This document shows positions 1 to 19,722 of a stretch of DNA of 19,722 bases, piece after piece. How positions within the stretch are numbered: the stretch's first letter is position 1; each line of letters starts with the position of its first letter. The DNA comes from a virus (lineage: Duplodnaviria; Heunggongvirae; Uroviricota; Caudoviricetes). The notes below the pieces were generated by a model that worked only from the letters and a program-made list of their open reading frames with translations, did not search any database and was not told the DNA's origin. The stretch is taken from the IMG/VR virus record IMGVR_UViG_2623620491_000017, one strand, 5' to 3'. The translations under genes and the position numbers were made by a program.

Positions 1-981
1 TTATAACGTCACTCCGCCTTTTAGTGGATTCAGAGCGACGGCATTTTGCAGATAGTCAGGCGCAAGGTGCGCATAGGCCATCGTCTGCTGAATGCTCGCA
101 TGTCCCAGAATCTGTTGCAGTGCGATTATATTGCCCCCATTCATCATGAAATGGCTTGCGAATGTATGCCGCAGGATATGGGTTGCCTGATTGGGTGGTA
201 TATCAGGTTTCACTCTGCGTAAAATCCCGCAAAATTTCTCATAATCAACTTTGAATAATTTGGCGCTGGCCTCCTCTTTAACTTTTTTCTCCAGTTCCTC
301 AGAAATCGGCACGGTTCGCTTTTTACCGTTTTTGGTTTTCAGGAAGGTAACCCTGCAATTTGTAATCTGTGCTGGTTTTAGCGTGGCAACTTCCGTCCAT
401 CTTCCTCCAGTGCTCAGACATAAAAGCGCGACAAGTAAGTCATCACCAGCCAAAACATTTAACAGTTTTTCGATTTCTGCTTTTTCCAGGAACGTCATTT
501 CAGGGTTGGCCTCCGCCAGTGGCGGCAGTCCGTGAATTGGGTGTTGCCCGGAAAATTCATCCAATTGAATTAATTTTGTGAACATGCCGGATAATCGGTA
601 CATGTCACGGTTTATCGTTGCGGCACTGATACCATCACGTAGTCGCATGGAACGATAATCCATCAAAGCCCTTTTGCTCATCCTGTTCACTGGTATATCA
701 CCTATGCCGCTGATGGTTTTGAGTAGATGATTAAACTCTTTTGTTCCATGCTCGTGGTTTTGCCCGTGATATTTCCACCAGATGTCCAGCAACTCACTCA
801 AAGTCCGGCGGTCTGCTCGCTGGCCTCCCCATTCTTTCTGACTGGCATTGGCGATTGTGTATCGCTCAAATGCTAGTGCTTCAGCTTTTCTTTCGAATTT
901 CCTGCGGATGCGTTTTCCGTCGCGACCGCGAGGTCTAATGTCCACTTCATAGCGACCATCATCGAGCTTCTTAATTGCCAT
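1..981 (-). CDS. int: Tyrosine integrase (P2 Int-like site-specific recombinase)
   Basis: Translation carries tyrosine-recombinase C-terminal motifs (HILRHTFASHF box; LGHASIQQTMAYAH with the catalytic Tyr). Start placed at ATG 981 because GGAGGG lies 7 nt upstream; the longest ORF runs to 1011 but has no SD. Stop codon is at positions 1-3, so the gene is complete but any att site lies outside the window. Confidence 0.88.
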   Translation of the reverse strand: MAIKKLDDGRYEVDIRPRGRDGKRIRRKFERKAEALAFERYTIANASQKEWGGQRADRRTLSELLDIWWKYHGQNHEHGTKEFNHLLKTISGIGDIPVNRMSKRALMDYRSMRLRDGISAATINRDMYRLSGMFTKLIQLDEFSGQHPIHGLPPLAEANPEMTFLEKAEIEKLLNVLAGDDLLVALLCLSTGGRWTEVATLKPAQITNCRVTFLKTKNGKKRTVPISEELEKKVKEEASAKLFKVDYEKFCGILRRVKPDIPPNQATHILRHTFASHFMMNGGNIIALQQILGHASIQQTMAYAHLAPDYLQNAVALNPLKGGVTL

Positions 982-1050
982 AAGAAAGCCCTCCGGCGCT
1001 GTATTCACCATCTTGGTAGCAAATGGTGAAAATGTAATCTTTATATAGAG

Positions 1051-1344
1051 TTATCCAATCCTTTTCTCGGAGTGGTTGGACTCTGTTGACTCTGGCCCAA
1101 TGTGCGCGAGAGCCGGTGCGATTTGTCCTGCGTCCGGCGCGGTTTTATCTGTCATAAGCCATAGAGCATATTTTTGGAATGTGGGATGCATAGTGATTTT
1201 TAGCAAAGCTGTGCCACCGGGTTCAAAGTTTCCTCCTTCATATTTTTTAAGTGTGCTTAGCGGTAACTCTATGATTTCACAGAATTTTGATTGGCTTAGC
1301 CCTTCAGCCTCACGCAAGGCCTTAATCTTTTCGCTTAATTTCAT
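1051..1344 (-). CDS. C: Immunity repressor (P2 C-like), 97 aa
   Basis: Small ORF directly upstream of int on the same strand and divergent from the early operon, the position of the P2-type C repressor. Palindromic operator-like repeats lie in the divergent intergenic region. Family assignment by synteny and size only. Confidence 0.7.
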   Translation of the reverse strand: MKLSEKIKALREAEGLSQSKFCEIIELPLSTLKKYEGGNFEPGGTALLKITMHPTFQKYALWLMTDKTAPDAGQIAPALAHIGPESTESNHSEKRIG

Positions 1345-1403
1345 TTGACATGGTGCCTATATAGGGACTAAATTCCCTCAAAACTGGAACCTATATAGGT
1401 TCC
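1345..1403. promoter_or_regulatory. Early promoter/operator region: TTGACA at 1345-1350, -10-like TAAATT at 1369-1374, two copies of palindromic core CCTATATAGG (1356-1365 and 1390-1399; second lies in perfect 18-bp palindrome GGAACCTATATAGGTTCC 1386-1403)
   Basis: Read directly from sequence. The 10-bp core is repeated exactly 34 bp apart, and the first copy sits in the spacer of the candidate rightward promoter, as expected for a repressor operator overlapping the early promoter. Confidence 0.55.
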
Positions 1404-1480
1404 ATTGATTTGAGAATAAACCAGCGTCTAAACGGTTTTGAGTGGTTTAGAAAGGGCTGGATCCTATGAGGGTACCATAT

Positions 1481-1753
1481 ATGGACGCTGAAAATTATGT
1501 GATTCAGTATCCGCTTGATGCGGTTCATGTGGATAAATTTGCTGATTTATTAGGGAAGCCAAAGACAGCCGTCAGTGAAATGGTGAAGGCAAATAAATTA
1601 CCAATTATTGAATTGCGTGATCCTTGCAAACCGAAGGCTCGTGCCGGTGAAAAATGGGTTTTCATTCCTGAGTTTAATCGCGCTGTACGTGAGGCGTTTT
1701 ATAACCGACCGGTTGAACAGCGTGATGCATGGCTTTTGTGGATGGGGTTGTGA
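1481..1753 (+). CDS. cox: Cox-like excisionase / early-operon regulator (alternative in-frame start at 1466)
   Basis: First gene of the rightward operon, divergent from C; about 90 aa as for P2 Cox. GAGGG (1468-1472) lies 8 nt before ATG 1481. Confidence 0.65.
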   Translation: MDAENYVIQYPLDAVHVDKFADLLGKPKTAVSEMVKANKLPIIELRDPCKPKARAGEKWVFIPEFNRAVREAFYNRPVEQRDAWLLWMGL

Positions 1754-1755
1754 TT

Positions 1756-1926
1756 ATGAATGAGCCGCGTTGTATTGCTCAGTTACTGCGTAACGAAAGC
1801 CCCAGGGCGATTGACTTCACCATCACCCACGGTAAGGGGCGTAAGGGAATCATTATCCGCACCAAAAAACAGAGTCCGTTAAAAAAGGCTCTGACCTTTC
1901 TGAAAAGCCGGAGGGTATGGAAATGA
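1756..1926 (+). CDS. Hypothetical small early protein (56 aa)
   Basis: ATG 2 nt after the cox stop; its stop overlaps the B start (ATGA). Occupies the position of the small ORF between cox and B in P2-like phages. No recognisable motif. Confidence 0.4.
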   Translation: MNEPRCIAQLLRNESPRAIDFTITHGKGRKGIIIRTKKQSPLKKALTFLKSRRVWK

Positions 1927-2423
1927 CAGTGATGACGCTCAATCTCGTTGAAAAACAGCCAGCAGCTATGCGCCGGATAATTGGCAAGCATCTTGCCGTC
2001 CCTCGCTGGCAGGATACATGTGATTATTATAATCAGATGATGGAGCGCGAACGGCTAACGGTTTGCTTTCATGCACAGTTAAAACAGCGTCACGCAACGA
2101 TGCGTTTTGAAGAAATGAACGACGTAGAACGTGAACGACTGGTTTGTGCAATTGATGAATTGCGTGGGGCATTCTCAAAACGCCGTCAGGTTGGCGCAAG
2201 TGAGTATGCATATATTAGTTTTTTAACAGTCAGTCAGCGTCGCACTTTATTTATGCACGCACGACTGACAGAAAAAGAATTTAACCAGCCATACTGGCGA
2301 ATTAATGAAGAATCATGTTACTGGCGTGATGCTTTATTCCGTGCATTACGTGAATTATTCAGCCTGTTTGAGTATGCACCGACAATTCTGACGTCGGTAA
2401 AACCAGAGCAATATCTGCATTAA
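1923..2423 (+). CDS. B: Replication protein B-like (166 aa)
   Basis: Position between cox and A. GAGGG (1911-1915) is 7 nt upstream of ATG 1923; the ATG at 1917 is too close to that SD. The 166-aa length matches P2 gpB as I recall. Confidence 0.7.
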   Translation: MTVMTLNLVEKQPAAMRRIIGKHLAVPRWQDTCDYYNQMMERERLTVCFHAQLKQRHATMRFEEMNDVERERLVCAIDELRGAFSKRRQVGASEYAYISFLTVSQRRTLFMHARLTEKEFNQPYWRINEESCYWRDALFRALRELFSLFEYAPTILTSVKPEQYLH

Positions 2424-2486
2424 ATAATTAACCAGAGTTTTTAACGCACTTAATCGTGCGGGGCTTCTTTTTGCCTGGAGAAAGTC

Positions 2487-2711
2487 ATGCATACAGTTTC
2501 TGAAAATCAGTGCGGTAAATACGCATTACTGCTGCAACAGGCCAGAACCGAAGCACAGGCTGACGCTGCGACGCGCTTTTCTTCTCATCTTGACTCCATG
2601 ATTCGCCACATCACAAAGGCGGAGTTATCCCGCGTGGAGATAGTCGAGCTGCTCAGTCAGGAGTCGGAAAAATTTCACAATATCGGATTGTCTCGCGGGG
2701 AGGTGCTTTGA
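2487..2711 (+). CDS. Hypothetical early protein (74 aa)
   Basis: GGAGAAAG SD immediately upstream of ATG 2487; translationally coupled to the next ORF; lies within the B-A interval of the early operon. Confidence 0.55.
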
Positions 2712-3013
2712 TGTCCTGTTCTCATTCAGTTGTATTACTGAATAACGCCTTAAAAATCGCCGTTATGAAAAATGGCGATTTGTCTCTTATTCAACTTTGT
2801 CTTGATAAAGAAAAACGCGACATCACTGAATCTGTTATCGCGATTTATCAGAATGAATTAAACCTCATGTCTGATGTGGTCAATTTACTTGTTAAACGCG
2901 CTGTATTCCACAAGCAAATTTCCTCAGTGGATGAACTGACAAAATTAACGACAGAACTTGCCAGCTATTGCGCTGATGAATTTAAAAAACTGAACGACAA
3001 AAGGAACTGGTAA
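2711..3013 (+). CDS. Hypothetical early protein (100 aa)
   Basis: GGGGAGG SD 7 nt upstream of ATG 2711; stop overlaps the start of the next ORF. Confidence 0.55.
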   Translation: MSCSHSVVLLNNALKIAVMKNGDLSLIQLCLDKEKRDITESVIAIYQNELNLMSDVVNLLVKRAVFHKQISSVDELTKLTTELASYCADEFKKLNDKRNW

Positions 3014-3237
3014 TGCCGGACAACGTAGATTTTATTCAGGAACAACAGGCTGAATTACTGGAGCGCCAGATTAACGCGGCAAGGGTAAAACATTGCGGTG
3101 TTTCTTCGCTGGTTTGCGAAGAGTGTGATGCGCCAATACCTGCTGCCCGTCGTGCGGCTTATCCGTCAGCCACGCGTTGTGTTTCCTGTCAGTCAGTCTT
3201 TGAAGCAAAAAACAAACATTACCGGAGAACGGCATGA
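3013..3237 (+). CDS. TraR/DksA-family C4 zinc-finger protein (74 aa)
   Basis: Translation contains CEEC-N17-CVSC (CxxC...CxxC), the TraR/DksA-type zinc finger; AAGGAA SD before the ATG. P2 encodes a TraR-like small ORF at this position. Confidence 0.7.
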   Translation: MPDNVDFIQEQQAELLERQINAARVKHCGVSSLVCEECDAPIPAARRAAYPSATRCVSCQSVFEAKNKHYRRTA

Positions 3238-3509
3238 GTATTCGTATTGAAATTGGCGAACGTTATGTCGTTACCAGTGACAGCTTTCAGTTTGTTCTCC
3301 ACGAGAAAAAGAGAGCGGAAAGCGGTAAAAACGCCGGTCAGGAATGGCTGTCGGTGGTTGGTTATTACCCGAAATTAAGCCAGCTCGTTTCCGGCCTGAT
3401 GCATCACGATATTCTGACCGGAAGCGCAAAGTCTTTTGCTGATTTAAACGCGCAGGTTGAGCAACTCAGCAAGCGTTGTTCAGAGGCTTTTGGCTCATAT
3501 GGCCGTTAA
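3234..3509 (+). CDS. Hypothetical early protein (91 aa)
   Basis: GGAGA SD 5 nt upstream of ATG 3234; stop overlaps the A start. Confidence 0.55.
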   Translation: MSIRIEIGERYVVTSDSFQFVLHEKKRAESGKNAGQEWLSVVGYYPKLSQLVSGLMHHDILTGSAKSFADLNAQVEQLSKRCSEAFGSYGR

Positions 3510-5775
3510 AGCCTCCGGGCGTTTTGTCCCTCCGTCAGCATTTGCCGCAGGCACCGGTAAGGCGTTTACCGGTGCTTATGCATGGAACGCGCCACGCGAG
3601 GTCGTCGGGCGCGAAAGACCCCTTACACGTGACGAGATGCGTCAGGTGCAAGGTGTTTTATCCACGATTAACCGCCTGCCTTACTTTTTGCGTTCGCTGT
3701 TTACTTCACGCTATGACTACATCCGGCGCAATAAAAGCCCGGTGCACGGGTTTTATTTCCTCACATCCACTTTTCAGCGTCGTTTATGGCCGCGCATTGA
3801 GCGCGTGAATCAGCGCCATGAAATGAATACCGACGCGTCGTTGCTGTTTCTGGCAGAGCGCGACCAGTATGCGCGCCTGCCGGGGATGAATGACAAGGAG
3901 CTGAAAAAGTTTGCCGCCCGAATCTCATCGCAGCTTTTCATGATGTATGAGGAACTCTGCGATGCCTGGGTGGATGCGCATGGCGAAAAAGAATCGCTGT
4001 TTACGGATGAGGCGCAGGCTCACCTGTATGGTCATGTTGCTGGCGCTGCACGTGCTTTCAATATTTCCCCGCTTTACTGGAGAAAATACCGTAAAGGGCA
4101 GATGACCACGAGGCAGGCATATTCTGCCATTGCCCGTCTGTTTAACGATGAATGGTGGACTCATCAGCTTAAAGGCCAGCGTATGCGCTGGCATGAGGCG
4201 TTACTGATTGCTGTCGGGGAGGTCAATAAAGACCGTTCTCCTTATGCCAGTAAACATGCCATTCGTGATGTGCGTGCGCGCCGCCAGGCAAATCTGGAAT
4301 TTCTTAAATCGTGTGACCTTGAAAACAGGGAAACCGGCGAGCGCATCGACCTTATCAGTAAGGTGATGGGCAGTATTTCTAATCCAGAAATTCGCCGGAT
4401 GGAGCTGATGAACACCATCGCCGGTATTGAGCGTTACGCCGCCGCAGAGGGTGATGTGGGGATGTTTATCACGCTGACCGCGCCGTCAAAGTATCACCCG
4501 ACACGTCAGGTCGGAAAAGGCGAAAGTAAAACCGTCCAGCTTAATCACGGCTGGAACGATGAGGCATTTAATCCAAAGGATGCGCAGCGTTATCTCTGCA
4601 GCATCTGGAGCCTGATGCGCACGGCATTCAAGGATAATGATTTACAGGTCTACGGTTTGCGTGTCGTTGAGCCACACCACGACGGAACGCCGCACTGGCA
4701 TATGATGCTTTTTTGTAATCCACGCCAGCGTAACCAGATTATCGAAATCATGCGGCGCTATGCGCTCAAAGAGGATGGTGACGAAAGAGGAGCCGCGCGA
4801 AACCGTTTTCAGGCAAAACATCTTAACCGGGGCGGTGCTGCGGGATATATCGCGAAATACATCTCAAAAAACATCGACGGCTATGCACTGGATGGTCAGC
4901 TCGATAATGATACCGGTAGGCCGCTGAAAGACACAGCTGCTGCTGTTACCGCATGGGCGTCAACGTGGCGCATTCCGCAATTTAAAACGGTTGGTCTGCC
5001 GACAATGGGGGCTTACCGTGAACTACGCAAATTGCCTCGCGGCGTCAGCATTGCTGATGAGTTTGACGAGCGCGTCGAGGCTGCACGCGCCGCCGCAGAC
5101 AGTGGTGATTTTGCGTTGTATATCAGCGCGCAGGGTGGGGCAAATGTTCCGCGCGATTGTCAGACTGTCAGAGTCGCCCGTAGCCCGTCGGATGACGTTA
5201 ACGAGTACGAGGAAGAGGTCGAGAGAGTGGTCGGCATTTACGCGCCGCATCTCGGCGCGCGTCATATTCATATCACCAGAACGACGGACTGGCGCATTGT
5301 GCCGAAAGTGCCGGTCGTTGAGCCTTTGACGTTAAAAAGCGGCATCGCCGCGCCTCGGAGTCCTGTCAATAACTGTGGAAAGCTCACCGGTGGTGATACT
5401 TCGTTACCGGCTCCCACACCTTCTGAGCACGCCGCAGCAGTGCTTAATCTGGTAGATGACGGTGTTATCGAATGGAGTGACCCGGAGGTCGTGATGGCGC
5501 TCAGGGGCGCATTAAAACACGGACTGAGAACACCAAATCGTCAGCAAAGAAACGGAATCCCGTTAAAACCGCATGAAATTGCACCATCTGCCAGACTGAC
5601 CAGGTCTGAACGATTGCAAATTACCCGTATCCGCGTTGACCTCGCTCAGAACGGTATCAGGCCGCAACGATGGGAGCTTGAGGCGCTGGCGCGTGGCGCG
5701 ACCGTAAATTATGACGGGAAAAAATTCACGTATCCGGTTGCTGATGAGTGGCCGGGGTTCTCGTTACCCATTTGA
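3499..5775 (+). CDS. A: Replication initiation protein A (HUH rolling-circle endonuclease), about 758 aa
   Basis: Translation contains the HUH motif (PHWHMMLF) and the paired-tyrosine motif YIAKYISK typical of phiX174/P2 A-type initiators. Size and position match P2 gpA. Start set at ATG 3499 (MAVKASG...) rather than the upstream in-frame extension from 3457. Confidence 0.9.
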   Translation: MAVKASGRFVPPSAFAAGTGKAFTGAYAWNAPREVVGRERPLTRDEMRQVQGVLSTINRLPYFLRSLFTSRYDYIRRNKSPVHGFYFLTSTFQRRLWPRIERVNQRHEMNTDASLLFLAERDQYARLPGMNDKELKKFAARISSQLFMMYEELCDAWVDAHGEKESLFTDEAQAHLYGHVAGAARAFNISPLYWRKYRKGQMTTRQAYSAIARLFNDEWWTHQLKGQRMRWHEALLIAVGEVNKDRSPYASKHAIRDVRARRQANLEFLKSCDLENRETGERIDLISKVMGSISNPEIRRMELMNTIAGIERYAAAEGDVGMFITLTAPSKYHPTRQVGKGESKTVQLNHGWNDEAFNPKDAQRYLCSIWSLMRTAFKDNDLQVYGLRVVEPHHDGTPHWHMMLFCNPRQRNQIIEIMRRYALKEDGDERGAARNRFQAKHLNRGGAAGYIAKYISKNIDGYALDGQLDNDTGRPLKDTAAAVTAWASTWRIPQFKTVGLPTMGAYRELRKLPRGVSIADEFDERVEAARAAADSGDFALYISAQGGANVPRDCQTVRVARSPSDDVNEYEEEVERVVGIYAPHLGARHIHITRTTDWRIVPKVPVVEPLTLKSGIAAPRSPVNNCGKLTGGDTSLPAPTPSEHAAAVLNLVDDGVIEWSDPEVVMALRGALKHGLRTPNRQQRNGIPLKPHEIAPSARLTRSERLQITRIRVDLAQNGIRPQRWELEALARGATVNYDGKKFTYPVADEWPGFSLPI

Positions 5776-5844
5776 GTAAAAACACAACGTGATTTGATAT
5801 GGCATTGAATGGCTTATGCGGAGCAGTTATGGGGCAGCAGAAGG

Positions 5845-5882
5845 TCAATAGCATGCTGAATTAGAAGGCTAAATGCTATTGA
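5845..5882. repeat. Perfect 10-bp inverted repeat TCAATAGCAT / ATGCTATTGA separated by 18 nt
   Basis: Read directly: 5845-5854 is the reverse complement of 5873-5882. No flanking T-run, so it is not a terminator; a protein-binding site or RNA stem-loop is possible. Confidence 0.5.
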
Positions 5883-5990
5883 GTGACTAGCATGTCGGTA
5901 AGGACAGCCGTTTGATCCGGGTCATAAAAGGCCATCCATTTAGTCTAATAAAATCATTGCGGGTAACCTTATGTCGACGCATAATTCGTC

Positions 5991-6005
5991 TTGAGCGAAG
6001 TCTTG
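5991..6005. repeat. Direct repeat copy 1 (TTGAGCGAAGTCTTG), in the 3' tail of the early operon about 35 nt before the terminator
   Basis: Exact 15-mer also present at 6255-6269 with unrelated flanks. Confidence 0.6.
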
Positions 6006-6035
6006 TCAGTCTTTCATCGTATTGATGATGGGCGC

Positions 6036-6065
6036 AAAAAAACCACCCTGGCAGGTGGTTTTTTT
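6036..6065. terminator. Bidirectional rho-independent terminator (A7-CCACC-ctggca-GGTGG-T7)
   Basis: GC stem 6043-6047/6054-6058 flanked by an A-run (6036-6042) and a T-run (6059-6065), so it can terminate the rightward early (A) transcript and the leftward small-peptide transcript. Confidence 0.7.
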
Positions 6066-6077
6066 GTTTGAAGCATA

Positions 6078-6191
6078 TTAAAGCATAATGCTGACATTGA
6101 TATTACTGACGTTTACTGACAAACCACTCGGACTACCGTTTGGATAGCCAAAGAGGGCCAGAACGAGAATGCAGTAATAGCATTTCTTCAT
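6078..6191 (-). CDS. Candidate 37-aa hydrophobic peptide (MKKCYYCILVLALFGYPNGSPSGLSVNVSNINVSIML); possible small membrane toxin or exclusion peptide
   Basis: GGAGG (reverse complement of 6196-6200) lies 4 nt before the ATG. The N-terminal MKK is followed by about 12 hydrophobic residues and an uncharged Ser/Asn-rich tail. The gene ends 12 nt before the bidirectional terminator and has the orientation of lysogenic-conversion cargo in this slot. No homology search was possible. Confidence 0.45.
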   Translation of the reverse strand: MKKCYYCILVLALFGYPNGSPSGLSVNVSNINVSIML

Positions 6192-6254
6192 ATTGCCTCC
6201 TGTAAGTAGAGGGCAACTTCCACCGGTATATGCGCTTCTTAGGTGGAATGACTT

Positions 6255-6269
6255 TTGAGCGAAGTCTTG
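6255..6269. repeat. Direct repeat copy 2 (TTGAGCGAAGTCTTG), about 65-80 nt upstream of the peptide start codon on the coding strand
   Basis: Exact copy of 5991-6005. Confidence 0.6.
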
Positions 6270-6330
6270 CCCTGAAATAATGCTCTGTTTAAACGCAAAG
6301 TGATTTGGCATATCACCGAACAGAGAGCCG

Positions 6331-6385
6331 GAAAAACACAACATATAGTATGTCGTTGTTTCTAGACATACATTCTATGTTGTGT
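6331..6385 (-). repeat. Long imperfect inverted repeat (arms 6336-6354 and 6365-6385: 10 bp + internal loop + 7 bp) followed on the minus strand by TTTTT; terminator-like insulator or operator
   Basis: Read directly. The arms are AT-rich, so terminator function is uncertain. It sits between cos and the small-peptide gene. Confidence 0.35.
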
Positions 6386-6669
6386 AACAAGGGCTTTGCA
6401 TTAAACATGTTTGAGATTTTATTGATGTAGCTCAAAGTAAAAAACAGAGACTACGGATGATAAGGTCTTGAAAGCAATGTAAATTTTTTAAAGTTGCCAA
6501 TTGCTTAAAAATGTACAGTTGCGGTATGGCGTACTTAAAAAGCTATGCATGCAACAAGTGAATGTTTTTGCATGCGTTGGGGATGTCCGTTCAGGCTGCG
6601 TGCGGTCAGGACTGGTGCGGATCCATAGTATCTATGCAACTGCATTAAAACCGCCCCGTGAAGCGGGCG

Positions 6670-6688
6670 GGCGAGGCGGGGAAAGCAC
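6670..6688. other. cos: cos site: 19-nt cohesive-end sequence GGCGAGGCGGGGAAAGCAC
   Basis: Exact 19-mer that I recall as the P2/186 cohesive end, located about 170 bp beyond the portal gene stop as expected for P2-type genomes. Confidence 0.75.
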
Positions 6689-6830
6689 TGCGCGCTGGCG
6701 GTGGTGCTGATTTTATTTTTTCAGCGTCTGAGCGCGTCGTGATGGCGTTTAGATTGTTCGCCGGGGCGTTGGTGTGTCTGCGGGCTGTTTTGTGCGGTGG
6801 TGAGCGTGTGAGGGCGTGATGGCGGGTTGT

Positions 6831-6852
6831 AAAAAAGCCGCCCGCAGGCGGC
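6831..6852 (-). terminator. Rho-independent terminator of the leftward P-Q late operon
   Basis: On the minus strand the Q stop is followed by GCCGCC-ugcg-GGCGGC and then UUUUUU (A-run 6831-6836 on the plus strand). Confidence 0.7.
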
Positions 6853-6857
6853 GATGT

Positions 6858-7892
6858 TCAGCCGTTGTCAGTGTCCAGTGAGTAGTTTTTAAAGCGGATG
6901 ACCTCCTGACCGAGCCAGCCGTTTATTTCCCGAATCCTGTCCTGTAACGGGATTAGCTCATTGCGGACAAAGACCTTTGCCACTTTCTCAATATCGCCCA
7001 GTGACCCGACGTTCTCCGGCTTGCCACCCATCAACTGAAAGGGGATGCGGTGTGCGTCCAGCAGGTCAGCGGCGCTGGCTTTTTTGATATTAAAAAAATC
7101 GTCCTTCGTCGCCACTTCACTGAGCGGGATAATTTTAATGCCGTCGGCTTTCCCCTGTGGGGCATAGAGAAACAGATTTTTAAAGTTATTGCGGCCTTTC
7201 GACTTAACCATGTTTTCGCGAAGCATTTCGATATCGTTGCGGTCCTGCACGGCATCGGTGACGTACATGATGTATCCGGCATGTGCGCCGTTTTCGTAAT
7301 ACTTGCGGCGGAACAGCGTGGCCGACTCATTCAGCCAGGCAGAGTTAAGGGCGCTGAGATATTCCGGCAGGCCGTACAGCTCCTGATTAATATCCGGCTC
7401 CAGCAGGTGAAACACGGAGCCGGGCGCGAAGGCTGTCGGCTCGTTGAAGGACGGCACCCACCAGTAAACATCCTCCTCCACGCCACGGCGGGTATATTTT
7501 GCCGGTGAGGTTTCCAGTCTGATGACCTTACCGGTGGTGCTGTAACGCTTTTCCAGAAACGCATTACCGAACACCAGAAAATCCAGCACAAAGCGGCTGA
7601 AATCCTGCTGAGAAAGCCACGGATGCGGGATAAATGTCGACGCCAGAATATTGCGTTTGACGTAAATCGGGGAGCTGTGATGCACGGCAGCACGCAGGCT
7701 TTTTGCCAGACCGGTAAAACTGACCGGTGGCTCATACCATCTGCCGTTACTGATGCACTCGACGTAATCCAGAATGTCACGCCGGTCGAGTACCGGCACC
7801 GGCTCACCAAAGGTGAATGCCTCCATTTTCGGGGCGCTGGCGGTCATTGTTTTTACCGCAGGTTGCGGTGTTTTCCCTTTTTTCTTGCTCAT
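6858..7892 (-). CDS. Q: Portal protein (gpQ-like), 344 aa
   Basis: Size and position: first gene inside cos, leftward, translationally coupled to the terminase large subunit, as in P2. Confidence 0.85.
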   Translation of the reverse strand: MSKKKGKTPQPAVKTMTASAPKMEAFTFGEPVPVLDRRDILDYVECISNGRWYEPPVSFTGLAKSLRAAVHHSSPIYVKRNILASTFIPHPWLSQQDFSRFVLDFLVFGNAFLEKRYSTTGKVIRLETSPAKYTRRGVEEDVYWWVPSFNEPTAFAPGSVFHLLEPDINQELYGLPEYLSALNSAWLNESATLFRRKYYENGAHAGYIMYVTDAVQDRNDIEMLRENMVKSKGRNNFKNLFLYAPQGKADGIKIIPLSEVATKDDFFNIKKASAADLLDAHRIPFQLMGGKPENVGSLGDIEKVAKVFVRNELIPLQDRIREINGWLGQEVIRFKNYSLDTDNG

Positions 7893-9664
7893 CAGTAAAA
7901 CTCCAGAATGGTGGATGTCAGCGGGGTGCTGATACCGGCGGTGAGTGGCTCATTTAACAGGGCATGCATGGTCGCCCAGGCGAGGTCGGCGTGGCTGGCT
8001 TCCTCGCTGCGGCTGGCCTCATAGGTGGCGCTGCGTCCGCTGCTGGTCATGGTCTTGCGGATAGCCATAAACGAGCTGGTGATGTCGGTGGCGCTGACGT
8101 CATATTCCAGACAGCCACGGCGGATAACGTCTTTTGCCTTGAGCACCATTGCGGTTTTCATTTCCGGCGTGTAGCGGATATCGCGCGCGGCGGGATAGAA
8201 CGAGCGCACGAGCTGGAACACGCCGACACCGAGGCCGGTGGCATCAATTCCGATGTATTCGACGTTGTATTTTTCGGTGAGTTTGCGGATGGATTCAGCC
8301 TGGGTGGCAAAGTCCATGCCTTTCCACTGGTGACGCTCAAGTATTCTGAATTTGCCACCGGCCACCACCGGCGGTGCCAGCACCACGCATCCGGCGCTGT
8401 CGCCACGGTGTGACGGGTCGTAACCAATCCAGACCGGGCGTGAGCCGAACGGATTGGCGGCAAACGGCGCATAGTCTTCCCATTCTTCCAGCGTGTCGAC
8501 CATGCAGCGTTGCAACTCCTCGAACGGGAACACCGACGCCTTGTCGTCAACAAATTCACACATGAACAGGTTTTTAAAATCGTCGGCGCTGTTTTCGCGT
8601 TTGAGCTGCTCAATGTCGAACAGCGTGCAGCCGCCTTTCAGAGCGTCCTCAATGGTGACAATCTGCCGCCACTGGCCGTCCGCACAGAGAAGCCCACCGG
8701 CAAGGGCGTTATGACTGACGTCGATTTCCACGCGCTCGGCGGCGCTGGCGCGTCCCCGGTTGAACAGTTCACCCGACCAGAACGGGTAGGCGTCGTGCGC
8801 CAGCGTGGACGGGGTGGAGAAATAGGTCGAGCGCAGGTGACTCTGTGAGGCCATACCTGATGCCACCTTACGTAGTACCTGAAAATTCGGGATCCAGAAA
8901 ATCTCGTCGACGTACAGGTCGCCGTTATGGCTCTGTGCGGTGTTGGAGTTGGTGCCGAGAAAAATCAGTTTTGCGCCGTTATTGCCCAGGACAATCGGGT
9001 CACCGGTCAGGTCAACGTCAACCAGCCGGGCAAAGGCGATGATGTATTCGCGGAACACATACGCCTGCGTTTTACTGGCCGACAGAAAAATCTGGTTATG
9101 GCCGGTTTTCAGGGCACGCAGCAGCGCCTCGCGGGAAAAATAAAACGTTGCGCCAATCTGGCGGGATTTCAGGATATCGCGGATGCGGTGCTCAAGCCCG
9201 GCGCGATACCAGTGCAACTGATATTCGAAAGACTGCTCAAAGAAAATCTGCTCCAGCTTTTCGATGGCCTCGTCACTGAAAAAATTCTTTTTCGGTTTGC
9301 GACGCCCGCCTTTGTTGCGGTTAGCGATGTTCGGATTAAGGTCTGCCTCGTTGCCGGTCTGGCTGTAACGGTTGACCCGTGCCAGTCGTTCAATCTGGCG
9401 TCCCAGCAGGTCAATTTCCTTGAAGTCCCCGCCGGTTTTCTGCGGTTTGATGATGAGCTGGGTCAGCCGCGCTTCCAGACTCATTTCGACACGGCTGATG
9501 GGGGCAACGCTGTCCCAGCCGTCGCGCTGTTTCCAGCTCTGCACCGTCGGGCGTTTCATCTGCAACATGGCGGCAATCTGCGGCACGGAAAACCCCTGCC
9601 AGTACAGCAGCGCCGCCTGACGACGCGGGTCGTGTAAAAGAGTGGTGTCTGTGGTGATGGTCAT
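7892..9664 (-). CDS. P: Terminase large subunit (gpP-like), about 590 aa
   Basis: Large leftward ORF upstream of the portal gene and divergent from the scaffold/capsid operon. Start taken at ATG 9664 (MTITTDTT...) rather than 9694. Confidence 0.85.
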   Translation of the reverse strand: MTITTDTTLLHDPRRQAALLYWQGFSVPQIAAMLQMKRPTVQSWKQRDGWDSVAPISRVEMSLEARLTQLIIKPQKTGGDFKEIDLLGRQIERLARVNRYSQTGNEADLNPNIANRNKGGRRKPKKNFFSDEAIEKLEQIFFEQSFEYQLHWYRAGLEHRIRDILKSRQIGATFYFSREALLRALKTGHNQIFLSASKTQAYVFREYIIAFARLVDVDLTGDPIVLGNNGAKLIFLGTNSNTAQSHNGDLYVDEIFWIPNFQVLRKVASGMASQSHLRSTYFSTPSTLAHDAYPFWSGELFNRGRASAAERVEIDVSHNALAGGLLCADGQWRQIVTIEDALKGGCTLFDIEQLKRENSADDFKNLFMCEFVDDKASVFPFEELQRCMVDTLEEWEDYAPFAANPFGSRPVWIGYDPSHRGDSAGCVVLAPPVVAGGKFRILERHQWKGMDFATQAESIRKLTEKYNVEYIGIDATGLGVGVFQLVRSFYPAARDIRYTPEMKTAMVLKAKDVIRRGCLEYDVSATDITSSFMAIRKTMTSSGRSATYEASRSEEASHADLAWATMHALLNEPLTAGISTPLTSTILEFY

Positions 9665-9837
9665 GAATACCTCGCCGTGATGAATACACGGCAAGGCTAC
9701 TGAGTCGCGCCCCGCGATTCGCTAAGGTGCTGTTGTGTCAGTGATAAGCCATCCGGGACTGATGGCGGAGGATGCGCATCGTCGGGAAACTGATGCCGAC
9801 ATGTGACTCCTCTAATCACTATTCAGGACTCCTGACA
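9665..9837. promoter_or_regulatory. Divergent late-promoter region between P and O (expected Ogr-type activator-dependent promoters)
   Basis: A 173-bp intergenic region between divergently oriented late operons. Assignment by analogy to P2; no unambiguous sigma70 hexamers read. Confidence 0.4.
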
Positions 9838-10692
9838 ATGGCAAAAAAAGTCTCAAAATTCTTTCGTATCGGCGTTGAGGGTGACACCTGTGACGGGCGT
9901 GTCATCAGTGCGCAGGATATTCAGGAAATGGCCGAAACCTTTGACCCGCGTGTCTATGGTTGCCGCATTAACCTGGAACATCTGCGCGGCATCCTGCCTG
10001 ACGGTATTTTTAAGCGTTATGGCGATGTGGTCGAACTGAAGGCCGAAAAGATTGACGATGATTCGGCGCTGAAAGGCAAATGGGCGCTGTTTGCGAAAAT
10101 CACCCCGACCGATGACCTTATCGCGATGAACAAGGCCGCGCAGAAGGTCTATACCTCAATGGAAATTCAGCCGAACTTTGCCAATACCGGCAAATGTTAT
10201 CTGGTGGGTCTGGCCGTCACCGATGACCCGGCAAGCCTCGGCACGGAATACTTGGAATTCTGCCGCACGGCAAAACACAACCCTCTGAACCGCTTCAAAT
10301 TAAGCCCTGAAAACCTGATTTCAGTGGCAACGCCCGTTGAGCTGGAATTTGAAGACCTGCCTGAAACCGTGTTCACCGCCCTGACCGAAAAGGTGAAATC
10401 CATTTTTGGCCGCAAACAGGCCAGCGATGACGCCCGTCTGAATGACGTGCATGAAGCGGTGACCGCTGTTGCTGAACATGTGCAGGAAAAGCTGAGTGCC
10501 ACTGAGCAGCGCCTCGCTGAGATGGAAACCGCTTTTTCCGCACTTAAGCAGGATGTGACTGACAGGGCGGATGAAACCAGCCAGGCATTCACCCGCCTGA
10601 AAAACAGTCTCGACAGCACCGAAAGTCTGACCCAGCAGCGCCGCAGCAAGGCCACCGGCGGTGGCGGTGATGCCCTGATGACGAACTGCTGA
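9838..10692 (+). CDS. O: Capsid scaffolding protein (gpO-like), 284 aa
   Basis: Position and size; Gly-rich acidic C-terminus. Start taken at ATG 9838 (MAKKVSKF...) rather than the upstream extension from 9772. Confidence 0.85.
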   Translation: MAKKVSKFFRIGVEGDTCDGRVISAQDIQEMAETFDPRVYGCRINLEHLRGILPDGIFKRYGDVVELKAEKIDDDSALKGKWALFAKITPTDDLIAMNKAAQKVYTSMEIQPNFANTGKCYLVGLAVTDDPASLGTEYLEFCRTAKHNPLNRFKLSPENLISVATPVELEFEDLPETVFTALTEKVKSIFGRKQASDDARLNDVHEAVTAVAEHVQEKLSATEQRLAEMETAFSALKQDVTDRADETSQAFTRLKNSLDSTESLTQQRRSKATGGGGDALMTNC

Positions 10693-10750
10693 CCGTCGTC
10701 AGTCAGTCCGGGAAAACCTTCACGATTAACCCTTAATTTCAGGAAAAACT

Positions 10751-11824
10751 ATGCGCCAGGAAACCCGCTTTAAATTTAATGCCTACCTGTCCCGTGTTGC
10801 CGAACTGAACGGCATCGACGCCGGTGATGTGTCGAAAAAATTCACCGTTGAACCGTCGGTCACCCAGACCCTGATGAACACCATGCAGGAGTCCTCTGAC
10901 TTTCTGACCCGCATCAACATTGTGCCGGTCAGCGAAATGAAAGGGGAAAAAATTGGTATCGGTGTCACCGGCTCCATCGCCAGCACCACCGACACCGCCG
11001 GTGGCACCGAGCGTCAGCCGAAGGACTTCTCGAAGCTGGCGTCAAACAAGTACGAATGCGACCAGATTAACTTCGATTTTTATATCCGCTACAAAACGCT
11101 TGACCTGTGGGCGCGTTATCAGGATTTCCAGCTCCGTGTCCGTAACGCCATTATCAAACGCCAGTCCCTTGATTTAATCATGGCCGGTTTTAACGGCGTG
11201 AGGCGTGCCGAAACCTCTGACCGCAGCAGTAATCCGATGCTACAGGATGTGGCGGTCGGCTGGCTGCAGAAATACCGCAATGAAGCACCGGCGCGCGTGA
11301 TGAGCAAGGTCACTGACGAGGAAGGGCACACCACCTCTGAGGTTATCCGCGTGGGTAAGGGCGGTGATTATGCCAGCCTTGACGCACTGGTGATGGATGC
11401 GACCAACAACCTGATTGAGCCGTGGTATCAGGAAGACCCTGACCTTGTGGTGATTGTGGGACGTCAGCTACTGGCGGACAAGTATTTTCCCATCGTCAAC
11501 AAGGAGCAGGACAACAGCGAAATGCTGGCCGCTGACGTCATCATCAGCCAGAAACGCATCGGTAACCTGCCGGCGGTACGCGTCCCGTACTTCCCGGCGG
11601 ATGCGATGCTCATCACAAAGCTGGAAAACCTGTCCATCTACTACATGGATGACAGCCATCGCCGCGTGATTGAGGAAAACCCGAAACTCGACCGCGTGGA
11701 GAACTACGAGTCAATGAACATTGATTACGTGGTGGAAGACTACGCCGCCGGTTGTCTGGTGGAAAAAATTAAGGTCGGTGATTTCTCCGCACTGGCTAAA
11801 GCGACCGCAGAGCCGGGAGCGTAA
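10751..11824 (+). CDS. N: Major capsid protein (gpN-like), 357 aa
   Basis: Follows the scaffold gene; AGGAAA SD; 357 aa as for P2 gpN. Confidence 0.88.
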   Translation: MRQETRFKFNAYLSRVAELNGIDAGDVSKKFTVEPSVTQTLMNTMQESSDFLTRINIVPVSEMKGEKIGIGVTGSIASTTDTAGGTERQPKDFSKLASNKYECDQINFDFYIRYKTLDLWARYQDFQLRVRNAIIKRQSLDLIMAGFNGVRRAETSDRSSNPMLQDVAVGWLQKYRNEAPARVMSKVTDEEGHTTSEVIRVGKGGDYASLDALVMDATNNLIEPWYQEDPDLVVIVGRQLLADKYFPIVNKEQDNSEMLAADVIISQKRIGNLPAVRVPYFPADAMLITKLENLSIYYMDDSHRRVIEENPKLDRVENYESMNIDYVVEDYAAGCLVEKIKVGDFSALAKATAEPGA

Positions 11825-11827
11825 CCG

Positions 11828-12571
11828 ATGACGAGTCCCGCACAGCGCCACATGATGCGGGTCTCGGCAGCGATGACCGCGCAGCGGGAAGCCGCCCCGC
11901 TGCGACATGCAACTGTCTATGAGCAGATGCTGGTTAAGCTCGCCGCAGACCAGCGCACACTGAAAGCGATTTATTCAAAAGAGCTGAAGGCCGCGAAAAA
12001 ACGCGAACTGCTGCCGTTCTGGTTGCCGTGGGTGAACGGCGTGCTGGAGCAGGGCAAAGGTGCACAGGATGACATTCTGATGACGGTCATGCTGTGGCGT
12101 CTGGATACCGGCGATATTGCCGGTGCGCTGGAGATTGCCCGTTATGCCCTGAAGTACGGTCTGACCATGCCGGGTAAACACCGCCGTACCCCGCCGTACA
12201 TGTTCACCGAGGAGGTAGCGCTTGCGGCCATGCGCGCTCACGCTGCCGGTGAGTCTGTGGATACCCGCCTGCTGACGGAGACCCTTGAACTGACCGCCAC
12301 GGCTGACATGCCTGATGAAGTGCGCGCAAAGCTGCACAAAATTACCGGTCTGTTTCTGCGTGACGGTGGTGATGCCGCCGGTGCGCTGGCGCACCTGCAA
12401 CGTGCGACACAGCTCGACTGTCAGGCAGGTGTCAAAAAAGAGATTGAACGACTGGAGCGGGAGCTGAAACCGAAGCCGGAGCCGCAGCCCAAAGCGGCCA
12501 CCCGCGCCCCGCGTAAGACCCGGAGCGTGACACCGGCAAAACGTGGACGCCCGAAAAAGAAAGCCAGTTAA
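11828..12571 (+). CDS. M: Terminase small (endonuclease) subunit (gpM-like), 247 aa
   Basis: Position after the capsid gene; basic Lys/Arg/Pro-rich C-terminal tail; size matches P2 gpM. Confidence 0.8.
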   Translation: MTSPAQRHMMRVSAAMTAQREAAPLRHATVYEQMLVKLAADQRTLKAIYSKELKAAKKRELLPFWLPWVNGVLEQGKGAQDDILMTVMLWRLDTGDIAGALEIARYALKYGLTMPGKHRRTPPYMFTEEVALAAMRAHAAGESVDTRLLTETLELTATADMPDEVRAKLHKITGLFLRDGGDAAGALAHLQRATQLDCQAGVKKEIERLERELKPKPEPQPKAATRAPRKTRSVTPAKRGRPKKKAS

Positions 12572-12670
12572 CAACCGAATGCGCCCCGCGCCAGGGCGGC
12601 ACGCCGGTCAGTGTGGGTGAATCACCTGACACTGTACCGGCGTCCACCGCCCGACTTTTCTGAGGTAGTC

Positions 12671-13180
12671 ATGATGACGCTGATTATTCCGCGAAAGGAG
12701 GCTCCCGTGTCCGGTGAGGGTACGGTGGTCATCCCGCAACCGGCAGGCGACGAGCCGGTGATTAAAAACACGTTCTTTTTTCCCGATATCGACCCGAAGC
12801 GCGTCCGGGAACGTATGCGCCTTGAGCAGACCGTCGCCCCCGCCCGTCTGCGTGAGGCCATCAAGTCAGGCATGGCGGAGACGAATGCGGAGCTGTACGA
12901 GTACCGCGAACAGAAAATTGCCGCCGGTTTTACGCGTCTGGCTGACGTCCCGGCAGACGATATCGACGGTGAAAGCATCAAGGTTTTTTACTACGAGCGC
13001 GCCGTGTGTGCGATGGCGACCGCGTCGCTTTATGAGCGTTATCGCGGCGTGGATGCCAGTGCGAAAGGCGACAAGAAGGCCGACAGCATTGACAGCACCA
13101 TTGATGAACTGTGGCGGGATATGCGCTGGGCGGTGGCGCGTATCCAGGACAAGCCGCGCTGCATCGTGAGTCAAATCTGA
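12671..13180 (+). CDS. L: Head completion/stabilisation protein (gpL-like), 169 aa
   Basis: Position and size; start at ATG 12671 with GAGG 5 nt upstream. Confidence 0.8.
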   Translation: MMTLIIPRKEAPVSGEGTVVIPQPAGDEPVIKNTFFFPDIDPKRVRERMRLEQTVAPARLREAIKSGMAETNAELYEYREQKIAAGFTRLADVPADDIDGESIKVFYYERAVCAMATASLYERYRGVDASAKGDKKADSIDSTIDELWRDMRWAVARIQDKPRCIVSQI

Positions 13181-13383
13181 TGAAGACCTTTGCGCTACAG
13201 GGCGACACGCTCGACGCCATTTGTGTCCGGTATTACGGGCGCACTGAGGGCGTGGTTGAGACCGTGCTCGCCGCAAATCCGGGACTGGCTGAACTGGGTG
13301 CGGTGCTGCCGCACGGCACCGCCGTCGAACTGCCCGACGTTCAGACCGCGCCCGTGGCTGAAACTGTCAATCTGTGGGAGTAA
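13180..13383 (+). CDS. X: Tail protein X (67 aa)
   Basis: Small ORF whose ATG overlaps the L stop; position and 67-aa size as for P2 gpX. Confidence 0.75.
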   Translation: MKTFALQGDTLDAICVRYYGRTEGVVETVLAANPGLAELGAVLPHGTAVELPDVQTAPVAETVNLWE

Positions 13384-13386
13384 CGC

Positions 13387-13668
13387 ATGACAGCAGAAGA
13401 AAAAAGCGTCCTGTCGCTTTTCATGATTGGGGTGCTGATTGTTGTCGGCAAGGTGCTTGCCGGTGGTGAACCCATCACCCCGCGTCTGTTTATCGGGCGC
13501 ATGTTGCTCGGCGGTTTTGTCTCGATGGTTGCCGGTGTTGTTCTGGTGCAGTTTCCTGACCTGTCACTGCCTGCGGTGTGCGGCATCGGCTCCATGCTGG
13601 GTATCGCCGGTTATCAGGTGATTGAGATTGCCATTCAGCGCCGCTTTAAGGGCAGGGGGAAACCGTAA
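13387..13668 (+). CDS. Y: Holin (gpY-like), 93 aa
   Basis: Hydrophobic segments with a charged C-terminus (RRFKGRGKP); lies immediately upstream of the endolysin gene. Confidence 0.8.
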   Translation: MTAEEKSVLSLFMIGVLIVVGKVLAGGEPITPRLFIGRMLLGGFVSMVAGVVLVQFPDLSLPAVCGIGSMLGIAGYQVIEIAIQRRFKGRGKP

Positions 13669-14165
13669 TGCCGGTAATTAACACGCATCAGAATATCGCC
13701 GCCTTTCTCGACATGCTGGCCGTGTCCGAAGGGACGGCGAATCATCCGCTGACGAAAAACCGGGGCTATGACGTGATAGTCACCGGACTGGACGGGAAGC
13801 CGGAAATTTTCACCGACTACAGTGACCACCCGTTCGCGCATGGCCGACCGGCGAAGGTGTTTAACCGTCGCGGTGAAAAATCCACGGCCTCCGGTCGCTA
13901 TCAGCAGCTTTACCTGTTCTGGCCGCATTACCGCAAACAGCTTGCCCTGCCGGATTTCAGTCCGTTGTCACAGGACAGACTCGCCATTCAGTTGATCCGC
14001 GAACGCGGTGCGCTGGATGACATCCGGGCGGGACGTATTGAGCGCGCCATTTCACGCTGTCGCAATATCTGGGCGTCCCTGCCGGGAGCCGGTTACGGTC
14101 AGCGTGAGCATTCACTGGAAAAACTGGTCACCGTCTGGCGTACCGCTGGCGGCGTACCGGCTTAA
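13668..14165 (+). CDS. K: Endolysin, lambda R-type lytic transglycosylase (gpK-like), 165 aa
   Basis: Translation shares blocks with lambda R as I recall it: AFLDMLAVSEGT, GYDVIV, FTDYSDHP, NIWASLPGAGYGQ. Confidence 0.88.
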   Translation: MPVINTHQNIAAFLDMLAVSEGTANHPLTKNRGYDVIVTGLDGKPEIFTDYSDHPFAHGRPAKVFNRRGEKSTASGRYQQLYLFWPHYRKQLALPDFSPLSQDRLAIQLIRERGALDDIRAGRIERAISRCRNIWASLPGAGYGQREHSLEKLVTVWRTAGGVPA

Positions 14166-14179
14166 ACGGAGTAAACACC

Positions 14180-14605
14180 ATGAAGAAATTATCCCTTTCA
14201 CTGATGCTGAACGTGTCGCTGGCGCTGATGCTGGCACTGTCCCTGATTTACCCGCAGAGCGTGGCCGTCAATTTTGTCGCTGCCTGGGCGATTCTGGCGA
14301 CGGTTATCTGTGTGGTTGCCGGTGGTGTCGGCGTGTATGCCACTGAGTATGTGCTGGAACGCTACGGGCGGGAGCTGCCGCCGGAATCGCTGGCCGTGAA
14401 GATTGTCACGGCGCTGTTTTTGCAGCCGGTGCCGTGGCGCAGACGGGCGGCGGCTCTGGTGGTGATGGTGGTGACGTTTATCTCGCTGGTCGCTGCCGGG
14501 TGGATTTTTACTGCGCTGATTTACCTCGTGGCGTCGCTGTTTTTCCGGCTGATACGTACGGCCTGCCGTCAGCGTTTTGAGGGGCGGGAACCATGTCAAA
14601 ACTGA
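14180..14605 (+). CDS. lysA: Lysis accessory membrane protein (LysA-like), 141 aa
   Basis: Multi-pass hydrophobic protein directly after the endolysin gene, as P2 lysA. Confidence 0.7.
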   Translation: MKKLSLSLMLNVSLALMLALSLIYPQSVAVNFVAAWAILATVICVVAGGVGVYATEYVLERYGRELPPESLAVKIVTALFLQPVPWRRRAAALVVMVVTFISLVAAGWIFTALIYLVASLFFRLIRTACRQRFEGREPCQN

Positions 14606-15018
14606 TGATTGTGCTGGTTGTGTTGTTATCACTGGCGGTGGCGGGGCTGTTTCTGGCGAAGCATGAAAACGCCAGCCTGCGCGCCTCGCTGGACAGGGCG
14701 AACAACGTCGCCAGCGGGCAGCAGGTGACCATCACCATGCTGAAAAATCAGCTTCATGTTGCCCTCACCAGAGCAGACAAAAACGAGCTGGCGCAGGTGG
14801 CACTGCGTCAGGAACTGGAGAACGCCGCGAAGCGTGAAGCACAGCGCGAGAAAACCATCACGAGGTTACTCAATGAAAACGAAGATTTTCGCCGCTGGTA
14901 CGGTGCTGACCTGCCTGATGCTGTGCGCCGGTTGCACCAGCGCCCGGCCTGCACCGACGCCAGTGATTGTCGCCAACGCCTGCCCGAAAGTGAGTCTTTG
15001 CCCGATGCCGGGCAGTGA
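14593..15018 (+). CDS. lysB: i-spanin (Rz-like, LysB), 141 aa
   Basis: N-terminal transmembrane helix followed by a coiled-coil-like charged domain; position after lysA. Confidence 0.75.
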   Translation: MSKLMIVLVVLLSLAVAGLFLAKHENASLRASLDRANNVASGQQVTITMLKNQLHVALTRADKNELAQVALRQELENAAKREAQREKTITRLLNENEDFRRWYGADLPDAVRRLHQRPACTDASDCRQRLPESESLPDAGQ

Positions 15019-15163
15019 CCCGCAGACGAACGGCGATTTAAGTGCTGATATCCGGCAGCTTGAGAACGCGCTGGCACGCTGTGCCAGCCAGGTAAAAATG
15101 ATTAAACACTGTCAGGACGAAAACGATGCTCAAACCCGACAGCCTGCGCAGGGCGCTGACTGA
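14873..15163 (+). CDS. lysC: o-spanin lipoprotein (Rz1-like, LysC), 96 aa, embedded out of frame in lysB and extending into R
   Basis: GAGG 7 nt before ATG 14873; signal peptide MKTKIFAAGTVLTCLMLCAGC with a Cys-containing lipobox-like region; Pro-rich mature part. Confidence 0.7.
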   Translation: MKTKIFAAGTVLTCLMLCAGCTSARPAPTPVIVANACPKVSLCPMPGSDPQTNGDLSADIRQLENALARCASQVKMIKHCQDENDAQTRQPAQGAD

Positions 15164-15593
15164 TGCCGTCACGGTGCTGAAAACCAGTCCAGAGATGCTG
15201 CGGATATTCGTGGATAACGGGAGTATTGCCTCCACACTGGCGACGTCGCTGTCATTCGAAAAGCGTTACACGCTCAATGTGATTGTGACCGACTTTACCG
15301 GTGATTTTGACCTGCTCATCGTGCCGGTGCTGGCGTGGCTGCGGGAAAATCAGCCCGACATCATGACCACCGACGAAGGCCAGAAAAAGGGCTTCACGTT
15401 TTATGCGGACATCAACAATGACAGCAGCTTTGATATCAGCATCAGCCTGATGCTGACCGAGCGCACGCTGGTCAGTGAGGTGGATGGCGCACTGCATGTG
15501 AAGAATATCCCGGAACCTCCGCCGCCGGAGCCGGTCACCCGCCCGGTGGAGCTTTATATCAATGGCGAACTGGTGAGCAAGTGGGATGAATGA
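15126..15593 (+). CDS. R: Tail completion protein (gpR-like), 155 aa
   Basis: Position and size match P2 gpR. Confidence 0.8.
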   Translation: MLKPDSLRRALTDAVTVLKTSPEMLRIFVDNGSIASTLATSLSFEKRYTLNVIVTDFTGDFDLLIVPVLAWLRENQPDIMTTDEGQKKGFTFYADINNDSSFDISISLMLTERTLVSEVDGALHVKNIPEPPPPEPVTRPVELYINGELVSKWDE

Positions 15594-16038
15594 GTTTAAG
15601 CGTTTTGAAGACCGGCTGACCGGACTGATTGAATCGCTGTCACCGTCAGGGCGTCGGCGACTGAGCGCCGAACTGGCGAAACGTCTGCGGCAGAGTCAGC
15701 AGCGCCGGGTGATGGCACAGAAAGCCCCGGACGGCACACCCTACGCACCACGCCAGCAGCAGAGCGCCAGAAAAAAGACCGGTCGCGTTAAACGAAAAAT
15801 GTTTGCGAAACTTATCACCAGTCGTTTTTTGCATATCCGCGCCAGCCCGGAACAGGCATCAATGGAGTTTTACGGCGGGAAGTCACCGAAAATCGCCAGC
15901 GTGCATCAGTTCGGTCTGTCGGAAGAAACCCGGAAAGACGGTAAGAAAATTGATTATCCGGCGCGTCCTCTGCTCGGCTTTACCGGTGAGGATGTGCAGA
16001 TGATTGAAGAGATTATTCTGGCTCACCTCGACCGTTAG
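15586..16038 (+). CDS. S: Tail completion protein (gpS-like), 150 aa
   Basis: Position and size match P2 gpS; start overlaps the R stop. Confidence 0.8.
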   Translation: MNEFKRFEDRLTGLIESLSPSGRRRLSAELAKRLRQSQQRRVMAQKAPDGTPYAPRQQQSARKKTGRVKRKMFAKLITSRFLHIRASPEQASMEFYGGKSPKIASVHQFGLSEETRKDGKKIDYPARPLLGFTGEDVQMIEEIILAHLDR

Positions 16039-16104
16039 TTGTGCCATTCCTGACACCTCATCGTCACATTGCCGCCGGTATGACCCGGCGGCATCCTTCC
16101 CGTT
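16039..16104 (+). promoter_or_regulatory. Intergenic region upstream of V; expected late promoter
   Basis: A 66-bp gap between S and V where P2 carries an activator-dependent late promoter. By analogy only. Confidence 0.3.
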
Positions 16105-16740
16105 ATGAACACTCTCGCAAATATTCAGGAACTCGCGCGCGCACTGCGCAACATGATCCGCACCGGCATTATCGTCGAAACCGACCTTAACGCCGGTCGC
16201 TGCCGTGTGCAGACCGGCGGCATGTGCACCGACTGGCTTCAGTGGCTGACCCATCGCGCCGGAAGTTCGCGCACATGGTGGGCACCTTCCGTGGGGGAGC
16301 AGGTGCTGATTCTGGCCGTGGGCGGTGAACTCGACACGGCGTTCGTTCTGCCGGGGATTTATTCCGGCGATAACCCCGCGCCGTCTGCGTCGGCGGATGC
16401 CCTGCATATCCGTTTCCCTGACGGGGCGGTGATTGAGTATGAACCCGAAACCAGTGCACTTACGGTAAGCGGAATTAAAACGGCCAGCGTGACGGCTTCT
16501 GATTCTGTTACTGCCACGGTGCCGGTGGTCATGGTGAAAGCATCAACCCGCATCACCCTGGACACACCGGAGGTGGTCTGCACCAACAGGCTGATTACCG
16601 GCACGCTGGAAGTGCAGAAGGGCGGGACGATGCGCGGCAATATTAAACACACCGGCGGTGAACTCTCATCAAACGGTAAGGTACTGCATACCCATAAACA
16701 CCCCGGCGACAGCGGCGGCACAACCGGGAGTCCTCTATGA
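16105..16740 (+). CDS. V: Baseplate spike / assembly protein (gpV-like), 211 aa
   Basis: Position and size match P2 gpV. Confidence 0.82.
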   Translation: MNTLANIQELARALRNMIRTGIIVETDLNAGRCRVQTGGMCTDWLQWLTHRAGSSRTWWAPSVGEQVLILAVGGELDTAFVLPGIYSGDNPAPSASADALHIRFPDGAVIEYEPETSALTVSGIKTASVTASDSVTATVPVVMVKASTRITLDTPEVVCTNRLITGTLEVQKGGTMRGNIKHTGGELSSNGKVLHTHKHPGDSGGTTGSPL

Positions 16741-17084
16741 CAGCGCGTTATCTCGGAATGAATCGCAGTGATGGCCTGACTGTCACTGACCTTGAGCATA
16801 TCAGCCAGAGTATCGGCGATATCCTGCGCACACCGGTCGGCTCACGGGTGATGCGTCGTGATTACGGCTCCTTGCTGGCGTCAATGATTGACCAGCCGCA
16901 GACCCCGGCGCTTGAGTTGCAGATTAAGGTCGCCTGTTACATGGCAGTGCTGAAATGGGAACCCCGTGTCACCCTGTCATCCGTCACCACGACGCGCAGC
17001 TTTGACGGGCGAATGACGGTCACGTTAACCGGTCAGCACAACGACACCGGCCAGCCACTTTCGTTAACCATCCCTGTGAGTTGA
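16737..17084 (+). CDS. W: Baseplate wedge protein (gpW-like, T4 gp25 family), 115 aa
   Basis: Position and size; translationally coupled to V. Confidence 0.82.
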   Translation: MTARYLGMNRSDGLTVTDLEHISQSIGDILRTPVGSRVMRRDYGSLLASMIDQPQTPALELQIKVACYMAVLKWEPRVTLSSVTTTRSFDGRMTVTLTGQHNDTGQPLSLTIPVS

Positions 17085-17088
17085 AACC

Positions 17089-17997
17089 ATGCCGATTATC
17101 GACCTGAACCAGCTACCTGCACCGGATGTGGTCGAGGAGCTGGACTTTGAAACCATTCTTGCCGAACGCAAGGCGACACTGATTTCCCTTTACCCGGAAG
17201 ACCAGCAGGAGGCGGTCGCCCGTACCCTGACGCTGGAATCTGAGCCTCTCGTCAAACTGCTGGAGGAAAATGCTTATCGTGAGCTTATCTGGCGTCAGCG
17301 TGTGAATGAGGCCGCACGGGCGGTAATGCTGGCCTGTGCCGCCGGTAATGACCTTGATGTGATTGGTGCCAATTACAACACCACGCGCCTGATTATCACC
17401 CCGGCAGATGATTCGACTATCCCGCCGACACCGGCAGTGATGGAATCTGACACCGATTATCGTCTGCGTATTCAGCAGGCGTTTGAAGGTTTAAGCGTCG
17501 CCGGGTCAGTGGGAGCCTATCAGTATCATGGTCGCAGTGCCGACGGGCGTGTCGCGGATATTTCTGTAACCAGTCCGTCTCCGGCCTGCGTCACCATCTC
17601 TGTGCTGTCACGTGAAAATAACGGCGTCGCATCCGAAGACCTGCTGGCCGTGGTGCGTAACGCCCTTAATGGCGAGGACGTCAGGCCGGTGGCCGACCGC
17701 GTGACCGTGCAGTCTGCCGCCATCGTTGAATACCAGATAAACGCCACGCTGTATCTTTACCCTGGTCCCGAAAGCGAACCCATTCGCGCCGCCGCCGTGA
17801 AAAAGCTGGAAGCGTACATCACGGCACAGCACCGGCTGGGGCGCGACATCCGTCTGTCTGCCATTTATGCCGCTTTGCATGTGGAAGGCGTGCAGCGTGT
17901 CGAACTGGCTGCACCGCTGGCCGATATCGTGCTTAACAGCACGCAGGCGTCTTTCTGCACCGAATACCGCGTCGTGACCGGAGGCTCGGATGAGTGA
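17089..17997 (+). CDS. J: Baseplate protein (gpJ-like), 302 aa
   Basis: Position and size match P2 gpJ. Confidence 0.82.
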   Translation: MPIIDLNQLPAPDVVEELDFETILAERKATLISLYPEDQQEAVARTLTLESEPLVKLLEENAYRELIWRQRVNEAARAVMLACAAGNDLDVIGANYNTTRLIITPADDSTIPPTPAVMESDTDYRLRIQQAFEGLSVAGSVGAYQYHGRSADGRVADISVTSPSPACVTISVLSRENNGVASEDLLAVVRNALNGEDVRPVADRVTVQSAAIVEYQINATLYLYPGPESEPIRAAAVKKLEAYITAQHRLGRDIRLSAIYAALHVEGVQRVELAAPLADIVLNSTQASFCTEYRVVTGGSDE

Positions 17998-18601
17998 TTC
18001 GCGCCTGCTGCCGACCGGCTCATCACCGCTTGAAGTCGCCGCCGCAAAAGCCTGTGCGGAAATTGAAAAAACGCCGGTCAGTATTCGTGAACTGTGGAAC
18101 CCGGACACCTGCCCGGCAAATCTGCTGCCGTGGCTGGCGTGGTCATTTTCGGTTGACCGCTGGGATGATAAGTGGCCGGAAGCGACAAAACGCGCTGTTA
18201 TCCGCGATGCGTATTTCATTCACTGCCATAAGGGCACTATTGGTGCGATTCGCCGTGTGGTGGAGCCGCTCGGCTATCTGATTGAGGTGAGGGAGTGGTG
18301 GCAGCTCAACGAGGAACCGGGGACGTTCCGTATCGTTGTTGGCGTGCTTGAGCAGGGTATTACCGAAGAAATGTATCAGGAGCTGGAGCGCCTCGTTGCT
18401 GATGCAAAACCGGCAAGCCGCCATCTGACGGGACTGGCTATCAGTTTAAGTACAACCGGCAACATTTTTGCCGGTGCGGGATGCTATCACGGTGACGCCC
18501 TGACGGTTTATCCCTACACCCCGGAGGCCATTATTGTCGGAGGGGATTATTTCCCGGCCTCGGCCATTCATTTAATTGATAACCTGAGAGTAAACGCATG
18601 A
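17990..18601 (+). CDS. I: Baseplate / tail fiber attachment protein (gpI-like), 203 aa
   Basis: GGAGG 5 nt before ATG 17990; stop overlaps the H start. Confidence 0.78.
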   Translation: MSDSRLLPTGSSPLEVAAAKACAEIEKTPVSIRELWNPDTCPANLLPWLAWSFSVDRWDDKWPEATKRAVIRDAYFIHCHKGTIGAIRRVVEPLGYLIEVREWWQLNEEPGTFRIVVGVLEQGITEEMYQELERLVADAKPASRHLTGLAISLSTTGNIFAGAGCYHGDALTVYPYTPEAIIVGGDYFPASAIHLIDNLRVNA

Positions 18602-19722
18602 CAGTGAAATACTACGCCATTCTGACTAATCAGGGCGCAGCACGGCTGGCTAACGCGACGATGCTCGGCAGTAAGCTGAATCTGACGCAAATGGCCGTTG
18701 GTGATGCGAATGGTGTCTTGCCGACACCAGACCCGGCACAGACAAAACTGATTAACCAGAAACGCATCGCGCCGCTGAATCTTCTGAGTGTTGACCCGAA
18801 CAACCAGAGCCAGATTATTGCGGAGCAAATCATCCCTGAGAACGAGGGCGGATTCTGGATCCGTGAGATTGGGCTTTATGATGATGAAGGCGTACTCATT
18901 GCGGTGGCGAACTGCCCGGAAACGTACAAACCGCAGTTGCAGGAAGGCAGTGGTCGTACCCAGACTATCCGCATGATTCTGGTTGTCACGAATACCGAAG
19001 CTATTACGCTGAAAATCGACCCGTCGGTGGTACTGGCGACCCGTAAATATGTGGATGATGAAGTCCTGGAATTAAGGCTGTATGTGGATGACCAGATGAG
19101 CAAACACATTGCCGCACAGGACCCTCATACCCAGTATGCACAGAAACATAATCCGACATTTACCGGAGAACCAAAAGCGCCGACGCCTGCCGAAGGAAAT
19201 AACACCACGCGGATTGCGACCACTGCGTTTGTTCAGGCCGCTATTACCGCTCTGATTAACGGTGCGCCAGCCACGCTGGACACACTGAAAGAAATTGCCG
19301 CAGCCATTAACAATGACCCGAAATTCAGCACCACCATTAACAATGCGCTGGCACTAAAAGCACCGTTGTCGAGTCCGGCACTCACCGGAACGCCAACAGC
19401 CCCCACGGCGGCGCAGTCGGTCAACAATACACAGATTGCCACTACGGCTTTTGTGAAATCGGCGATTGCAGGAATGGTGGGTTCTGCACCTGCTGCACTG
19501 GATACACTGAACGAACTGGCGGCGGCACTGGGGAATGATCCGAACTTTGCCACGACAATGCTTAATGCGCTGGCAGGTAAACAACCGCTGGACAATACGC
19601 TTACCAATTTGAGTGGAAAGGATGTAGCTGGTCTTCTCACATACCTTGGTTTGGGAGAAGCCAGATATGTCATTCAGCGAGGAGCTAATGTCAATGGTGC
19701 ATGGATACGCTGGTCAGATGGT
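18598..19722 (+). CDS. H: Tail fiber protein (gpH-like), N-terminal 375 codons; truncated by the window end
   Basis: Open frame from ATG 18598 to the window edge; position after I; contains an internally repeated fibre motif. Confidence 0.82.
   Translation, partial: MTVKYYAILTNQGAARLANATMLGSKLNLTQMAVGDANGVLPTPDPAQTKLINQKRIAPLNLLSVDPNNQSQIIAEQIIPENEGGFWIREIGLYDDEGVLIAVANCPETYKPQLQEGSGRTQTIRMILVVTNTEAITLKIDPSVVLATRKYVDDEVLELRLYVDDQMSKHIAAQDPHTQYAQKHNPTFTGEPKAPTPAEGNNTTRIATTAFVQAAITALINGAPATLDTLKEIAAAINNDPKFSTTINNALALKAPLSSPALTGTPTAPTAAQSVNNTQIATTAFVKSAIAGMVGSAPAALDTLNELAAALGNDPNFATTMLNALAGKQPLDNTLTNLSGKDVAGLLTYLGLGEARYVIQRGANVNGAWIRWSDG

Follow-up and report, generated by a model that had tools for sequence, protein, structure and literature searches.

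The window, the whole stretch of 19,722 nucleotides that was analysed, carries a small gene that we identify as the orthologue of phage P2 orf82, and we put at about 90% the probability that its product is a phage TraR-family protein, a ppGpp-independent relative of DksA that acts on the host RNA polymerase in the way set out below. Family membership, residue conservation, predicted architecture, and genomic context were established here, and the RNA polymerase binding and promoter effects that we would attribute to the window variant are carried over from the 97%-identical P2 Orf82. A single open reading frame on the plus strand fills 3013-3237 exactly, from an ATG at 3013 through 74 codons to a TGA at 3235-3237 (ORF list and translation), precisely where the original prediction had placed the gene. 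The product of 74 amino acids, MPDNVDFIQEQQAELLERQINAARVKHCGVSSLVCEECDAPIPAARRAAYPSATRCVSCQSVFEAKNKHYRRTA, contains cysteines at residues 28, 35, 38, 56, and 59, four of which make up the zinc-finger motif C35xxC38, a 17-residue spacer, and C56xxC59; the predicted CxxC-N17-CxxC pattern was thereby reproduced by script. Two alternative reading frames within the gene, 3071..3235 on the minus strand and 3098..3250 on the plus strand, were treated as mechanical. Some database homologues (P0025 and P0096; …FLRWFAKSV…) do enter the +1 frame at 3098-3250 (+) midway, only in frameshifted entries; these are versions of the same gene that carry a frameshift or an assembly error, and they give no evidence for an overlapping gene. 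Truncated or frameshifted copies were numerous among the database homologues of the product.

Profile searches assigned the protein to the TraR/DksA C4 zinc-finger family. Pfam PF01258 (zf-dskA_traR) matched residues 34-64 with 44.6 bits (gathering threshold 24.9, E = 1.4e-11), and the NCBIfam model TIGR02419, titled [quoted passage not shown] (C4_traR_proteo), matched residues 3-64 with 78.5 bits (cut-off 59.7, E = 4.2e-22), covering its 64 positions from end to end. Both scores lie above the curated cut-offs, so that the family assignment, which the original prediction had proposed to check by an HMM search, holds. A further match, to PHROG 54 (“DksA-like zinc-finger protein”), extended over residues 1-73 with E = 9.8e-33, and the zinc-finger pattern is not due to chance. 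The product scored under the cut-offs of the equivalog models for F TraR (NF010268, 44.7 versus 108 bits), YbiI (NF008243, 46.1 versus 96 bits), and DksA (TIGR02420, 19.7 versus 115.5 bits; NF033459, 27.4 versus 105 bits). Because of these scores, we regard it as a member of the TraR subfamily that is an orthologue of neither F TraR, YbiI, nor DksA; identities as DksA proper and as YbiI were both ruled out by the profile scores.

The window protein shares 72 of its 74 residues (97%) with P2 Orf82 (NP_046793, P2p38), which the P2 reference record annotates as “DksA-like zinc-finger protein” flanked by Orf81 and Orf83. The two differences, V30 and S32 here versus A30 and A32 in P2, are conservative and fall within the linker that precedes the finger. 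At the equivalent positions, TraR carries Ile and Val, and since these positions vary in the family, we expect V30 and S32 to bring no functional change. The P2 gene matches the window gene in length, is likewise flanked by orf81 and orf83 upstream of A, and overlaps its neighbours in the same manner. The window gene is thus the P2 orf82 orthologue, ordinary and already known.

The biochemistry of the P2 protein has been published. P2 Orf82 was one of five TraR homologues selected by Gopalkrishnan et al. (2022, mBio, PMC9239242), where its expression from pTrc with IPTG complemented a dksA deletion for growth in minimal medium. Once purified, it inhibited rrnB P1 without ppGpp (IC50 about 250 nM), roughly 5-fold less potently than TraR, and activated thrABC and argI about 2- to 4-fold; against labelled DksA, it competed for RNA polymerase with a half-maximal value of 0.65-1 uM, a range like that of TraR (PMC9239242). 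The authors assigned orf82 to the Pe early operon, and their text credits Liu, Saha and Haggard-Ljungquist 1993 with the observation that over-expression of P2 Orf82 leads to growth arrest (PMC9239242). As that paper presents it, lambda Orf73 is the only homologue for which an increase in phage yield was measured (PMC9239242). The earlier view of the host target as incompletely understood is therefore outdated: P2 Orf82 binds in vitro to the DksA site of E. coli RNA polymerase (PMC9239242), and with these binding and promoter assays in print, the target is already established. This is the one point on which the original prediction has to be corrected; all the other parts of its interpretation that could be checked here were borne out. 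A literature search for newer work on P2 Orf82, including its in vivo role, returned, besides the mBio article of 2022, only a review from 2024 that cites it.

Structural comparison pointed to TraR as well. A sequence search of the PDB returned TraR in complexes with E. coli RNA polymerase as its top matches (5w1s_M, E = 5.6e-10; 6n57_M, E = 1e-9), followed by YbiI (2kgo, the third-best match) and then, weakly, DksA. In an AlphaFold2 model built from 13 homologues (mean pLDDT 76.3, pTM 0.42), the product was predicted to fold into a helix at residues 3-25, a non-helical zinc-finger region, and a second helix at residues 57-73. In cryo-EM structures, TraR is divided into TraR-N (2-27), TraR-G (28-57), and TraR-C (58-73) (PMC6970531), and from the agreement of the predicted helices with these domain limits, we take the two proteins to have one architecture. 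Foldseek against the PDB likewise ranked TraR first (6n57_M, E = 2.3e-4, probability 1.00, TM 0.50, rmsd 14 A), with 5w1s_M, YbiI, and DksA-family chains only down to rank 11 and nothing else significant. The rmsd of 14 A is so large because the helices are oriented differently in the free model than in RNA polymerase–bound TraR, and for this reason the match supports the topology only.

The residues on which TraR-family function depends are largely in place. The DxxDxA motif at the tip of the N-terminal helix reads D3-N-V-D6-F-I8 in the window protein. An alignment with F TraR, read from plasmid F (WP_001278689), and lambda Orf73, an unannotated ORF in the exo-xis region, showed D3 and D6 to be invariant across the three proteins, and both are needed for function in TraR and Orf73 (PMC9239242). 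The alanine at position 8 of the motif is replaced by Ile in the window protein and in P2 Orf82; its absence from P2 Orf82 was pointed out by the authors of PMC9239242, who suggested that it may account for part of the lower potency. Since P2 Orf82 is active nonetheless, A8 is not strictly required. All four finger cysteines are invariant in the 13 homologues, as are R46 and R47, which align with TraR R48 and R49, residues that contact the beta' rim helices and beta' Si3, respectively (PMC9239242). Altogether, M1, D3, D6, the four cysteines, P41, I42, R46, and R47 are common to the window protein, TraR, and Orf73. TraR-family action requires the Si1 and Si3 elements of RNA polymerase (PMC6970531, PMC9239242), and the TraR interface with Si3 has three central residues, E46 and K50 among them. 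These two are replaced by A44 and A48 in the window protein, and its Si3 contact may thus differ in detail, though P2 Orf82 activates in vitro.

A small protein with four finger cysteines in a P2-type phage could also be read as a DNA-binding activator of specific phage promoters, similar to Ogr or P4 Delta. P2-type phages activate their late promoters with Ogr, itself a small C4 zinc-finger protein of about the size of the orf82 product, and regulation of their own phage's promoters by some TraR homologues was left possible in PMC9239242. Against this stand the failure of the product to match Ogr/Delta (PF04606) in a Pfam scan at E <= 0.01, set beside the PF01258 and TIGR02419 scores, and the cysteine spacing and flanking PIPxARR, which resemble TraR. 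Moreover, P2 Orf82 competes for the DksA site on RNA polymerase, and TraR-family proteins, as they are described in PMC9239242, work without binding DNA. We regard an Ogr-like activator as largely refuted by the missing PF04606 match together with the competition for the DksA site, and as extremely improbable. The reading as a TraR-family protein that acts on RNA polymerase fits these data, and the features on which it draws are collected in the table.

Table. Positions of the orf82 orthologue, its parts, its neighbours, and its candidate expression signals in the window.
Feature	Position	Strand	Basis
Pe-like early promoter TTGACA-18-TAAATT, would drive cox through A	1345..1374	+	Consensus scan match only
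Terminator-like hairpin, gap between B and orf80	2445..2460	+	Scan; by position
orf80 orthologue, DUF2732	2487..2711	+	PF10809; synteny
orf81 orthologue, DUF5405, directly upstream of orf82	2711..3013	+	PF17399, 112 bits; P2 annotation
Shine-Dalgarno-like AAGGA, 7 nt before ATG	3001..3005	+	Read from sequence
orf82 orthologue, TraR-family zinc-finger CDS including TGA	3013..3237	+	PF01258, TIGR02419, PHROG 54, identity with P2 Orf82
N-terminal helix, aa 3-25	3019..3087	+	AlphaFold2 model; alignment with F TraR and lambda Orf73
C4 zinc finger C35xxC38-N17-C56xxC59	3115..3189	+	Script; PF01258 aa 34-64
R46-R47, counterpart of TraR R48 and R49	3148..3153	+	Alignment; homologue conservation
C-terminal helix, aa 57-73, counterpart of TraR-C	3181..3231	+	AlphaFold2 model; PMC6970531
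ATGA overlap: orf83 ATG 3234-3236, orf82 TGA 3235-3237	3234..3237	+	Read from sequence
orf83 orthologue, DUF5405, directly downstream of orf82	3234..3509	+	PF17399, 52.7 bits; P2 annotation
Replication gene A (rolling-circle nickase), last gene of the operon	3499..5775	+	ATG 3499 matches P2 gpA start; annotation of related phages

The gene lies in the early operon of a P2-type phage. It shares its orientation with cox, B, orf80, orf81, orf83, and A, and these genes follow the Pe-like promoter at 1345-1374, which agrees with the predicted early-operon placement. The Pe-like element is located just past the start of the divergent C repressor gene, the same relative position as that of the annotated Pe of P2. 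The hairpin between B and orf80 occupies a site where P2 has a “putative rho-independent terminator” and where tR1 is annotated in 186; expression of orf80 to A would have to proceed by read-through of this hairpin (2445-2460). Adjacent reading frames overlap throughout this part: orf80 and orf81 meet as TGATG, the orf81 stop codon (TAA, 3011-3013) shares one base with the orf82 ATG (TAATG), and orf83 and A share 11 nt. The ATGA overlap between orf82 and orf83 indicates translational coupling, and the four small genes and A are thus packed for such coupling. A scan for Rfam families found none in the whole window at gathering thresholds, and hence no RNA element overlaps orf82.

The two genes on either side of orf82 are remotely related to each other. 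Orf81 and Orf83 gave no BLASTP alignment, although both match DUF5405, and because they share this domain at a similarity that BLASTP does not detect, we take them to be remote paralogues that bracket the TraR-like gene. PHROGs labels both as “replication initiation protein,” a label that appears unverified.

The whole window is about 97% identical to Peduovirus (P2-type) phages across 87-98% of its length; for the 1.2 kb around orf82, identity stands at 97.6-98.2% with many such phages from Escherichia, Yersinia, and Salmonella. The gene order runs from int (-) and the C repressor (-) through cox, an orf78-like gene, B, orf80, orf81, orf82, orf83, and A, beyond which a short variable region is followed by packaging, capsid, lysis, and tail genes. 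The window is thus a P2-type (Peduovirus) phage or prophage. That P2-like phages carry such a gene at this place, as stated in the original prediction, is borne out by P2 Orf82 (97%) and by homologues in L-413C, 186, ENT90, and Serratia prophages.

Several other parts of the window were inspected in passing. Between the A stop codon and the cos/Q region, positions 5776-6540 are low in GC (35-44% versus about 52-59% on either side) and correspond to the position of orf91, tin, and old in P2, here spanning only about 0.75 kb. This segment matches three Peduovirus-type records (two of which are the same genome) at just 86-88% and contains one ORF of 88 amino acids, 6078..6344 (-), with no PADLOC match; it resembles a nearly empty or atypical form of variable “hotspot” cargo. 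Downstream of A in the Serratia prophages with the 55%-identical homologue, we found a weak SMODS domain in one strain (7635-8225 of L007 and 7645-8225 of L008 were examined) and, in the other strain, AAA_21 with faint AAA_15 and SMC_N matches, and this differing cargo fits a hotspot of variable defence genes in P2-like prophages. The immunity repressor, at 1051-1344 (-), is an HTH_3 protein of 97 amino acids with weak RstR-family similarity (P2 C has 99), Cox, at 1466-1753 (+), has 95 amino acids versus 91 in P2, and the whole-window match to phage pro483 begins only at about 1756. From these lengths and the start of the pro483 match, the immunity region is suggested to be unlike that of some close relatives.

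From P2 to 186, ENT90, and Serratia prophages, with protein identities of ~45-55%, the order DUF2732, TraR-like, (DUF5405), A has been kept. Serratia prophages (54-56% identity) have RepB, DUF2732, TraR-like, DUF5405, and GPA, and ENT90 has DUF2732, TraR-like, and A. In 186, the order is tR1, Orf79, Orf80 (TraR-like), Orf81, Orf83, Orf84, and A, where Orf79, judged by position, takes the slot that a DUF2732 gene fills in the Serratia prophages and ENT90. In P2-type phages, the window included, orf81 (DUF5405) separates the DUF2732 gene from the TraR-like gene. The slot just upstream of the replication gene is thus conserved across Peduoviridae, and this conservation is the only lead past the published picture. 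As a separate observation, the DUF2732 gene overlaps and directly precedes the TraR-like gene in ENT90, Serratia prophages, and many Klebsiella and Salmonella P2-like phages, and the two may form a conserved pairing (loci noted: 2487-2711 in the window, 2268-2728 in L004, 2274-2725 in L005, and 3708-4225 in L007).

This fixed position next to A raises the question of whether the protein, still as an RNA polymerase binder, was selected for phage DNA replication, for example by tuning transcription around ori and gene A or relieving transcription-replication conflicts within a conserved module of DUF2732, TraR-like, DUF5405, and A, and not for a general shut-down of rRNA synthesis. The gene order has been kept at about 45-55% identity, all junctions overlap, suggesting co-expression in fixed ratios, and DksA is reported in PMC4666387 to help avoid replication-transcription conflicts. 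Synteny within a compact early operon, however, is weak evidence for a functional link, lambda Orf73 raises burst size from a different context (exo-xis), the replication-initiation labels of the neighbours are unverified, and the small ORFs of 186 from Orf79 to Orf84, including the TraR-like Orf80, are annotated as “not essential.” We consider a dedicated replication role quite unlikely. Similarly speculative, and also unlikely, is a four-gene module (DUF2732, DUF5405, TraR-like, DUF5405) coupled to A, to which the TraR-like protein may belong, in place of being a host-shutoff factor on its own, and in which its neighbours might retarget or modulate its action on RNA polymerase; if it existed, such a module could, for example, coordinate transcription with rolling-circle replication. 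The kept gene order and the overlapping junctions would be compatible with it.

The gene is widespread. The 225-nt sequence was present in 1603 of 5426 complete E. coli genomes (~30%), nearly always on the chromosome, and at least 10 E. coli copies were 100% identical, named “TraR/DksA family transcriptional regulator” by PGAP; identical or near-identical copies occurred in phages of E. coli, Salmonella, and Yersinia as well as in E. coli genomes. By tblastn, the protein was found in 168 phage records, 75 of them at >90% identity (P2-type) and the remaining 93 at ~44-51%, including 186 (Orf80), PSP3, SopEPhi, and P2-like phages of Klebsiella, Salmonella, and Erwinia. A tblastn search of plasmids (E <= 1e-5) recovered only P2-like prophage copies and not F TraR. 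A distant relative of 88 amino acids in Xanthomonadales has a non-phage chromosomal setting. PADLOC gave no defence-system match for Orf82 and its neighbours.

The gene could in principle also be a decaying or functionless passenger ORF in a prophage, silent or without activity and kept by hitch-hiking. The 186 homologue is annotated as non-essential, damaged database copies are many, as noted above, and pN/pS among the window, P2, and L-413C copies (Nei-Gojobori) was 0.3-0.9, which is not clearly below 1, with 2-6 substitutions per pair. As 2-6 changes per pair are too few to reveal selection, our conservation argument is built on the distant homologues instead. These are full-length and motif-intact at 45-55% identity across Peduoviridae genera, with all functional residues invariant. 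The gene also has a good Shine-Dalgarno sequence and a coupled start, about 1600 complete E. coli genomes have an intact copy, and the P2 protein is active when purified (PMC9239242). In view of the deep conservation of the functional residues and the activity of the purified P2 protein, we give next to no credence to a functionless passenger and return to the reading as an active TraR-family regulator.

Comparison with known systems shows what sets the window protein apart within this family. E. coli DksA has a C4 zinc-finger domain and shares the secondary-channel site on RNA polymerase with P2 Orf82. It comprises 151 amino acids, carries a two-helix coiled coil, and is fully active only with ppGpp; the orf82 product has a single N-terminal helix in place of the coiled coil. 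F TraR (PDB 5W1S, 6N57, 6N58), the best PDB match both by sequence and by fold, resembles the orf82 product in size (73 versus 74 amino acids), in D3/D6, the finger, PIPxARR, and the helix-globule-helix layout. Yet, the two are only 38% identical, with A8, E46, and K50 in TraR versus I8, A44, and A48 here, and the TraR gene resides in the conjugative tra operon (traV-traR-traC), whereas orf82 belongs to a phage early lytic operon. The homologues from 186 (Orf80), ENT90, PSP3, Klebsiella, and Serratia are of the same family and occupy the early-operon slot after DUF2732 and upstream of A; they are ~45-55% identical and lack a DUF5405 gene between the DUF2732 and TraR-like genes, and 186 Orf80 has a complete DxxDxA motif where the orf82 product has I8. 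Lambda Orf73 is 29% identical to the orf82 product, with D3, D6, the C4 finger, and the RR pair in common, and is encoded in the exo-xis region, whereas orf82 lies beside the replication gene. In the results that PMC9239242 gives for it, Orf73 inhibits rRNA and r-protein promoters in the absence of ppGpp, causes the host to grow more slowly, and increases the burst size. Unlike P2 Orf82, it shows little or no activation of thrABC and argI (PMC9239242).

Taken together, these data suggest the following mechanism. After infection or induction, Pe would transcribe orf82 within the cox-B-orf80-orf81-orf82-orf83-A operon, and the gene would be translated through coupling to its neighbours. The 74-amino-acid protein would then bind the host RNA polymerase and not DNA, in a contact geometry that we infer by homology from the TraR cryo-EM structures, where the N-terminal helix reaches to the active site, the globule sits on the beta' rim helices and Si3, and the C-terminal helix contacts beta lobe-Si1, which rotates by 18 degrees (PMC6970531, PMC9239242). 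By this homology, the N-terminal helix with its D3 and D6 tip would enter via the secondary channel toward the active site, while the zinc-finger globule, through R46 and R47, would rest on the beta' rim helices and Si3, and the C-terminal helix would touch beta lobe-Si1. Initiation kinetics would be shifted such that promoters whose open complexes are unstable, namely those for rRNA and ribosomal proteins, are inhibited without ppGpp and some amino-acid biosynthesis promoters are activated, likewise independently of ppGpp. During lytic growth, host RNA polymerase and resources would probably be moved from ribosome synthesis to phage development, a presumed benefit to the phage for which lambda Orf73 serves as the analogue.

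Published work already covers the gene, the family to which it belongs, and the biochemical activity of its product, and there is little here that is new as a discovery. The value of the finding lies in a well-founded annotation, namely, that ~30% of complete E. coli genomes carry the gene for a ppGpp-independent regulator of RNA polymerase.

Follow-up and report, generated by a model that had tools for sequence, protein, structure and literature searches.

The interval between gpA and cos in P2-like phages is a hotspot for defence genes (PMC9122126), and the P2-like phage examined here raises the question of what such a slot contains when it appears to hold no conventional gene. Within the DNA analysed (19,722 nt, IMGVR_UViG_2623620491_000017; hereafter the window) the A reading frame stops at 5775 and the 19-nt P2 cos sequence GGCGAGGCGGGGAAAGCAC, completely identical to the annotated P2 cosR, occupies 6670-6688, leaving an interval of 894 bp (5776-6669) rather than the 895 bp given in an earlier note made from the sequence alone. 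The features listed in that note, namely a bidirectional terminator, a 15-bp direct repeat pair, inverted repeats (several are present, notably 6336-6345/6376-6385 and a hairpin at 6218-6248) and a 37-codon ORF led by a Shine-Dalgarno (SD) sequence, were all found at or within 1-2 nt of where it had placed them, and the slot is indeed AT-richer than the flanking late genes with a GC content of 0.419 (0.39 for 5945-6495) compared to 0.537 for A and 0.531 for Q. Its claim that no credible ORF of 60 codons or more is present holds in substance, in that two mechanically called ORFs touch the slot and neither is credible: an 88-aa frame (6078..6344, minus strand) is an upstream extension of the 37-codon ORF interrupted by in-frame stops in every relative, and a 69-aa frame (6501..6710, plus strand) starts at TTG and runs across cos. 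A further imperfect repeat pair lies at 5780-5809 and 6291-6320. The description of the slot as a miniature, mostly non-coding module was right as regards a compact module of peptide and RNA, but the apparently non-coding DNA comprises promoters, a 5′UTR and a terminator. The evidence set out here favours the slot carrying a member of an undescribed type I toxin-antitoxin-like family, with par/Fst as the nearest layout and TimP/TimR as the nearest type of peptide.

Comparison with relatives indicates that the functional unit is a two-gene cassette of ~550 bp (5945-6495) including promoters, 5′UTR and terminator. The DNA upstream (5776..5944, plus strand) is a linker that follows the A stop codon, would be transcribed as the 3′ untranslated end of A and lies outside the mobile unit; it aligns at ~80% in L001-L003, is seen only in P2-like relatives that also bear the cassette and is missing from the copies described below for N15-like, inovirus and plasmid elements. 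The possibility that this linker is a degenerate second copy of the cassette was rejected, there being no significant similarity between the two. [quoted passage not shown]

Further copies of the cassette, 71-88% identical, are found in other P2-like phages, whether or not these bear ordinary cargo, in an N15-like phage-plasmid where it adjoins the protelomerase, in a Kluyvera inovirus prophage and on ~400 conjugative IncF-type plasmids of Klebsiella or other enterobacteria, the carriers outside P2 having the same 550 bp and no P2 genes. Four different slot contents were found among the P2-like phage copies, with the cassette as sole content in ~22 of ~31 IMG/VR P2-like loci. In E. coli it is carried by ~152 of the ~1683 genomes with a P2-like A gene (~9% of P2-like prophages), such that ~3% of complete genomes have it via P2-like prophages, while P2 itself does not. 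A metagenome scan with GATGCAAATCACTAYAT returned 120 loci with ~5 complete cassettes and no new repeat class. By these comparisons the cassette is mobile between unrelated elements and, as had been proposed, is accessory cargo, lying between gpA and cos and varying among relatives. Found with four P2 slot contents, in an N15-like element and an inovirus and on ~400 IncF-type plasmids, it is distributed as an autonomous addiction-type module would be.

This distribution bears directly on the view that the interval is simply P2 backbone, in which an early-operon terminator and 3′UTR are joined to packaging or regulatory DNA by cos with the ORF and repeat being incidental. The terminator does end the A transcription unit and conservation of the interval extends to some cargo-bearing P2-like phages, a co-occurrence which the earlier note had regarded as the mark of backbone. 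Such co-occurrence with larger cargo is literally present in L001 and L002, yet it points to a cassette that is independent of the neighbouring cargo, and the absence of the cassette from ~90% of E. coli P2-like prophages as well as P2, its presence in elements without P2 genes and a conservation pattern typical of a coding ORF with structured RNAs make a backbone origin very improbable.

The 37-codon ORF with its stop codon (MKKCYYCILVLALFGYPNGSPSGLSVNVSNINVSIML; 6078..6191, minus strand) starts with ATG, with the SD GGAGG (6200..6196) located 5 nt upstream. All 12 diverged copies, down to ~25% peptide identity, retain an ORF of 37-39 aa led by an SD and an ATG, and between the window and L001 the differences at the three codon positions are 2/0/6. 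This retention of ATG and SD, together with the third-position bias and the breakage of the longer upstream frame in relatives, argues that the ORF is a real gene.

On the plus strand a predicted sigma-70 promoter (5957..5985) consists of a -35 TTGCGG (5957-5962), a 17-nt spacer and a -10 CATAAT (5980-5985), with the AT-rich TAATAAAA upstream. The arrangement TTGCnn-N17/18-CATAAT, followed 6-7 nt on by the direct repeat, is present in 13 of 13 family members even though the surrounding sequence diverges. The promoter would give rise to a candidate antitoxin sRNA of ~75 nt (5992..6066) made up of a 5′ single-stranded seed corresponding to repeat copy 1 (5991-6005), a stem-loop SL1 (~6009-6033) and a terminator hairpin with U-tail (6035-6066), with a minimum free energy (MFE) of -29 kcal/mol (z = -4.0). 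In a consensus fold of 11 sRNA homologues the seed is unpaired, SL1 has compensatory changes in five of seven pairs and the terminator is invariant. The latter is a bidirectional intrinsic terminator (6035..6066, both strands) with the structure CAAAAAAACCACC-CTGGCA-GGTGGTTTTTTTG, a 13-nt perfect inverted repeat whose arms at 6035-6047 and 6054-6066 form a 13-bp stem flanked by A7 and T7. It is identical in all homologues except for one loop base (L075) and a change in the A/T run (L048b). Since one terminator is common to both predicted RNAs, their 3′ ends would be fully complementary.

A second complementarity is provided by the direct repeat TTGAGCGAAGTCTTG, a perfect 15-nt match between 5991-6005 and 6255-6269 with no third match in the window even at two mismatches (0.04 matches expected). 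Transcribed on the minus strand, repeat copy 2 becomes the predicted target of the sRNA in the mRNA 5′UTR (6255..6271) with 15-17 nt of complementarity ~80 nt upstream of the AUG. Cognate seed/UTR duplexes have predicted energies of -26 to -34 kcal/mol (11 pairs) compared to -14 ± 2.5 for a shuffled seed, and the distance from target to AUG is 80-82 nt in eight of the 11 pairs and 86-99 nt in the other three, in which the predicted duplex reaches further upstream. Both copies of the repeat switch together from GAGCGAAGTCTTG to GAGCAAAGCCTTA, giving two repeat classes (GAGCGAAGTCTTGCC and GAGCAAAGCCTTACC) with three positions altered in both copies, and in the two cases where only one copy has changed (L013, L049) the change is precisely of the kind that leaves a G·U pair between sRNA(+) and mRNA(-). 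A class B sRNA on a class A mRNA reaches just -14 to -18 kcal/mol compared to -30 for cognate pairs. As the two classes may have arisen in one evolutionary event, few independent changes underlie this covariation. In L048 the gene for the sRNA is separated by ~900 bp from that of the ORF and the repeats still match, which indicates that seed/target pairing would work in trans.

The predicted mRNA (~330 nt, minus strand) carries repeat copy 2, covarying hairpins, a probably sequestered SD and the 37-codon ORF. The hairpin predicted to sequester the SD (6196..6216) pairs UUGCCCUCU (6216..6208) with AGGAGGCAA and appears in the MFE structures of all three mRNAs inspected (window, Klebsiella and Leclercia), with 70% of cells paired across 12 sequences in an alignment of imperfect register. 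Upstream of it, hairpin SL-B (6218..6248; UUCCACC...GGUGGAA) is 85% paired with compensatory changes in three of seven pairs (CCACC/GGUGG, CCGCC/GGCGG and CCUUCAG/CUGAAGG). Hairpin SL-A (6283..6325), with an outer stem CUCUGUU/AACAGAG and an inner stem GGUGAU/AUCACU, is 95-99% paired and has compensatory changes in five of seven outer-stem pairs; none of 500 shuffles matched the observed values for SL-A and slid controls were at most 54% paired. In total 12 covarying pairs were found in the 5′UTR hairpins, far above shuffled and slid controls.

These data also weigh on a further explanation, that the slot holds a decaying remnant of hotspot recombination with the direct repeats as recombination scars. 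Many small intergenic remnants have been reported from P2 defence loci (PMC13586616) and the unexplained imperfect repeat at 5780-5809/6291-6320 would be in keeping with such an origin. However, purifying selection has preserved ORF length, both promoters and the stems in copies of 71-100% identity from different types of element, and the changes are compensatory rather than random, so that a remnant is scarcely credible. Comparison of the copies shows conservation and covariation of the ORF, of both promoters and of the structures and mutual complementarity of the predicted RNAs.

The promoter of the mRNA has a recognisable source. The region 6336..6385 (minus strand) includes a -10 TAGAAT (6377..6372), a probable start site at ~6364 and two NrdR-box-like 16-mers at 6385..6370 (13/16) and 6351..6336 (14/16) separated by 18 bp, which together account for the inverted repeat flagged earlier. 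Every copy, like E. coli PnrdDG, has TAGAAT or TAAAAT as its -10. Further upstream (within 6391..6491, minus strand) there are two putative FNR boxes, box 2 TTGAGCTACATCAA (6435..6422) centred at -64.5 and a box 1 position (6404..6391) centred at -33.5, which are the positions of the published nrdD FNR sites (PMC10425943). An FNR-like box lies at exactly -64.5 in 13 of 13 family copies and, as in K-12 nrdD, at -33.5 in all but the window; the boxes score 8-9/10 in the 12 other copies and in K-12 nrdD, with the window scoring 9/10 at -64.5 and a degenerate 6/10 at -33.5. Window positions 6390-6491 match all 5426 of 5426 E. coli genomes at ~79% upstream of nrdD, and the homology to the nrdDG promoter extends over ~125 bp including the -10, the -64.5 FNR box (an identical 14-mer), the position of the -33.5 box and the NrdR-box-like 16-mers. 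This similarity makes E. coli PnrdDG and the mRNA promoter paralogues, although the latter drives a 37-aa ORF rather than the anaerobic ribonucleotide reductase, the 5′UTRs are unrelated past about +30 and the NrdR-like boxes in the window are shifted. Such a copy of the FNR-activated nrdDG promoter suggests that transcription of the mRNA is chiefly anaerobic, with NrdR possibly exerting control as well. The nrdDG NrdR boxes are spaced by 15 bp (PMC12176259), and since the spacer here is 18 bp, binding of NrdR at the mRNA promoter is uncertain; no NrdR-like box scoring 12/16 or better was found in the Klebsiella copies.

[quoted passage not shown] The mRNA would encode a 37-residue peptide of net charge +2 with a hydrophobic, signal-like N-terminal half that may be toxic or membrane-active, with its SD probably buried in the local hairpin and its transcription perhaps controlled by FNR and possibly by NrdR. 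The sRNA, expressed from its own promoter, would converge with the mRNA on the shared terminator and occupy with its 5′ end the site ~80 nt upstream of the AUG, leaving the peptide untranslated. In silico blocking of the target site left the predicted SD accessibility unchanged, and repression might come about through occlusion of a standby or activating element or through cleavage set off by the pairing. A switch model, in which a long-range helix (GGUGGC/GCCGCC) frees the SD and the sRNA re-locks it, was rejected since constrained folding leaves SD accessibility unchanged despite some covariation in the helix. Likewise an action of the sRNA on nrdD was discarded, with no seed complement seen on reading the K-12 nrdD 5′UTR by eye. 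The role of the cassette would be either maintenance of the element or abortive defence.

It is conceivable, if unlikely, that the cassette encodes a regulated but non-toxic small membrane protein, an anaerobic lysogenic- or plasmid-conversion factor that modulates, for example, a transporter, sensor or envelope function, with the sRNA as a post-transcriptional regulator that may also act on host mRNAs and no addiction or suicide module being involved. The conserved ORF, sRNA pairing and FNR-type promoter would fit equally well, cells expressing endogenous TimP are reported to grow, a role for it apart from toxicity being considered possible (PMC7667032), and the polar, beta-like C-terminal half of the peptide, unlike a classic transmembrane helix with a charged tail, is atypical of pore-forming type I toxins. 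Against this, the predicted tight, multilayer silencing by a sequestered SD, a dedicated constitutive antisense RNA and complementary terminators, the carriage by many unrelated mobile elements and an architecture identical to par loci are all hallmarks of toxin control.

Slightly less probable is that the cassette is hotspot cargo forming a minimal abortive-infection or anti-phage system, the latter in line with the earlier note, whose toxin would be freed when a phage halts host transcription or collapses nucleotide pools. Its site within the gpA-cos defence hotspot (PMC9122126), its standing as the only slot content in most of the IMG/VR P2-like loci, the logic of a short-lived antitoxin and the possible link to dNTP status through an nrdDG-type promoter with NrdR-like boxes are all consistent with this. 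However, no PADLOC model matches, the cassette is far commoner on Klebsiella plasmids and has a copy in an inovirus prophage, settings for which maintenance is the simpler explanation, and co-occurrence with ordinary hotspot cargo means that it need not be the defence gene of the slot. A more elaborate and quite doubtful extension is that of a suicide module sensing oxygen and nucleotide pools, which would act at the P2 hotspot as a minimal abortive-infection system of RNA and peptide and in addition lend stability to plasmids and phage-plasmids. Here FNR activation and NrdR repression by dATP/ATP would confine toxin mRNA to anaerobic cells with a collapsing dNTP supply, triggered for example by competing phage infection in the gut, with the constitutive sRNA setting the threshold.

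Gene-based annotation overlooks the module, in that PGAP has no feature at the cassette in the listed E. coli chromosome matches or in nearly all plasmid records shown, and the peptide has no family model in Pfam, NCBIfam, PADLOC or PHROGs. A search of 5.8 billion protein clusters gave three matches, all mis-extended ORFs, while HMMER against 1.84 billion representatives gave seven, all of them family members and all unnamed or 'hypothetical'. An Rfam search of the whole window at gathering thresholds gave no match; at E<=10 there were sub-threshold matches to RNAI (25 bits) and OrzO-P (21 bits; gathering 60), both on the terminator only. As regards published transcriptomes, the Klebsiella MGH 78578 dRNA-seq/RIL-seq data concern the plasmid pKPN3, in which no cassette was found over 134 kb outside 136.5-175.9 kb, and the sRNA candidates KpnR_127 and KpnR_128 of that strain were rejected as the cassette sRNA since they flank hok instead. 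[quoted passage not shown]

If confirmed, this would be an undescribed type I toxin-antitoxin family on enterobacterial mobile elements, including hundreds of clinically relevant Klebsiella IncF plasmids, in a region currently left blank or annotated just as 'hypothetical protein'. Hotspot surveys count genes and so take a slot with just the 37-codon ORF and sRNA for an empty one or score it wrongly. With its toxin promoter derived from the operon for anaerobic ribonucleotide reductase, the cassette is predicted to respond to oxygen and possibly to dNTPs, the two natural and mutually orthogonal seed/target classes are ready-made for compensatory tests, and the two-class repeat with the conserved promoters provides a simple signature for finding more copies.

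Compared with known systems, the cassette resembles P2 tin/old and other gpA-cos cargo in slot, AT-richness and variability between relatives (PMC9122126). Unlike these it is not a protein-based defence, is ten times smaller and is also found outside P2. No Hok/Sok or other Rfam antitoxin RNA family reached its gathering score in the window. The trans-encoded E. coli systems tisB/istR-1, zorO/orzO, dinQ/agrB and shoB/ohsC have ~16-21 nt of sRNA complementarity far upstream of the ribosome binding site in a long 5′UTR, with toxin transcription tied to a stress regulon, through LexA in the case of tisB and dinQ. Their toxins are unrelated to the peptide described here, their sRNA genes are divergent whereas that of the cassette is convergent, and in place of the SOS regulon that of FNR/NrdR would be involved.

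TimP/TimR (ryfA) has a ~300-nt mRNA with a long structured 5′UTR to which the 5′ end of a trans-acting sRNA pairs (PMC7667032; PMC11228461), and the cassette likewise has a long structured 5′UTR that would be bound by the sRNA 5′ end. The peptides are alike in length (37-41 aa) and in a signal-like N-terminus with the pattern M-K/N-x-R-C-x-C-I-V-L. Homology to TimP was nonetheless not demonstrable: the toxic_TimP model NF040796 scores 87 bits on TimP with no match at E<=10 for the window peptide or four diverged family peptides, hhalign of the family against TimP gave 29% probability over 11 N-terminal columns and the family HMM did not retrieve the TimP ORF. Rfam ryfA (RF00126) likewise had no match at E<=10. 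TimR is divergent and upstream whereas the cassette sRNA is convergent and downstream, and timPR is a core-genome locus whereas the cassette is on mobile elements.

The closest layout is that of par/Fst from Enterococcus, in which par of pAD1 has convergent promoters, a shared bidirectional terminator, direct repeats and a stem sequestering the SD (PMC7472228). In the cassette there are likewise convergent promoters with one bidirectional intrinsic terminator that would give complementary 3′ hairpins, a second, 5′ complementarity that arises because the direct repeats are read from opposite strands, a predicted stem within the mRNA that may hide the SD, a peptide of ~35 aa with a hydrophobic N-terminal half and carriage on mobile elements. 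The peptide differs in having no PXXXG motif, charged tail or sequence relationship to Fst, with no match to the Fst/Ldr superfamily in Pfam or NCBIfam at E<=10, and the cassette has a single repeat pair that does not cover the translation start but lies ~80 nt upstream of the AUG, an sRNA of ~75 nt with an extra stem-loop and an FNR-type promoter. With its Gram-negative host range the cassette would represent a par/Fst-style convergent layout in Gram-negative bacteria.

The window is a P2-like prophage in which replication gene A, annotated as 'replication endonuclease' in identical E. coli records, stops at 5775, with the 19-nt cohesive end of P2 (GGCGAGGCGGGGAAAGCAC) at 6670-6688 and, beyond cos, the minus-strand genes Q and P. 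The mechanical A ORF begins with TTG at 3457; annotated A genes in relatives are 2277 nt long, which would put the start near 3499, inside the last part of the ORF before it (3234-3509). The 894-bp interval between A and cos has a GC content of 41.9%, compared with 53-54% for the genes on either side, in keeping with the AT-richness claimed in an earlier note, and all of the features it listed are present. These are a perfect terminator-like inverted repeat of 13 nt (6035-6047/6054-6066) flanked by A7 and T7, a perfect 15-nt direct repeat (TTGAGCGAAGTCTTG; 5991-6005 and 6255-6269) for which chance alone would give 0.04 matches in the window even if two mismatches are tolerated, several inverted repeats, and a 37-codon ORF on the minus strand (6191..6078) with GGAGG 5 nt upstream. 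Two mechanical ORFs of at least 60 aa touch the slot: a 69-aa ORF with a TTG start crosses cos, and an 88-aa minus-strand ORF (6078..6344) was rejected as merely an upstream extension of the 37-aa ORF, its frame being broken by stops in all relatives. An imperfect 30-nt direct repeat (73%) also occurs, with one copy directly after the A stop (5780-5809) and the other (6291-6320) within hairpin SL-A of the minus-strand 5′UTR.

Many E. coli chromosomes, strain W among them, carry the slot sequence at 99.8-100% identity, and 5776-6512 recurs at 85-88% identity in other P2-like phages. The RefSeq chromosome NZ_CP026085.1, labelled 'DH5alpha', carries the P2-like prophage at 99.8%, like E. coli W and its derivatives, and the label is probably wrong. 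Four arrangements were found among 31 P2-like loci from IMG/VR and GenBank: the cassette followed directly by cos-proximal backbone, as in the window (~15 loci), a second, likewise 'empty' lineage at 85% identity (~7 loci), and the cassette with either 1.7 kb or 2.7 kb of cargo, which includes a Peptidase_M78/CapP-like gene. In the P2-like relatives L001 (4136-4621) and L002 (4137-4622) this gene encodes a 161-aa Peptidase_M78/IrrE-like protein matching PADLOC capP (E = 3e-28); the other cargo genes downstream of the cassette there have no assigned function. The earlier note had reasoned that occurrence of the same interval beside a large defence gene would make it conserved backbone, and the interval does lie beside large cargo, but the backbone reading does not hold. 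Distant copies (71-75%) span ~5945 to ~6495 in quite different elements. In the N15-like phage-plasmid L013 the copy is flanked by repA and the protelomerase gene; L049 is an inovirus prophage of Kluyvera with Zot and G2P; and in the conjugative elements L048 and L050 the neighbours are traI, a dsbC-like gene and a recombinase. Copies are also present on ~400 conjugative plasmids of large size, most of them Klebsiella IncFIB/FII(K). P2 itself has orf91-tin-old in the slot with no trace of the cassette, and of 5426 complete E. coli genomes 1683 have a P2-like A gene but only ~152 the cassette. The unit is thus an accessory cassette of ~550 bp and, judged by this distribution, the interval is an independent mobile cassette rather than P2 backbone. 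Outside it lie a lineage-specific linker (5776-5944), which on comparison had no wider similarity to the cassette, and cos-proximal backbone (6535-6669) common to P2-like phages without the cassette. In the Enterobacter MAG L048 (4520-6030) the two genes of the cassette are ~900 bp apart, with a 217-aa ORF that has no Pfam match in between, and both halves retain a terminator copy of their own. On a Salmonella IncF plasmid (L076:5600-5695), a DinQ-like type I toxin (DqlB) in the PGAP annotation lies 2 kb away from an unannotated cassette, so that several type I-like loci cluster there.

On the plus strand, an AT-rich tract, TTGCnn, a spacer of 17-18 nt, CATAAT and then the repeat after 6-7 nt are kept in all 13 diverged copies (in the window TTGCnn 5957-5962, CATAAT 5980-5985 and repeat 5991-6005). 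From repeat to terminator is ~75 nt, with a predicted folding energy of -29 kcal/mol (z = -4.0). Folded as a consensus, 11 homologues show an unpaired 5′ end of 17 nt, a stem-loop of varying sequence in which pairing is kept, with compensatory changes in five of seven pairs, and an invariant terminator, a pattern characteristic of sRNA genes that carry their seed at the 5′ end. An Rfam RNAI match at 5981-6067 is weak and terminator-driven. A terminator 22-mer (AAACCACCCTGGCAGGTGGTTT; 6035-6066; loci L036-L072) also occurs exactly on ~30 very small contigs from unrelated taxa (Streptomyces, Micromonospora, Kocuria, a Chloroflexota MAG, Clostridium) with no other similarity to the cassette; these look like one small ColE1-type plasmid or contaminant.

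The predicted minus-strand mRNA has a conserved -10 hexamer, TAGAAT or TAAAAT (window 6377..6372), with the Shine-Dalgarno sequence (SD) and ORF ~170 nt downstream, and would be ~330 nt long, ending at the shared terminator read from the opposite side. An ORF of 37-39 aa is present in every copy; codon-position differences of 2/0/6 between the window and L001 are coding-type, and distant pairs differ by 7-12 synonymous codon changes. The peptide follows the pattern M-(K/N)-(K/R)-x2-3-C-(I/L)-(L/F)-(V/I)-L-(A/T)-L-(F/I)-G-Y-P-x-G-S-x-S-G-(W/L) with an alternating hydrophobic/polar tail. The 5′UTR contains two minus-strand hairpins with strong covariation, SL-A (6283-6325; 95-99% paired, five of seven outer pairs compensatory) and SL-B (6218-6248; 85% paired). 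Over the whole 5′UTR structure 86.9% of cells are paired against at most 52% with partners slid, and none of 500 shuffles reached the observed values. Minimum free energy folds pair the SD with UUGCCCUCU, immediately upstream of it.

A sensitive search matched 6390-6491 to all 5426 E. coli genomes at ~79%, upstream of nrdD, in an alignment taking in the -10, an identical 14-mer (TTGAGCTACATCAA) and TTGATGCAAAGCAC. The latter two are FNR sites 2 and 1 as published for PnrdDG, with their centres at -64.5 and -33.5 (PMC10425943). With the transcriptional start set as in nrdD, FNR-like boxes stand at -64.5 in 13 of 13 family copies (scores 7-9/10) and at -33.5 in every copy but the window, where the box has decayed to 6/10. 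Boxes at the nrdDG positions across copies make FNR control of the mRNA promoter a reasonable inference, and the nrdDG-derived promoter is probably FNR-dependent. The inverted repeat 6336-6345/6376-6385 forms two NrdR-box-like 16-mers (13/16 and 14/16), spaced 18 bp apart in the window and 16 bp in L001-type copies; the boxes of nrdDG, which overlap its promoter, have a 15-bp spacer (PMC12176259). Box scoring found no good NrdR boxes in the Klebsiella copies, and NrdR control is only a possibility.

Because the genes are convergent, repeat copy 1, carried by the sRNA, and copy 2, as transcribed into the mRNA 5′UTR, are complementary. Cognate duplexes in 11 pairs are predicted at -26 to -34 kcal/mol, compared with -14.1 ± 2.5 (best -23) for a shuffled seed. 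The pairing site is upstream of the AUG, by 80-82 nt in eight of these pairs and by 86-99 nt in the remaining three, whose predicted duplexes extend further upstream. Two repeat classes, A and B (GAGCGAAGTCTTGCC and GAGCAAAGCCTTACC), differ at three positions and both copies are always of the same class, although the split may represent a single evolutionary event; a metagenome scan found no further classes. Class B sRNA on class A mRNA reaches only -14 to -18 kcal/mol. The two one-sided changes seen, T to C (L013) and G to A (L049), both in copy 2, are exactly those that the sRNA(+)/mRNA(-) duplex accommodates as G·U, and matched class B repeats persist in L048 despite the ~900-bp gap. Energetics, position, co-variation, one-sided changes and this trans arrangement support a functional sRNA-mRNA interaction.

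At the level of sequence, two conserved genes, structured RNAs, maintained complementarity and movement between unrelated elements are established, and we are confident that the cassette of sRNA, mRNA and small protein is genuine and functional. We lean towards reading it as a toxin-antitoxin pair with the peptide as putative toxin; defence against phages seems unlikely. In such a pair, sRNA synthesis would be constitutive and mRNA synthesis would occur mainly without oxygen, with full-length mRNA kept poorly translatable by the SD hairpin. Binding of the sRNA 80 nt upstream would then prevent translation or trigger cleavage, with complementary terminator loops possibly making first contact, as in par. 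Once sRNA supply stopped, through loss of the element or transcriptional shut-off, the peptide would be made and could damage the membrane. A switch between a long-range helix and the SD hairpin was considered, the competing helix having some covariation, and was rejected as blocking the target in silico left SD accessibility unchanged.

Neither component is covered by any Rfam, Pfam, NCBIfam, PADLOC or PHROGs family, and 1.84 billion representative proteins gave seven matches only, all family members; the exact peptide is already deposited as 'hypothetical protein ECW_m2278'. Text searches for sequences, locus tags and topic across 8 million papers, outside subscription-only sources, returned no description of the cassette. 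The suspicion in the earlier note that a tiny peptide/RNA module here had escaped ORF-based tools was right. Like TimP/TimR, the cassette has a small peptide (38-41 aa in TimP) with a signal-like N-terminus and a similar C-x-C-I-V-L pattern, and an sRNA whose 5′ end pairs within a long 5′UTR (PMC7667032). The comparisons made did not place it in that family: the NF040796 (toxic_TimP) model matched none of the family peptides scanned, hhalign against TimP gave 29% over 11 columns, ryfA (Rfam) had no match in the window and the gene arrangement is opposite. In E. coli K-12, two similar TimR-like segments with terminators lie upstream of timP/ryfA (L073:2357-2456 and ~2690-2790), of which the timR annotation covers just one. 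In the par(pAD1)/Fst system two promoters converge on one bidirectional terminator, direct repeats are present and a stem hides the SD (PMC7472228). The cassette has the same layout, with its SD stem by fold prediction; it differs in its unrelated peptide and in a repeat target far upstream of the start codon. The best-supported identity is a candidate new family, type I toxin-antitoxin-like, combining a par-like layout with an nrdDG-derived, probably FNR-dependent promoter.

Follow-up and report, generated by a model that had tools for sequence, protein, structure and literature searches.

The window analyzed here, a stretch of 19,722 nt, is a P2-like prophage with its integrase at the left end, and between its replication gene A and its portal gene it carries a module of ~640 bp (roughly positions 5875–6510). 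Judged by its sequence, the module is best read as a new and unannotated type I toxin–antitoxin-like family of enterobacteria with a par/Fst-like geometry. We think it probable that it works like a type I toxin–antitoxin pair in which the 5′ end of a small RNA (sRNA) pairs with the leader of a peptide mRNA. The leftward mRNA would begin near 6365, run through a structured leader of ~170 nt with the Shine-Dalgarno sequence held in a hairpin, encode a hydrophobic peptide of 37 amino acids, and end at a terminator shared with a rightward sRNA of ~74 nt, which would have its own sigma-70-type promoter (TTGCGG–17 nt–CATAAT). The complementarity between the two RNAs would come from a perfect 15-mer, TTGAGCGAAGTCTTG, that an exact search places on the plus strand at 5991–6005 (copy 1) and 6255–6269 (copy 2), in the arrangement and with the unrelated flanks (cgtc/tcag for copy 1 versus actt/ccct for copy 2) that the first-pass annotation had described. 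There is no third copy in the window, even when up to two mismatches are allowed. Copy 1 ends 30 nt before an inverted repeat (6035–6047/6054–6066), copy 2 lies 64–78 nt 5′ of the start codon (ATG, 6191) of an ORF with 37 codons on the minus strand, and the interval between the copies holds both this inverted repeat, which has the features of a bidirectional terminator, and the ORF.

The module is flanked on one side by gene A (3457–5775, plus strand) and on the other by the P2 cos sequence (6670–6688) and the minus-strand portal and terminase genes (from 6858). In P2-like phages this interval (gpA–gpQ) is a hotspot for anti-phage cargo (Rousset et al., PMC9122126). A 675-bp query from the window (5776–6450) was found in 158 of 5426 complete E. 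coli genomes (~3%), always on the chromosome, with 99–100% identity in 81 records and 80–90% in 69, and it was also found in a few deposited P2-type phages. Taken together, ~150 of these chromosomes have it with an identity of 86–100%. Because no annotated gene lies under the query in the RefSeq E. coli genomes listed, protein-based surveys would see the hotspot as empty.

The module is not confined to prophages. Full-length 37-codon homologues of the peptide, with 62–68% amino-acid identity, were detected by tblastn on ~390 Klebsiella/Enterobacter plasmids, most of them conjugative and of the IncFIB/IncFII type, and further copies occur in IMG/VR contigs, in metagenomes, and on one Citrobacter freundii contig. 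The plasmid copies can be aligned to the window over ~640 bp at ~73% DNA identity; their neighbors are IS elements, transporters, or tra genes, and gene A is absent, as it is upstream of the module on the Citrobacter contig. Adjacent genes vary from carrier to carrier, and no protein gene was found to travel with the module across carriers. The sharing of ~640 bp among such different plasmid neighborhoods, independently of gene A, suggests an autonomous, mobile unit. The motif is absent from the whole sequence of plasmid pKPN3 of K. pneumoniae MGH 78578, the strain used in a dRNA-seq/RIL-seq study (PMC10907235). A hunt for more divergent relatives added one locus from a contig scan and, from a HMMER search of 1.84 billion representative proteins, seven relatives that all belong to the same peptide family; no DNA locus could be assigned to the two most divergent of these. 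The name given to the peptide in databases is always “hypothetical protein” (e.g., ECW_m2278 of E. coli W), and a literature search for the peptide or seed strings returned no occurrence apart from one unrelated primer match.

The ORF (6078–6191, minus strand, including its stop codon) encodes MKKCYYCILVLALFGYPNGSPSGLSVNVSNINVSIML, a candidate toxin or small membrane peptide, and is preceded at 5 nt by AGGAGG. It keeps its length of 37 codons in all relatives but one, which has 38, and pN/pS values of 0.16–0.45 relative to the window sequence, with pS reaching 0.76, indicate that it is under purifying selection. A longer ORF of 88 amino acids in the same frame (6078–6344) was considered and rejected, as stop codons interrupt the in-frame extension in relatives. 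The peptide (GRAVY 0.77) begins with MKK, continues with a hydrophobic core of 12 residues (residues 4–15) and the motif GYPxGxxSG, and ends in an uncharged tail; in the window sequence no charged residue follows position 3, and the C-terminal half, LSVNVSNINVSIML, alternates between hydrophobic and polar residues. Searches against Pfam, NCBIfam (even at E ≤ 10), and PADLOC gave no match, and the best match in PHROG was not significant (E = 0.34).

These features leave room for a different reading of the peptide, in which regulation by the sRNA through the leader is the same and the product is not a toxin: a small protein, exported or in the membrane, that would serve in physiology or lysogenic conversion and whose amount the sRNA would adjust. 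The peptide has an N-terminus like that of a signal peptide and a tail that looks partly like a beta-strand, it does not have the charged C-terminus common among type I toxins, and no toxin family matches, so it may not be toxic. There is also a precedent in TimP, which at native levels permits growth even when its sRNA has been deleted (PMC7667032). Three observations fit addiction logic better, none of them decisively. The module is a self-contained unit on both plasmids and prophages; the parts that would make up the sRNA are more conserved than the ORF; and the one disruption that we observed falls on the peptide leader rather than on the sRNA. This last case is a plasmid locus (CP137446.1) in which ISKpn34 has replaced the peptide promoter and the leader up to ~35 nt before the ATG, with the sRNA gene left intact, and no seed-less locus was seen among the 77 loci compared, which were fetched because they encode the peptide. 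Such an asymmetry, with the leader lost and the sRNA kept, is suggestive only. On balance, we regard a non-toxic product as unlikely, if the likeliest of the alternatives, and prefer to read the peptide as the putative toxin of a type I pair.

The second component of the pair is predicted from a set of conserved elements around copy 1. When 12 divergent representatives were aligned globally, invariant runs of at least 8 nt numbered only four: both arms of the terminator (13 and 10 nt), which are the longest in the module, the copy-1 core (5993–6005), and GCATAATT at 5979–5986. The 13-nt core, GAGCGAAGTCTTG, is invariant in 77 of 77 loci. Upstream of it are a predicted –10 box, CATAAT (5980–5985), which falls within the run at 5979–5986 and ends 8 nt 5′ of the core, and a predicted –35 box, TTGCGG (5957–5962), of which TTGCG is invariant. 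The two hexamers (TTGCGR and CATAAT) are separated by 17 nt in 26 of 26 distinct sequences, even as the sequence of the spacer varies freely, as one would expect if they formed a sigma-70 promoter. An A/T-rich block immediately 5′ of the –35 box (TAATAAAATCA, 5946–5956), with TAATAAA invariant in all relatives, might act as an UP element. Still farther upstream, ~70 nt before the sRNA would start, a palindrome-like element, TTGAY-N4/5-GTCATA (5912–5926), is present in each of the 26 distinct upstream sequences and may be the site of a regulator; its distance to the promoter is shifted by 14 nt in two loci (L008 and L013). A consensus promoter scan did not call the sRNA promoter because the –35 box agrees with the consensus at 3 of 6 positions. 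The sole match that the scan returned is on the minus strand at 6009–5981 and points into gene A in the antisense direction.

Conservation begins exactly at G5993, and the bases that precede it are lineage-specific. Judging by the position of the promoter, transcription of the sRNA would start at about T5992 or G5993, and since a start at ~G5993 would make copy 1 the first 13–15 nt of the transcript, the repeat would be its 5′ end. The outer TT of the 15-mer, which is not conserved as a pair, is probably located at or 5′ of the start. The predicted antitoxin-like sRNA (5993–6066, plus strand, ~74 nt) would be composed of a 5′ seed (5993–6005, GAGCGAAGUCUUG), a middle hairpin (6009–6033), and the intrinsic terminator (6035–6066). 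Its fold has a free energy of –26.4 kcal/mol (z = –3.3), and the structure as a whole is 97% paired across relatives, versus 48–61% when the partners are slid. The middle hairpin varies in sequence from lineage to lineage and maintains its pairing (91% of cells paired, with changes on both sides in three of six pairs). The terminator consists of a perfect 13-bp stem and a 6-nt loop with A/T runs on both sides, as would suit termination in both directions, and it is nearly invariant including the loop (CUGGCA/UGCCAG). At E ≤ 1, Rfam yielded nothing beyond sub-threshold matches to RNAI and Phe_leader, both unrelated and centered on the terminator hairpin. An ORF of 26 amino acids with a TTG start within the sRNA was set aside as it is not conserved, and the length of the sRNA itself varies between 72 and 74 nt in relatives.

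The first-pass annotation had assigned copy 1 to the 3′ tail of the early transcript of gene A, and in its strongest form this would dispense with a separate sRNA and make the tail both the sole RNA with copy 1 and the sole repressor of the peptide mRNA. Part of that proposal may hold. Between the gene A stop (5775) and 6035 we saw no site that looks like a terminator and has a convincing T-run, so RNA reading through from gene A should also carry the seed. As the sole source of the antisense RNA, however, the tail is quite improbable. Copy 1 is conserved on the Klebsiella/Enterobacter plasmids and on the Citrobacter contig, which have no gene A upstream of the module; the hexamers hold their spacing over a variable spacer; and conservation sets in exactly at G5993. 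Further, the early operon of P2 is repressed in the lysogen, and a peptide controlled by the gene A tail only would there be left unrepressed. The fixed-spacing promoter hexamers and the occurrence of the module on plasmids without gene A make a dedicated sRNA of ~74 nt the more likely antisense partner, with read-through from gene A as a potential second source.

On the opposite strand, the best candidate for a promoter of the peptide mRNA is formed by ATGCAAA (6401–6395) and TAGAAT (6377–6372) with a 17-nt spacer. Both blocks (the second as TAGAAT or TAAAAT) and their spacing are kept in 30 distinct upstream sequences, which would be compatible with the proposed start near 6365; the consensus promoter scan did not call this promoter, whose –35 is a poor match. 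An apparent late promoter of the P2 type, TGT-N12-ACA at 6367–6350, was noticed by eye and then discarded, as relatives do not conserve it. The putative leader is extensively structured. In order from the 5′ end, it is predicted to contain a terminal hairpin (6331–6362), present in the window and, with other sequence, in the Klebsiella variants, for which evidence is weaker because it is absent from the alifold consensus; a long hairpin (6283–6325) formed by CUCUGUU...AACAGAG with inner GGUGAU/AUCACU, 100% of cells paired and two pairs compensatory; a small stem-loop GACU/AGUC (6250–6266, consensus helix 4); a hairpin CCACC...GGUGG (6220–6246), likewise 100% paired, with compensatory changes of A-U to G-C and U-A in relatives; and a hairpin (6193–6216, consensus helix 6) in which the Shine-Dalgarno AGGAGG (6196–6201) pairs with UUGCCCUCU (6208–6216). 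In every variant folded, most of the Shine-Dalgarno is predicted to be base-paired. The target, the core of copy 2 (6257–6269, CAAGACUUCGCUC in the mRNA), lies 66–78 nt 5′ of the AUG, and the loop of the GACU/AGUC stem displays its 3′ half, UCGCUC, with an unpaired probability of ~0.9 in the window sequence.

The consensus for the leader, with six helices, is 98% paired, versus 36–60% with slid partners, and includes four pairs with changes on both sides, a count matched by 1 of 500 shuffles. Several pairs, some of them in the hairpin at 6283–6325, are mostly G.U and would become C.A on the opposite strand, and the structure can thus be attributed to the peptide-sense RNA. Since the helix at 6325–6283 is upstream of copy 2, copy 2 is probably transcribed as part of the leader, as the first-pass annotation had supposed; with strand-specific structure extending up to ~6325, a transcription start 3′ of 6255 is unlikely. 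An imperfect repeat of 30 nt (5780–5809/6291–6320) was evaluated as a possible second site comparable to DRb of par and judged to be due to chance: it is not kept as a pair in relatives with 86% identity and has no counterpart on the plasmids.

If both RNAs are made as predicted, the sRNA 5′ end and its cognate leader can form 14–17 contiguous pairs in each of 11 distinct combinations of seed and target. The seed duplex has an energy of –28.4 kcal/mol, whereas 1000 shuffled seeds gave –12.2 ± 2.1 and none of them did as well. Copy 2 is kept wherever the leader is intact and long enough to be read, and only three point variants of it were encountered: A to G in five distinct loci (L044, L058, and L067–L069), giving G.U; C to U in one locus (L009), giving U.G; and C to A in a group of loci (that of L030) at the terminal position opposite G1. 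Positions 14–15 of the sRNA are UC, CU, or CC, in every case two pyrimidines opposite a GG that does not vary. With the RNAs oriented as predicted, every change internal to the duplex is a wobble; with the orientation reversed, it would be a mismatch. The case for pairing thus consists of the invariance of the seed, two to three wobble-compatible transitions, and the pyrimidine pattern. There is no true two-sided covariation because seed and target never change together; the seed is the same in every locus retrieved. The RNA–RNA complementarity put forward by the first-pass annotation has good support from the comparison of sequences, in that a selected pair of motifs sits in what would be convergent RNAs; the identity of the partner needs the revision given above, from the gene A tail alone to a dedicated sRNA.

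The same observations bear on the suggestion that the copies are DNA sites for one host protein, which would act by looping or by co-repression of two promoters without any pairing of RNA. Direct repeats at a conserved spacing of ~264 bp, one of them at a predicted transcription start, would be natural for such a protein. We nevertheless consider this very improbable: the motif is not palindromic, no protein gene travels with the module, copy 2 lies ~100 nt past the promoter proposed for the peptide mRNA and within strand-specific RNA structure, and the variants are G.U-compatible in the RNA orientation only. Pairing between the sRNA and the leader remains the reading that we favor.

It is important to ask how much the repeat says by itself. 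A direct 15-mer repeat arose somewhere in the window in 127 of 500 dinucleotide-preserving shuffles, and within 400 nt in 9 of 500, so that the repeat is only modestly significant on its own, at about 2% given its proximity. The window has one other exact 15-mer direct repeat, at 3327 and 18067, that is evidently meaningless. The argument for selection consequently rests on conservation in relatives: both copies survive ~27% DNA divergence while the flanking sequences change, which agrees with the original description of a selected motif. That the repeat might be a chance event or a decaying duplication without function, a notion to which the shuffle counts and the meaningless second pair lend some color, is effectively refuted by this conservation pattern.

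How pairing would act on the peptide is a separate question. Contact is probably nucleated on the UCGCUC loop and would produce the contiguous duplex 63–80 nt 5′ of the AUG. The bound sRNA would occlude an upstream ribosome-loading (standby) region made up of a U-rich single strand and the target loop; alternatively or additionally, the duplex would be a substrate for RNase III. Either way, synthesis of the peptide would be held off. A kissing contact between the complementary terminator loops, as in par, may add to the interaction, a possibility raised by the near invariance of the terminator and its loop. In the prophage, gene A read-through may supply antisense RNA a second time, during lytic growth. 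We dropped the idea of a structural switch, in which the bound sRNA would release UUGCCCUCU and let it close the Shine-Dalgarno: when 10 variants were folded under constraint, the ribosome-binding motif was mostly paired whether the target was blocked or not, with no consistent shift. Because folding shows no clear route from a site ~70 nt upstream to Shine-Dalgarno access, the mechanism of repression is a conjecture.

A broader proposal would be that the module is the first par-like type I family (convergent at the 3′ end, with a shared terminator and pairing through a 5′ repeat) in Gram-negative bacteria, that it has passed between P2-like prophages and large Klebsiella plasmids, that it is the sole cargo of the gpA–gpQ hotspot where it occurs, acting in addiction or abortive infection, and that its antitoxin is supplied by the sRNA in the lysogen and by the 3′ UTR of gene A in the lytic cycle. 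Taken in full, this is a speculation that we consider doubtful. If the central reading is confirmed, an unannotated type I family would be present in ~3% of complete E. coli genomes and on hundreds of clinically relevant Klebsiella conjugative plasmids, with possible effects on prophage or plasmid maintenance or on phage exclusion. The architecture of par and SprA1 would then not be confined to Gram-positive bacteria, and the P2 defense hotspot would include a functional element. Independently of these points, the invariant 13-nt seed and its target offer a compact system in which to test control by an sRNA that binds far from the ribosome-binding site.

Known systems of three types come closest to the module. 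The first is par of Enterococcus faecalis plasmid pAD1 (Fst/RNA II), in which convergent promoters, a bidirectional terminator, a direct repeat transcribed both ways, and a hairpin that sequesters the Shine-Dalgarno have been described (reviewed by Weaver, PMC7472228). According to T1TAdb, the convergent layout with a shared terminator is found only in the Gram-positive Fst/RNA II and SprA1 families (PMC8594479), and our literature search turned up no convergent type I system in enterobacteria. The analogy with par/Fst drawn by the first-pass annotation therefore has substance at the level of sequence, in the convergent (here predicted) RNAs, the shared bidirectional terminator, and the repeat pair. 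The convergence of an mRNA and a short RNA on a common bidirectional terminator, with promoters that in our case are predicted, is common to par/Fst and the related SprA1/SprA1as of Staphylococcus aureus, which also resemble the module in the intramolecular hairpin around the Shine-Dalgarno and in carriage on plasmids and phages. The differences are nonetheless considerable. Where par has two repeats, DRa and DRb, the module has one that is conserved; pairing in par covers the Shine-Dalgarno and the start codon rather than a site 63–80 nt 5′ of the AUG; the peptide has none of the Fst signature (charged C-terminus, PXXXG motif, Pfam match); and the hosts are enterobacteria.

The second type comprises tisB/istR-1, zorO/orzO, shoB/ohsC, and dinQ/agrB of E. 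coli. These enterobacterial systems encode small hydrophobic peptides and have ~15–30 nt of complementarity located in the 5′ UTR, far 5′ of a ribosome-binding site that is itself structured, and it is from them that the model of a standby site and RNase III comes. The module is similar in the position of the pairing far upstream of the ribosome-binding site and in an sRNA that does not overlap the ORF. In those systems, however, the sRNA gene is 5′ of the toxin and divergent from it, with no common terminator (PMC8594479), whereas in the module the predicted sRNA gene lies beyond the 3′ end of the ORF and converges on it, with overlap at the terminator only. No similarity of the module to the tisB, zorO, shoB, or dinQ toxins or to antitoxin models was found in Rfam, Pfam, or NCBIfam. 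TimP/TimR, at the core-chromosomal ryfA locus of Salmonella and E. coli, is close in other respects, with a peptide of ~38 amino acids that has a signal-like N-terminus and was long overlooked by annotation, and with an sRNA that represses it by pairing to the 5′ UTR; TimR is encoded divergently upstream, in contrast to the convergent 3′ sRNA gene of the module (PMC7667032). The Rfam scan gave no match of the module to the ryfA model (RF00126). For Hok, neither Pfam nor NCBIfam matched the peptide, and the antisense RNA of Hok/Sok is fully overlapped by the leader, unlike the sRNA of the module, which is not opposite the leader. Judged by what defines their members, then, the module falls outside the Fst/par, tisB/zorO/shoB/dinQ, TimP, and Hok families. 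What it does share with type I systems as a generic class is a hydrophobic ORF of <60 amino acids under coding constraint.

The P2 cohesive-end sequence GGCGAGGCGGGGAAAGCAC lies at 6670-6688 in the window, and the linear record of phage fiAA91-ss starts exactly at the cohesive-end sequence that matches it, which places the interval between replication gene A and the portal gene at the cos-proximal P2 defence hotspot. In the window, the sole content of this interval is the module of peptide ORF and predicted sRNA gene (roughly 5875-6510), under which no gene is annotated; the cos site and the portal gene come directly after it, as they also do in the relative locus L003. Among prophage relatives of 86-94% identity (L001, L002, L004, and L005), the module is followed instead by a gene for an ImmA/IrrE-family metallopeptidase and a hypothetical gene (about 2640-3670, locus coordinates). 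The module lies at that edge of the variable cargo which is nearer to gene A.

On the sRNA side of the module, every relative, whether phage or plasmid, keeps a palindrome-like element, TTGAY-N4/5-GTCATA (5912-5926), some 70 nt ahead of the position where the sRNA is predicted to begin. In the relative loci L008 and L013, the spacing between this element and the promoter is changed by 14 nt. As a sequence, the element resembles CRP half-sites. The loop of the shared bidirectional terminator (6048-6053) is the same in 12 of the 13 sRNA variants and reads CUGGCA on the sRNA strand, with a YUNR motif (CUGG) within it. A change in the terminator stem of another relative, L058, gives G.U on the sRNA strand and C.A on the mRNA strand.

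On the peptide side, a perfect 10-nt inverted repeat, ACACAACATA/TATGTTGTGT, is found at 6336-6345 and 6376-6385, its right arm overlapping the -10 of the candidate peptide promoter. This repeat, which the plasmid versions preserve only partly, could be an operator or could form part of a hairpin at the 5' end of the mRNA. In the relative locus L011 (CP137446.1), the promoter and leader of the peptide gene, and repeat copy 2 with them, have been replaced by the insertion sequence ISKpn34 (about 284-1470, locus coordinates) to a point ~35 nt short of the ATG. This locus retains the ORF, the terminator, and the sRNA gene.

Other repeats occur in the window. An imperfect 30-nt direct repeat (73% identity) joins 5780-5809 to 6291-6320, and the conserved leader hairpin overlaps the second of these copies. 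Because the pair is not maintained in relatives, the repeat is probably due to chance. Besides the one that brackets the peptide gene, the window has another exact direct repeat of 15 nt, AAAAACGCCGGTCAG, at 3327-3341 and 18067-18081; its copies are 14.7 kb apart, and a pair of this kind is in line with chance expectation.

The exact peptide is present as ECW_m2278 of E. coli W, and further carriers of the module are KO11FL, E24377A, and two assemblies labelled DH5alpha, all of them convenient for experiments. The latter two assemblies are about 4.83 Mb, and their label looks odd for DH5alpha.

Follow-up and report, generated by a model that had tools for sequence, protein, structure and literature searches.

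The window, by which we mean the whole 19,722-nt stretch of viral DNA analysed here, contains a compact unit in which two predicted transcripts would converge on a single bidirectional terminator, namely an mRNA of ~330 nt from the minus strand encoding a hydrophobic peptide, and a small RNA of ~74 nt from the plus strand that would be made from its own sigma-70 promoter. The ends of both RNAs were placed from promoter and terminator motifs. Neither promoter was recovered by a promoter and terminator scan, nor was the terminator, in which the T-run is taken up by the stem; the motifs were judged by their conservation among related loci. The elements of this unit are as follows:

5912-6486, both strands: the whole mobile module of ~575 bp as delimited by alignments, comprising small-RNA gene, bidirectional terminator, peptide gene, long leader and nrdDG-type promoter
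5957-5985, plus: small-RNA promoter, with TTGCGG at 5957-5962, a 17-nt spacer and CATAAT at 5980-5985, recognized by hexamer conservation
5993-6066, plus: predicted small RNA of ~74 nt and putative antitoxin, made up of a single-stranded 5' seed (5993-6007) and two hairpins, the second a terminator with U-tail, from folding and conservation
6035-6066, both strands: bidirectional intrinsic terminator common to both convergent transcripts, a 13-nt perfect inverted repeat
6078-6191, minus: peptide ORF of 37 codons plus stop and putative toxin gene, from direct reading and comparative coding evidence
6196-6200, minus: Shine-Dalgarno (SD) sequence GGAGG (CCTCC on the plus strand), with the GGAG core retained in all relatives
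6192-6365, minus: structured 5' leader of the peptide mRNA, predicted at ~174 nt with the start site placed from the -10 element
6255-6271, minus: target box GGCAAGACUUCGCUCAA, complementary to the 5' end of the small RNA and one copy of a 15-nt direct repeat
6336-6351, minus: NrdR-box-like 16-mer ATACTATATGTTGTGT, matching 6/6 conserved positions (C4, A6, A8, T9, T11, G13)
6372-6377, minus: -10 element TAGAAT of the peptide mRNA promoter, a position at which every relative, and likewise nrdD of E. coli and Klebsiella, has TAGAAT or TAAAAT
6391-6404, minus: FNR-type site 1, TTAATGCAAAGCCC, degenerate and located where nrdDG has its -33.5 site
6422-6435, minus: FNR-type site 2, TTGAGCTACATCAA, identical to E. 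coli nrdDG site 2 (-64.5)
6390-6491, minus: block homologous to the chromosomal treC-nrdD intergenic region, which holds the nrdDG promoter (80.4% identity to K-12 over 102 nt, gapless; pairwise E = 3e-24)

The peptide gene

The original prediction had proposed a 37-codon frame opened by GGAGG-N4-ATG, and direct reading of the minus strand from 6191 to 6078 confirms it: the ATG occupies 6191-6189, four nucleotides separate it from GGAGG, and the frame encodes MKKCYYCILVLALFGYPNGSPSGLSVNVSNINVSIML before a TAA stop at 6080-6078. In the mechanical list of ORFs these codons form the 3' part of an 88-codon frame (6344-6078), which was rejected as a gene since its upstream 51 codons hold stops in relatives in which the 37 codons stay open; the earlier choice of start codon was thus right. 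The bidirectional terminator claimed just beyond the ORF is likewise present, with a spacing of 11 nt, and not 12 nt, from the stop codon to the stem. The description of the gene as lying in cargo orientation is of little use, as the cargo of sister prophages (AAA ATPase, ImmA/IrrE, SIR2) is on the strand opposite to the ORF.

By its size alone the 37-codon ORF does not rise above chance, as the window has 116 ORFs of 50 codons or more, and we judge it to be real because of comparative evidence. A frame of 37 codons is present in 77/77 related loci, whose 16 distinct nucleotide versions specify 11 peptide variants. Variable sites are distributed over the three codon positions as 15/13/26, with the third position varying most (77 loci, 16 versions), and dN/dS lies between 0.06 and 0.41 in every pairwise comparison. 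The stop codon switches between TAA and TAG at a constant position among relatives, one allele having lost it, and frame length is also constant in peptides of 59-70% identity. Distant versions of 39 residues retain a pattern of CxC-hydrophobic core...G-Q-x-S-W...alternating tail. These comparisons establish the ORF as a real, conserved protein-coding gene with demonstrated coding selection. The mutation pattern among homologues, which had been proposed as a check on the small hydrophobic-peptide gene, is thus consistent with coding, synonymous changes being in excess, and the claim that the gene is real is upheld by constant length, dN/dS and third-position excess alike.

This gene is almost never annotated. 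A database query with the 37-residue peptide padded to 40 residues recovered two entries among 5.8 billion predicted proteins, and the ORF is annotated in 0 of 158 RefSeq genomes.

The peptide has a basic N-terminus followed by a hydrophobic core of about 11-13 residues (residues 4-14) and an uncharged Ser/Asn/Gly-rich tail in which polar and hydrophobic residues alternate. The core agrees in extent with the stretch of about 12 residues described originally as long enough for a membrane anchor; at this length it falls short of a full transmembrane helix and more nearly resembles a signal-anchor. Inspection of the sequence revealed no lipobox, and only one small residue, G15, is located towards the end of the core, where L13 at -3 makes for a poor signal-peptidase site; the lack of both features had been noted before. 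A single-sequence AlphaFold model has low confidence (pLDDT 60) and contains an N-terminal helix only. No match to the peptide was found at E<=10 in NCBIfam, Pfam or other protein libraries, and PHROGs returned nothing meaningful. These searches and a comparison with hhalign assign it to no family, in keeping with the earlier statement that the sequence was not recognised as any named E. coli small protein.

The predicted small RNA and its complementarity to the leader

The hexamers of the small-RNA promoter are invariant or nearly so, while the intervening spacer is wholly different in sequence between clades and nearly constant in length, with 17 nt in 75 loci and one nucleotide more in the other two (18 nt). 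Invariant sequence starts exactly at the G of GAGCG, the predicted 5' end of the small RNA, and the promoter and seed are found in 77/77 loci. The small RNA has a predicted fold of -26.4 kcal/mol (z = -3.3 against shuffles), and five pairs of its central hairpin have changed on both sides. The terminator is nearly invariant in all relatives, and since its arms (6035-6047 and 6054-6066) are flanked by A7 and T7 it can act in both directions. The phage early operon, too, probably terminates here, downstream of gene A.

An exact 15-nt direct repeat has one copy at the start of the small-RNA gene and the other in the mRNA leader, and because this repeat is present in both, the 5' end of the small RNA is complementary to the leader over 15-17 bp. 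The 13-nt core of the repeat occurs twice in the window, against 0.04 occurrences expected. The target box ends 64 nt upstream of the ATG in the window, and all relatives place the duplex 63-65 nt ahead of this codon. On the Leclercia and Salmonella plasmids, the two copies of the repeat alike read GGTAAGGCTTTGCTCA instead of GGCAAGACTTCGCTCA. Over the 16 intermolecular pairs, 95% of cells are paired, as against 26-47% when the partner is slid; three pairs have changed on both sides, and all one-sided changes within the helix yield G·U. Shuffle controls for this covariation gave 8-9/500 on two measures and were not significant on others, and the compensatory changes come from few independent lineages. 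At the level of sequence, complementarity between small RNA and leader, accompanied by covariation, is thus shown. Because the complementary segments are a direct repeat in the DNA, gene conversion could also keep them alike without selection for pairing.

Elsewhere in the leader, a hairpin CUCUGUU..GUGAU/AUCAC..AACAGAG is conserved with one compensatory pair, and a segment GGUGG/GUCGG can pair with either of two partners, both alternatives showing covariation. Helices of the form GGGCAA/UUGCCC in the window, GGUGGC/GCCGCC or GCCACC in Klebsiella, and GGUGGU/ACCACC in Leclercia covary by eye. Thermodynamic models give the SD an unpaired probability of 0.03-0.45, and a structured leader with a mostly paired SD is usual for type I toxin mRNAs. 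Partition-function models in which the box was blocked, bearing on an "SD-mimic" switch wherein binding of the small RNA would free the anti-SD, gave changes in SD accessibility that were inconsistent across relatives.

An nrdDG-type promoter on a mobile module

The promoter of the peptide mRNA resembles the nrdDG promoter of E. coli and Klebsiella in the homology of the upstream block and in the identical spacing of FNR-type sites, -10 element and, in relatives with two of them, NrdR-type boxes. The chromosomal promoter drives anaerobic ribonucleotide reductase, whereas the copy in the module would drive a 37-codon peptide gene on a mobile element. The nrdDG oligonucleotide and the positions of the FNR sites have been published (PMC10425943), and in each relative the predicted sites at -64.5 and -33.5 are spaced exactly as in K-12 nrdDG. 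For the Leclercia module, the corresponding block has a match at the nrdD locus of all 5426 E. coli genomes. These comparisons make clear that the promoter of the peptide mRNA and that of host nrdDG are homologous.

The homology to nrdDG stops around the transcription start, and in the window both FNR site 1 and NrdR box 1 have decayed. FNR site 1 scores 6/10 in the window, below the listing threshold of 7/10, with 8/10 in the E. coli clade of 86% identity and 8-9/10 in the plasmid versions. Control by NrdR, as described, needs two of the defined 16-bp boxes placed 15-16 or 26-27 bp apart (PMC13584703). The single 6/6 box of the window has no partner scoring at least 5/6 in the window; the Klebsiella variicola, metagenomic, Citrobacter, Leclercia and Salmonella versions have two boxes, each 5-6/6, with a linker of 15 or 26 bp. 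As the promoter is a copy of that of nrdDG, FNR is predicted to turn on transcription of the peptide gene under anoxia. NrdR would in addition hold the gene down at high dATP in most relatives, though probably not in the window. The prediction of FNR and NrdR control is weakest for the window's own copy, with its degenerate site 1 and one good NrdR box. LexA/SOS control, as in tisB and dinQ, was also considered and set aside, the alignments containing no conserved LexA box by eye.

Copies of the module reside in P2-like prophages of E. coli and on about 400 sequenced plasmids, most of which are large conjugative plasmids of Klebsiella. About 3% of complete E. coli genomes carry it, at the entry of the P2 defence-gene hotspot, and a scan of a genome collection with the alignment yielded one Citrobacter locus. 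It is 72-78% identical to Klebsiella, Enterobacter, Citrobacter, Leclercia, Salmonella plasmid and metagenomic loci, and the related loci from Klebsiella, Enterobacter, Citrobacter and metagenomes have no flanking genes in common with the prophage. Its neighbours are unrelated between prophage and plasmid contexts, and no protein gene accompanies it across these contexts. Such a distribution identifies the module as mobile between P2-like prophages and enterobacterial plasmids. Insertion sequences interrupt the leader at one locus (L015) and the ORF at another (L085); all three disruptions, namely these two and the stop-loss allele, are on the peptide side, and the small RNA is lost in none of the sampled loci. 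This asymmetric decay is the pattern expected of a toxin-antitoxin pair and hints, indirectly, at toxicity of the peptide.

Likeness to type I toxin-antitoxin systems

Type I toxin-antitoxin systems combine a small (less than ~60 residues) hydrophobic protein encoded by a short mRNA with an adjacent small RNA gene that has at least ~15 nt of complementarity. The module has counterparts of each, in a 37-residue peptide on a predicted mRNA of ~330 nt and in a predicted RNA with 15-17 bp of complementarity. The resemblance to type I toxins proposed originally is thereby supported and extended by a convergent small RNA gene with complementarity to the leader.

In the par system (Fst/RNA II) of Enterococcus pAD1, the convergent RNAs overlap only at a bidirectional terminator and pair via 5' direct-repeat segments outside the overlap. 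The transcripts predicted here resemble those of par and of Staphylococcus SprA1/SprA1AS in their convergence, common bidirectional terminator and repeat-derived 5' complementarity; antisense RNAs that lie on the 3' side and interact outside the overlap are features of these two Gram-positive families (PMC8594479). The module differs from par in that its peptide is not of the Fst type, no Pfam family matching it at E<=10, in having one repeat where par has two, in the position of its paired box, 64 nt upstream of the start codon where par has it at the translation initiation region, and in its hosts, which are Enterobacteriaceae.

The systems tisB/istR-1, zorO/orzO, shoB/ohsC and dinQ/agrB share with the module a primary transcript predicted to be poorly translatable, a separate small RNA and short (~15-30 nt) pairing with a long structured leader far upstream of the ribosome-binding site, and differ from it in that their small RNA gene is 5' of the mRNA and divergent, whereas that of the module is convergent (PMC8594479). 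Their toxins are helical transmembrane peptides with charged ends, and tisB and dinQ are LexA-controlled whereas the module has an nrdDG-type promoter. A permissive Rfam scan of 5600-7000 returned only sub-threshold terminator look-alikes, RNAI and the Phe leader, with no match to the IstR, OrzO, OhsC and AgrB models or to the hok/sok, ldr/rdl and ibs/sib antitoxin models; at gathering thresholds, the sole hit in three scanned plasmid loci was an AgrB copy that lies 0.85 kb away and is unrelated. The literature searched contained nothing relevant on the peptide, the seed, P2-linked type I systems, FNR-controlled type I toxins or NrdR boxes beside toxins.

Given the above observations, the module probably represents a previously undescribed type I toxin-antitoxin-like family, toxicity and repression being the parts that we infer from its design. 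Pairing of the small RNA with the leader would keep the peptide unmade, and because the pairing site is far from the ribosome-binding site this effect would have to be indirect, whether by blocking a ribosome standby or loading site, by triggering RNase III cleavage or by refolding the leader. Once made, the peptide would insert in the inner membrane and harm or arrest the cell, an action that would favour retention of the element or abort phage infection.

Several other explanations of the locus have to be weighed against this one. That the ORF is a chance frame in non-coding DNA, of which RNA structure or promoter elements alone are conserved, would agree with the high conservation of the whole of 5975-6365, non-coding parts included, and with the near-absence of the ORF from the output of gene callers (2 of 5.8 billion proteins, 0 of 158 RefSeq genomes). 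It is scarcely credible in view of a frame whose length does not change across 16 nucleotide versions or among peptides of 59-70% identity, of the synonymous excess with dN/dS well below 1 in every comparison, and of the retention of a stop as TAA or TAG together with the SD. The repeated 15-mer might instead be a DNA-level site, either two protein-binding sites or a recombination target, with no pairing between small RNA and mRNA, and its nature as a direct repeat whose copies change together in distant relatives would suit such a role. This too we regard as very improbable, since no protein gene travels with the module in its various contexts, one copy begins exactly where the conserved promoter would start transcription, the one-sided changes within the helix are all wobble-compatible transitions, and the surrounding hairpins and terminator fit an RNA.

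A closer relationship, namely that the module is a very divergent member of timP/timR (RyfA) and hence no new family, is raised by the layout of TimP, which has 38-41 residues, a basic N-terminus, a short Cys-containing uncleaved signal-like core, Leu at -3 and an Asn/Ser-rich tail (PMC7667032). The peptides are similar in size (37-41 residues) with alike N-termini of the form M-K/N-x-x-C-x-C-I-V/L-L/V-I/L (K-12 TimP begins MKIRCFCIVLIV...) and Asn/Ser-rich polar tails, and on both sides, for the module by prediction, an mRNA of about 300 nt has a 5' leader with which a small RNA pairs without being a perfect cis-antisense (PMC7667032). Yet a profile-profile (hhalign) alignment covers the first 11 residues only, at a probability of 9-10%, on which ground homology to TimP was rejected; a search with TimP retrieves Escherichia and Shigella TimP only; and the peptide has no NCBIfam match at E<=10, nor one in any other library, just as the Rfam RyfA model (RF00126) has no match at E<=1. 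TimR is moreover divergent and upstream where the small RNA of the module is convergent and downstream, the paired sequences are unrelated, and timPR is a core-chromosome locus with another promoter type, whereas the module resides on prophages and plasmids with a terminator common to both RNAs. Membership of that family is accordingly unlikely. Somewhat less remote, though still doubtful, is the view that the same two-gene module encodes a non-toxic small membrane or exported protein with a role in anaerobiosis or nucleotide stress, whose level the small RNA tunes; a peptide that modulates a membrane protein or transporter would be an example. The nrdDG-type promoter suggests regulated, purposeful expression and not a silent killer gene, the peptide combines a short, signal-like core with an uncharged tail, in which it differs from many pore-forming type I toxins, and many small membrane proteins regulated by small RNAs are not toxic. 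Against this, the unit behaves as an autonomous selfish cassette with unrelated neighbours on prophages and plasmids, its three disruptions are all on the peptide side with none in the small RNA, and TimP, which comes nearest to the module in design, is a toxic peptide whose core is likewise short and signal-like (PMC7667032).

If the toxin-antitoxin reading is right, the module would be a candidate new type I family in Enterobacteriaceae with a gene layout so far described only for Gram-positive systems and, as far as is known and in the literature searched, the first of its kind to be placed under a ribonucleotide-reductase promoter of the FNR/NrdR type, offering a testable link between oxygen or nucleotide status and a putative mobile-element toxin. 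With this module, elements that matter in practice, namely the P2 defence-gene hotspot and the large conjugative plasmids of Klebsiella, gain an unannotated gene pair, and the two database entries for the peptide illustrate how such genes escape annotation.

A more speculative extension, to which we give little weight, is that the element captured the host nrdDG promoter and keeps re-capturing it, so that the peptide gene would report anoxia through FNR and falling dATP through release of NrdR, with the constitutive small RNA setting the threshold of a metabolic tripwire. In the anaerobic gut, or whenever deoxynucleotides are drained by a lytic phage or by replication stress, the toxin mRNA would then outrun the small RNA and the cell would be arrested, amounting to abortive infection or to element addiction suited to the niche. 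In each genus the promoter block all but equals the nrdD promoter of the resident chromosome (47/48 in E. coli prophages, 71/73 in Klebsiella), which under such a scenario would reflect ongoing recombination between element and chromosome.

A conserved coding gene in a mobile module

On the minus strand of the window, GGAGG and a 4-nt gap precede an ATG (6191) that opens a frame for the product MKKCYYCILVLALFGYPNGSPSGLSVNVSNINVSIML, with its stop at 6078. The original prediction of such a 37-codon ORF ending near a bidirectional terminator is correct by sequence, the distance from stop to inverted repeat being 11 nt. An ORF of this size is not unusual alone, and the case for it is built on comparison with its relatives.

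Features of the window (window coordinates)
1-1011, minus strand: integrase
ends at 5775: replication endonuclease gene A
5957-5985, plus strand: predicted small RNA promoter, TTGCGG-17 nt-CATAAT, with conserved hexamers
6035-6066, both strands: predicted bidirectional terminator, a 13-nt perfect inverted repeat between A7 and T7 which can terminate transcription from both sides
6336-6351, minus strand: NrdR-type box, one perfect box, without a partner in the window
6377-6372, minus strand: predicted -10 element of the peptide mRNA, TAGAAT, conserved
6391-6404, minus strand: FNR-type site 1, degenerate
6422-6435, minus strand: FNR-type site 2, TTGAGCTACATCAA, identical to K-12
6858-7892, minus strand: portal gene Q

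Of 5426 complete E. coli genomes, 158 carry the region, and these fall into two main clades (~99% and ~86% identity) with no annotation beneath it in any listed record among these matches. It is found too in three phage records, one of which annotates exactly the 37-codon ORF, as hypothetical. Translated searches recovered full-length 37-residue relatives with 59-70% identity on ~395 plasmids, nearly all from Klebsiella and mostly conjugative IncFIB/FII, and further relatives in one Citrobacter genome, 31 viral contigs and 32 metagenome contigs. Gene callers overlook the ORF, which has two entries among the 5.8 billion predicted proteins searched. The 77 loci compared hold 16 nucleotide versions of the ORF and 11 peptide variants, every one of exactly 37 codons. 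A mechanical ORF list gives a longer 88-codon frame; in the 86% clade stop codons interrupt its upstream extension and the 37 codons remain open. Third codon positions vary most (15, 13 and 26 variable sites at positions 1, 2 and 3) and dN/dS is 0.06-0.41 in every pairwise comparison. The peptide retains the invariant core C-I-L-V-L-x-L-F-G-Y-P...S-G-x-S..V, and its design is kept in more distant 39-residue versions from Leclercia and Salmonella IncFII plasmids (MNRRNCICLFVLALISQMVVGQGSWMIYIHQISLSIQVN). Taken together, these comparisons establish the ORF as a conserved coding gene. Within it, an 11-nt inverted repeat (6098-6108 and 6172-6182; 10/11 complementary) links the start and end of the ORF in the mRNA, and a 29-nt stretch, TACTGCATTCTCGTTCTGGCCCTCTTTGG, is identical in E. 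coli and Citrobacter, synonymous sites included; these features hint at RNA structure constraints within the coding region.

Conservation extends beyond the ORF, with 5912-6486 being 72-78% identical to loci on plasmids where it stands among unrelated genes (IS elements, ABC transporters, tra genes and a RES-domain, toxin-type gene). The moving unit is therefore ~575 bp long, and we take its mobility as established. The window belongs to a P2-like prophage in which the ORF and its module lie between genes A and Q, in the known variable "hotspot" of P2-like phages. The left-hand 745 nt are common to sister prophages and the cargo that follows differs: E. coli W has an AAA ATPase pair, ST131 has ImmA/IrrE with two more genes, strain EC2001 has a SIR2 protein, and strain EC12 and the window have none. 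Another module-bearing sister prophage has a 333-residue hypothetical protein as cargo. In the window, 6487-6857, from the module to the cos/portal side, holds no cargo gene, leaving the hotspot otherwise empty, and inverted repeats lie at 6547-6575 and 6778-6847. In the EC2001 locus (L007, NZ_CP133811.1, 1170-3000) a deletion has joined what is left of cox and of gene A, each truncated and annotated as a pseudogene; the module and the SIR2 cargo gene are intact nevertheless. Several complete E. coli assemblies (genome matches H40, H41, H47, H49, H53 and H60) match at exactly 2278-3022 (or 2278-3019), and their chromosomes have therefore been rotated so that base 1 is the first of the P2-like gene A (2277 nt). 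Presumably a start-fixing tool took the phage replication gene for a replicon start gene.

A predicted small RNA gene and its complementarity to the leader

An exact 15-nt direct repeat, TTGAGCGAAGTCTTG, occupies 5991-6005 and 6255-6269, and its 13-nt core occurs twice in the window versus 0.04 times expected. The first copy lies just 3' of a plus-strand promoter motif and 30 nt 5' of the terminator. In an alignment of 23 distinct versions both hexamers of the motif are invariant or nearly so, the 17-nt spacer keeps its length but differs in sequence between clades, and the alignment is invariant again from exactly GAGCG onwards, a pattern that has the look of a working promoter and transcript start. 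The predicted 74-nt RNA (5993-6066) has a free 5' end (the seed), a hairpin and the terminator, and folds better than shuffled controls (z = -3.3); its central hairpin differs in sequence by clade and keeps its pairing, with changes on both sides of five pairs. All 77 loci retain an intact promoter and seed. Conservation of this putative partner RNA gene can be considered established from the alignments.

Because the direct repeat is read from opposite strands, the 5' end of the small RNA is complementary to a box in the peptide mRNA leader. The duplex comprises 15-17 bp (RNAduplex -29 to -37 kcal/mol, some values including longer-range contacts) and in all clades ends 63-65 nt upstream of the ATG. 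The seed does vary: both copies are GGTAAGGCTTTGCTCA in place of GGCAAGACTTCGCTCA in the Leclercia and Salmonella modules. When 16 intermolecular pairs were counted across nine distinct seed/box combinations, 95% of cells were paired versus 26-47% with the partner slid by 1-3 columns. Three pairs are changed on both sides (G-C to A-U twice, U-A to C-G), the expected G·U intermediates are found in other lineages, and the sole disruptive one-sided change affects the terminal pair. Matched changes might also arise, with no RNA involved, through gene conversion between the repeat copies; given this possibility and the few independent lineages, the covarying complementarity between predicted small RNA and leader, itself established, is strong but not conclusive support for RNA pairing.

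Judged from the conserved -10 element, the peptide mRNA should start near 6365, which would make the transcript ~330 nt long and its leader ~174 nt. One leader hairpin, CUCUGUU...AACAGAG, is invariant and has an inner stem with one compensatory pair. Another leader segment (GGUGG or GUCGG) has two possible partners, one upstream and one downstream, and a single three-way covariation preserves both pairings. Most Shine-Dalgarno bases are paired in partition-function models (unpaired probability 0.03-0.45); a switch in which small RNA binding frees the anti-SD segment found no consistent support in these models. Available accounts of tisB/istR-1 (standby-site occlusion and RNase III cleavage) and of zorO, dinQ and timP (leader refolding) offer precedents for silencing from far upstream. 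Another direct repeat, which is imperfect (73% over 30 nt; AAACACAACGTGATTTGATATGGCATTGAA and AAACGCAAAGTGATTTGGCATATCACCGAA), lies directly after the gene A stop (5780-5809) and in the first leader hairpin (6291-6320), and may be a relic of partial module duplication.

The nrdDG-type promoter

With the Leclercia module as query, its first ~100 nt matched the treC-nrdD intergenic region in all 5426 of the complete E. coli genomes. The window block 6390-6491 is 80.4% identical to K-12 DNA upstream of nrdD over 102 ungapped nt, an alignment that establishes it as a homologue of the nrdDG promoter and the putative peptide promoter as nrdDG-derived; the homology stops around the transcription start. 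[quoted passage not shown] Every relative has FNR-type 14-mers at exactly the K-12 nrdD spacing, 51 and 20 nt upstream of the -10 start. NrdR boxes are 16 bp long (conserved C4, A6, A8, T9, T11 and G13) and paired with a linker of 15-16 or 26-27 bp, both boxes being required (PMC13584703). The versions from Klebsiella variicola, metagenomes, Citrobacter, Leclercia and Salmonella have NrdR-type boxes where nrdD has them; the window copy of the promoter is the most eroded. Homology and site geometry point to control by oxygen and NrdR, whereby the peptide mRNA would be produced chiefly in anaerobic conditions and, in most relatives, on release of NrdR.

Copies in E. coli prophages agree with the nrdD promoter of E. 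coli at 47/48 positions and then diverge, and a Klebsiella-type copy agrees with that of K. pneumoniae at 71/73, which suggests repeated recombination of the mobile element with the resident chromosomal nrdD promoter. The promoter block is nearest to the nrdD promoter of the carrier genus in the window (6390-6491) and at the related loci L001, L070, L083 and L084.

Relationship to known toxin-antitoxin systems

The window has no Rfam family match, only sub-threshold terminator look-alikes; an Rfam AgrB copy elsewhere on one plasmid is unrelated to the module. The peptide matches no Pfam, NCBIfam or PHROG family, and a search of one full-text library for the peptide and seed strings returned no relevant paper. 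The closest system in peptide design is TimP, a toxic inner-membrane protein (38 residues in Salmonella, 41 in K-12) with an uncleaved signal-like N-terminus, repressed by TimR through the leader (PMC7667032). K-12 TimP and the peptide share an M-x-x-x-C-x-C-I start; however, profile comparison gave only 9-10% probability over 11 residues and homology was rejected, a TimP search did not reach the 37-residue family, and the two systems have different RNAs and gene order. The Gram-positive par (Fst/RNA II) and SprA1 systems come nearest in gene layout; like the module, they have convergent genes, a common terminator and interaction by 5' repeats outside the overlap. In the Gram-negative ShoB, TisB, Zor and DinQ families, with non-overlapping RNAs, the small RNA lies 5' of the mRNA, whereas 3'-side antisense RNAs belong to Gram-positive families (T1TAdb, PMC8594479). 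Judged by sequence, the layout and promoter of the module are unusual and it belongs to no named family; on these comparisons we class it among type I toxin-antitoxin-like systems, as a new family.

[quoted passage not shown] It is rather unlikely that the same module encodes a non-toxic, regulated small membrane protein. The module is autonomous and occurs on plasmids among other addiction genes, with a dinQ/agrB-like pair 1.2 kb away on one and a RES-domain (toxin-type) gene on another. Among sampled loci, damage is confined to the peptide side: ISKpn34 severs leader and promoter in one locus (L015), ISKpn26 lies inside the ORF in another (L085), and a peptide allele on a 4.89-Mb contig (P0075, NCBI genome) has lost its stop codon, runs to 68 residues and carries L13S in the hydrophobic core, and may represent an inactivated toxin. 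Such one-sided damage, in small numbers, is what is expected of a peptide harmful without its RNA. Transcription, repression, toxicity and membrane targeting, and a role in element maintenance or phage exclusion, are what we infer from these features. The pair on the Klebsiella plasmid NZ_CP065834.1 (L010), at a distance of ~1.2 kb on the upstream side of the module, consists of a DinQ-like small ORF (...IDKAIIVLKALIVFLELIRMFF; 1182-1322, minus) and an above-threshold match to Rfam AgrB (1569-1656, plus; 45.1 bits), and is a second, known type of type I toxin-antitoxin adjoining the module.
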